Source of the DNA: Paraspadella gotoi
Lineage: Eukaryota; Animalia; Chaetognatha
Direction of reading: 5' to 3'
NCBI GenBank assembly: GCA_051294375.1
Contig: JBJCIZ010000957.1
Location: forward strand, 1 to 64,000
Length of the DNA stretch: 64,000 nt
Shown here: positions 1 through 64,000 of the stretch, one piece after another
Numbering within the stretch: position 1 is the first letter of the stretch
Layout: each line of letters opens with the position of its first letter
Notes under the pieces: model-generated
What the model saw: the letters and a program-made list of their open reading frames with translations, nothing else
Told to the model about the DNA's origin: nothing
The model's database searches: none
Position numbers and translations under genes: made by a program

Positions 1-3000
1 TACAATGGTACGAGAAGTAGTGTTCACTACATCTTAGAAACTAGGGAAGAGCAGTGATTATGAGGCGCACATACTCCACTAACAACCGTACTCGCTGACG
101 TTACGACCCCTATTCCTTCAGGAGCTATATTTCTGATGGAGGCCATCATTTAGCCCCGCCGCCACGCAAGCTCGGCCTACTCGTTGATATTGAATGATTT
201 TTCAACAATCGCAGGCAAATCTTACCTGGCAGGCTTCAGAGTCAATACAGTCAATAATGCCTATTTCAAATTGATTGACGAACGCCCAGAACACACACAA
301 CTCAGATTATGACCCTTCGAAACCATGCACGGTGTAGAACCACACTTCACCGAGGTCCGCTCTTGTCCACTCCCAAGCACGGACGCACGGAGTGCCGAGC
401 TTGCACCTGACAACTCAAACAACCCAAAGAAGAAATTTGCGAAAAATGGAGGAAGCTGGGCATTATACGGAAGAGCAAGAGTGGCTTGGGCATCACCACT
501 CGCATGTGTGCAAAAAACTAAGGCTCACTCAGATGTTGCGGTGACTACAGGCCCTCAACGCAGTCACAAAAGACAACCGCGTACCCACATGCGTACGGCC
601 AAACCAGCAATTTGATGAGATAGTTCAAGACGCTACATGTGCGCACAGAACCAATTTTTTCATCAAAGTAAGACCTTGTAAGAGGTTACCATCAAGACCT
701 GTAGCCAGAGCCAGAGGATATTTGCAAAGGCATGAGCCGTCATAACTCCCTTTTTGGCTCGTGGGAAATTCCCTGTTTCACCGCCGTCATTGTCGGGAAT
801 CGCACTCTGGTCAAGAATAGCAGGTCCTGATTTTCAAAGGATGAGGACGAAGCCCTCAAAGATGTACCACACATCTTTGTATATACTAGATGACATCCTG
901 GTGCGCACTCAAAGCATGAAGAAAACACATGCAAGATCTCACACTAGTGTTTGACACCCTGCAAGCAAATGGTTTAGTAGTGAACAGGGCAAAATTGTAC
1001 TGGGCGTACCAATCACTCGGACTTTCTCGGTTACCAGGTAGACGCAACAGGCGTCGAGGCCATTGGACACAAAAAAGTTGAAACACTCAAAGCAATTCCC
1101 GCCCCCAGCCAACCATCAGTCCTCAAAGAGGTTCAAAGATACTTGGGCATGCTCAGCTACTACCGGCGTTTCATTCACAACATCGCCGAGAGTCGGTACA
1201 ATCACATTATACCAAAGCCTTAAAAGGCAACCCCTCGAGTCCTTAATGGACCGAGGAAATGACTCAAGCCTTCAACAAGTCGAAAGAAGCTCTAGCAAAC
1301 CGGCAACTATGCTTGTCCACCGAACAGCTTAGGAGCGGCAACGCCCCAGTCTGCCTGACCGTCGATGAGCAGGATCAACTGACGTCATCGGGTGCGTCCT
1401 GAGAGCAGAAGATTGGTGGTCAATGGCAACCTTGAGGCTTTTTCTCACTCCCAGGGGCACCGCTAGCGACAGAACCAGACAAAGTGGCCACCATTTTGGA
1501 CAACCTGGAACTGCCCTTGCCACACAAGCCGCACCCGCCGCTCGCGAAGATCCGGCACTTCAGGCCTTTGCCTGGAAGGGCGCTACTTTGTTTGTTCCCC
1601 TGACCAGAAACAGCCTATTCCCCATGCGCATACGCAATAAATCTGAGCCACATCAATGCGTCCCAACAAATCATTATCTGCCGCCCATCCTCCGAATACA
1701 CAACAGACATTCGATACAATGAGGGCAAGGCATACGTGGTAGTGGAGCACACTATCAAGAATCATCAGCCCAGCAAGCAGTGGCCCAGAACCTGAAGGAT
1801 CATCAGGACCCTTCAGAAATGCCCTCTTTGGGTCGCACGGTCAACCGCCCCCAGAAGAGTTGGCCCGCAAGGCGTCCCGATTTTTGCCGGCTTTAAGCCG
1901 GTGACCCAGAGTTCCGACGAGGAGATCCAGCGACTCCTGGCGGACGGCGCCACACCAGCCTGCGATTCAAGATAATATGCGCTGAACGACTTTGACATCA
2001 TCTGTGATGTCAGTTCAGGCAGGGCGCGCGCCTTGGTTCCCACACAACTTGGCGCCGTCGAGTTTATGATGCCATCCACAACCTAGCTGCACCGCGAGCG
2101 TCAGATGCACAAAAAAGCTGGTAACAAAGAGATTTGTTTGGCCACAAGCCGCGTCAGACGTGGCAAAATGGGCTCAGGCTTGCTCTTGACTGCCAGCGAG
2201 CAAGGTACAACGACACACCCAGGCTCCACTACAACTTTCGAAGCACCATCGAGGCGTTCGAACACATTCACATTGACTTGGTGGTCCCTTGCCACTCAGG
2301 CGGTTACACGTCACCTTTTCACCTGTGTAGACCGTTTTTCTCTGCTGGCCTGAAGCATATCCCCTTCGGGATATCTCCACAGTAACTGTAGCAACAGCCT
2401 TCCTTCAAGAACTGGATACGCCAGATTCGGTGTACCAGCCACGGTCACTTCCGACCGTGGAAACACAATTCACTTCTGAATTGTGGCTATCAGCTGAGCC
2501 AAGCTATAATAGGCTACAAGCTCAACACCACACCAGCTTACCACCCGCAGGCGAACGGGATGGTCGAACGGTTTCACCGTACCATGAAGGCATCATTGAA
2601 AGCGCGTTGTGATGCGTCCGGCGCAAATTGGTTCAATCAACTACCCTGGTCTTATTAGGACTCAGGTCCGCACCAAAAGAAGACCTACAAGCATCACCAG
2701 CAGAACTTGTATTCGGAGATACATAGCAGTCCCAGGCGAACTGGTAATGGTACACAGCCAACAAGAGCAAATGCCCAAAATGAGCTGCAAAACTTGAGAC
2801 ATGACGTTGCATTGTTGAGACCAGTAGTTCTAGTTGGCACTAACAACCACTGTTCATCTTCCTCGCAGTCTTGCCTCAGCAAACTGGGTTTTTGTGCTCC
2901 GCGGCCAACAGGGTCACTCGCTAGCTACGCCTACTTGGGCCCTTACAAACTAGTCTCAAGAGATGACAAGACCTTCACAGTGGACATCCCTGGCCGAGGA

Positions 3001-3030
3001 CAAGAGAGATCTCCATCGACAGGATCAAGC
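1..3030 (+). mobile_element. pol: Degenerate Ty3/gypsy (CsRn1-like) pol: protease end, RT, RNase H, integrase; heavily frameshifted, runs off window start
   Basis: Motifs across frames: VLADVTTPI.GA.FL (~90-135), WASPL..V.K and CGDYR.LNAVT (~487-570), YILDDILV (~880-903), FEHIHIDLV (~2256-2283), TSDRG.QFTSELW and HTTAYHPQANGMVERFHR (~2445-2580), GPY motif YLGPYKLV (~2932-2955). No LTR seen at the 3' end. Confidence 0.9.
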
Positions 3031-3240
3031 CAGCAAAAGAAAGAAAAAGAAAAGAAAAAGAAAGAGAAAGAGAGAGAGAAAGAAAGAGAGAGAGAAAGAA
3101 AGAGAATAAATCCACGAAAATCTCGGATGTAAATTTGGGATTTTGCATGTGAAAAAATCGCGGAATAAATGGCGATAATAAAAGTTTTTAAAAGGAAAAA
3201 ATTAATCAAAATTTTTCAAAAAACGATCACGCAGAGAGAT

Positions 3241-3279
<39 letters not shown>

Positions 3280-4319
3280 GACAGAGAGAGACAGAAAGAG
3301 AAAGAGAGAGACAGACAGAGACAGAGAGAGAAAGCTGGACTGCCGCTGGAAGCAGCTAAACAGAGCCTCAACTCGTTTTTAAAGGGTTCAGAAAAGGCAG
3401 CAACTGAACAAAATAGGATTTTTTATTTTTTTTTATTTAATACCAAAAACAGTGTTCCACAATCATAAACAGTAACGGTGTAAAAGACTGGAAAACTAAC
3501 CTACGTATTGAAATTCATAAAAACAAAAGATACTAACGTTTAAAAGAACTGAAAAACAAGTAAAAACTAACTACATATTGAAATTCATAAAAAACAAAAG
3601 ACACTAACGTTTAAAATCATTAATAAATGTTATGAACTAATTCATAAGAAACTATAAAAAAATTAAAAACAATAACAAAAAAAAAATAAAAAAAAAGAAC
3701 ACTTAACGTTTAAAATGATTAATAAATGTTATGAACTAATTCATAAGAAACTATAAAAAAATAACGTTCAAGAAACATTCAAGGATCAAATATAAAAAAT
3801 CATAAAACCGGAAAAAGTAAAAAACGAAAAATGTCAACAATAAAGGAAGCAAAGCAAAGCAAAGTAAAAAACGAAAATGTCAAGTATAAAAAGGAAGCAA
3901 CATAAATGAAGTGTTTAATGCGTTTATTTTTCATATTTTATTTTTATTTTTCAATAATACTTAATGCTTAGTGTATAACATATATGTCGCGGTGCACAGT
4001 CTCGTGGAAAAGTTTATTCACGCTATTCTCATGCATTTTTTTACCTTGTGACCAAAATTTTTGCTTCTGTCTGATTACTAACATATGCCTTATATTCGAA
4101 CGAACATAGGCCTCTTTTTACCATGACTGTTTTTCATCAGTAAGATCGCAAAGATAATCAAAATATGTAAAAAATCAGGCTAAAAGTAGCTTAAAACGGT
4201 GACAAAATTTCTTACCATCGTTATTGTAATTGATCTGGGTTAAACTTGTTCATTAAAAAAAATTAATTCAAACTCAATTTACTACTAGAGATCAAGAGCT
4301 ATCTTTTAAACCTATTATT

Positions 4320-4471
4320 TTAGTCGGATCTGCTTTATCAGCAGATCCCGACTCTATAACTCACTTTTTCGGTCCGTCGGTCCGCCCCCTCAATATTGTC
4401 GGGCACACACTTATATCATAGTCAGAACATCGAATTATGATAAATTATGCAAAAAATGATGTCCGTTCCTC

Positions 4472-4506
<35 letters not shown>

Positions 4507-5138
4507 CGTCCGTCCGTCCGTCCGTCCGTCCGTCGTCCGTCCGTCCCTCCGTCCGTCCGTCCGTCCGTCCCGTCGTCCGTCCGCGTCCGTCCCTCCGTCC
4601 GCACCTTAGCAAAAACTCCAATTACCCGTGATTGGATGGATGGATTGGTATGAAATTTTGTGTGTGGGTAGGAAACTGTGTGATTGAGATGGATATGAAG
4701 TTTCGAGGGAATCGTGCGAGTGGAAATTGGTTTAAATGGAAAAAACAAAAAAATATATTTCACTATTTGCACGCCAATTGCTCATGAGTGGATAGTGCAA
4801 TTGACTTGAAATTTTGTATGATGGTAGGAAAGTGTGTGATTGAGCCGGATATAAGTTTCGATGAAATCGTGGCGAGTGGAAATGAGTTAAAATGGAAAAA
4901 ACAAAAGTCATATTTACTTGAAGTATTTTTACTTTAAATTTACTCATAATTATTTTGTTTTATTAAAAATTGGATAGATAAATCGAAATTGATTTTTGTG
5001 TGTGGGTAGGAAAGTATGTGATAAAAGCTGGAATAAAAATTTTTTGATGGAATCGTAGGAGTGGAAAAGAGTTCAAATTAGAAACCAAAAGACACATTTA
5101 TTTGAATTTTTTTAAAAGTTTTCTCTCTCTCTCTTCTC

Positions 5139-5169
<31 letters not shown>

Positions 5170-6326
5170 CCAAATTATGCTAATTGACCAAATTATGCCA
5201 GTTGACCAATTCTGCAAGTTAATCAAGTTTTGCAAGTTGACCAAATTATGCCTGTTGACCAATTAGGCTAGTTGATAAAATTATGCCAGTTAAACCAAAT
5301 TATGCCGGTTGACCAAAATTATCTTAATTGATCAAATTTATGTCAGTTGAACCAAATTATGTCAGTGACCAAATTATGTCAGTAGACCAATTATGTCAGT
5401 TAACCAAATTATGTCAGTTACCAAATTATGACAAATTAATGCAAGTTGATTAATTATGCAAGTTGACCAAGATAGCTTATTACCACTTAATTAATCGATT
5501 GACCTGGAATTTTGTATGTGAGTAGAAAAGTGTGTGATTGAACAGGAAACCAAGTTTCGATGGAATCTTTTGAGTGGAAATGAGTTTAAATGGAAAAACA
5601 AAAAACCTGTTTCACTAATTGATTATGCTTCTTTTTTCCTTTATATTAAATGTATATGCAGGATGTATTAATAAGTCAAATAATTAATCAGTTAATTAAA
5701 TCAATTGTCAATCATTAATTAATCAATAATTAATTAATCAGTCAATCAATCCGTCCATCCGTTCCCACCTTAGCAAAAAGCTCCAATAACTCGTGGATTG
5801 GCTGGTTGGATTGAAATGAAATTTTGTGTGTGGGTAGGAAAGTGTGTGAATAAAGCTGGATATAAAGTTTCGACGGAATCGTGTGAGTGGAAATGAGTTT
5901 AAGTGGAAAAAACATAAGTCGCATTTACTAAAATCTTTTTACTTTTTTTAACCAATAAAGTACTTACTAATTAAATCATAATTGGATGATAGATTTGAGT
6001 TCAAATTTTTGTGTGGGTGAAAAATGTGTATCGATGCTTGATATTAAAGTTTCGGGTGGAAACGTACGAGTGGAATGAGTTTAAATGAAAAAAAATATGA
6101 GTCACATTTACTTGAATCTTTTTACTTATTTTAACCCATAATAGATTGAGATGAAATTTTGTGAGCGGGTAGGAAAGTGTGTGAAAAAGCTAGATATAAA
6201 GTTTTGACGGAAATTGTGCCAGTGGAAATGAGTTTAAATGAAAAAAAAAAAAAAGTCACATTTACTTGAAGCAGAAAAATGATACAAGTTAAAAAAATCC
6301 TAAAAGCATAAGGATCGTCGCAATTG

Positions 6327-6381
<55 letters not shown>

Positions 6382-7275
6382 CAGTAAAATGAGCATAAGG
6401 ATCGTCGCAATTTCAAAGAGAGAGAGAGAGAGAGAGAGAGAAGAGAAGAGAGAGAGAGAGAAAGATAGAAGAAGAGAGAGTCCGAGATAAAAATTAGCGA
6501 ATAAAAAGTTGTTATTTTACTCACTGAATAAAAATACTTAAAATACTTACAAAATACATAAAATTGATAAATTATTATTCCGATAACATTGTTTAATCAC
6601 ATGCAATATATCTAGTAAGGCCTAATATCTAGTAAGGCGGGCCAAAATTGAACACTTTTAATAACTTCTAGTTCTCTTTAAATTTTTTTTTCCTTTTACT
6701 ATACTATCGATTTTCAATATAACTTTTTGAATTAGTTCATTGGGTTGTTGCACTGAAGCTTTTAAATATTTATTAATATATAATAATATATAAAGTATTG
6801 ACGGAATTGTGCCAGGGAAAATGGTTTAGATGGAAAAAACATAAGTCACATTTACTTGAATCTTTAATATTAATGATTACTAATAAATGTTTTAATTAAT
6901 TAATGAATTAATTAATTAATTAATGTGAAAAAATGATGCAAGTTTAAAAAAATCTGAAAAGCATAAAAGATCGTCGCAATTGCAGAAAAAGAGAGAGAGA
7001 GAGAGAGAGAAGAGAGAGAGAGTGAGTGAGAGAGAGGAGAGAAGGAGACATAAAATAAAAAGAGGATATTTGTTTGTTTTGATAAAATGTAAACAAAACA
7101 TATTTAATAACTGTCCTAACCAATTTTAAGGACATCGATGATGATAAGTTGAATATAAATTTAAAATTAATTATTACATATTAAAATTAATTAATTAATT
7201 AATTAATTAATCGATTAAATTAATTAATTAATTAATTATGTAGGCAGATCCGACATTGTTTGCTCAAACTTGTTT
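4320..7275 (+). mobile_element. Helentron-associated non-autonomous element (HINE/DINE-1-like), family A, full length
   Basis: 5' hairpin AGTCGGATCTGCT-ttatc-AGCAGATCCCGACT, (GTCY)n microsatellite 4470-4600, internal ~120-bp repeats and an 18-bp minisatellite (5170-5470), 3' subterminal inverted repeat GCAGATCCGAC followed by hairpin GTTTG-ct-CAAAC and T-rich flanks. Confidence 0.75.
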
Positions 7276-7344
7276 CATTATTGATTAATTAATTGATTAA
7301 TTAACTGATTATTTATTTGATTAATTAATATATCTTGTATTTTA

Positions 7345-8065
7345 AATTGGATCTGCCCACAGTCATTATTGGTAATTAATTAATTAATTAATAATTAATT
7401 AATTAATTAAAGTTAATTAATTATTTAATTAAATAATTATTTAAGTTAATTATTTAATTAATTAGGCAAATAATTAATTTTATACAAAATGTTTGTTTTG
7501 ATTGATTAATTGACTGATTAATTAATTATTGATAAATTAATTGACTAATTGATTAATTAACTGATTAATTATTTTATTAATTAATACATCTTGCATTTAC
7601 ATTTAAAAAAAAAGAAACATAATCAATTAGTGAAACAGGTTCTTTTTTTTTCCATTTAAACTCATTTCCACTCAAACGATTCCATCGAAACTTGATTAAT
7701 CGCCCCATCCACTCATGAGTAATTGGTGTTCAAATAGTGAAATAATTTTTTTTGTTTTTTCCATATAAACTCATTTCCACTTGGACGATTCCATCGAAAC
7801 TTCATATCCAGCTCAAGCACACACTTCCCTACCCAAACACAAAATATCATTCCAATCCATCCATCCAATCACGAGTAATTGGTATTTTTTGCTAAGGTGG
7901 GACGGACGGACGGACGGACGGACATCGTTTTTTTTTTTGGATAATTTATCATAATTCGATGTTCTGACATGATATAAGTGAATGCTCTTCAAGGTTGAGC
8001 GGGCGGACCGACGGACCGACAAAGTGAATTATAGAGTCGGGATCTGCTGAAAGCAGATCAGACGA
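7345..8065 (-). mobile_element. HINE family A, shorter copy
   Basis: 5' hairpin AGTCGGGATCTGCTgaaAGCAGATC at 8035-8065, (GACG)n tract, same ~120-bp unit, partial 3' subTIR at ~7345. Confidence 0.7.
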
Positions 8066-9939
8066 AAAATAAAAACTGATAAAAACTGATCAGCAGACGC
8101 AGAACCTGAAAAAAAAAGAGAGAAAGAAAGAGAGAGAGAGAGTGAGACAGAGAGAGAGAGGGAGAAAGCGCCAGCAGCAGAGGCAGCCAGAAAAAAAGAA
8201 AGAAATCAAAAGGCAGCAGCAGAAGCAGCAGGAGAAAAGAGAGAAAAAGAAAGAGCCCCTGCAGAGCCAGCTGCAGATACGTTTTTTTTCCGATGAATCA
8301 GCACTGGGGAAAAGAGAGAGAGAGATAGCTAATATATAATTAATATATAATATATAATATAATATATAATAATATATATTATATATAATATATTATAATA
8401 TTATATATTATATATTATATAATTATATTATTATTATTATTATTATTATTATATTATATATATTATATAATAATATTATAATATATTATAATATATATTA
8501 TATATAATATATATAATTAAAAGAGAATAGAGAGAGAGGAGACATTAAAATAAAATAAGGAAATTTGTTTATTTTGATAAAATGTAAACAAAACATATTT
8601 AATAACTGTCCTCACCCAATTTCAAGGACCTCGATGATGAGAAGCTGTATATATACAACAACAACGACGACGACGCCATTTATGTGCGAAACCACAGCAA
8701 AATCATTGTAAACGCAGAGCGATTGCGACGATAAAAATAAAAATTAAATTAATAAACTAAAATTGATCTTTACTTTTTTTAATTAAACCTACTTCCACTA
8801 GCCTGATTCCGTTGAAACTTGAATTCCAGCTCAATGAACTAGTTTTTTAATCACCGTCAAAATTTCAACTCAATTGATTTATCCAAACATAAATAATAAG
8901 GCTTTAAAGATACGGGAGAAAAGATGGACAGACAGACAGATGGACAGACAAATGTTTAAAGTGTTTGATATCAAACGACAGCTTAAACAAAGGAGATTCT
9001 GACTGCATTGTTTTTTAAGAGATATGTTGTTCACACATTATACAATAAACCAATCTTCTTTTTAGTTTGAATTCTGACGGCATTTATGTATTTAACTGTA
9101 TCTTGAGAGCATTAAAAGATTTTGCATTAATTTTTATACATAACATTCACGGAGTAATGACCTAGGATGAGAAACAATAAAATGAAAAAATCAATAATGA
9201 AATTTTTTTTAAACTACATAGTTTATTCTACGAGACTGTACATCGCGTCATATCCAAAAATGTATAATTATAATGTGTTAAAGTAAAGGGCAGAGGGACC
9301 ACAATGCTATTTATAGTAATAAAAAACTACAATCAATATATATATATATACACATATATATGTATATAAAATATAAAAATAATAAAAATATAAAATAGGA
9401 AAAAAATCTATATATAATTTAAAGAAATAAAAGAAAGGAAAAAAAATGTTACAATTGTTTACAATTGAAAATTTTGACAATTTTTTCCAATCATAGCTTG
9501 TAAAAGATTTTAATTTTATTTGTATTAAAATTAAGATATAGCTTCTCATTAAAAAGGTCTTTAGATTTCACATGTTTTTTATTGATTCAAAGATTTGTTT
9601 ATGAATTTCATCTTCAAAATTATTTACTGCAATATGTAAATTAGATTAAAGCATTTCTATATACTAATTTGGATATTATAATGAGTACTATAATCTCATT
9701 TGCATATTGCAGTAAATCATAATGAAGTGGAAATCAAACAAAAAATACTGGAATCCAAATGTATTATGAAAATTTCAGAGCTATTTCAAGATGAGAAGCC
9801 ATATCTAAATTTTTAACATACTATGATCGCACACTTTTATAAAACTTTATTCTAATTTATAATAATTTTTATTTAAAAAAAACGGTAAGTCCCAGCCAAA
9901 ACTATAAAAGCGTAGTAGTTTTTATATAAAAATACGTGA

Positions 9940-10010
9940 CGCCGACGCCGACGACGACGACGACGTCACAAAGAAGCTCACCCGAATCAATATCGGTAGG
10001 CTCGATAAAA
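9940..10010 (-). mobile_element. 5' terminus of another HINE-like family
   Basis: Minus strand reads TTTTATCGAGCCTACCGAtattgatTCGGGTGAGCT (hairpin) followed by (GTC)n, the same layout as family A; other end not located. Confidence 0.4.
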
Positions 10011-11932
10011 AAGTAACTGAGAGATTGTTTCATAATAACAAAGGTAACAACATTGAAACTATAAACAGAACGTTTTTATTGCGACGAGGAAAAAAATTTA
10101 TTGGAAGTCTGGAGGAAATATTCAGACAAACCGGTCAAGCACATTTTCGTGGAACGTACGACGACTGGAGTAAAAAGGAGAAGTAATAAAGCCGTTTGTA
10201 CTTGGTACGGTAAATAGTTTTTATTGTATCAGGTGATTGAATGAAAAATTGGAAAAAGAATAACCAAAAAATTGACTGAGCGTCGCTTGAGAAGTGGTGT
10301 GGACCATTTTTCCCTCTCCACTAGATTGGTCGACGACATATAGAGGTGAAAAAAAACCAAGTGGACTCACGAAGCATTTACCAACCCAACGTTCAAACAA
10401 ACCGTCGCTGCTCTTCTCTCTTTTTTTCCCCCCAATTCCGGCCTTTTTGGGACCCTCAACGCTTCCACCATCCTTCCACTCATCCCCAACCCCCTTCCAC
10501 CCTCCTCTCAATTCCCTTCCACGGTTCCACCACTTTTTAACTCCCCTTCCACTCCCCGAAGACCCCCCTAAGACACACTTCTAACATACCACTCTCTCTT
10601 CCTCTTTTTCATCGTCTCGTTTTGTTTTGTTTTATCGCCCGAATTTGGATTGCCTCTTCGACAATAACGATAACAACAATCGCAATAACCGGCCTAATGA
10701 GAGTCGCTTTTTAGATCATAAATCCCAATTTGTTTCCAATTCACTCGATAAGCGCCCCATTTCAAGTTAAGTTCAGAATTAAATTAGTTTCCATGTTTAA
10801 AATATTAAAAATTTAAAAGTTAAGGATTATGGAAAGGGATTAAGATTCCGGATTAGGATTAGGATTTAAGGTTAGGGATTGAGGATTAAGGATTGGTTCA
10901 TGGATTTGATAAAAGATTGAGGTTAGATAATAGATATTATAGTATTACGGAGCGTAATTGGGCCCTTTCGGAAAATAGTGCCACAACTCTTTTTTTTAAC
11001 TTTTCAACAACCCCTCCTTTTCAACATCCTCTCCTTTTCAACACCCCACTCCCCATCTGTCTCACCTTGACGACCAGTTCATGGCACTCGATGGATGCAG
11101 AAACGTGAGCGACATCGCGTCTCTACTTCCGGCGTCGTGAGCCTCCGCCGCCGGCGCCGCATGACGCGTGTCGGCGCCGCCGTTCGCCCCGGTGTTGGCG
11201 AAAGAATCGCCGGAGGGGGGCGTCTCGACAATGGAGAGGAGGGCGCGCTCGTCGGAACCTGGGAAAAAGAAGGGGGGCAGTTGGGGGGCGGGATGGGGAT
11301 TGGGGAGAGGTGTAAGTGGATGAGAGAAAAAGAAAAAACGGAGAAATAAACGGACTAGAAGACAGACACTTTTCTAATTATCGAGTTTTCTGATTGAAGA
11401 TTAAACTCCGTCAGGTTTCTGCTTTCTTTTCCATGACGGCATTTAACTTATCTTATTACTTACATAAAAAAAACTCGTTACCACCTCAAATTCGTGTCAG
11501 CTTTTAAGAAAAGCTCCTTTCCCGTCTACGTCACCCTAACTCTCCAACACACGTTTTAAAAATGGGGGAAAGAAAAATCTTTACTCCTGAGAAAAAAAAT
11601 TCCCTCAAAGCAATTTTGACGGGTGACCTCTGGAATGACCTCGAGTATTTTCGTTTCGTTCTCGAAGGTTTTATGTTTTCTTTGCTCGACAAAGGCACGG
11701 AGGTTTGTTATTTGTTATTACTCGTTGTTAATTATATTTACATTCTTATGATTAATGATAATGATATAGTAAAGAGTTCAAAACAATTAATTACGCTACG
11801 TAATTTCGTTGGAAAGCCAATCTTTTAAACGTATTCTTCTTAATTTTTAAATTTCGGCGCCCTACCACGAAAATCTGCTTCTCCGAAAAATATTTTAGAT
11901 TTTAAATTGAAATTGAAAAAACGGCGCCTAAT

Positions 11933-12810
11933 AAAACAAGTTTGAGCAAACAATGTCGGATCTGCCCACGATCATTATCGTTAATTAAATAATTAATAAT
12001 TAATTAATTAATAAATAATTCAAGTTAATTAATTAATTAGTCAATTAAATAAGCGGCTGTCTAACTTTCTCTCTCTCTGTCTCTCTCTCTCTCTGTCTCT
12101 CTCTCTCTTTCTGTGTCTCTCTCTCTCTGTCTCTCTCTCTGACTATCTCTGTCTCTCTCTGTCCGATCTCTTGTCCGTCTCTCTTTCTCTCTCTCTCTCA
12201 CTCATACACACGTTTGTTTGTTGGTCAGATTAGCTTATCAGCAGATTCCGACTCTATAATTCACTTTGTCGGTCCGTCGGTCCCACCCCAATATATTGTC
12301 GGTAAATCTTTATTATTATATCAGAACCGCGAATTATGATAAATTATGCTAAAAAAATAATGTCCGTCCGTCCGTCTGTCCGTCCCCCCTTAGCAAAAAA
12401 CTCCAATTACTCGTGATTGGATGGATGGATTGGTATGAAAATTTGTGTGTGGGAAGGAAACTGTGTGATTGAGAGGGATATGAAGTTTCGATGGAATCGT
12501 GCGAGTGGAAATTGGTTTAAATGGAAAAAACAAAAACATCTATTTCACTATTTGAACGCCAATTGCTCATGAGTGGATAGGGCAATTGACTTGAAATTGT
12601 GTATAATGGTAGGAAAGTGTGTGATTGAGCTGGATATAAAGTTTCGATGGAATCGTGCGAGTGGAAATGATTTAAAATGGAAAAAACAGAAGTCATATTT
12701 ACTTGAAATATTTTTACTTAAATCAGAATTTTTCAAAAAACGAACGATCACGCAAGAGATCGTACAGAGAGAGACAGACACACACACAAAGAGAGAGAGA
12801 CAGACAGAGT
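11933..12810. mobile_element. HINE family A fragments (3' end on minus strand, then 5' part on plus strand)
   Basis: AAACAAGTTTGAGCAAACAATGTCGGATCTGCC at 11934; 5' hairpin, (GTCC)n and 120-bp units from ~12225. Confidence 0.7.
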
Positions 12811-14509
12811 GTAGAAAATGTTTATTATTTTCTATGCCACGAGGGTCGCGCGTTCGATTCGTCGGCTGTAGGTTAAACTGGCTTTAACATAGAGCAGGCA
12901 GTGTCTACGAAACGCCTTTCTTAAACCATTAATTTCTAACTGTAAAAATTACTACTTTTTAATGTTTTGTTTAATTCTTCAGGTCATTCTTAACTTTAAA
13001 AATCGGTTTGGAATAGTTATCTCTCTATCATAAAGCACAACGCGATGTTGCTTATTCTAGGACCGAAATCGAGTGTTTTTATATCTATTTTTTATCTGAA
13101 TTTTTCCCAGGGGCGTTGATTTTAACGAAAATCTCCATTGAAAAAGTCTTCCTTGATTTCTTAATTTATTCCCAAATTTACATCCGAGATTTTCGTGGAT
13201 TTTTTTCCCTAAAAATTTTAAATATCAATCAGAATAATATTTTTTTAAATATATATTTATTTCACATTGTCTTTTGTCTGGGAATGTTGACAGTGTTTAG
13301 AGAGGTCGCATTCGATCAAACTGCTCGCTTATGCAGGCTAAAAGTAAAACAAAAGTACCTTCAATAATATCTTTCCAGATTTAGCACTTGCTAAAAATTA
13401 AACTAACAAATAAGTTATTTTATTGTTTTATATTTATTATTCTTTATTTTATTTATTTTTTTATTTTATTTTTTTTTCTTAAATTTTATTTTTATTTTCT
13501 TTATTTTTCTCAAAATTGATTTTTTTAGTATCAAAATTTGTCGTCAATCCAGATTTTTCTTATGCGATTGCGACGATCCTTATGCTTTTAAGATTTTTTT
13601 CTTCGTTTATTTTTTGCGTCGTTGTCGTCCGTCGTAGTAATGTCGTCTACCGACTCGTTTATTTTCGTTTGGCTCAAACGAGGGAAAAAAAACCCCGGGT
13701 GATACTCGACCAACTACGCTTAGGTTTAATGAAACATCGCTTAAAGAAGCAGGAATACTTAACAGTTAACACTTTATTATTCCAAAAAATGTTTTCGTCA
13801 TCAAACATTTATTTAAGTTTCTAATGCGCTCAAAGATTTTTTTCACTGAGTAAATATATATATATATATAAATAATTATATATATATCCTCTGTTTTTTT
13901 ATTTTTTATCTTTTTTTTTTTGGTTTCAATAAAAACGGTTTTTAAAACCCCTTTTTGCCTTCCCGAGTCCTGTATATCAGTTTTCAAATAATCGATTATG
14001 GATAATATAATTTTTGCGCTTAGTCATAAAAAAAGGAAACACCAAAAGTTTTAAATAGTAATTTTTTCTAGGTCGAGGAGGAAGAGGAGGAGAAAGATGA
14101 GGAAGAAAAGGAGAAGGAGGAGAAGAGGATGATGGAAGAGAGGCATTGAAAGAAGCAAAAAATACATGATTTCCGGTGGATTTTCATAAATATTCACATG
14201 AAAACCGAATCGAACCAAAAACGCTATCAACGGCGACGTAAATAGCAACCCCCCAAAAAAAATCGCCATTTAAACGCCGTCGGAACGCAGCTGGCGATTT
14301 GGCGCGACGCGTGATATTGCCTCAACGTTTTCTACCCTATTTTTTTAAAACCCCAACTCCGGGGATAATATAAAATTTCGACTATTAGAAAAGTTATTTT
14401 AGTTGTCTTGAATAAATATTTAAGCAATCATTTTCAAAAAAAATCTATATTATACGTCTTGATTAATACATATTTTCGTATACGTATTTTCACAAAACAA
14501 TTTTTCTAT

Positions 14510-14552
14510 GACGCTGAAGAAGGCTTGTAACTAAAGCCGAAACATGTACGTC
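14510..14552 (+). ncRNA. Minimal type I hammerhead ribozyme in a Penelope pLTR remnant
   Basis: GACG-CTGAAGA-a-GGCTT gtaacta AAGCC-GAAA-catGTA-CGTC: stem I GACG/CGTC, stem II, palindromic ACATGT stem III, GUA site. Confidence 0.85.
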
Positions 14553-15789
14553 CTTATGTACTAATAAAATCGTTGTTGCAAATAAACTCAAACTTATTTC
14601 TACTAATCCAAACACAACGAAAAGAAAGGAAATTTCGCTATGCCGAAATTGTCATAGAAAAAATTATAAGTTATCATAAATCAGATTATTAAAATTTTAT
14701 AAAATTTACATAAGATTTTGAAATATAAAAATGAAAACTTATAAAAATATTTTTGTAAGTTTATTTCTTAATTTTATATTTTATAAAAAGTTAGTTAACT
14801 ATATTTATTAATAACTATGAGTAAAAATTAAGTTAAAGTTAAAAAATTATAATTTAAAAATTGTATTCCTGGATTTGTATTTGTTACAAAAAGTTGATAT
14901 AAGAAAATATAATTTTTATTCCAAAATTATGTATTTAAGTTGGTCAAAATTCAGAAAACTATAATTTTAAGCCAAAAATTTAAAAATTATATAAAAAAAT
15001 GAATTTGTTAAAATGGATTATATTTTCTTATATCAAATTTTTATAAGGAATTCAAATCAGGTTTTAAAATTGTAAAATTTTAATTTTTTTCACTTTCACT
15101 CATTTTTATTATTATTTATTAATAGATATAGCTAACAAACAGTTAACAAAATATAAAATTTATAAATAAACTTACTGAAATATTTATATGGGTTTTTATT
15201 TTTATATTATGTAAACTAAATATAGCTTTTATAAAATTTTAATAATTTGAGTTTCTTACGTTTGTTGTATTTGAATAGTAACTTATATGCTGCAAAAATA
15301 GCCATTTTCGACAAAGAAGATGAAACTATACAAAAAAATGGTTATCAACATCAAATTCTACACTACCGACTTGATTACACTAAAATAGCTATGTACCTTA
15401 TTCGATTTGTTATATTTTTTTTTATTACCCTATCATTGAATGGGGCTACCCCTACCAACAGACCCCCATTTACTAGGCTAAACTCATTCGCACATTCACA
15501 CCAACTTGGATGCCCTTCAGAACCCACCTCAACCTAATTCTCAACTCATTTAAACCCCTCTTCCTTCAAACCTTTTTCTCCCCCCCCCAACGGGAACCCA
15601 ACGAGGAGGTCATCGGCAAAACCACAATATACCGAAAAAAATTAAAGTTAGTTTCTGAACAAAAAAAAAAAACCAAAAAATTAACTGATCAGCAGACGCA
15701 GTCCCTAAGAAAAAAAAAAAGGAATAAAAACCCGATGTTGCGATAGCAAAATGATAACATGTGGATAAGGCGCTAAGTGGGCAGAAGAT

Positions 15790-15988
15790 GACTATCAATA
15801 ACTTTTATAACCCCCTCTAGCAGACATGGAATGGGTCCTGGGATTGGAACCTGGCTTGAGGGTTTGCCACGCCCCCAAGGCGGCTTACGGCCATCCTCAC
15901 TCTTCCCGCAGGGTAGGTACCGGGTTGGGATTGAATCCGGTACCTAGTGGTTATGAGCTGATGGCTTTACTCAATGAGCCACCGGGTC
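15790..15988 (-). mobile_element. tRNA-derived SINE with twister-like 3' half
   Basis: Minus strand: A box TGGCTCATTGAG, anticodon-like CTCATAA, B box GGATTCAATCC; downstream TAA..GC-CTTGGGGG/CCCTCAAG-CCAGG TTCCAA.. CCAGG..GAGGG. Confidence 0.6.
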
Positions 15989-16619
15989 ACAACTGAAAAA
16001 GTCATGCTTATAGGCGGGGTGAACCTAGGCAATGCCCGACTACAAACATGCATGAATGCGATGCTTAATTTTACGAGTTCAATCCTTATTCAATTTTTTT
16101 TTTTAATAAAAACGCAGAGAGAGAGAGAGAGAGTGAGAGAGAAAAAAGAAAGAAATCAAAAGGCAGAAGCAGCGAGAGAAAAGAGAGAAAAAGAAAGATC
16201 CCCTGCAGAGCCAGCTGCAGACTCAAAAGGCAGCAGCAGAAGCAGCAGGAGAAAAGAGAGAAAAAAAATAAGCCCCTGCAGAGCCAGCTGCAGACTCCTT
16301 TTTTTCCCTATGATTATGAATCAGTGACTAGGGAAAAGAGAGAGGGAGAGAGACATGTAATTAAAAGAGAAAAGAGAGAGAGAAAGAAATATGAAAATAA
16401 AAGAGAGAAAATTTGTTTTGATAAAACGTAAACAAAACATATTTATTAACTGTCCAGACTCAATTTTAGGCACATCGATGATGAGAAACTGTATATAATT
16501 TTTCAACTTCATACACCCAAATTTAATCATAAAAAAGGCGATCTATAATTTGGAACGCCGACAACGCTGACAACGCCGACGACGATGATGACGACGCCAC
16601 TTCTGCACAAAAGCGTTAC

Positions 16620-16657
16620 AATATCGTCGCAAACGCTCAGCGATTGCGACGATAAAA
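16620..16657 (-). mobile_element. 5' hairpin terminus of HINE-like family B (second copy ~8700-8735)
   Basis: TATCGTCGCAA-acgctcagcg-ATTGCGACGATA hairpin next to (GAC)n tract; region 16100-16657 aligns by eye with 8080-8735. Confidence 0.5.
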
Positions 16658-16882
16658 AGTACTGTCAGTAATATTTTAATTAGCCTCCAATTTAGTAATT
16701 ATCTTTCTTACAAATTTTGTCTCTCTTAATTCTGTAAGTTCCAAAGTTTAATATTTCATAGATTCACAGGAACTCTGCGCCTATTTTGTAAACATTTTGT
16801 CTAAGTAGAATAAACAAAGGAAGAGAGACGAGAGGGAGGCCGAAATTTTAGTGCATTCTATTTTTAGATCTCAAAGGTTTAA

Positions 16883-17762
16883 GGGGACCCAGTGATAAAA
16901 ATGATATCATAAGCTTAAGGGTCTATCATCAAAGGAATTTGAATGGTGATAGTCATTAATTTTTCTTTGCACGGGAAAGTGGCAAAAAAATTCCTATCTC
17001 TTATTGTAGCGGAAACAAAAATTTAATAATTATGAAAAAAACATTTAGTTGACCCTACCTAAATATTTATATAATCCATTATTTTATTTTTGCATTAGAA
17101 AGTATTTTTTACTAAATTTTAAATTTTTCTTTTTTACTGTACAAAGCTATAATTTTAGGTTTAAGCCTCATTGAACAAAGGCTTTACAAGACTAATATTT
17201 TTTTATTTTTATATTTGCTTAAAAGCAGACAAATCAAACCTAAATTCTATTCTTACAGAAACAAAACTGTAATAATTATTAATTAATATTCATATTCATC
17301 CCTTAAATGTATTATTAAAGTATATTGATTTCTAATTGTAACAGTTAAAAATTTAGCAAAAGTACAGAATCTTTCTCTTCTTTTTATATTTATATTACTT
17401 CAAAGAGTTTTATTTTTATCCAATTAACAGAATCATTTTAAAAGAATGTTTAAATAAAATCAGTCGATACCTTAAATTTTGATTCATTCCTAGTTTTTTT
17501 TCTTATAAATTTTTGTTATAAAAGCTGAAAATCTTTTTAAAATTAGATCTTACCCTTTTTTGGAAAAAAAAATTTTAAACTTGAAAAAGATTTTCTTCTT
17601 ACCGATTTTTTAAAGAAAATTAAGCTCGCTGATTTTATCAAATTTTTTAACTACTTTCCCAAATGATTATAGAAAAAAAAATTATATGATCAGAACCAGC
17701 TTAAGTTAAAGGGTCAAACATTATGTTTTCAGCTTTTTACCCCCCCTGTTCACTTGGTCCCC
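16883..17762. mobile_element. Non-autonomous TIR element with TTAA target duplication (Kolobok-like)
   Basis: TTAA|GGGGACCCAGTGA ... TCACTTGGTCCCC|TTAA; no coding capacity. Confidence 0.75.
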
Positions 17763-17938
17763 TTAAGAACCGTTTTTATTTCTCCTGTAACTTTTAAGTA
17801 AAATGAACTCCTTCAATTTACAATCATTTCAGCTCTCGATTTAACATCTTTGAGGGCCACAGGTCACGTTACCGACAGTACCGCTTAATTGATTTAAATC
17901 GAGTCATAACTCTGCAGTCAGTTTACAAAAGAATTACG

Positions 17939-17973
<35 letters not shown>

Positions 17974-19067
17974 GTACGTATGTGCGTGGGTGAAAACTCG
18001 TCTGTCGATTTGCCGGTCCGAGTTCTGATTGGAAGGGCGGTTCTGACGTCCCTCTTTCGAAATTCGCTGAGTAAGTTGCAAGAAGCGTGAAAGGTTTGGA
18101 AGCAAAATCGTTGACAATGACGATGTAATCGATGTTATAGAGGGTAAGGCAGAAGCAGTAAAAGGAAACTTCGTTGAAGCGAGTTCTTACGCTACGACGC
18201 AAAGGTGAGGCCGAGACTTCGCTCTCGTATATATATTAGAGAGTAGTGAAAGTTATGTACAAAAATTTTAAAGTCAATTATGAACAACAAACCATCAGTG
18301 AACATTAATTGTATGAAATAATTTTATGTTTTTTAATTTTTTAAAATTTTTAAATCTATGCCCTTATAAAACCGTTTAAAAGAAAATATTATGGTCGCCA
18401 CAATATAAATGTTTTTAAAAATTCTTTCATTAAGTAGGTTAAAAATAAAAAAGCTATATTTAACATATTTAGAGAGTAATAATTGTTGAGTTAGTGACAG
18501 AACCGTTCAATACAGTGTGTCCCAATGGTACTGTCGGTTAACTTTTACATACTGTGCGGAGCTGTGTTATTAAATCTTATTTCTGAGATAACAATGTCAA
18601 AGATAAGTTCTTACCATTTATGATACATCGTCACAATTCTTCACCTTCTTCTTACTTTTATTATTACTATTTTTTGTCTTCTACTATACTATATTTTGAA
18701 TTCAATTTTTATCAATTTTTCTTTGATGAACATTCAATTTAAATGAGTCATAATTTCTTACCTTTTTAATTTTTAGCTAATTTTTTATTTTAAAATAAAA
18801 TTTATTAAAAAAATAAAATATAAAATATTTTAAATAGATGTAAATTATTTAAATTTAAATTTGTATGAAATAAATGCATTAATAAAAACAAATAAACAAA
18901 TATTAAAAAAATATAAAAATTGATAAAAATATACTAATTAATTTGATTTTTAAATTGTATTATTTGAAGTTGTGAGCGATTGAATCGTTAAGCCAGAACA
19001 AAATGGTTACTATTTATACAATAAATTATTATTAAATCAATTAAAAAAGTAATATAAACAAGGTAAG

Positions 19068-19296
19068 TAGTATGGTGGACTAAAATCCACCAACCGTTCA
19101 TCAGCAATTAGGCAATTAGTGCAAGAGGCAAGTCATTCGTCTCCCAACCCCAAAGCCCAGTGGCCGCCTAGCAGTTAAGAGGGACGGGGCGCTTAACCCG
19201 CCTGTAACATGGTGTTACAGCCTGATCCGAAGCTCAGGGATTGCTGATATTGAATGGTTCTGTCACTAACAAATAACAATTATCACTGTCTCTTCA
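19068..19296 (+). mobile_element. Solo LTR of the twister-LTR family
   Basis: Aligns end to end with 61635-61870, ends in CTCTTCA, approximate GTAG target duplication. Confidence 0.85.
19170..19245 (+). ncRNA. Twister ribozyme, P5-type permutation, core intact
   Basis: AGCAGT(P5) taaga GG(P2') GA CGG(T1) GGCGCT(P1) TAA CCC(P2) GC(T2) CTGTAAC-atggt-GTTACAG(P3) CCTGA(P4) T-CCG-AA-GC(L4) TCAGG(P4') g ATTGCT(P5). Predicted cut U19194/A19195. Confidence 0.75.
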
Positions 19297-20984
19297 GTAG
19301 ATAATTTTAAAAATAATTATTACTGTATTATAAAAGCTCTGGAGCTAAAAATAAAAGATTAAAAATTAAAGAAAAGATTGAAAACATTATTTTATAAATA
19401 TTAAAAAATATATAAATTAAGAATTTTTTTTAAAAAATTCACTAATTGCTTTCTACAGGAGTATCCTATAAAATGGTCCAGACTTGTACGAATAATCATT
19501 ATAATGAATTAAAGTTTCTCGATCTGGTATCGGAGTAGTAAGCTTATCTTAACAGACAGAACCATTGGGACACACTGTATAAGCAGTCCCTGAGCTTCGG
19601 ATCAGGCTGTAATAGCGTGTTAGAGGCGGGTTAATGAAAGAATTTTTAAAAAAGAGTTATGTTTCTTTATAATAGGGCTGTGCATCGTTCGAATCAAAGT
19701 TCCGATCAAGATTCATTTATATTTCACTTCTATTCAAAACTGCATAGTCAAGGCTCCAAAAAATTATATCAATATGGGCATATTTTGAAAGCTTGGCGTC
19801 TTGGGAAGCCAACGGAGGTAGAACGCGATCGAAATTCCCATTTTAACATGCCCAAAAATGGTATTTAAATTGACTGGTCAGGCCATTTTTTCCTTTTTAC
19901 CAAAAAGCCTGCTAGATCTTTTGTAAAATAGAACAAATCATACATATCAGTACGGTTTTGGATAGCTTATTGTCTTCTCTACAGAATAAAAAAAAGAAAA
20001 GTTTAAACTCTTGCAATCTTGAATGCTTGATAAAGCAATCAAATGAACTGGTTTTTTAGGTGAAAACTGCATAGTCAAGCCTTCATATTTTTTTTTGTTC
20101 TAAAACCATCGAAAGAAACTATATTGTTTTTACTATCTGTTTCAGGTAGAGCGCGGGGTTAAATTTTGTCTATTTATATTAAATTTCGTGCTAATAGAAA
20201 CAAAATTAGTTAAGCGCACGGTAATCCTTTTTTAAGCGCATTCCGGGGTGTGCCGAATAGTCGTCGAGACGTTGCTGATGACGTATTTGACTCTTAGAAA
20301 CCGATTGTTTACACTCGTCTCTAGGCAGATAGAAGTTTCACTTAGCCTGTTTTGATAAGAGAACGCGGAGCCGGCGGGGATGAAAATAAACAAAGTTGTA
20401 GTTGGTGATTCCGGTCAATGCTCACTTGCCTGATTAGTGAGTATTTAATGAAATGAACATTAAATTGATGATTTATTGAAATTACTTTACATTGTTAAGG
20501 TTTTGAACTCCACTACATTTACTTTCACAATACAATACTTGTACGTTCTAACACTGGCATTGTGACTTGAAAGACAGACATTTAAATTAGGTTCTCGAAA
20601 AATAGCCTATTTTACTTTATACGGGGCGTATTTAAAACTCTTGAAACAGGTTATCTAACAAGGACATCGCTCGAAAGAAAGGATTGATCATGCGCGATCC
20701 GGGCAAGATAAAAACGAAATTTAAACTTGGCTTTACGTTTTGCAACAGTTCCCAACGGTTGGCGGTCTGTTTTTAGTGGATATTCCTTGAGCCAGGGTTA
20801 AATTTTTCATTATCATACAATCATTATCATTTAATTATAATTTTAATAATATTAAATAAATAAATCATGGCATTTCCGGAGATTAATCGTTCTAGAGGTT
20901 TATGGAAAAATCTGTTTTTGCTGGATTTATAGTTAAATTTTAATAATATTGGACAAGGAAGAGCAAGTTAAAAAAATAGTATAC

Positions 20985-21620
20985 AAGTATGCATACTTTT
21001 TTCAAAGTATGCATTCTTTTTAAAAGTATTCATACTTTGAAAAAAGTATGCATACTTTTTTCCAACTTGCATACTTTTTAACAACTTGCATACTATTTTT
21101 TCCAAGTATGCATACTTTTTTCCAAGTGTGCATACTTTTTATAAAGTATGCATAATTTTTTTCAAGTTTGCATAATTTTTTCTAAGTATGCAAAATTGTT
21201 TCCAAGTATGCATACTTTTTTTAAAGTATGCAATTTTTTTATAGTATGCATACTTTTTTCAAAGTATGCATACTTTTTTCAAATTCCATACTTTTTCAAA
21301 TTGCATACTTTTTCAAATTGCATACTTTTTCAAATTGCATACTTTTTCAAATTGCATACTTTTTCAAATTGCATAATTTCTTCAAATTGCATAATTTCTT
21401 CAAATTATATACTTTTTTCAAATGACATATTTTTTTCAAATTGCATACCTCTTCAAATTGCATACTTTCCTCAAATTGCATACTTTTTCAAAATATGCAT
21501 ACTTTTTCAAATTGCATAGTTTTTTAAAATTGCATACTTTTTCAAATTGCATACTTTTTCAAATTGCATACCTCTTCAAATTGCATACTTTTTTCAAATT
21601 ACATATTTTTTTCAAATTGC
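20985..21620. repeat. ~18-bp minisatellite (CAAATTGCATACTTTTTT)n
   Basis: Dozens of tandem units; ends in a HINE 3' terminus abutting another tail to tail (21625-21700). Related arrays at 40620-41590 and 5170-5470. Confidence 0.9.
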
Positions 21621-21661
21621 TTAGTCAAACCCGATATTGTTTGCTCAATCTTGTTTATAAT

Positions 21662-22337
21662 AAAACAAGTTTGAGCAAACAATGTCGGATCTGCCTACGA
21701 TAATTAATTAATTAATTAATAGATTAATTAATTAATTATTTAATAGATTAATTAATTAATAATTTAATAGATTAATTAATGAATTAATTTTAATAATTAA
21801 TTATAATTTATATTCAGCTTGTCATCATCGATGTCCTTAAAATTGAGTCAGGACAGTTATTAAATGTTTTGTTTACATTTTATCAAAACAAACAAATATC
21901 CTCTATTATCGAGCCAGGCGGGCAAAGCCCGTCCTGGCTAGATTTTGATTCGGTTTAGCTTTCGGTCACGCTTTTTTGCAATCATGGCTTCTGAAAGTGT
22001 GATATCATAGGGTGTTATATATGGCTTCTAATCATCAAGATCTTTAAAATTCTCATGTTTCATATCAATATTCGTATTTGTTTATGTTTTATTTACAAAA
22101 CAAAAACGTTTTAATTATACGTCGCTCTCTCTCTCTTTCTTTTAAATATATGAAATTGGTACAACCAATATAAAAATTATCCATTCATTTAATAAATAAG
22201 CTATCTTGCCCCTGACTTTGGACAGGCTTTGGTGGTTTAAGGCCTCCATCTCTCTCTCTCTCTGTTTTTCTCCGTCACTGCTTCTTCTGATTTGTCTAAA
22301 AACGAGTTCCGGCTCTGCAGCGTCTGTCCAGCTTCTT

Positions 22338-22402
<65 letters not shown>

Positions 22403-22627
22403 AAAATTTTTAGATATGATGTGGGCTCACTAATGTAAAAAACGATACCGCGAACAGGGTGCGAACCCGGGTCCTTTGGGTAGAGAAGAGCTCACGCTAC
22501 GTCCAGCGCCATAGGTAAGGGGGGAGTAAAGGGGAGTAAAGGGGCTGTGGAGCTTCTCTCTCTCTCTCTCTCTCTTTTAATTATTATATATCGCTCTTTC
22601 TCTCTCTCTTTTTCTCTGCAGCGGCTG

Positions 22628-22664
<37 letters not shown>

Positions 22665-24157
22665 GTGTGTGTCTGTCCCTCTCTGTCCGATCTCTTGCGT
22701 GATTGTTTGTTTTTTTGAAAAATTCTGATTATTTTTTCCTTCTAAAAACTTTTTATTATTGCCATTATTCCGTACTTTTTTTCATACAAAATCCATATTT
22801 TCTATCCGAGATTTTCGTGAGATTTATTCTCTTTCTTTCTCTCTTTCTTTCTTTCTCTTCTCTCTTCTCTCTCTCATCTCTCCTATCTCTCTCTTCTCTT
22901 TCACTCATACAAGAATTTGTTTGTTTTATTGACTATCATCGGCATCAATGAATGACAATCATCGCATCAGTGAATGACTATTATCACAGCAGTGAAATGA
23001 CTATTCATCGCATCAATAATTGAATTATCATCGAATGCAATAATCAATTTCCTATTACATCAATAAATTACTATTACATCAATCAATTAGTATACCTCAA
23101 TCAATTACTATTACATCAATATTCGTTATCGTATCGTAAATGTGACTCATTTTTTTTTCATTAAACTCATTTCCAACTCGATACTTTCCACTGAAACTTT
23201 AAATCAAGCTTCGTCACACATATTCCTACCACACACAAAATTCAACTCAATAATCCATCCAATTATGATTATTAGATTATTTATTGGTTAAAATAAGTAA
23301 AAACGTTTTAGTAAAGCGACATATGTTTTTTCATTTTAAACTAATTTCCACTCACACGATTCCATCGAAACCTTTATTCCAGCTTTATCACACACTTTCC
23401 TACCCACACACAAAATTTAATTTTAATCCAACCAGCCAATCACGAGTTATTGGAGCTTTTTGCTAAGATGGACGGATGACGGATTGACTTGACTAATTAA
23501 TTAATTATTGATTAATTTATTTACTAATTGATTAATTAACTGATTAATTATTGATTTATTAATACATTGCCTATATATTTAATATAAAAGGAAAAAGAAG
23601 ATAATCAATTAGTAAAACAGCGTTTTTTGTTTTTTTCCATTTAAACTCATTTCCACTCAAACTATTCCATCGAAACTTGATTTCCTGTTGAATCACACAC
23701 TTTCCTACCACATACAAAACTTGCAGGTCAATCAGCCCATCCACTAATGAGCAATTGTGTTCAAATAGTTGATATATTTTTTTTGTTTTTTCCATTTAAC
23801 TCATTTCCACTCGGACATTCCATATCCGCTCAATCACACACTTTACCTATCCACACACAAAATTTCGCTTAAATCCATCCATCCAATCACGAGTAATTGG
23901 TGTTTTTGCTAAGGTGGGACGGAGGAGCTGAGCTGACCTGACGACGCTGACTGACTGACTGACTGACTGCACTGACTGACTGACTGACTGACGACAGCAG
24001 AACAGACGGACGGACGGACATTTTTTTTGCATAATTTATCATAATTCGATGTTCTGACATGATATAAGTTAGTGCCCGACAATATTGAGGGGGCGGACCG
24101 ACGGACCGACAAAGTGAATTATAGAGTCGGGATCTGCTGATAAGCAGATCCGACTAA
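21662..24157 (-). mobile_element. HINE family A, full-length composite copy
   Basis: 3' terminus at 21663, 5' hairpin AGTCGGGATCTGCTgataAGCAGATCCGACT at 24125-24155, (GACT/GACG)n tract; another hairpin-led insert begins at ~21905. Confidence 0.75.
22440..22514 (-). pseudogene. Degenerate tRNA-like sequence (SINE head or tRNA pseudogene)
   Basis: Minus strand TGGCGCTGGACGTAGCG ... GGGTTCGCACCC (A/B box-like) followed by a T run; cloverleaf incomplete. Confidence 0.35.
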
Positions 24158-25010
24158 AAAGCAGGATTCAGATATGACAAATTTTGGATATTAAACCATC
24201 ATCATCGTCATTAGTTTAATTAATTTTATTCATTGCATCAATTTACCATAATTATATTGCTATCATAACAAATTAATTATCATCAAATTAAAAATGATTC
24301 AAAAATGAAATATTAATCGTGAAGTAACGATAGTGAATTCTTAATCTCGAATTCCCGATCCTGAATTCCCGATCTTAAATTGAATTAGTTTAATAGTAGT
24401 TTTGCTGGGGAGATCAGTCACTATACTTTACATTTATTACTTCTTATCTTTTTCCTTTTTTAGTCTGTCATTATTATATTATTTTTGTGATTAATTTTGT
24501 TACAATTTCATTTTTTTCGGGCTTAGCTTATTCAATTTTCTCTTATGAGGCCTGGTTTGCGCATAATCGCTATTATCGGTTTAAAGCTTAGTATTGTATG
24601 CTTAGCTATGCGTAGTTCAAATCCTTTTTGGATCAAAACGAGTTCGATTTTAAGCGAAAGTTGATCGGTTTGAAGCGCGATTTTCATAACTTTTGAACGG
24701 ATTATCCGATTTTGATAAAATTTTGCATGTAGATAGTATTTTAAATTTCCTATTGATCGGTACCAAATCTATTTAAAAATACTCAATAGTTTAGAAACGA
24801 TGCTCATCCCCATTTATAATTATATCAACTTTTCATGACGAATCCAAATCTGCAAAAAAATCTTATAAAAACAAATTTTAACATTTTTATGTTTAGTACT
24901 GTAGGGGTACATAATATTTTATTAGCAGGTTAAATAACAGAAGGAAACGGAGAGACATTAAATGTACAAGATATTGAGATGAGACTCACTAGAGAAACGG
25001 GGCACCGGCT

Positions 25011-25123
<113 letters not shown>

Positions 25124-26254
25124 TCAGTAGCCAGCTTCCCTTGCGACCACCAAAAATAGTGGCCAGCTGGGGTCAACCCCGTGGCGACGAAACCGGTAGC
25201 CAGTTCCCTTGCGGACCACCAAAAAATAGGTGGCCGAGACTGGGGTCAACGGCCACGTGGCGACGAACACCCGTTCGGGCCCACATCCCCGCCCCCCGCG
25301 AAAAAAGTCAGAATGACTTTCTCTTTATGGTGGATCGCGTTGACTGTTGCGGGCGTAGGCTGAGTGTGACGACTTGGAAAAGTCTTGCGCGTATTTAAAT
25401 CTTGGAGGCGCTGCTGGCCGAGAATCATGCGAGCTGCACAACAGCGGACGTAGGGATCGTGGAGGCCGAGGTGACTTTAGAGGCACTGAAATGAAGTCAG
25501 CTTTGGTGCCATGGGAGGTTGGCGGATCTCGCCAAGGAAGTCGTGTGCCGGCCGCGGAGCTGCGGACCGGCAGGATGGCGGGCCGGCCGAGATGACGGAA
25601 CGGGGCGAGATGACAGAAACGGGCCGAGGATGGCGAGAAAATCCTGAGAGGGTGGATCTGCTGAGATTGCCGAGCCGGTCCGGAAAGGCGTTGGAGGCGG
25701 TTGGCACAACTCCAACGTCGCGACGGACGGCGCGTATAGATGCAATAGCCACGCCGATGTAGACGGTGAGGAGTCGTTGTCAGAGACGGAGCCGATAGCC
25801 GCGCTGCGCATTAAGGACATCGATAGCAGCCGTCATGGCGTCGGGGCGACATTTACTTCCCGTCAAAATTTGTGTCTGTGTTGCGGCGTCGACTGATGTT
25901 TCGTTTTCTGTTGTGCTTCGGCGTTGACCATGATTGTCTTCTGTCGCACAAAGCGGCGTCGCTGCACTTAATAGCACTGGTGAGAGTGGAGGCGTTTTTG
26001 TAAACAATGGAAATTAGTTGCCGGTAGAGCGTGGTGAACTGTTGTAAAAGCGTTAGTGGAGGTTGAGACTCTCTTGTATTTGACGGCGCGCAACCAGGAG
26101 GGGGTGCTTTCACAAGGGACGCGAGTGATGCTGGTGCAGGTACGAGAGGCGCCAAAATTCTTATTGATTTTTGCAAGATGACGTAATAAAAGTTATTCAT
26201 TTCTTCCTTTGAATTGAATGCAAAAACGAAGTTATAGTCCCAGCGTCGTCTATG

Positions 26255-26996
26255 TAGGAGTCTACGTCGTTCTAGAGATCGAGAAGACTTTTTCAATGGA
26301 GATTTTCTTTCAAATCTGACTACCAAACATATAAACGCTCCTGGTAAAAATTCTTGGTAAATATCGATGTAAAAACTTTGATTCTGATCCTGTTGCATCT
26401 GAAAAGCTTGCATTTTTTTTCTCTTTTCAAATCATCAACCTCTTGATATCAAACAAGCAAAAACAAATAGACTGCTTCTGGAACGGAAAAATTTCCATCT
26501 CTGATTTTATATAGAAATAAAAGGATTTTTTTCCTTGAAAACGATATAAACAGGTATGTTCCTGTTCAACAAAATGAGTCCAAATTTTTGGAATCCTTTT
26601 GGCAAAGGGTGTTGAAGGGCTCTCAAAATTTTTCCTTTATATTTTATTTGGTTATTTGATATGATACGATCATGTTAAAGTGAATTAGTCCATTTGGTAA
26701 ATTTTTATTTAAAGTAAAAGTAAAAGAAGAGCTAACCGATCGGATTCTAGAGTTTTCAACCGGGAGTCAGATTCAGGAAAAATCTTCTATGGCAAATCTT
26801 CGAAAGAAGGGGTAAATTTTTGTCCGAAGATTTGGTTAATATTTTCTATATTTATGGTCGGTTTTTTTTTAAACTTAATATTAACAATATTGCCATCATT
26901 CTACCTTGGCACGGTATAAGAATATATTAACNNNNNNNNNNNNNNNNNNNNNNNNNTAAAAAAACCTCAGGCTTTGTTCATCAGAGCTTAGTCCTA
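26255..26996. mobile_element. DNA-transposon-like insertion spanning the assembly gap
   Basis: Termini TAGGAG.../...GTCCTA, flanking direct repeat GTCTATG (26248-26254, 26997-27003); left end recurs at 63709-64000 and partly at ~13075-13160 (reverse). Confidence 0.65.
26932..26956. other. Assembly gap
   Basis: Run of 25 N. Confidence 1.
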
Positions 26997-27398
26997 GTCT
27001 ATGATTTTTATATCCGTCATTTGGGAAGTAAAGCTTAATTTTTTCGAGATTTCGACGTTACGCTCGCATTTTCCGTTACGTATCCCATCGCTGATGAAAT
27101 TAATGTATTTATTACCGGTAAAGCCTTTGACAATTCTTAGTAGACCGGTGAATAAGGCTTTATCGTTTCCCACTTTGGACAAAAGAATGCCGTCGACAAA
27201 GTGAACATGTGCCGCAAAAAGTTCAGTCATGTTTTCCTTTTTTGTTTCAGAAGGATTTCCACGTGTTCTCGTCGGGCTCACCAGTTATGTAGGGGTACAT
27301 AATATTTTATTAGCGGGTTAAATAACAGAAGGAAACGGAGAGACATTAAATGTACAAGATATTGAGATGAGACTAACTAGAGAAACGGGGCACCGGCT

Positions 27399-27437
<39 letters not shown>

Positions 27438-28004
27438 TAGCCAGCTTCCCTTGCGACCACCAAACATAGTGGCCAGCTGGGGTCAACCCCGTGGCGACGA
27501 AACCGTCGTCGCCACAGTACTATGGCCTACTGCGTAAATTGTAAACAAAACATATAGAACATATATAAACATAGGTAGTGCCTGAATCTAGATTCAGATT
27601 TTCAAAAAACTTTCAAAATATGATCAGAACCATATTTAATGGAAATTAGATACACAACCGGTCGGTCAATTATGCTCAAAAGGTTAGTAATAAAAATCGA
27701 GTGACTCGAATATGCAAATGAGATTAATGCGTCATCGTAAGGTTGAATATAAGGCAAAAGAGCGCATAAACAATTTAATAATAACTATTTTTTTTAAAAC
27801 AATTAATAAATATGTTTTAATTTGTTTTGATAGTTGTTTATATGAATTCTGTATAATAAAAAATATTTGAAAAAGCTCAAATATCTAATAACATTAACAT
27901 GGCTATCAAATTTTTACAAATTTGTATTTTTTTCATTTTTATTATCAAATTGGTAGAACAACTATTTCTTTTTAATGTTTAAAAGAAAAAATATTTTTAA
28001 ACAG

Positions 28005-29485
28005 AGAGTTTGATTTTATTTTGCAACGGGTTTTTATTTAAAAAAGCAGACCATGTTTCTGGGCTGCACAATAACGGAGCCTTTCATCACGGCACATGAG
28101 TTTATGAACGTTGATACAGTGTTTTTAGGTTAAAGTAAAAGAGAGAAAGAGAGAGAGAGAGAGAGAGGAGAGGAGAGAGAGGGTTAAAGGTTTCCAACAA
28201 AGAATTGAGTAAGGACAGTGATCAGTGGTGAGGACAGATTTTTGGAAGTGGCTAGTTTTGAATAAGTGTTTTGAAAAAGAAGTGAAAATTGGTGAGAGAG
28301 ACACAGGAGAGAGAGAGAGAGACAAAATAAATAATATATACATTTGAGCAATGTACAACATAGATAAATATAATGGAAACTGTTTAATAACAAATTGAAA
28401 TAAATTAATTTTTGAAATTGAAAAGTTGAAAATTGAAATTGAAAAATTGAGATTTTAGAGGGATAGATAAGTAAAGATTGTAGTGAAATATAAGAATTAA
28501 GAAAAGAGCTCAAAAAGCTGGGCCCCCCCGGTCTTATGAAGGAGAGGTATTGCTGACGGGGCCGGGTCATTTGGCGCGTCATGGGTTGAGAGGATAATGG
28601 GATTGATCTCGTGTGGCTGGGTCAGGTATTGCTCCCTGAGGAAACAAACCAAGGCCACCCTTATATCCCTCTGGCTGATGCGGCCTGCCGGCGGCCCTCT
28701 TCTCACCTGACGGTGAGGGGTGGGCGGTTATCCACTCTTGCCAGCTTAGTGAACTGGGATGGTGGAAGTCCTCTTCATCTTCTGTAGCCGTCGTTTGGGG
28801 CGACGCCCAGACCTCAGAGAAAGAGGCTGAGTTGCTGCCGGGAGATTCGAGGTGTCAGGTGCCCATCGTTTACCCGAGGGTCTCCGCCTTACCGCGTGAG
28901 ATAGCGGATAGGGGAGTCATTGTGCGGTTGTGGTGGTGTGGGGCATTCACCACTGCTCTTATAAGCGAATCATAGTTTGGAGGGGAGATCGAATCGTCAT
29001 TTTGAGCTCTTTCTTAATTCTTATATTTCACTAAACAATCTTTACTTATCTATCCACTAAAATCTCAATTTTTCAATTTCAATTTTCAACTTTTCAATTT
29101 CAAAAATAATTTTATTTCAATTTGTTATTAAACAGTTTTCCATTATATTTATCTATGTTGTACATTGCTCAAATGTAATTATTTATTTATTTTGTCTCTC
29201 TCTCTCTCTCTTGTTCTCTCTCACCAATTTTCACTTCTTTTCAAAACTTATTCAACTAGCCACTTCCAAAAATCTGTCCTCACCACTGATCACTGTCCTT
29301 ACTCAATTCTTTGTTGGAAACCTTAACCTCTCTTCTCTCTCTTCTCTCTCTCTTTCTCTCTTTTACTTTAACTAAAAACTTGTATCAAGTTCATAACTCA
29401 TGGTGCGCTGATGAAGGCTCGTATTGTGAGCCGAAACATGTCTGCTCTTTTAAATAAAATTCGTTGCAAAATAAAATCAAACTTT
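28005..29485 (-). mobile_element. 5'-truncated Penelope-like element with inverted pLTRs
   Basis: ~480-bp inverted repeats (28005-28510, 29000-29485) around a segment whose reverse complement matches the 3' end of the ORF at 53720-54150. Confidence 0.85.
29404..29446 (+). ncRNA. Minimal hammerhead ribozyme (pLTR); degenerate mirror copy at ~28045-28095
   Basis: CTGATGA-a-GGCTC gtattgt GAGCC-GAAA-catGTC. Confidence 0.8.
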
Positions 29486-31958
29486 GTTAATCTCTGCGAA
29501 AGCAACGAAAAAGAAAGGATAATTACCAAGAAAATATTTTAAAAATATAGCTTTTTTAATAAGCTATCGATTGGTGCATTAAGAAAATTACATTATTACA
29601 TATTTACATTTTTTAGGGAAAAGTTATTTGACGAAAACTAATTTTTTCTTTTTTGATTTTTGTACCAATCAACTTTGTCGTCCTATAACTTTCAAACGCT
29701 TTGCTCGATTTATTGGGACTTGTACAATCACTTTATCGTTCAATAAGCTTTATTTTATGTATAATTGTATATCTATCTTGGTAAAATTCAGCCATCCAAT
29801 ACAGTTTTTTTCCATATGAAAAAGTATATTTTTTTTTCGCCATAGAGTACAAGATAATGACAGAGCAGAGAGAAAGACACAGATTGAGCCAAAAGTATAA
29901 TTTCTAGATATAGGCTTTATACAGCATTAAAGTTGGAATTTGATAAAACTGATCCTCACCCATGACAAATTAAAGATTTACCCTCGCTTTTTTATTAGCC
30001 TCCAAGTGGCTCCAGAATTAAGGCAAGGTTGGCGGCGATGTCGGCGGCGAGGACGGCGGCGAAGTCGGCGGCGAAATCGGCGGCGAAGTCGGCGGCGAAG
30101 TCGGCGATGAATTCGATAAATTCGGCGCATTTCGGCGGCGTGGAGATTTTCCATTTTTTGTCGTATCCAAATCTCCGGCGTTGTATGAGGCTGGAGAAGC
30201 TCCTTCTCCAGCAGTTCTTCGGTTGAACGGAGCTCTGTATCCTTTTCTTTAAGAAGAACTAGAATAGATTCGTTGACAACCTTTTTTAAAGTAATTTCAT
30301 CTAAGACAGAAATTTTTTTAATTTGCTTTTAAAGCTTTTGGTTTTTATCAATCATGATTCTTTCACATTCTTTCACACCCAAAGATTATCTTTGGGTGGC
30401 ATAGTATTACAACTGATGGAATAATTATTAATTATACAAATTAATTAGTTAATTAGGCAAAATCGTTGGCATTTTTGCAAAAAATGTTGAGGTTTTGGTT
30501 TTAGTTTCCATTTTTTAAAGGAATAAAAACAAAGACTTTCGCGAAGAGCAATTGTGTTGAACGTCGAGTCTACAAGGCGGTTTACATAGTTTTTACTCTT
30601 TGACTCTGAAGTTAATTGAAGAGAGCGATTAAAGTATTTTGATATTATTCAAGTAAACAGTACCAAAATGGTTGTGAGCAAAACAAAAAACTCATTGAAC
30701 TGTCTCTCTCTCTTTAAATGGCTTTTTGTCATTGCTTCACTGTCTTACTATCTTTAAGGATTAAGTTATAAGAAACCTTCATTTCAATAGTATTTTCATG
30801 TGCTTTTTTATTGCTTAATATTATTTTTTTTATCCTATCTGCTGATCCAACTATACATACTAGCTTTTTAATTTAAATTTAAATTTTTATATTAGATTAA
30901 TAAATTTTTATTAAATTAAAATTTTACTGTGAAACGTTAATCTCATTTGCATATTGGAGTAACCCGATTTTTATTTTGGTACCAAGGTAATATTCCCAAG
31001 GTTTTGTAAAGATATTCCAACCTGTCCCATAGGAAGCTTGCCAGACTAACATAGGCTTATTTTTACATTCGCCGACCGGGATTGTGTTATTTGTTTTTCG
31101 CGTCTTATTAAATTATTCCCCCCCCTCTCGCCACCCCTGGTGAAGTTACCCATGTTTGGTATATTGACAATATTGACAATATAAGTTAATTTTGCCCAAG
31201 GTCAATGATTTAACAAGTTAACCGCAGCAGTGACAGAATAATATTAATAATAATAATATTTTATTGTCCGAAAAAAATTATTTTGATAGAAGCAGTTTGT
31301 TCGGTATAGCTAAGCTTTTTTTGAATTTTAATTGCATCATAATGATGCTTTGGGTCGTGGACATGTTTGATAAGTATATTGCCTTAATTTTTATTTATAG
31401 TCCTCACTCATTTTTATCATTTCTGACAAATTTTAAATTTTGAAGTTGTCCAAAAGCATAGCCTGTATTGAACTATGTTCGGAGAAATTGCTATGAAAAG
31501 CACTAAAAACCTAGTTACAGAATTCGATTAGAATCTATAGAAATCACGGGAACCAATCAGAATCAGCTGTCCACTGCCTGTACTTAAGTATAAACAAAAG
31601 ATCCTGAAGATGTCGCTGCGATCGCTGGAACGAAGGCACTTTCTGTGTCAGCAAAAAAGAACAAAAGAGCATCGAGGAAAAGTTGAAAATTAGAGATCTT
31701 GAGGAAATATAAAGGTTAGTTATTTCGCCCTAAAATCGCACATGAGTAAATAATATCACTTCTCATTATGGACACTACATTTATCTTTTCATGGCGCGCC
31801 TTTACCTGACACAGAAAACTTTTTGGCCTCATTTGTAACGTTACTGGAGACTCAAAATAATTGTCAAATCTATTTTTGATTGATTTGGGCGCAAAATGAT
31901 ACTGACACCTTATCTCCTATGGCTCACTGAGAACTTATTGGCCTTTCGATCATCGATG

Positions 31959-32279
31959 CCCCCTTGCCGTATGACGGAGCAGTGAATCTCTCTCGCTCTC
32001 ACTCTGGCTGGATGACTTTGAGTCAGGATCAAGATCGACAAAAACGACAACGATAATTTGAACGATGGATTAATAGTTTAGAGTTTCGGTTAGGGATAAG
32101 GTTAGTTTAGGGAATAGATATTAGGGATTAGGGTGGGGATTAGGGTTAGGGATTAGGGTTGTGATTAGGGTTAGGGATTAGGGTCATTTTTGACGCATAA
32201 AATGACGATGGAAGTAGCAAAAGATACAATTTTTGTGCGTGTGTTTGAGTCCGCTGCTTCAGGATCCGCAGCAAGGGGG
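31959..32279. mobile_element. MITE with internal TTAGGG-like array; partial copy at 50703-50870
   Basis: CCCCCTTGC ... GCAAGGGGG termini; degenerate (GATTAGG/GTTAGG)n at 32085-32185. Confidence 0.6.
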
Positions 32280-34309
32280 ATTTTTTGAAAAAAGTGCCAA
32301 ATTATTTTGTAATTTAAGTTAATAATATTTTGGTCAATGATAGAATAACCACTAAGCTTTCATTTGAGCTCTTTAACGATAATTTTTATAAAATATTTTA
32401 AAATATCTTGCCATTTAAATAGAATTATAAGTTTTGCTTCTGGACACTGTAGAATTTTAATTTAAGTTAAATTTAGAATTTTTACTTCGCTTTAATATAT
32501 ATCAAGCTTTGTTGGGTCCTAATCAAGCTTTGATTCTCTGACTGTAAGTAATCAGCATGAGGTAAAACCTTTTCCAAAGCGTTCGAAAGATTAAAATTAT
32601 ATCCCAGGGAATAAATGAGGTTGTGGGCTCAAATTAAAGATTTTCAAGGTTGTCATCTGAAGTAGTTATCTTCAAATACGGTAATGTGTCTCTCTCTCAT
32701 TTCAAGTCTATCTCTCTTTCTCCTTCTCTCTCTACTCTCTCTCTCTATTCTCTGTCTTTCCCTCCCATTCTCTCCACTTTCTCCAAAAATATCTTACTCC
32801 CCGATCTCAGTACATTTTTTTTCTTTCCTCTTGACAAGAAGACTTCAAGCGAGATTTGAACCCGTGACCTCTTGAGAAGTGTCTCGGCGCTAAAGTCGCA
32901 ACAAAAAAAATATTTGCGTAGGAAATAAGAAGCTTGTGTCTCTTCGCGTATGGGATGTTTGTAGTGAGAATTAGTTACTTTTTATGTTTGTTAATTTTTA
33001 CTAAGACAAAGAGTGCATGGAACATAAACCAAACAAACAAAAGTTAATAATATTAAAAATATTTTATTCATCATTATTTACTTGTATTATATGCTATATA
33101 AAAAGGTAATATACAAGAAGCCCCCCGTATAGTTGAAACGGCCATTAAATGTCGCCAACAGCTTGAATCGTAAAAAAACATTCTTGTTTTTTTCTTTGTT
33201 TTAAAAAATCCAATGTAGGTAAAAATTAAGTTTTGAAACTGTGCAAAACCGGTTCTTAGAAGATTTAACAAGTTTGGGCAAACAATGTCGGATCTGCCTA
33301 CGATAATTAAGGGGTAATCTGCTAATCAGATGATAAATCACGATAATTTTTTCAATTTGTGATCCTAACTGATCATAACAGATCGTACCCATCTCAAAAC
33401 AAAACCTCGTACGGTTTTAAAAGATCGTTTATCGAATCGAAAAGATCTTACCGCTCCAAAATCGTTTTTTTTCGTGTTTTTTTTTTTTTCTCTTTGGTCC
33501 TGAATCAACGAATCCGTCAAAGAACAGATTTCCAAACATGAAAAAAATAACTACTGGAGTTTCGAACTTCAACAAATTCATTTTTATTTATTTAAATATC
33601 TTTCAGGTTTGTATTTTAAATATGTTTAAATGAAAATCGCTTGATTGACAAACATAAATTTCAACCGTTACATTAAAATTATCATTTTTTTAAGATACTA
33701 AAGTATTGCAGTTGGTAAAATATTGGTAAAATATTGGAAATTGAGAGTGACCCGACTTGTTTTTCATACTCGTCAACCGACAAGACTTCATATTAAAAGT
33801 TTTTGGCATTTCCATTTCCTGTAGAATCCAATAAAAAATTAGTTTAATGCTTTTCTCATTAAACTTTGAATATGTTTGATGAAACGTTGATTTACAAAAA
33901 AATTATCATTACAGTAAAATTATCATTTTTTTAAAGATATAAAGTCTTTGAAGTATTGCATTTGGTAAAACATTGGGATTGGGACTGACTGACTTGTATT
34001 TCAAACTGACAAGACTTTATAATAACATTTTTTGCGCTTTCATAGTTTAATTAGGTTTTTGATTAAATTATGATCAGTGAACCAGATATAAACAAGTTTG
34101 AGCAAACAATGTCGGATCTGCCTACGATAATTAATTAATTAATCGATTAATTAATTAATTACTAAATTTTAATATGTAATAATTAATTTTAAATTTATAT
34201 TCAACTTATCATCATCGATGTCCTTAAAATTGGGTTAGGACAGTTATTAAATATGTTTCGTTTACATTTTATCAAAACAAACAAATATCCTCTATTTTAT
34301 TTTATGTCT

Positions 34310-34403
<94 letters not shown>

Positions 34404-34603
34404 TCCGAACTGAACGCACGCATGATATCTTTGCTCCGAATTTTTAAAAAAAAACTGGACTTAGAAAAAAAAATCGAAAACCGGTGGACTTTGTGAATCA
34501 AGGCACAAAGAACTCAAGTTACGAAAATAAAGTTGAACTACTACAATCAGCCTATTAAAATGGATCTCCCAAATATCTTAAAAATCAAATAAAATACTCC
34601 AAC

Positions 34604-36619
34604 ATGTCGGGAAACGAAAATAATGGGCAAAATTCGACACGATCAGGTGAAGCAATGAATAATAAGCAAGGCAATGGCGCTGATTCTCGCAAAATTAGTA
34701 ACAAAACCTTGGTGGCTCTGAAATTATTCAACTGAAGGGATCTTGGAAAAAAGTGAGTTGTTGGCGAACGAATTGAGCAACGTCACAGCCAATAAAGGAT
34801 TATCAAGTCCCCTTGCCCGAAATTTTGTTTGAACAGGCGACGCCGAATACAGCCAAAAGACTAAAACGTCAGCGGGATCAAGATTCGGTGAACCAGGGAA
34901 CAAGATCTAGCGAAGTCATACAGGAAAAAAATATGAGCACTCAAAAGGAGCCTACGAGAGGTAGGAGTACACGAAAAGCTGCTATTTTGGTAGGAAATAC
35001 ATTGCCGACGGACGTTCGAAATGCAGAAAAAGCCTGGTATCTATAGTGCAAAAAAGCATACCCAGAGAGTAAACTTAGAGGAATTGAAGTGACACAAAGA
35101 GGAGATTTGGTGCTTGTGGGAAGCACACCAAAAGACAATAATGTCTTGTTGTTAGTGGATCGATGGTCCGAAAAACGAATACAATTTTGTCCCAGACTCT
35201 CGGACGACAGCACCGCGGAACAAACCGTCACAATCCGCGGCATTGAACCGGACGTGGGAGAGGAAGAAATCGAAGGAGAACTTCGACAATCAAATTACAG
35301 CCCTCGTCAATTCAGAGAATACGCGTCGGCAAGAAAAGAACACCTACTTGGACAGTGAAAGTAACCTTGAGGCTGACAAGTGAAGAAGACCGTCTTAATA
35401 TGAAGGGTTCAAAATATATGTTTAAGAGATATAAGGTTAGAGAGTAACAAAAAGAATCCCCATTACTCAATGCTATAAATGCATGAAAATAGGACATATG
35501 AGCTTTGAATGCACGGCAGAGAAAGAAATATGTTCAAGGTGTGCAGGTGAACATCGAGTAAAGGATTGTATTGTTGAGGAAAAAAACCTCAAATGCGCAA
35601 ATTGTGGGGGCAACCACGCCGCAACCTTTCGTGGCTGCAGGTATATTCGAGAAAAGATGGTACATCTACGAAGGCATGGCGACCAAGACATTGCAAGGAC
35701 AAATGACTCAACAACTGTGACTAAAAACAATCGGAGCTATTCCAGTGTCGTCTCACAGTCAGATAAACCTAACAAAGACCATCTCAACGCCTGGATAATC
35801 CTAGAAGTGGTTCTTGAGATCCTGCAGGAAGCGGGGTTAGTAACTACACAAAACTCAACTGAGATTACGAGAAAAATCTGCCAGAGCTTACGGAAAAGAG
35901 GGAGACAGCCAAATGAGGCAGATATCAGAAAAGAAGCAGAATTATTAACAGCAAATGCGAGACAAAAGACCGGAGGCTCAATTAGAAATTATCTGACCAC
36001 AAGACCCTCACCCTCTCCAGCAGGCCCAAGACGTGCGTCGACATGTATTACACCTTCAACTCGACGAATGACGGGCAAAGCAATAGACGAAGGAAATGTC
36101 TTAACCCCAAGGACATCGTCAAAAGAGGTATCGGCGAGCTCAACATCAAATACAACCTTGCAGCGAGGTGAAGCCGCGCTTTGTACATTGAGAAATACAG
36201 CGGAAAGAGCAGATGGCCAAGTAGGTCAACAACAGCACAGCGAGGTTGAACTACAAGAAAATGCGGGAGCAAATCTTAATTCGAATCATGCTTCACAGTT
36301 AACGGAACCAACGTGGGACCAGCAGACTTATGGAAATGGAAACTGGAATCTGCTGATGCCAACATGGGGTGCGGCGAGGCCGGTCCCTGTACAGATGGAA
36401 GGACAACAATGCCCGGGTGGAACCACGAGGCAAACATTACTACCAGTACAGCAACCTGCTCAGACACAAGCACAATGGCCCTTCATCCAAGACACAATGA
36501 ACTATCAGTACCCAGTACAAACCCCACGCCTAGTATACACACAACCGCAACAGATACCAGTACAGAATCGCAACCAAGAGCCGAGAGGACAGTTTCAGAT
36601 CATTCAAAATGGCAACTAG
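34604..36619 (+). pseudogene. LINE ORF1 (gag-like zinc-knuckle protein)
   Basis: CYKCMKIGHMSFEC, CSRCAGEHRVKDC, CANCGGNHAATFRGC; TIRGI pre-knuckle region; Q/P-rich tail; stops and shifts in 5' half. Confidence 0.85.
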
Positions 36620-39475
36620 ATCTAAAATCTTCAGTATAGTACAGGTTAATGTAAATTCGATTGTACCAAGGAAAGATGAGCTAAATAATTTAATTGACAA
36701 ACTAAACAACAAAAAAATCACAAAGACTATACTCATGTTCAATGATACCAGACTCAAGCACGAAGACAAATATTCCATATCAGGGTATATAATAAAAAGG
36801 AGAGATCATAAATCAAACAGCAGGTCGGCAGGCGGGGTGGCAATCGCCCTACCATCGGACTTTAAGATTTTGGATTCAACATTGAGCAATGATAATGAAT
36901 CTGAATACATTATCATAAAAACCGAACACAAAAATACAGGCAGGCTTATCATAGCAACAACATATATACATCCCAATGAGAGAGTAAAGACGAGTTTTTT
37001 TGAGAATTTAAAGAAAATGCATAATGATCGACAAAGTACACCAACCATTATTATGGGAGATTTTAATGCAAAAGTAAGTTCATTGGAGGATCAGTCAAAC
37101 ACAAAAGGCAAAATACTAGCGAAACAACTAGAGGAATACAACTACACATGTGTCAACACACCGGATCCAACATACTACAGTTTTTTTAACAGCAGTAAGG
37201 CCTGCCTAGACCTGAGCTTTGTAAACCGGGAAGGTCTGAACAGAACCAAAAATTGGTCCACTCTTGAACCGATTATGAGCGATCACCTGCCCACAAAAGT
37301 TGACCTTCAAGAACTAAACTCCTGTGAGTCATGCAGACTCAAAAAAAAAAATAAGTTGGTCGAGATTTCGGGAAGAACTTGAAAAAGAAAAAACAAAATT
37401 AGAGGTCAATGAAAATATGAAGAACAATGAAATTGAAGATTGGTGTGGTAGATTTTCAGCATCTGTCAAGAATAGTTTTGAGAAATCTTGTAAGTCAAAA
37501 GTAGTAAAAACAAAAAATGGTATCGATCTTTCAAAGAAATCTCGAAGCACTGATCTCTTTAAAAAGAAAAATTCACAATTATCGAAGGAGAACTGACTGT
37601 GACGACAAATTAAGAATAATCTACAATCTAGTAAGTGGAGAAAGTCAAAAAATCTATTAAAGAAGATGTGAAGCAGTACTGGGCCACAAAAGTAGAAAAA
37701 ATGGCGCAGACGCAAGATGCCAATGTCAAGTGGGGAATCTACAAGAAAATTGCAAACTTAGATCAGGTGGAAGTGGAATTGCCACGCTGATTCGAGAAGA
37801 TGGAACAGAGGCAATTGGTGATAAGACAGAGCCGAGGTTCATGCAGAGAGGTTGAAATCCATCTACATCCCGACCTGGATCCGCTGTTCAGTAGTGAATG
37901 GGGAATCACAGTAGATAATTTTTGTGAAGAAAACAAAGAAAGGTTAACACCATTGGATTGCAATGAATTAAGGGAAGATCCGGAAGAGAGTGACTTCACA
38001 GAGGGGGAATTAGATATGGCCCTGAAGTGCTGCCAAAATAAATCAGCACCCGGCGAAGACGGAGTAACCTACCAAATGGTTAAAAATCTACCTGAGGGGG
38101 GCAAGCTCACACTACTGTTCGTGTACAACCTCTGTTGGAATCGCGGCTATTACCCAAAAGTATGGAAAGGGCAAAATTGATAACCCTTCCAAAAAAAGGG
38201 AAAGATTTATCTGGGGCAAAAAACCACAGACCAATCAGCCTTCTATCTTGCGTTGGTAAGATCTTTGAAAGACTTCTTAAACCAAGATTGACGAGAAGCC
38301 TAGATGCCCGCAACATGAGAAATAGTTTCAAAGTGGTTATAAGAAAAACCGAAGCCCACAGGACCATCTCTTTCGACTGACAGAGACAATTTATCAGGCA
38401 TTCAAGGCAAAAAAGTGTGTTGTCGGCCTTTTTTCTTGATGTAGAGCTGGCATTTGACCACCTTTGGTGGAACGGACTCCTGTATAAATGGATGAAGAAA
38501 AAACATGCACCGAGGATGCTAAGAATAGTAAGCCACTTTCTTACGGACCGAAGCATAATAGTCTATGAAAAAAATCAAAAATCCTCTGTGATACCTATCA
38601 GTGCAGGAACGCCACAGGGTGGAGTGATAAGCCCGGACATATTCAACTCACACACAGACGACATCTTTGATAGTCGAAGAAACAAAATCCATCTCAGTTT
38701 GCAGACGATCAGGCGGCTTGGGTAGTTGCGGATCATCCACTTGTGGCAAAAGTACAAATATGCAAAGTCATAAACCAACTGGAAAGTGGTGTAAAAAATG
38801 GAGACTCAAATTATCCCCAGCAAAAATCATATGTCATCTGTTTTAGCAGGCTGCAACGCCATCTTGACGTGGATATAAATATCAGCCTATTTGGTAGTAA
38901 AGTGAAAGTTGTCAGAGAAGTTACCTTCCTTGGCTTACAACTAGACCAAAAACTCCTGTGGAAGGAAAATATAAACTGCGTAATTAGCAAGGCCAATCAG
39001 AGATTAGGCATTCTGAGAAGAATTCATAACTAAATCCGAATTGTCGAACATTAGTGCATAATCTGGCTAACATCATGAACGGACTCTTTTCGAATATGGA
39101 GCATAGTGCTTTCTCCCAATGTCCGAAGTACACTGGGCCAAAATAAGAAAAATCCAAACACAATATCTCAGGCTTGCATACAACATACCAAAATACATAG
39201 CATCAGACAGGGTCCTGGACAGCACAGGTGAGAAATGCATTAAGTCACATCTAAAGGCATTTGCTTTGAGACGTCTGCTCGACATGTACAAAAAGGTGTC
39301 AATTGTAAAGGAACTGATAAGGGAACATGAGGACAGTTTGAGAACAAACACGACTTACAAGACAGTGCTAAGCTGTATAAACTGGATCCCCATCGAAGTT
39401 AAACCAAACTCCATACAGGAGCCTGTCTCTTCAATGCCAATATCGATATCCGGCACCATCGACACGCCAGTCTAA
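36609..39475 (+). pseudogene. LINE ORF2 (APE endonuclease + reverse transcriptase)
   Basis: QVNVN, GGVA, MGDFNA, LDL, SDHLP; SAPGEDG, HRPISLLSCVGKIFE, FLDVELAFD, GTPQGGVISP, QFADD (~38696), FLGL. No RNase H seen. Confidence 0.92.
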
Positions 39476-40619
39476 AGATCATCTAAAAAGACTGGCGGCC
39501 AACATCATCTCCAATTCTTGGGGAGCAAAAACTCGTTCTTTTGTAAACTAATAAATTAAAATTGATCGACAGTTATAACTCGTATATTCTTCTCCTTAGA
39601 AAAATATTCTTGTTTCGTGTCCCAAGAACCTTTTAATAAAGTTATTGACCGTGGTTGCGAGTTCATAAAACCTATATTTAGCCAATATGGTTAAATAATT
39701 TTAATATCTTTAGCTTCTGTTATTTAAATTTCGTTTTAAACTGAATAACACTTTCTATCCATTGTTTCGTACGATTAATTCAATAAACGTTGCTCATTGG
39801 TAGAAGTTGTAAAACTAAAAGAGTAGAAAAGGCAAGAAATTATGGACAAATAGTGATAGTAGTTTGGCGGTAAGACCCCGCCGGGGGCTCGCTTTTTTAA
39901 TGTATTGTCAAGTTAGGATACCCTAGTAATTTTTTTAAATACCCTAGTATTTTTTTTTAAATTACTTTGATACTTTTACAAATCGATAGATTTTAAGTAT
40001 AAAGTTAAGCGGTAAGACCCCGGGGGCGCGCACAAACTTTTATTTGGCGATAAGACCCCTAGGAGGGCCCGCAAAATAGGATCGCCCTAAGGGATGTTTC
40101 TCCTCATCCCGGGCGTTTTTAGTAATATCTTATCATCCTCATCATCTCTCTCTTTTTATGCAATTGCGACGATCTTTATGCTTTATCGGCTTTTAAGAAT
40201 TTTTTAACTTGCATCATTTTTTCACATGATTTAATTAATTAATTAATTAATTAAAAATTTATTAGTAATCATTAATATTAAGATTCAAGTAAATGTGACT
40301 TATGTTTTTTCCATCTAAACTCATTCCACTGGCACTATTCCGTCAAAACTTTATATAATTATTATATATTAATAAATATTTAAAAGTTTCAGTGCAAACA
40401 ACCCAATGAACTAAATTAATAAAGTTACATTGAAAATGCGATTTAGTAGTAAAAGGAAAAAAGAAATTTTTTGAGAGAATAGAAGTTATAAAAAGTGTTC
40501 AATTTGGCCCGCCTTACTAGATATTAGCGGAACAGGTTGAAAAAATCTAAAAAAGTATAGTGACTCGCCAACTCCTTACTATCAAAGAAAATTAATAAAA
40601 AGTATTAATAATTCTAATT

Positions 40620-41590
40620 TGCAAGTTGAAAAAAATTATAGCAAGTTAAAAAAAAGATTATGCAAGTTAATAAAATTAAATAAAATTGAAAAAAATTATG
40701 CAAAGTTTAAAAAATTATGCAAATTGAAAAAAAATTATGCAAGGTTAAAAAAATGCATTAACTATTCAATTGAAAAAATTATGCAAGTTGAAAAAATTAT
40801 GCAAGTTGAAAAAATTAGGCAAGTTGAAAAAATTATGCAAGTTGAAAAATTATGGCAAGTTAAAATATTATGCAAAGTTGAAAAAATTATGCAAGTTGAA
40901 AAAATTATGCAAGTTGAAAAAATTATGCAAGTTAAAAATAATGCAAGTTGAAAAATTATGCAAATTGAAAAATTATGGCAAGTTAAAAAATTTAAATTGA
41001 AAAATTATGGCAAGTTGAAAAATTAGCAAGTTGAAAATTATGCAAGTTAAAAAATATGCAATTTAAAAAATTATGCAAATTAAAAAATAATGCAATTAAG
41101 AAAAATTATACAAGTTGAAACATATTATGCAAGTTAAAAAATTATGCAAAGTTGAAAAAAATTATGCAAGTGAAAAAATTAGCAATTGAAAATTATGCAA
41201 GTTGAAAAAATTATGCAAGTTGAAAAAATTAATGCAAGTTGAAAAAATTATGCAAGTTGAAAATAATTATACAAGTTGAAAAAAATTATGGCAAGTTGAA
41301 AAATATGCAATTCAAAAAATTATGCAAATTAAAAAATATATGCAAGTTAAAAACAAGCAAGTTGAAAAAATTATGAAAGTAGAAAAAATTATGCAAGTTG
41401 AAAAAATTATGAAAGTTGAAACAATTATGCAAGTTAAAAAATAATGCAAGTTAATAGCAAGTTAAAAAAATTATGCAAGTTAAAAAAATTATGCAAGTTG
41501 AAAAATTATGCAATTTAAAAAATTATACAATTTAAAAAAATTAATGCAGTTAAAAAAAGTAAGCAAGTTGAAAAAAGTATGCAGGTTGGC
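40620..41590. repeat. ~18-bp minisatellite (AAAAAATTATGCAAGTTG)n
   Basis: About 1 kb tandem array; explains the MQVEKI/KKLCKL pseudo-ORFs. Confidence 0.92.
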
Positions 41591-43847
41591 AAGATAAAAA
41601 ACGACGACAGACAACATACGACGACGACGACTACGTACAAATCAGAATCAGAAGCAGTAGCGACGGAGAAAAAAGAAGAGAGAGAGGCGACATATAATTA
41701 AAGAGAGAGAAGGAAGTGACAAAAAGAAAAGCAAAAAAAAAGAAAGCTGAAATAAAATTTTTTTGGTAAAAAAAGAGAGAGAGAGAGAGGAGGGGAGAGA
41801 GATGAGAAAGAAGAGAGAGAGAAGTTTCCCCCAACGAGACGCATTATTAGGTCACTCTCGTTATATCGGTTTCCGTTGCCTCGCAACGGCGGGGTGAAAT
41901 TGGGTCATGTTGATTTATTTATACACGTAACCGTTCCGTTGCCATCGAACGCGTTATTAGGTCATATTCCTCGACATTGTTTACTCGTTGCCCGACCGCA
42001 ACGACCACGAATGTAGGTCAAGTTATGTTATTGTATTTTGGGATTTTGTATTGAGATAAAAAGATAAATGGCGATATAAAAGTTTTTAAAAGGAAAAAAA
42101 TAATCAGAATTTTTCAAAATACGAACGAATCACGGCAAGAGGTCATACAGAGAGAGACAGATACACACAGAGAGAGAGACAGAGAAAGACAGAGAGAGAG
42201 ACACAAAGAGAGAAAGACACACGAGGAGAGAGACAGAGGAGAGACACCACAGAGAAGAACCGCAAACAAATATTTAGAAACGTGATAGAAATAAAATTGT
42301 ATCTGTGTTGGGCCGCGCGGTTCCCCTTCGCGTTTTGAATCGCAAATGCAAGCATCTTCCCTGCGGTCCTGGATTGCGCGGGCTGGCCAATCCACCGGTC
42401 GAGAATTGGGAGAAGAATAATTCTACTTTTTACGCGGTTTCCACGCGCAGCCATTGAGGAAACGCGTTGGTCGTAGTATTGTAGAGTCGCATATGATCTT
42501 GTATATATGACGGCCAACCGTTTCTAAAACCCATGAGGGTTATACTATTCGATGCAACGGATTTTGTACCGTGTTTTTAATCTGTTCTGTGTACCCTTGT
42601 TATTTAATCTGTTTTATAACTTTTGTTTAATTACTGTTTGTTTTTAAGTTGTTTTTAAATTGATTTTAATCGTTTATTCGTGCTTATATTTGATGTCAAT
42701 ACATGTTTTTAACCTCGCTAAACCTTCAAATTCGTGGCCGAGCGACTTTAGGTTATTTTAGGTACAAGATCAAACAAAAATTGTTTTGTTAGTGTGTGAT
42801 TAAGCATAAATTAACCTATATTTTTTCAATTGAAATAAGACTGAAGTCTTTTGTTCATCTAGTTCAAAATGAGGTTCAAAACCTTATCTATTCGCATATT
42901 ATTGAAAATGAATGAGATTGATATAGATTGTATGAAATGAAAACTTTTCGGTAAAGCTAAACTATTTTCAATATAACTATTATTTTATATATATATTATA
43001 TTATATATTATATATATTATATGTGTTATATTATTTTATATTATATATTATTATTACTATATTATAACTATTACTATTATATAACCATTATAACTATTTT
43101 CACTATAATATTTTTGACTTCCAAATATTTTTTTACTTATCAAAAAAAATTTTATTTCCTCATCTTAAAAAAATTTTAATCTTGAATTAAATTTTAGATT
43201 GTTCTTTTTTTATGAAGAAACCAGACCGAGGTCAAATTTTATATTTGCATATTTAACTAATTTATAAATAGTTATCGCAACTCAAATAATTATTATTTAA
43301 AAATGATTAATTATATACACTAAAAATATTTATAGATTTAATAAGTACAAATTATCCAGAATAACAAAAAAGGTAATGTTTAATTTGACTAGTATATCTC
43401 TGCTTCTCAACCTCCTTTTTTTGAGATATAATTGCACAATGAGCTGGGCCCAACCGCGTTCCAAAGTTAACAATTAATAAATAAAAACAGGCCTGGCGAA
43501 CAAGAGTCGAAAGCATGTCTGTGTGAATATAAATAAATAAACTTGTTGTAGTTACAAACTCTAAACTTTGTTTTCGTAAAACACCAAAAACAGACAAAAA
43601 ACGGAAAGGAATTAGGGCAAATTTATCATAATTTGATGTTCTGACATGATATAAGTGAGTATACGACAAGATTGAGGGGGCGGACCGACGACCGAAAAAG
43701 TGAATTATAGAGTCGGGATCTGCTGAAAGCAGATCCGACTTAAAAACCGGTTATCTTGCGCGATTTGCGAAGACACAGCCTAATCTTTTTTTCAAAACGA
43801 TTGCGCTATTATTTTCTTTTATTGTACCGATTTCACTCATTGAAGAG

Positions 43848-44061
43848 ATGTTGATTCCCGACGCTTTATGTTAAACAAGGTAATTCTGATATATGGTGTT
43901 TAAACTAGATAATACGTTATAGAGTTAAACATTTTCCTTTTCTATTTGAATTAAAAACAGGATGGAAAAAGTACACATGCGACAACTGTTTGAGTTTCAT
44001 ACTGGGCTCTCGTACTGATTGTTGGACTAGTCATTCTTTATCGTGTTGGTCGCCAAAGAAA
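43848..44061 (+). CDS. Putative 5' exons (43848-43879, 43961-44061) of the FReD gene encoding a transmembrane/signal-anchor segment
   Basis: GT/AG sites present; reads MLIPTLYVKQGWKKYTCDNCLSFILALVLIVGLVILYRVGRQE only if three single-base homopolymer insertions are corrected. Confidence 0.4.
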
Positions 44062-44104
44062 GTAAGCGAAGTTTTTTAAACATGACCATACTAGATACGA
44101 TAAA

Positions 44105-44500
44105 AATACTAGTAAAAGAGACGAAAAAATTTTACTACAACGATTTAAATGTTGTACATTGCACTAATGTATTATCATTTTACTATTCTCTCTCTCTTCT
44201 CTCTCTCTCTCTCAATTGACCATTTCATTTCTTCTTCACAACTCACTCCTTCTGCCCTTACCTTCAACCTGTCCTCACTCTGACCACAATTCTTTTCTTA
44301 CCACTTTGTTGGCAAACTTTCTCTGTCTCTCTGTTCTCTCTGCTCTCTCTCTCTCACTCTTCTTTAACACAAAAATTTTCACAATATTCAAAAAACTGCT
44401 ATTTGCCGTTGAAGACTTGTACAAAAGTCGAAACATGTCCATTGAATAAAAATAAATCGTAGTAAAAACTTTTTTCGTCTCTTCTACTAACATTAACGCG
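44105..44500 (+). mobile_element. Intronic Penelope pLTR remnant with short inverted end and mutated hammerhead (44406-44439)
   Basis: CCGTTGA-a-GACTT..AAGTC-GAAA-catGTC; 44105-44150 is the reverse complement of 44455-44490. Confidence 0.7.
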
Positions 44501-44607
44501 ACGAAACGAAATGATTAACACAATAGATAAAAATACTAAACATACTAAACATTTTAGTAAACATTCTAAACAAACTATAAACATTAACAAACGCTAAATA
44601 AAAACAG

Positions 44608-47600
44608 GCTATGATCTCGGCGACGCTAAACACAAGATCGAGAGTTTGAAAGACTCGGACAAGGGAGGCTCCACTGGTGAGTCAGTGATGCTATTTAATC
44701 ATATTTAATATAACACATGAAACATTTTTTTAATTTCATTGCAGACTCGAAAGATAAAAATATTTTGCAACAAATTCACAATTTAACGCTGAGTTTGAGC
44801 GACACTATCAAAGAAGATTTTCAAGAATATCTTTCTAAATTATGTAAGGATTAGGTATTATTGACCTTTCTCTACCCTAAATGTGTTTTAGAATACATAG
44901 TAGCAAAATAGTTTTCAATTACAAGCTAGACATTTTAATCAGTTAAGTGTGAGGCATAAAGTAATATAAACAGTTTTTTTTTCTTTTCTTTTAAACAGAC
45001 TTTGCGGGAGAACACGAAAAAGCTGGTAATTTTTATTAATAAAGCTTAAAATGAGAATTTTAAAGTTGAAGTTTGACAATTCATAAACATAATATTCTAT
45101 TTTTTAACTTGCGAAATTTGTTCACAATGTAAAAAGTAGTACCTAAGTAATGATAACATCGTGGCTTTATGTAAATGCCTAAAACCTCAAAGGTGACTTG
45201 TTTTAATCCTCAGATTCACACGGTGAGGTGGCCGCCTTTTAAAGAGTGGACAATCATTATGTACCACGACCTTCTGCAGTCGAACATTTTCGAAAACTCG
45301 GGATGGGACGCGTACGTGAATGGATTCGGTAGCAACGATTGGAACAGCAGGTTTAACAAATAAGATTGATAAATTTCAAATGATTTAAAAAAAGTGTTAA
45401 GATATAACTATGAGTAAAGCAAAATAACAGGATAAAAAGAGTAAAAAGAGATAAGAGAAAATTAAAACTTAAGAAATCAAATGAAAATTAAACAAATAAG
45501 GTAAAAATGAAGATCAAATCAATCAAGAAAACATCACAGGCTTCACTTTAAAAAATTAAATCTGATAACTCTTTATTAATCATTAAATTCTTCTCATAAA
45601 CTCCCAGCAACGCCTATTGGATGGGACTGGAACCAATGAGGAATCTGACCCTTATTGGTCATTGGCGTCTCCTGGTTGCCGTCAAATATCTTCACAATTA
45701 CGACGGAGGTTGGGATTTGCGACGAGACACTTGGGGTTGGGGCATTTGGGATGGATTTCATCTCAATAAAGACAGATACATGCTCGATCTTGGAAACAGG
45801 TGTGAGCGAGAGAGAGAGAGAGAGATATTCGTAGATATTAGAGTTCCCCAGCCTCATTAAACTCCTTACAAAGTTCTCACTCGGTCCGGTTTTCCCATTA
45901 TTTTTTTGACTTCAACTCATTTTGAAAACCCTGTACAAGCTAAAAAGGTTTTGGTTAATTAACCCAATTGAGCATCAAAGTCAATAGGTAGTGATGCAAA
46001 AAAATTGGTTTGAAAATGAACGAATTCATCAAATCAAGTGTTTCTTGATCTTTATATAAATGTTTTACACTATCAACTGCTAGAGAACATAGCTGGGCTG
46101 ATTTTCCTAAGATCGTCATATTAGATTAAAAGAATATCTCATGATTATGGGGCGTGGCCCTAACCGGAAGTGAGGTTTTACGTCAAAATTGTGTTCAAAT
46201 TTTGACAAAATGTCTAGTGCTTTTTAGGAATAAGATGGCATGTATTGGGATGATATTGAACTGTAGGGAAGAGTGTTACAAAAAATGTGTTCCCAAAATC
46301 TAATGATTCTTTATACACAAAACACGTCGGCTTTGGGAACGTCAACCTACCGTCACAAAAAAAATACCATTTAGTCGGTCGCCATCTGTAATGGAAAATG
46401 AAAGTGTTGATGATCATGGCAATAATGTTAAAATCAAAAAAGACTTATATAATTATTGTGACGCCGCTAAAAATCCTCTTTCAAATAAAGAATATATTTT
46501 GACAGTGGAAGCAACCGCTGCGTAATTTTTGTCTTGCCATCACTCGTTTATATGTCTTAATTCAAACAATTTGGTAATAAATATTGCATTTTACAATTTT
46601 GTGATGCTCTTTTGCCTAACGGAGATTTTCCATTTTTAGTGACTTGCTCGTCATAATCTTTTTAATTTTGGTCAAAACTGTTTTAACGGGGGGAGCGACA
46701 AATATTATGCCTCACCTCAGTTATTTTCTGTCTTTTTCCCTCTCTTATTTTTTGACCGTACTTAAGTTGTCCTCACGCGTTCGGCCAAATCATTTCGTCG
46801 GTCTTTTTGTCATTATTTTGTCGTAATTTGGCAAGACTCATGATCAATCTTCATTCTTCAGTTCATTTTTACGACTTACAAATAGTAGCATCGCCCGTCC
46901 TGAAACTTGAGTTTTTACCATGAAATAACTTAGTATTTCACGCTCGTGATATCTAATGTTCCAGCGTTGTCCGTCCCTTGAAAGCTCTGACATAGGTTTT
47001 CATGAATCTTTTTCCCTGAATATCGAGTAAAATAATGAATGAAAAGTAGAAATGAAAATTTAGTAACTTGTATTTGACATAAAAATGTCCATAAAAATCC
47101 TGTAAAACTCAATTTCAGGACGGGCGATGCTACTTTTATTAAGGCAAAAAATGTACTAAACATTTCTCCTGAGCATCTTCAAATTACGACAAAAAAATGA
47201 CAAAATACCGACGAAATACTAACCAGTAAATCATTTGGCCGAACGCGTGAGGAAAACTTAGGTATGGTCAAAATAGGACTTTGGCCGAGAGAGGAAAAGA
47301 AAGAAATTACTGAGGCGAGGCATAAAATTTGACAGTCATCCTGTCTATGTCTTAACAACTATTAATTTCTAAGCTTATTTTCGGTGAGTTAATGATATTG
47401 GTGAGGGCTTTTGTATATTAAATGGGATCATCATGGCCTTTCAAAGCCGTAACTTTCATTTGTAGTGGTTTATGCACATTTTTTGAATTAAGTAAAATTA
47501 TTTATTGCTGACAGACAACGAATTTGTTTTTATTTTCAAAGATAAACATTGTGTAAAGACTTTTTGTTTTCGTTGTTTTTAGTAATTAGGAGAAAACAAA

Positions 47601-49389
47601 TTGATTTGTTTTGGCAACGAATTGTATTAGTAGTTTACACCAGACATGTTTCGACTCTGCAGTCTTCATAACTAAGAAGAATGAAGACTCTAAACTGCAG
47701 AGTCGAAACATGTCTGCTGTAAACTACTAATACAATTCGTTGCCAAAACAAATCAAATTGTTTTTCTCCTAATTATTTTCAAGGAGAAAAATGAACATGT
47801 TTAGTATGCTCGCCTTCATCAGCGCAAAATAATATGTTGTGAAAAGAGAGAGAGAGAGAGAGAGAGAGAGAAGAAAGGTTTTCTAACAAAGAATTGAGAA
47901 AAGAGAGGCTATGAAAGAGAGTGTGTGAAAGACAAATGAAATATAGTGAAATACATTTTGTACCTATTTTATAATATAATAAATAGTTTTAATGCGTTTT
48001 TATAAGTTGGAATTTACTTTTTTTAATTGCATTTTCCCAAAAATTATTCTTTTTATCTTTTTACTTTCGGTTATTTTTGTCCCACAGTACAGATGAACTG
48101 TTTCAAAAAAAATACTCAGTAAATAAACATCTAAGTTTTGTGGCATAATTGGTATTTATCTTTAAAAAATAAACTAAAGAGAAAAAATTTTAAGATTTTT
48201 AGAATAAATAAAAATTATAAAACAAGGTTTGCGCTACTTGACTTTGATGGAAACATTTTTTGTCCAAATTTGAGTTAAAACCCCTCTAATGTAAATAAAT
48301 AACGGGAAACCACTCTGAGTGAGAACCATATAGAGGATTATTTGACGATTGGGAGGTCTATGCCTATACAAGTAATTTATTTTTACCTGAGGAAAAAAAA
48401 ATTTTTTTTTAAATTTTAAAACCAAAATAATTAATAATTTGTTAGATTATCAGAATAATAAAATATAAGCAAAATATAACTCAGAGAAATAGATTAGTTA
48501 CTTTTGTTGCATTTAAAATCAATTTAAAAAAAATTTGAACAATTAAAACATTTATATGCTGAAAACCTTACTTCCGGTTAAGGCCACGCCCAATATAACA
48601 AGATATTTTTTCAAAATTAATAAAACAAAACTAGCTACTGGTGTTTTTAACTAATAATGGTGAAAAATCCTTAAATTTTAGCATATTAAAACTCTTTCTT
48701 TAAAAATTATTATCATTTTTCGCCAAATTTTTTTTTGCATCAGTACTAGTTCACTTTGACGCTCTATTGGTTTATTAGCAAAAACATTTTTTGGTCAAAC
48801 AGACTTTAAAATGAATTTAAGACAAGAAATAATGGGGAAACCGGACCGAGTGAGAACTTAGTATGGGGTTTTTTCAGGCTGGGGAACTCTAGTAGATATT
48901 CGATATAAACTAATTAAATTCCTTATTGAAGGATTCGAATATTCAATATGGGCGAATACGACGCCATGGATTATCATCGCGGGAAAGTTTTTTCCACGCG
49001 CGATCGAGACAACGATAATAGGTCAGTTGTTTAAATTTTTTTTCAACATTCAACATTTAACATTGAATGTATGAATTATAAAATATCTAGACATTGTTTG
49101 TTTCCTTTCAATTCGTTATGTTTGATAATAGAAGACGTTTTTAATTTGAGATTACAACGATTTTTTATTTCAATTTTAGACGTACATGTTTCGGCTTTAA
49201 AGCTCAAGCCTTCTTCAGCGTCAGACAATGTTATGAAATTTTTTCAAATTATTGTGCAAAGGAAAGTTAGAGAGAGAGAGAGAGAGAGAAAGGGCAAAGT
49301 TTTCCAACAAAGAACAGTGGTCAGATGTGATGACAGGTTAAGGTGAAGACAGTTTGAGCAAGGTTGTGAAAAGAAATTAAATGGTGAAT

Positions 49390-49425
<36 letters not shown>

Positions 49426-49883
49426 AGAGAGAACATTGGAAAATGATACATTGTGCAATGTACAACAAAGATAAATTATTTGAACTAACAATGAAATTAA
49501 TATTTTTAACAATTAACTAGTTAAAAAGTGTGAAAATGAAAAATTGAAATATGATAGATACATGAGTTAATATTAGTATGAAAGTGAAAGTTTAAGAATT
49601 AAGAAAGAGCTCAAAATGAGCTGGCCCCCTTTGGTTGAAGCAAATGAAAGGCCTAGACGATGTGGTCGAGTCATTAGCGCGTCAAAGGTTGAGAGGTCAT
49701 GTTGGTTGAGCCTGTGTGTGCTGGACTGGGGAGGCTTCCTTGTGGGAAGAGTCCAAAGGCTATCCTAATGTCTCTCTGGCCTGGTACGCCTGTCGACAGC
49801 CCTCTTCTTGCCTGCTGGCGAGGTGGGTTGTTGTCGGTTTTTGCCGCTTTAGCTTTACATTGCACAATGTATCATTTTCCAAT

Positions 49884-49929
<46 letters not shown>

Positions 49930-50392
49930 ATTCACCATTTAATTTCTTTTCACAACCTAGCTCAATCTGTCTTCACCTTAACCTGTCCTCACATCTGACC
50001 ACTGTTCTTTTCTCAACTCTGTGTTGGAAAACTTTGCCCTTTCTCTCTCTCTCTCTCTAACTTTCCTTTGCACAATAATTTGAAAAAAATTTACAACATT
50101 GTCTGACGCTGAAGAAGGCTTGAGCTTTAAAGCCGAAACATGTACGTCTAAAATTGAAATAAAAAATCGTTGTAATCTCAAATTAAAAACGTCTTCTAAA
50201 ATATCTAGAATAGAATCTTTCCATTGCCTTTTTTTTGTCAGCCCCGATTCCTGTGCCCAGATCTACGGCGGCGGTTGGTGGTACGGCCGATGTCGCAATG
50301 CCTGCCCAACCTGCAGAGCCAAGTCGCGGACTTGGTACGACACTCAGACTCGGTACTGCAAGGAGGCGCTCATGGCCGTCGTCAAGGTTTAA
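44608..50392 (+). CDS. Fibrinogen-related domain (FReD) protein, spliced; exons 44608-44676, 44745-44843, 44999-45024, 45214-45350, 45608-45799, 48932-49021, 50242-50392
   Basis: All introns GT-AG with consistent phases (1,1,0,2,2,2); WDAYVNGFG, YWMGLE..LT, FSTRDRDND, CAQIYGGGWWYGRC; TAA at 50390-50392. Confidence 0.9.
46702..47328. mobile_element. Foldback/MITE nested in the hAT element
   Basis: ~220-bp imperfect inverted arms (e.g. TCCTCACGCGTTCGGCCAAAT and GTAGCATCGCCCGTCCTGAAA mirrored). Confidence 0.7.
47583..47775. mobile_element. Palindromic Penelope pLTR tip (two inverted truncated hammerheads)
   Basis: ~85-bp arms; ATGAAGACTC..GAGTCGAAACATGTC lacking the CUG of the core; further degenerate minus-strand hammerhead at ~47793-47825. 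Confidence 0.7.
49179..49222 (-). ncRNA. Minimal hammerhead ribozyme
   Basis: Exact reverse complement of 50105-50148. Confidence 0.85.
50105..50148 (+). ncRNA. Minimal hammerhead ribozyme
   Basis: GACG-CTGAAGA-a-GGCTT gagcttta AAGCC-GAAA-catGTA-CGTC. Confidence 0.85.
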
Positions 50393-50401
50393 AAATCATC
50401 A

Positions 50402-50500
50402 TGCCTGGTTCCAAGTCCAGGCCTGGACTTGATGATGAAACGGACCCTGGCCAGGGTCCGTTTCATCGCTGCTAGAGGGGATTAAAGATATTGAGGATAG
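50402..50500 (+). repeat. SINE 3' fragment with two adjacent perfect palindromes in FReD 3' UTR
   Basis: 20-bp palindrome 50412-50431, 34-bp palindrome 50434-50467; flanks match the reverse complement of 15790-15855. Confidence 0.7.
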
Positions 50501-51566
50501 CACTCTTTAGTCTTGAGTCTTCAGCCCACTTAACCTAACTCTAAGGTGCTAGGGCGTTATCCTTATACATTATTGCGTATTTGCGTCGACCTTACAAATT
50601 CCATTTTTTGGTTCCGTTTCTTGTTTTGTGTTGAGCTACATATTTGTTAATAACTATGTGAAAATCTTGGTTTAAAAAAAAATGGCGAAATGCTCTTCGT
50701 TGCCCCCTTGCCGTCTGACTGAGCAGCGATCGGGATCGACAAACACAACGATAATTTGAAAGAGGGATTAATTGTTTAGGGTTTTGGTTAGGGATAAGAT
50801 TAGTTTAGGGGATAGATATTAGGGTTAGGGACTAGGGTTAGGGATATAGGTTAGGGACTAGGGTTATCTTTCCCTACGTAACTTTTACAACAACAAAATT
50901 CTGGCTTGCTGGGTGACTCATCGACTCAACTTTTGATTAAATTTCAATCAAAAACGACTCTCTTTAAGTATGATTGAGAGAGTTTGGAGTCTGCAGCTGC
51001 TTGCGTTTAGATAATATTGTTATTATTGTTAGACATTGTTTAATTTTTCTCTCTTTTCGTTGTTCAATAAGATAGCAGATTCGAAAACGAAAGTTTTAGT
51101 ATTTTTACAACGATTTTTATTACAAAGTATTGGACATGTTTTGACTCTTGTTTTCGAGTCTTCATCAGCATTTGACAGTTTTATTTTTCACAATCATAAA
51201 GTTGGGGATAGAGAGAGTGAGAGAGAGAGAGAGAGAGAGATTCCAACAAAGAATTGAGAAAGGACAGTGGTCAGATTTCAGGACAGGTGAAGGCAAGGAC
51301 AGGAGAAAGGGGAAATAAGTTGATTTTGAAATGGTGACAAAGAGAGAGAGAGAGAAACATTACATTTTTTAAATGTACAACAAAGATAAATGAATCAGTA
51401 AACTAAATGAATAATAGTAACAAAGAAATAATAATAAATAGTTGATTTAACTAATGGAGTATAAGTGAAAGTGAAATTTGAAGAATAAGTGGTGAGGGAT
51501 AGGTAAGTAAAGATTTTAGAGAAAAATTAAGTTAAGAAAGAAGCTCAAATTGAGCAAAAACGGAAG

Positions 51567-54153
51567 TTGCACCAACTTCGACTGCGGCACGCCCAGCTCA
51601 CGCTCGAAATGGATAGGCGTCAGCGTCGACGCAATGAACTGTTTCAACTCTCCGATGACAAAATCCGCAGATCTCAAGAATGTTGGCTTGCCAACCATTC
51701 GTCCCACACCCTAACACAAGATGAAGATACAGTTTTACGTAAAGGTTTGTCTTTTGTTCCAACGCCTATTAATATTCCTGTTGTTGACCTCATCGTTGGC
51801 GTTGAGACGGGAGCCCGGCTCCTCGATCAACGGCCTGAAGTGGCGGCTACCCTTCGGGCAGGGGCGGCGCAAATACTCAGTGCTAAATGAGTTCCGCCGC
51901 CATCTAATGTCGGTAAGAGTGAACGCAAGGCCACTGCCTCACTCAAGCGCAATTGAGCAATCATGGTTCACCCCGCAGATAAGGGGCGAGCTGCGGTAGT
52001 CATGAACGCTCATGATTACAAGTCCAAAGTGCTAACAATGCTGGCAGACAAGGAAACATACAAGCCTTTGGCAAAGGATCCCACTCTCGCTTACAGAGTG
52101 AAGATCCAAACAGTAACAAGCAAAATTCGTGAATACTGCCCCGCGTCAGTTTTTCACAGTCAACCCTGACTCAACGCAGCCGCCACTTTTCTTTGGTCAG
52201 CCGAAGGTTCATAAGCTCGATCTACCGTTACACCCTATCGTATCGGCCCGCAATTCCATTTTTAATGGAATGACGAAGGAGTTGGGAAGAATTCTCACTC
52301 CTCTCGTCGGAAACCAACACCACATCAAAAATTCTCTTGATCTGACAGAAAAGCTGCAGCATATCAAAGTGCCCAATACTCATCTCTTGATCTCGTGCGA
52401 CCTTCAGAGCATGTTTACAAATATCCCTCAGGGACTGGCGTTGGCATCCGCAGAACGCCCCCTGAAGGGAGACCGGTGGTTGCACAAGCGTACGCCAATT
52501 CAATTGGATGATATCATGGCACTGCTGCGGTTGGAACTGGAACTGGCGTACTTCAGGTTCGATGGACGATACTATGCCCAGCCTGGTGGCTTAGGGATGG
52601 GCAAATCAACCTCGAGTCCTCTGGCAGATTTTTATATGGAGGACTATGAGGTGGAAGCTTTGGCTTCTTTTTGATCTCTGCATGGGGCAGAATCAGTTCT
52701 TTTCGGGTATCGGAAGGCAGACAATACAATCCTGGCCGTGAGAAGGGATCTCATCGAGACCCTACTGAACCATTTGAACAGCATTGAAGCGAGCATCAAG
52801 TGGACGTGCGAAAAGGAGACGAATGGTCAAATTCCAATGCTCGATGTTCTTATAAAGCGCAGAGAGGGCGGCTCATTGGAATTTTCAATATATCCCAAAC
52901 CGACCCACACTGACCAATATATTCCCTTCAATTCGCACGCTCCCTTGTCGCACAAGCTTGCCACGGTCATGTCCCTGACCAGGAGAGCTCGACTGATTCC
53001 GTCGACCCCCGAGCTCCAGGCCGCTGAGCTTGAGCATGTCAAAAGAGCCTTGGCGCTCAATGGTTACCCTCTGTGGGCATTCGAGAAGGCTAGGTTTCGG
53101 CTAAACCAAGCTGAGGGCAGTGGCCACCAAGGGGCTGCCCAAGTAACTGCTGACGCAAGCTCAACCTCTGCCCCCCAGGAGGAAGAGCGATGCCTTGCTG
53201 CTGAAGGACCAACAGCGCCCACCACAGCGCAACCGGGAGATGAGCAGAAGCGTCTCAAGACCGTAGGTCATTTGTCCCTCCCCTACCACCAGGGGATCAA
53301 TGAAGCTTTGGTGCGGGTGCTAGCAAAGCAGGGGATCTCCACTTCAGTGACGACCCGCGGCTCTTTACATGAGCAATTGGTGAAACCGAAAGACAAAATC
53401 CCCAGACCGAAAACATCAGGAGCCGTCTATTGGGCGGCCTGTGCAGGGGCGAGCAACCAAGCCTGCACAGCAGCATATGTGGGTGAGACAGGGAAGTCTT
53501 TATCAGATCGGTTCCAACAGCACAAGAAGCCGTATAAAGACAGTCGAGGCCACTACCTGTCGGCCATAGCAGAACATTCGGCCAATATGGGCCATCTGTT
53601 TAGAGAAACTGACTGTCTCATGCTGTCCCATGACCAAAACTGGTTCTCAAGTGGTATTAGAGAGGCAATTTACATCAAAGCCCTCGAGCCCTCTCTGAAC
53701 CGTGATGGAGGACGAGTCAAGCTCCCTCCGAGCTATGATTCGCTCATCAAGTTGGTGGTGGAACACCCTACACCACTCCAACCGCACGGTGATTCCCCTG
53801 TCCCCAACGGGTCAGGCGGAGGCCTCTCAGCAGGCAATGGACGTCAGCAACTTGGTGTGATCCTTCTCACACTGAGCATCGACCAAAACGACGGCTGCAG
53901 GAGGAAGGAGAGGAGTCTGTATCACCTGCATCCAAGCAGGCAAGAACAGGCAGGTGAGAGGAGGGCAGTCGGTAGGCTTATCAGGCCAAAGAGATATTTG
54001 AGTGGCACTCGGCATCTTCCCAAGTGGATCACTACCCGATCCCAGGGTGTCAAACTCTACAAAAATATCTTCTCAGCCTATGACAGGTCAATGACCCGAT
54101 CACATCGTCAACGTCCCCTATTTGCCTGGCCGGGGGGGGCCAGCTCAATTTGA
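51567..54153 (+). pseudogene. PLE RT + GIY-YIG endonuclease ORF (three in-frame TGA, one frameshift near 52140)
   Basis: LRKGLSF.PTP, PADKG, PKVHK..PL.PIVS, SCDLQSMFTNIP, GLGMGKSTS, RKADNT, KPTHTDQY, GAVYWAAC..C..YVGETG, SAIAEH, REAIYI, LNRDGG. Confidence 0.93.
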
Positions 54154-54513
54154 GCTTCTTTCTTCTTAATTTTTCTCTAAAAGCTTTACTTACCTATCCC
54201 TCACACTTATTCTTCAAATTTCACTTTCACTTATACTCCATTAGTTAAATCAACTATTATTTATTATCATTTGTTATTATTCATTTAGTTTACTGATTCA
54301 TTTATCTTTGTTGTACATTTCAAAATGTAATGTTTCTCTCCTCTCTCTCTCTCCTCTCTTTTCACCATTTCCAAAATCAACTTATTTCCCCTTTCTCCTG
54401 TCCTTGCGTTCACCTGTCCTGAAATCTGACCACTGTCCTTTCTCAAATTTTGTTGGAATCTCTCTCACTCTCTCTATCCCCAACTTTATGATTGTGAAAA
54501 ATAAAACTGTTAA

Positions 54514-54556
54514 AAGCTGATGAAGACTCGAAAACAAGAGTCGAAACATGTCCAAT
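54514..54556 (+). ncRNA. Minimal hammerhead ribozyme in pLTR; mirror copy 51130-51172 has GAAA changed to AAAA
   Basis: CTGATGA-a-GACTC gaaaacaa GAGTC-GAAA-catGTC; stem I weak. Confidence 0.75.
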
Positions 54557-57245
54557 ACTTTGTAATAAAAATCGTTGTAAAAATACTAAAACTTTCGTTT
54601 TCGAAACAGCTATTATTATTGTTATATTATTATCATTGTTATATTATTATCATTATTATTATTATTATTATTATTTTATTAATATAATATTATTATTATT
54701 ATTATTATTATTATTATCGTCAGCGGAAATGAGTCTCCGCCTCCATTCGATCCCTCTCTCTCTTGCGGAGAACAAGCGATCGAATGAATGAGAAGACGAG
54801 AAGTGGGACTAGGGCAAAGGGAGAGACGAGGATCATGGGCCGTGGGCTGTGAGAAGGAAAAGACTTTAGTTTGCAATTTGCCCTCGGCCCGAATGGTTTG
54901 AAATATATTCTAACTCTGTGAATTGAATTATCTTGCCTTGTACATAAGACACAATGAAAAATTTTGCGTACGTGTACTAGGTTTCCGTGGCATAAAAAAA
55001 ATTCACTGTTCAATATTATTATATTCTTTTTATTTTTTGAAACGTTATAGTTTCATATGTTGATATCCAAAATATCAATGCAAAATCTTTTTTTGTTTTT
55101 TAGATATGACTGAATATAGGGTGAAAGATGATAAATTTTTTTAAAAAGTTACTTATTCATATTTATTCATAGAATTGTAATAAAAAAAATAAAAAAAATA
55201 ATAGTACTAATAGTTAGTGTTATGTCTCAAATAGATGGAAAAAAAACCTCATTTAAAAATTCGATCGGGAAGTGGGGTAACTAAGGGCATCCTCCACGCC
55301 GATTGTTCTCACAAATAATTTTTTTATTTAATACATTTGAAAGGGAAAAAAAGAAAATTTGGAATGCAGGTTGCAGAAAGGGTACAGATAATCTGGACTT
55401 TTTGACATGATAACCATGACCTTTTATATCTTGTGAAATGGGGGCAGTAAAGAAATCTAAAAAATTTCATCATTAAGTCAGTCAATGAACCCTTTCCAAT
55501 GGGCTATTACGAGAAATATTTTTTCTTAATTAAAATGGATGATAAATAATAAAATTAAATTCCTTGCTATATTTAAAAAAAATTATCAATACAATTTAAC
55601 ACAATGATGTTGCTTTGTCAAATATGTTACCAGCTATATAATTTTTTACAACTTTATTATGATAAACAAGCAGTTTGTCAAGCTTTAGTTTGCAGCTAAA
55701 GATAATGAAAAATGACAATTTTTTTTTCACAGACAAGAAGGTAGATGTCCAGACTGTTTATATCAAGCTGAAAACATTTTTGTATTTATCATTTTTAATA
55801 TTTAAAAATACATTTTATCAAGCTACAACATAAATTTTTGCTTGTTTTTTACTTTAACTGAAAAATATAAGCAATTTTATGGAATAAAAAAAATTTAATA
55901 ATAAAAAATGTAATTAAGTCTTTCCTTTTTCAAATTACAAAAGAAAAAGAAAAAATTTCATATGCCTTCATCGAAATTTTTAAAGCAAAAAACTGTTATA
56001 CTTTTAACTCTGATTTAAACAAAAGCTGTGTAAAGATTTATGAATTTAATTTAATAAAACTCTTTTAGAAAGGTGTCCCATGATTAGGGCTTTAATTTGA
56101 TACCACATCCACCTTGCTACCTCTTTTCTTTAAAAAAGTTATTTAAAAAAATAAACTTTTTTTAAATTACGCAGTACAAATATTTGTTAAATAAAAATTT
56201 CGGTAAAGCGGGAGTATCTCACTTATTTCTATTGGTACAATACTTAAATTTCAAAATAAAACTTGAAGAAATTTTTTTTGTCATTTAGAGACATATCACT
56301 TTCAGATGTACCCATCGTATAATAATTTATTTATTTATTTCCCCCAAAAAAGCCTAATTAGAAAAGTTAAAATTTTTTCAAATTGTTGGAAAAAAAATTT
56401 TGTCCGACCTATGCTCATTGAGAATAATGGTTTTGCATAGAAAATCAAAATATCAAAAAAAGATCAGCCTCTAGAAAAATTGAAAGGCTAGAGGCCGATT
56501 TTTTTAGAATTGCAAAAATTTTTTACTGACTCATAATCCATTATTCTCAAGTTTCAAAATATTTTTTTCCAAAATCATTCAATCAATTTTTTTTTTATTA
56601 ATTTAAAATGTTTTTATGATGTTGTTTTTGTTTGAAAGAATTGAAAAAAAGTGAAAAATATAGTAATTATATAAGGTTTTTGAAAATACCTTTAAAATAT
56701 TAAATAATTAGACACAAGGGGAGTAAGCAGAGAAAACTTCCCATTCATAAAGAAAATTGAAAATGAATTTGCCATATTGTTATTTAGATTAATTAACTAT
56801 TTACAAACAAATGATTCATATAAATTGAGGAAATGATGGGTAAAAAATATTCATCTTGGTCTCGGTTAACTATTAAGTTATCGTTAAAGTTTTGTTTTAA
56901 TAATATTAATATTTTTTTTGCATTTATAAAAGCAATGGTCCAAAATTTTGTAAGCGTTTCGAGCTATATTGCTTCATCTTTTTTACTATTTTTGATCTAG
57001 TTAGATTTTTTGTTGATGGTCAAGGGTTATGGTCAGATACAGTAATGTCCAGTAGTGTATATCGCACATATTACCAAAAGTAATGATCAATTAATTTGGC
57101 TCAGAAACAATTTTAAAGGGATAAAATCAGCACGAGACCGTTTCGCCACGTTATTTTTCATTGTGTCCATAAGTAAATAAACTCGATTTGTGTTACAATT
57201 TAATTCGTGATTAAATAGTCAATCAAAAGTCACTAAATTGTAAAG

Positions 57246-60200
57246 TGGTGTCAACGACAAGATTCAAAAAACGAAAATAACCACGCAAATCAAACCGAAG
57301 AGACAGAAAAGATGGAGAAAACAATAAACGCGTTATTTTTCTCTTGCGAACTCGAACGCCGCTACCGGATTAACTCACAAAAATAAAAGTAAAAAGGCAA
57401 AAGAAAAGAAAAAGAAAACCATTCGGGCCCTCTCACCTGCCAAGTGAAAAGTCCTCCGACATCTTGCAAGGCATGGTGGGCGCCTATCTCGATAGGCGCA
57501 CAGGCCAGGTCATCTACCTCGATGGTAGGACCAAACCCGTGGACAAACTGACCGCAGGACTAGACAAGATCAAATTCTTCGATGACGACGAAGGCGCCGC
57601 CGACGGCACTGCCGGCGAGGTGGCGGGAAACAACAGGAAACCGCACCTCCTTGATCTGGACAAAAACTTACGCCGAATCGCCAAAGGCAAAAAAGGCAAC
57701 ATGGGAGCCGCGTCACCAAAATGCTGGCCCTAATAATCGACAACAGGGTGGAATACCGCCGCGCCCAAGTCCTGCCAGGTGGCCACCGAAACGAGGGCCC
57801 TCGCACTTAAGATGGCCAACCTCGCCCAAGCAGTCGAGAAACTCACCACGACGCCCAGGGAAGAGGGACTGGACGCCTACTCGCCTGAACCCCGGCGTAG
57901 AAGCATCTCCGCCAGGGGAGGCGCCAGCCAGCCACCCGAACCCTCAAGTTCAGCCAACCCGACTTCATGGACGCCAGTGAAGATGGATAGACGCCGAAAA
58001 GGAGAAAAGCCGAAAGAGTTCCTGCGCGGCATCTACAGAAACCTGAAAAACTGTAGCTTTGATGAACAAAGAGTGAATGAGCAGCTACAGGCTGTCCTCG
58101 CCCTCGACAAGGGGGCAAACTGGTACGTCGACCCCATAGAAGGCAGTCTGTGGAAAGGACTAGAATCCATGTGCAAGGAGACATCCATCACAGCGGCAGA
58201 GATAGCCGAGAAGATCGTAGTGAAAGTGGACCTAAAGGAACACTCTGAGTTCGGACTGCATCTAGTCAACTCAATCTACAAAAAGTTTGATTGCGTCGCT
58301 CTAGAGGAACGCGACACAGTCTCGCGCCATGTGGCACGCCTACTAACCAGAACACTGGACCCTTACACTCCCGGGATATCCAGAGAAGTGTTGAAGTTCC
58401 GCAAGCTCATCGACACCGACAACCGCCGTGAGTTGGGCAAAGAAATAGAGTGGATACTGTGAGGCTGGCTGGAAATGTACGGTTACAAAGCCAATGGAAC
58501 CGCTCGCCACTTCATAAATTCCATAAAGGACAACGACCGTCAAATCCTCATGGATTCACTTCTGCAGAAAGGCCTCAATGACAAAAACCCGGCCGAAAGC
58601 GCAAACGCCCTATACCAGAGAACAATGGTGCAGGAAGCAAATAACACCCACGAGCTCATGAAAAAGCTCACTAAAAGCATGACGGTGATCCAAAAGGTCG
58701 TCGAGACCAAGAAAGACGACAGCAAGTGGAAAAACCGCCAGTCGCGGGATCAAGACACCCCAAATGGCGCGAAGGAAGGGATGACAGGCGCTTGCAGGGC
58801 AGAACCCGCGCTCGCCGCCGCAGGATGAAGCAACAGGATCGAAACCAATCGTCGGCAAAGCGAGGCTCAGAACGTTCGTAGAGTTTAGTAGAGTAAAATC
58901 GAGAAGGATGATTTACAACCCAACTTCTACAGTCATCGGCACGAACCAGGGAGAATCTCTCCACCTGGAAACAATCAGAAGGGTCGAATGCCTGTCACGA
59001 GCCCGAGACGCTCGCTCTACCCGCTCCCAAAGAGGAATCAAGAAGAGATGAACAAAAGCCACCGCGCTTACTCGACTCGCCGCCAAAGGCAGCCCGTCCA
59101 AAGGACAAAACAAGTGGCCCGGAGCCAATAGATGATACAGGTAAGGGCTTTAGACACACCGGAAATAATTACATCCTGGCCGTTATAAACGGAGCCCCAG
59201 CCAGTTGTCTTCATGACACCAGCGCCTCAATAAACAAATAAAATATACCTCGGTGCCCCGCTGCGGGTAACAACGTGAAACGGCCCAATAACTATAAGAG
59301 AAAGGCTAAACCTGAGGGTTATGTTCCAAAATTGGATCCTAGACACAGTGTTCTTTGTCTCGCCTGATGCCGAAGATAGAGATGTAATCTTAGGCACCCC
59401 GACAAACAACCCCGGTCCTAGTGAGGAAATGTGGGTGGTAACCCCGAACGACAGAGACGGAACCCAAGTGGCACACATAAACGGCAAACCGATTACCCAC
59501 CTCTTTAAAAACAAGCAGGCTGCCCTTAGAGCCACCAGGTGGCTAACCAGGCAGTATGTGGACAAGAGGACGGAAATTCCCCTATACGCGGAAAAAATGA
59601 GCACTACAGGAACCAAGGTCAGGGCCGCCCAGACCTATGGGAAATCCCTGGCCAACTCCAAATGGCTGATGGAATCAACCGATGGAAAAACAGCTGTGAC
59701 GGTGACGGGGAACGACCTAAGAGAAGGAGTGAGCCTCCCCGGGTCACCCGGCACTTGGGGATCTGCCAAAGTGATCATTGCTGAAAACGCGGCGAGAGAA
59801 ATGGGCCTAAAGCCCCACTGCGCCGGCAGACCAGTCGACGCCGACTTCAGCGGAGCGGAACATCGCTTACAAAATGCACGTAAGTCAGTCATCCCTCCAA
59901 CAACAATAATAAGGCACGAACCCTCAGAGGAGATAGAGGCGGCAGAAAATGCCTGATGCAGACGAAGGCTAAAACACGATGATAGAGGACGCAAAGCCTT
60001 CCTGAAACCATTTAGGGAGATGGACCCCTCCCTCAGCAAGAAAGCAGAGGAAGTGCTAAATGTTGTTTGGGAATTCAGAGACGTTTTCGGTGAGTTAATA
60101 AACGACTGCAAGGAAGACTTTCTAAATTACAAGGTCGACCTATGCTTCACAACGAGCGACCTACCCAAGCCGAGATTCATAAACCAGGGCCCAGTAAAGA

Positions 60201-60460
60201 AAGCGGCCCTCAAAAGATACCTGGAAGTGTACGAGAAAGCAGGCGTCGTGTCCAGAACGACAGGCGAAGAGTTTTCAAATGCGTTCCTGATAAAAAAGCC
60301 AAACCACGTCAAGGACGGGCAAAATGTAATGGACGACGAAACCTTTGCCAAACAGTGCGCCTTACTTGCAACCTCTCGGCAGTAAACAAGAATATCTTGA
60401 CCTTCGCCACCGAACCCCAAACAATCACCTCCATTCTCGAGCAATACAAACCTCATGAGT
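57246..60460 (+). mobile_element. Degenerate LTR retrotransposon fragment (gypsy-like): PBS, gag-like, protease, start of RT; 3' truncated
   Basis: PBS-like TGGTGTCAACGACAAGATT at 57246; GC-rich broken ORFs 57473-59100; INGAPASCLHDTSASIN (D-T-G-type protease site) ~59185-59235, DVILG; FSNAFLIKKP...RLTCNLSAVNK ~60270-60390. Confidence 0.75.
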
Positions 60461-61393
60461 AGCGGTAGCCGACCAAATTCAAATTTTAATGGGAACAGCA
60501 TTAAACTAATCCATTATTGTGTTAAAATATTTTTTTGCAAAAATGTTCCGAACCATGAGTAATTCGCTAATTAATATTATTATATTGCTATATAATGTCA
60601 AAAAACTTTTTTGGATATTTTAAGTTTTTTTAATTGATTCTGATAGAGCTTAAAAAGTTAAGCAAAAAATATAATTACAACTTTTTGATTTTTTATTTTT
60701 GATGTTTTATTATTAAAAATTAGTAAAAACTGCTAAAATCATCGGATGATGATGTTAGGTTAGTGTAAGGTAAGGTAAGGTAAGGTAAGGTTAATATTAC
60801 TGACACTTCTTTTTCTGACTGATGTTTACAATATAGAATTAATAAAATCATAATGGAAATAAACATATAAAAGAGTTGGCAATAAATTTGTATTGATTTT
60901 TTATAAATATATTTTTTTATTTGCTGCCAAATATGGCATTTTAATAATAAATATTAAAAACAATCATTTTTTAAAATTATCTAAAAATCAAAACAATTTT
61001 ATGATAAAAATAAAATAAAAAAAATTTTAATATAATTGTAAGAGTTTATATTAGTCTGCTTTAACACGAGATGCCATAAGGAAAAAAACGTTGATATAAA
61101 AAAGCTTTGAAATTAATTTTATTTAGGTTGAAAATGGTTGACACTTATCCCTACAGACATTTAATGCTGAATTTGTTCAGCTAATTTCATACTATTAATA
61201 TATTATAATAAGGAAAAGTCAGAGATTCTTCTTCAGTAAAATTAATTTATTCTCGTCAGATGTTTTTTACCAATCGACTTTGACGTCCTATAAATTTCTG
61301 ACGCTTTGATCGATTTTATTAGGACCTAAACCAATCGCTTTATCTTTCAATAAGCTTTGTTTTATGTTTCTATATCTCAGTAAAATTCATTTA

Positions 61394-61870
61394 TGCTTAT
61401 ATTGAACGGTTCTGTCATTAACACTTATCAATAATTACTGTCTCTTCATTGGTGAGCCCGATTTCCGAACACAACAGCAACAACAACACTTTCAGGCGAC
61501 ATGCCTCAACCTGGCGATGCACTTTCCGCCCACAACACATCAGGCGACATGCCTCAACTTGGTGACGAACTTTCCACCAACAACAACAATTCACTAAAGA
61601 GACGCAACAGACTTCTCCCTACGGGAGGGGGGGATGTATGGTGGACTAAAATCCACCAATCGTTCATCAGCGGCCATTGGTGCTGGAGGCAAGACATTCC
61701 CCTCCCAACCCAAAGGTCCGGGGTTCTAGCCCGGTGGTCGTCTGGCAGTTAAGAGGGACGGGGCGCTTTACCCGCCTGTAACACGGTGTTACAGCCTGAT
61801 CCGAAGCTCAGGGACTGCTTATATTGAACGGTTCTGTCATTAACACTTATCAATAATTACTGTCTCTTCA
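61394..61870 (+). mobile_element. Miniature non-coding LTR element (TRIM/retrozyme-like): truncated 5' LTR 61394-61448, 186-nt internal region, 3' LTR 61635-61870
   Basis: 55-bp identical LTR ends, PBS TGGTGAGCCCGA at 61450, PPT GGGAGGGGGGGA 61623-61634, TG...CA LTR. Confidence 0.9.
61745..61818 (+). ncRNA. Twister ribozyme, P5-type permutation (UAA read as UUA in this copy)
   Basis: GCAGT taaga GG GA CGG GGCGCT TTA CCC GC CTGTAAAC-like stem CTGTAAC/GTTACAG, CCTGA TCCG AA GC TCAGG g ACTGC. Confidence 0.7.
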
Positions 61871-62107
61871 AACCGTTGTTTTACTTTTAGATTGACTTAA
61901 AATGATAAAAAGATATAAATGACAAAGAACATCACGGAATATCAGGGATATTATATAGAAAGCACGAAAGATAATTAGAAATATAGAAAGAGAAATGTTC
62001 CAATTATATTATTTCTTTTTGAAAAAAAAAAGTTGAATAATGACAACTGCCTCTATCGTTTAAGCCGTTAGATTTTTTCCCATTTCGTTATTAATTTTCT
62101 TTTTATT

Positions 62108-62200
<93 letters not shown>

Positions 62201-62301
62201 TCTGTTTATATTCTCTTACCACTTGTTGAACTGAGAGATCGTGAGTTGCGTCCGAAGAATCCCATTGACTCCGTCATCTCTGTCTCTCTCTCTCGCTCTT
62301 T

Positions 62302-62397
62302 AGGCCCGCAAAATAGGATCGTCCTCAGGGCTGTTTCTCCTCATCCCGGGCGTTTTTAGTAATATCTTATCATCATCATCATCAATCATCATCATCA
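62302..62397 (+). mobile_element. Extremely 5'-truncated copy of the LINE at 34401-40146
   Basis: Matches 40066-40146, (ATC)n tail, duplication TCTCTCGCTCTTT (62289-62301, 62398-62410). Confidence 0.85.
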
Positions 62398-63626
62398 TCT
62401 CTCGCTCTTTCTCTCTCGTTCTCGCTCTCTTTTCCGTCCCTTTTAGTCTCCGCGTGATATTCTGCTTATTCCTGTTTTCTTTTTATTTATTTTTGTCTTT
62501 TTTTAAAAATTTCTTATATTCCAATGTTCACTTGTTTTACAGATTTTAAAGATCCGTACTGAGAGGTTGAGATTTTTGCTAAGCAAGATAATCCCAATTA
62601 GCATAAATCTGCTTGATTTTTGATTGAGATGAGATTTACGATATCTTTTCTTTTATATTTTTTTATTTGGAGAATTTAGATTTTCGCGATTTTAGAAAAT
62701 TTGATTTTTTTTTTCTGAAACGGCACAGGAATATTTTTTATATCGTCCGTCTTGAACGATGACGTCAACTTAAATAAAGTACCGATTTAACGAGAAAGTA
62801 CCGATTTAACGAGAAAGTAGGGCTGAAATCCACGTTTGGAACAGAAAAGTCCTCGCATAAAAATAAAAAGAAAAGAAATAGAAAGACGATTCGCGTGGTT
62901 GCGTCGCTTTCGTTGCCGACGCATGAATTTTTCCTCGCTAGAAACGCCAGTGACGTAAGCGTCCGGGCGGCGTTGCCACGTGGCGGCTTCGCGACGTGGC
63001 GGCGTCACAATATAGCGCCGCTGACGACGAGATCCTCGATTTAGAACGTCGTCTTGAGTTCATTGACATTTTGTTTCTCCGCTCGATCGATAAGTCGATC
63101 TCATTTCGCGATCAAACATAGTATGTATAATTTTGTATATTTTGACGATAGTAGTAATTAATTTCGAGGAGACGTGGTAGTTATTGTGGGCAGGGAAGTG
63201 TGAGTCTACGAAACGAAAACGAAGCGCTGTGAGTTAAACAGGCGGTGTTTGTGAGTCTAAGTGTGTGAACTTAGGCGAAGGTCGAAGGGTAATAGAAAAT
63301 TATCACTGTGAGACGATGGGAAATAATGTGCTTTTTTTAGGTAGCTGGAGATATGAATTCATTCACTTCTTTTCTGGGAAGGGTCGAGGAAAATACGACG
63401 AATATTTGCGTCTGAAAAAAGAAAAAAAAAGAGAGGATTATATCAACGTTGAGAGAGAGAGAGAGAGAGAGTGGAGAGCAGTCTCGTCGTCGTCGTCGTC
63501 GCGTCGTCGTCGTCTCGATATTTCGACAAGTAACGCGATCTTTCTCGTCACGCGATTTTCGCGCGTCTTTTCGAGTTTCGAACGGGAACTCCGCGCTGTT
63601 TCCACTAGAGATCACTCCATCACTTA

Positions 63627-63678
<52 letters not shown>

Positions 63679-63708
63679 TTCGATCAATGAAGAGACAAAG
63701 CAAATAAG

Positions 63709-64000
63709 TAGGAGTCTACGTCGTTCTTAGAAATCGAGGAAGACTTTTTCAATGGAGATTTTCGTTAAAATCTGACTACCAAACAATGTCAACGCCCCTG
63801 GGAATAATTCAGGTAAAAAATAGATGTAAAAACACTCGATTCCGATCCTGTTGCATCTGAAGGGCTCGCATTTTTTTTCTCTTGACAAATAACCATCATT
63901 TTGACATCAAACCATCAGATTCAAATGGACTGGTCCGCTCGGGAAAATATTTTCGATGCAATTTTTATATATAAAATAAAGGGATTTCTCAACTTCAATA
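63709..64000. mobile_element. Terminus of the same DNA-transposon-like family as 26255-26996
   Basis: Starts TAGGAGTCTACGTCGTTCT and aligns with 26255-26530. Confidence 0.7.

Follow-up and report, generated by a model that had tools for sequence, protein, structure and literature searches.

LTR retrozymes have been described from plants, where they carry hammerheads, and published accounts of plant retrozyme RNA report that the ribozyme is blocked in the predicted fold (PMC4918200, PMC7761336). The metazoan retrozymes are described in a 2020 review as having no LTR, PBS or PPT (PMC7761336), and the minimal hammerheads in the pseudo-LTRs of Penelope elements are reported to cleave as dimers (Lunse et al. 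2017, via PMC6765202 and PMC7761336). The canonical twister has, according to one review, four Watson-Crick pairs in P2 and a near-invariant G-C pair atop P4, and the same review states that twisters without P1 cleave at nearly the wild-type rate (PMC5408937). When natural twisters were assayed on a large scale, imperfections in P1 or P2 were reported not to lower cleavage (PMC11662667), and Liu et al. (2021, PMC8501958) term the cleavage of P1-less twisters inefficient. Searches of the open-access literature turned up neither a twister inside an LTR element nor an LTR retrozyme from an animal, and no twister dimer occurring in nature.

The locus considered here is a real twister-like motif within an LTR mini-retrotransposon that has the anatomy of a plant LTR retrozyme, with the twister-like motif in the position of the hammerhead. 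In the window, the whole 64-kb stretch of DNA that was analysed, the motif lies in an LTR of 226 bp (19071-19296, plus strand) which starts with TA, ends with CA and is 82.5% identical to 61636-61870. This copy had been taken for a solo LTR, and the GTAG found at both 19067-70 and 19297-300, a 4-bp target duplication with a chance of about 0.002 at a fixed place (a single case), bears this out. Its boundary was set from the 5' loose ends of the family, which peak at the matching place, 61637, with 137 and 138 contigs of runs X1 and X2 among the rows listed and 36 and 33 one base outward. The LTR seemingly starts at TA, two bases past the TG that follows the PPT (19071, 61637), which is a non-canonical terminus; some family copies end in TA instead of CA at 61868-61870, and a GC-rich hairpin stands at the very beginning of the LTR (19073-19092). 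The two-LTR form, with the order LTR, PBS, 188 bp, PPT and LTR, is found on the plus strand at 61394-61870. Its 5' LTR is truncated to the last 55 bp (61394-61448), which are 100% identical to 61816-61870, and is followed by a non-coding internal region of 188 bp (61449-61636) with a PBS-like TGG at 61450, a 46-nt direct repeat at 61492-61585 and a PPT at 61624-61634, and then by a 3' LTR of 234 bp (61637-61870). The latter contains a second twister-like copy (61744-61819) that is altered at the general-acid position, 61769, where 99% of the family depth differs from this copy; such a change was reported to abolish cleavage in five out of five natural twister cases. The LTR end was joined to 61449 in 7, 8, 2 and 1 contigs of runs X1, X2, X9 and X10 respectively, and joints running from LTR end to LTR start (61870 to 61637), with unread letters between, occurred in three contigs of X1 and four of X2, and would represent tandem LTRs or nested insertions. 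The longest ORF around the 422-nt circle has 84 codons, and the 64-kb window holds no tRNA gene to match the TGG-start site at 61450, the PBS of LTR retrozymes being one for tRNA-Met. As many as 16,369 and 12,392 contigs of X1 and X2 aligned to the unit, a tally of contigs and not a copy number that nevertheless indicates a large family. The element is a high-copy, non-coding, TRIM-like LTR mini-retrotransposon in what is likely to be an animal genome.

The surroundings of the solo LTR have a layered history. A third, older LTR copy is present on the minus strand (19578-19634), truncated at its 5' end and continued at 18512-18471 beyond a DNA-transposon-like insert. The insert, a 1,065-bp element at 18513-19577 that has terminal inverted repeats of 32 nt and is flanked by TA on either side, is by inference a Tc1/mariner-type MITE; it splits the older copy, and the solo LTR inserted into the same element later. 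A perfect 22-bp inverted repeat (18412-18433 and 19631-19652) surrounds the whole nest. The 5' junction of the older copy falls within an overlap of four nucleotides, TTAA, across the cut site; this is a single case, and microhomology is a possible explanation. More generally, the window is AT-rich and repeat-rich, with microsatellites and arrays of a related 17-20-bp unit at 5166-5430, 20973-21625 and 40616-41589. It includes a LINE (35047-39475) that is frameshifted and has zinc knuckle, endonuclease and RT domains, and the remains of a Penelope-like ORF (51531-54153) with HTH_animal and GIY-YIG clusters, whose nearest protein clusters are eukaryotic and, among the few members with a record, mostly arthropod; on these grounds the host is taken as likely to be an animal. 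Inverted arms of about 490 bp (51065-51555 and 54143-54621) flank this ORF, and no hammerhead pattern was found in the Penelope-like region and its arms. The remains of a larger LTR-type element occupy 57240-60460, with a TGG start near 57247 and broken gag- and pol-like ORFs; its primer-site sequence differs from that of the TRIM, and it has no Pfam or PDB match.

The motif itself is of the type-P5 twister kind and extends over 19170-19245 on the plus strand. The pairs of P5, P2, P3, P4, T1 and T2 were traced individually, and this pair-by-pair reading found both pseudoknots and both catalytic bases. Every element named in the original prediction is present, and its twister call is sound. P5 (19170-75 with 19240-45) has six pairs including one G-U, and the compatible variation claimed for it is confirmed by ATTGC at 19240-44 against ACTGC at 61814-18, with a further pairing-compatible difference between A at 19170 and G at 61744. 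P2 (19181-82 with 19197-98) had been put at two to three pairs and consists of two G-C pairs followed by A.C, compared with the canonical four and with three in each of two comparison loci, L010 and L102. The general-base G, the conserved A and the T1 3' strand CGG follow one another at 19183-19187, in the order and with the letters of L010, a type-P5 twister scored by Rfam, G19183 and A19184 being the conserved GA of twisters. T1 (19185-87 with 19227-29) is made up of three Watson-Crick pairs, C-G, G-C and G-C, between CGG and CCG. In the place of P1 there is only the linker GGCGCT (19188-19193), and direct reading agrees with its earlier description as six nucleotides between T1 and the UAA that are self-complementary with G-U ends; as a self-duplex it would form 6 bp at -8.3 kcal/mol. 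No intramolecular P1 hairpin is present at 19188-93, and in the nested model its closure costs 3.9 kcal/mol. The chance of a palindrome in the linker is 2.4% for a 6-mer at core composition, and 3 of the 221 6-mers in the LTR are of this kind. The UAA at 19194-19196 follows the twister consensus, with the predicted cut between U19194 and A19195, the latter being the general acid, and no variant reaches 1% there in X1 or X5. T2 (19200-01 with 19232-33) joins the conserved GC to the GC of L4, P3 (19202-09 with 19213-20) has 8 bp, and P4 (19221-25 with 19234-38) has 5 bp and closes the 8-nt loop L4, UCCGAAGC (19226-19233), which supplies the partners of T1 and T2 and is identical to the L4 of L010. 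The pair beneath L4 is A19225-U19234, and the near-invariant G-C of twisters is therefore absent. Neither this departure nor the altered general acid at 61769 was mentioned in the original prediction. A rival hairpin in which CGGG pairs with CCCG (19185-19200) would trap T1 and P2/T2, displaying GCGC in an 8-nt loop.

Starting from the observed anatomy (LTR, target duplication, PBS-like start, PPT and non-coding middle), catalytic letters and pairs, we infer cleavage, transcription through both motifs, circles and a helper, and the reading that we prefer, with a confidence somewhat short of even, is a retrozyme cycle in which the monomer is attenuated and swapping assists cleavage. An RNA spanning the two LTRs would be severed between U and A in both motifs, releasing a 422-nt unit (234 + 188). 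P5 and P2 would hold the ends of this unit so that they could be ligated into a circle, and the circle would then be reverse-transcribed from the primer site by a putative helper LTR element. A lone copy would lie mostly in the blocking hairpin at 19185-19200, so that the monomer, the solo LTR and the finished circle would be cut slowly, and two LTRs on one transcript would swap halves, with the palindrome providing a P1 of 3 to 6 bp, easier folding and a faster cut. Swapping is read as an accelerator and not a requirement because P1 is dispensable for twister chemistry; on the folding model, pairing of two copies would probably help the cut, and a requirement for it is unlikely. In favour of the preferred reading are the older copy that begins in the cut-site overlap, and the fact that T1 and the top pair of P4 depart from the Rfam consensus on both strands yet pair, which suggests past selection on the fold. 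Against it are counted the failure to identify a helper, the short P2, the A-U pair under L4 and the want of an Rfam hit at E 10. Depending on R, a normal LTR transcript may contain only one copy of the motif.

Neither the 64-kb window nor the two loci taken separately gave an Rfam twister match, whether at the gathering threshold or at E 10, and the miss is likely to have arisen because the RF02684 model calls for a P1 of 8 bp and has no long P3. Two probes, one a sequence pattern and the other a structural descriptor, were composed after the motif was seen, with the Rfam twister consensus for their fixed bases; each matched once in the window and not at all in 100 dinucleotide shuffles. Scans with patterns yielded 7, 5, 73, 85, 15 and 9 viral loci, 17 from metagenomes and 13 from prokaryote genomes, and of these 224 prokaryotic and phage loci the first 200 were structurally filtered and the last 24 inspected by eye; nine of the 200 passed, representing six distinct motifs, and BLAST revealed no copy of the LTR family among the first 24. 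The metagenome locus L010, retrieved by the motif-derived pattern, scores 48.1 bits as an Rfam Twister-P5 (cut-off 37.6), and its sharing of GA-CGG, UAA-CCC-GC and the L4 letters with 19170-19245 counts for the preferred reading. Judged by its sequence, the motif would work like a twister, and we do not assign it to RF02684. The 224 pattern-matched loci yielded no verified twister that stands alone and has a linker of 10 nt or less, so that there is no natural control for the monomer/dimer question. One candidate, L138/L197, resembled a twister standing alone with a 6-nt linker that is not palindromic, which would have weighed against the dimer idea. It was rejected because it had no Rfam hit and because a phage ORF has its ribosome-binding site and start codon there; L028 likewise had no Rfam hit. 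Three phage loci (L088, L108 and L213) were rejected as independent palindromes, their 6-nt linker being the junction of two tandem type-P1 motifs. These twister-like motifs (L213:131-230, and also L088 and L108) lie head-to-tail 48 nt apart and score 37-42 bits, below the cut-off of 67.2, and such tandem phage twisters with a self-complementary 6-nt junction offer a natural route toward a zero-loop P1. A Twister-P5-like motif of 25.3 bits on the minus strand of a 178-kb phage contig (L013:5997-6051; also L040) has its T1 strand caught in an 8-bp hairpin and is possibly a switched or dead ribozyme.

Variation across the family was followed by variant depth in assembled contigs, which is a rough and unphased measure. 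Changes at 1% or more were seen at 15 places in X1 and X5. The P3 loop position 19210 is variant in 54% and 33% of the depth in X1 and X5, the closing pair of that loop (19209) in 12% and 4%, and the other 13 places show C>T or G>A changes at 1-8% in X1; among the variant rows listed, the three common core variants (12-54% of X1 depth) are all at the P5 end or in the P3 loop. At every catalytic and pseudoknot position the family majority retains the base, in X1 and X5 as well as in the variant rows listed elsewhere, 40 of 100. The CpGs of T1 and T2 are changed at 1.3-7.6% in X1. In the palindrome variation is confined to the CpG: C19190T (5.3% and 0.39%) retains G-U pairing, and G19191A, which breaks the palindrome, makes up 2.0% and 0.06% of the depth in two runs. 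Common palindrome-breaking changes would have spoken against the strand swap; they were not seen, and frequencies that equal the CpG background give this result no power. Nor was any compensatory change or covariation seen in the palindrome, only CpG-type changes at background rate, such as the neutral decay of a young family would give. In T1, G19229A reached 6.1% and 2.2% in one contig mapping, and 13%, 11% and 4% among the variant rows listed in another; it mostly exceeds its partner change C19185T, so T1-mismatched copies exist, which counts against the preferred reading. In X5, C19185T and G19229A alone among C>T and G>A changes reach 1%, but they were not counted as a compensatory T1 pair, since the data are unphased and the shares differ between runs. 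No diverged relatives were found, runs X11, X12 and X10 aligning 0, 1 and 2 contigs. The solo LTR and the 3' LTR differ at 4 of 76 core positions without gaps, and at 20 of 145 flank positions with a further 18 gap positions (Fisher p=0.07), and three of the four core differences are structure-neutral, a comparison that counts for the preferred reading. Had many copies begun at the cut site, a peak of loose ends would be expected there; the rows listed show none (12 of 181 rows and 18 of 657 rows), and this counts against the preferred reading.

The folding energies come from a nested model that excludes pseudoknots and Mg2+, with five comparators. CGGG is able to pair with CCCG because the linker is so short, and the rival hairpin at 19185-19200 has a pair probability of 0.99 in both the 76-mer and the circular unit, and of 0.42-0.44 in the whole solo LTR. 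In the circular unit P5 reaches 0.98 and the motif is predicted to be blocked; for the complete solo LTR no P5 is predicted. With T1 and T2 left open, the best fold lies 7.7 kcal/mol above the monomer minimum, compared with 2.4 and 3.2 kcal/mol in two Rfam-scored type-P5 twisters and 2.9, 6.6 and 24.1 kcal/mol in three sub-threshold motifs. These values have to be set against a monomer that is fully competent, in which six bases would bridge T1 to the cut site, either unpaired or perhaps with one G-U pair and a 4-nt loop, folding in Mg2+ would beat the rival hairpin and the palindrome would be the relic of a shrunken P1. The stacking of T1 and T2 is about the same size as the deficit, a P1-less twister is said to be nearly as fast as the wild type (PMC5408937), imperfections in P1, P2 and P4 are reportedly tolerated (PMC11662667), and a plant retrozyme transcript with a single LTR in a reporter was reported to self-cleave (PMC9695139). 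The near-complete occupancy of the rival hairpin, the missing P5 in the solo LTR and the lack of any verified short-linker twister among the 224 loci argue the other way, and we regard a fully competent monomer as somewhat unlikely.

The original prediction went further in the opposite direction. It took P1 to be necessary for a twister, and two of the sources contradict this (PMC5408937, PMC11662667), with a third calling P1-less cleavage inefficient (PMC8501958); on the folding model the blocking hairpin, which it had overlooked, is a better reason for the dimer idea than the missing P1. The possibility that P1 forms by strand swap is sound, and the dimer idea is supported in part: the palindrome could provide the duplex of -8.3 kcal/mol, and the gap per core in the strand-swapped form is 1.9 kcal/mol at 1 M, 4.0 at 1 mM, 5.4 at 10 uM and 6.8 at 0.1 uM, so that the deficit of 7.7 would fall to 4.0-5.4, but inactive dimers are more stable. 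They reach -58.9 and -64.6 kcal/mol, as against -49.7 for the active swapped nested fold, which counts against the preferred reading also; the inactive palindrome-paired dimer is 4.6 kcal/mol per core below the active one, and the lowest-energy dimer exchanges P3 and not the palindrome. The most far-reaching version, in which the twister would count LTRs, appears unlikely: a lone copy would be locked in the hairpin, only a two-LTR transcript would swap halves and cut both sites, the ends would be held for ligation, a one-copy circle would be unable to recut, and the element would be the first animal LTR retrozyme. An obligate strand-swapped dimer, whose core would combine the 5' part of one copy with the 3' part of another through the 6-bp palindrome, leaving solo LTRs and the circle silent, seems to us rather unlikely. 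A zero-loop palindrome stands exactly where P1 should be, at a chance of 2.4%, and its inner pairs are impossible in the monomer; the monomer deficit exceeds that of the two Rfam-scored controls and is reduced by the swap; the GCGC displayed in the loop of the blocking hairpin could nucleate pairing; no common palindrome-breaking variant was seen; and the Penelope hammerheads set a precedent (PMC6765202). Against this, P1 is dispensable in twisters (PMC5408937, PMC11662667), deletion of the loop from a longer P1 hairpin would yield such a palindrome with no selection for dimers, the pairing probability of the palindrome in the free two-molecule ensemble is only 0.0002, no compensatory palindrome change was seen, and the hatchet ribozyme is reported to dimerise by a palindrome and to cleave as a monomer (PMC7357161). 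Least probable of all is a non-cleaving passenger, a degenerate twister in an ordinary TRIM LTR with normal LTR replication, whose palindrome may serve genome dimerisation for packaging in the way that six-base GC-rich loop palindromes are reported to initiate retroviral RNA dimers, as the absent Rfam score, the shortened P2, the A-U pair under L4, the T1-mismatched copies and a core conservation of only p=0.07 might suggest, but the catalytic and pseudoknot bases are all kept in the family majority while the flanks carry indels, and T1 and P4, by departing from consensus on both strands and still pairing, suggest that the fold was once under selection.

If the preferred retrozyme cycle with swap-assisted cleavage is true, the retrozyme strategy evolved a second time, using a different ribozyme in a different host. 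The motif would then be a 76-nt test case for the control of a twister by two-copy pairing, as in hammerheads, and for how ribozyme-bearing circles escape self-cutting. Host transcripts could be cut by the high-copy solo LTRs, whose ribozyme is possibly active, and if the monomer were fully competent these LTRs would cut any transcript that reads through them. With the Rfam type-P5 twisters (RF02684) the motif shares the strand order, UAA, GA, T1, T2 and L4, with core letters as in L010, and it differs from them in having no P1 hairpin, a 2-bp P2, an A-U pair under L4, a long P3 and a P5, and in being unscored. Stem III of the hammerhead is part of the core junction. The minimal hammerheads of the Penelope pseudo-LTRs (PMC6765202) are similar in that a palindrome replaces a stem and in that they lie in a terminal repeat occurring in pairs, but they belong to another ribozyme class, and here the element is a true LTR element and the P1 of the twister is dispensable. 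The twister T-variants of Perere-3 resemble the present case as poor-P1 twisters in an animal retroelement, but are described as type-P1, as lying one each at the 5' end of a non-LTR element and as having P1 completed by the insertion site (PMC8501958). The closest likeness in anatomy is to the plant LTR retrozymes (Cervera, Urbina and de la Pena 2016, PMC4918200; PMC7761336), which according to these accounts have a 4-bp target duplication, two motif-bearing LTRs, a PBS, a PPT, a non-coding middle, many solo LTRs and a unit whose predicted fold blocks the ribozyme. The plant elements carry a type III hammerhead (PMC4918200), whereas neither Rfam nor pattern searches found a hammerhead in the LTRs of the window, which have the twister-like motif instead. 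They are also larger, with LTRs of about 350 bp and units of 600-1000 nt (PMC4918200, PMC7761336) as against 234 bp and 422 nt, and they live in plant hosts, whereas the host here is animal-like and the unit-length circular RNA, abundant in LTR retrozymes, is predicted.
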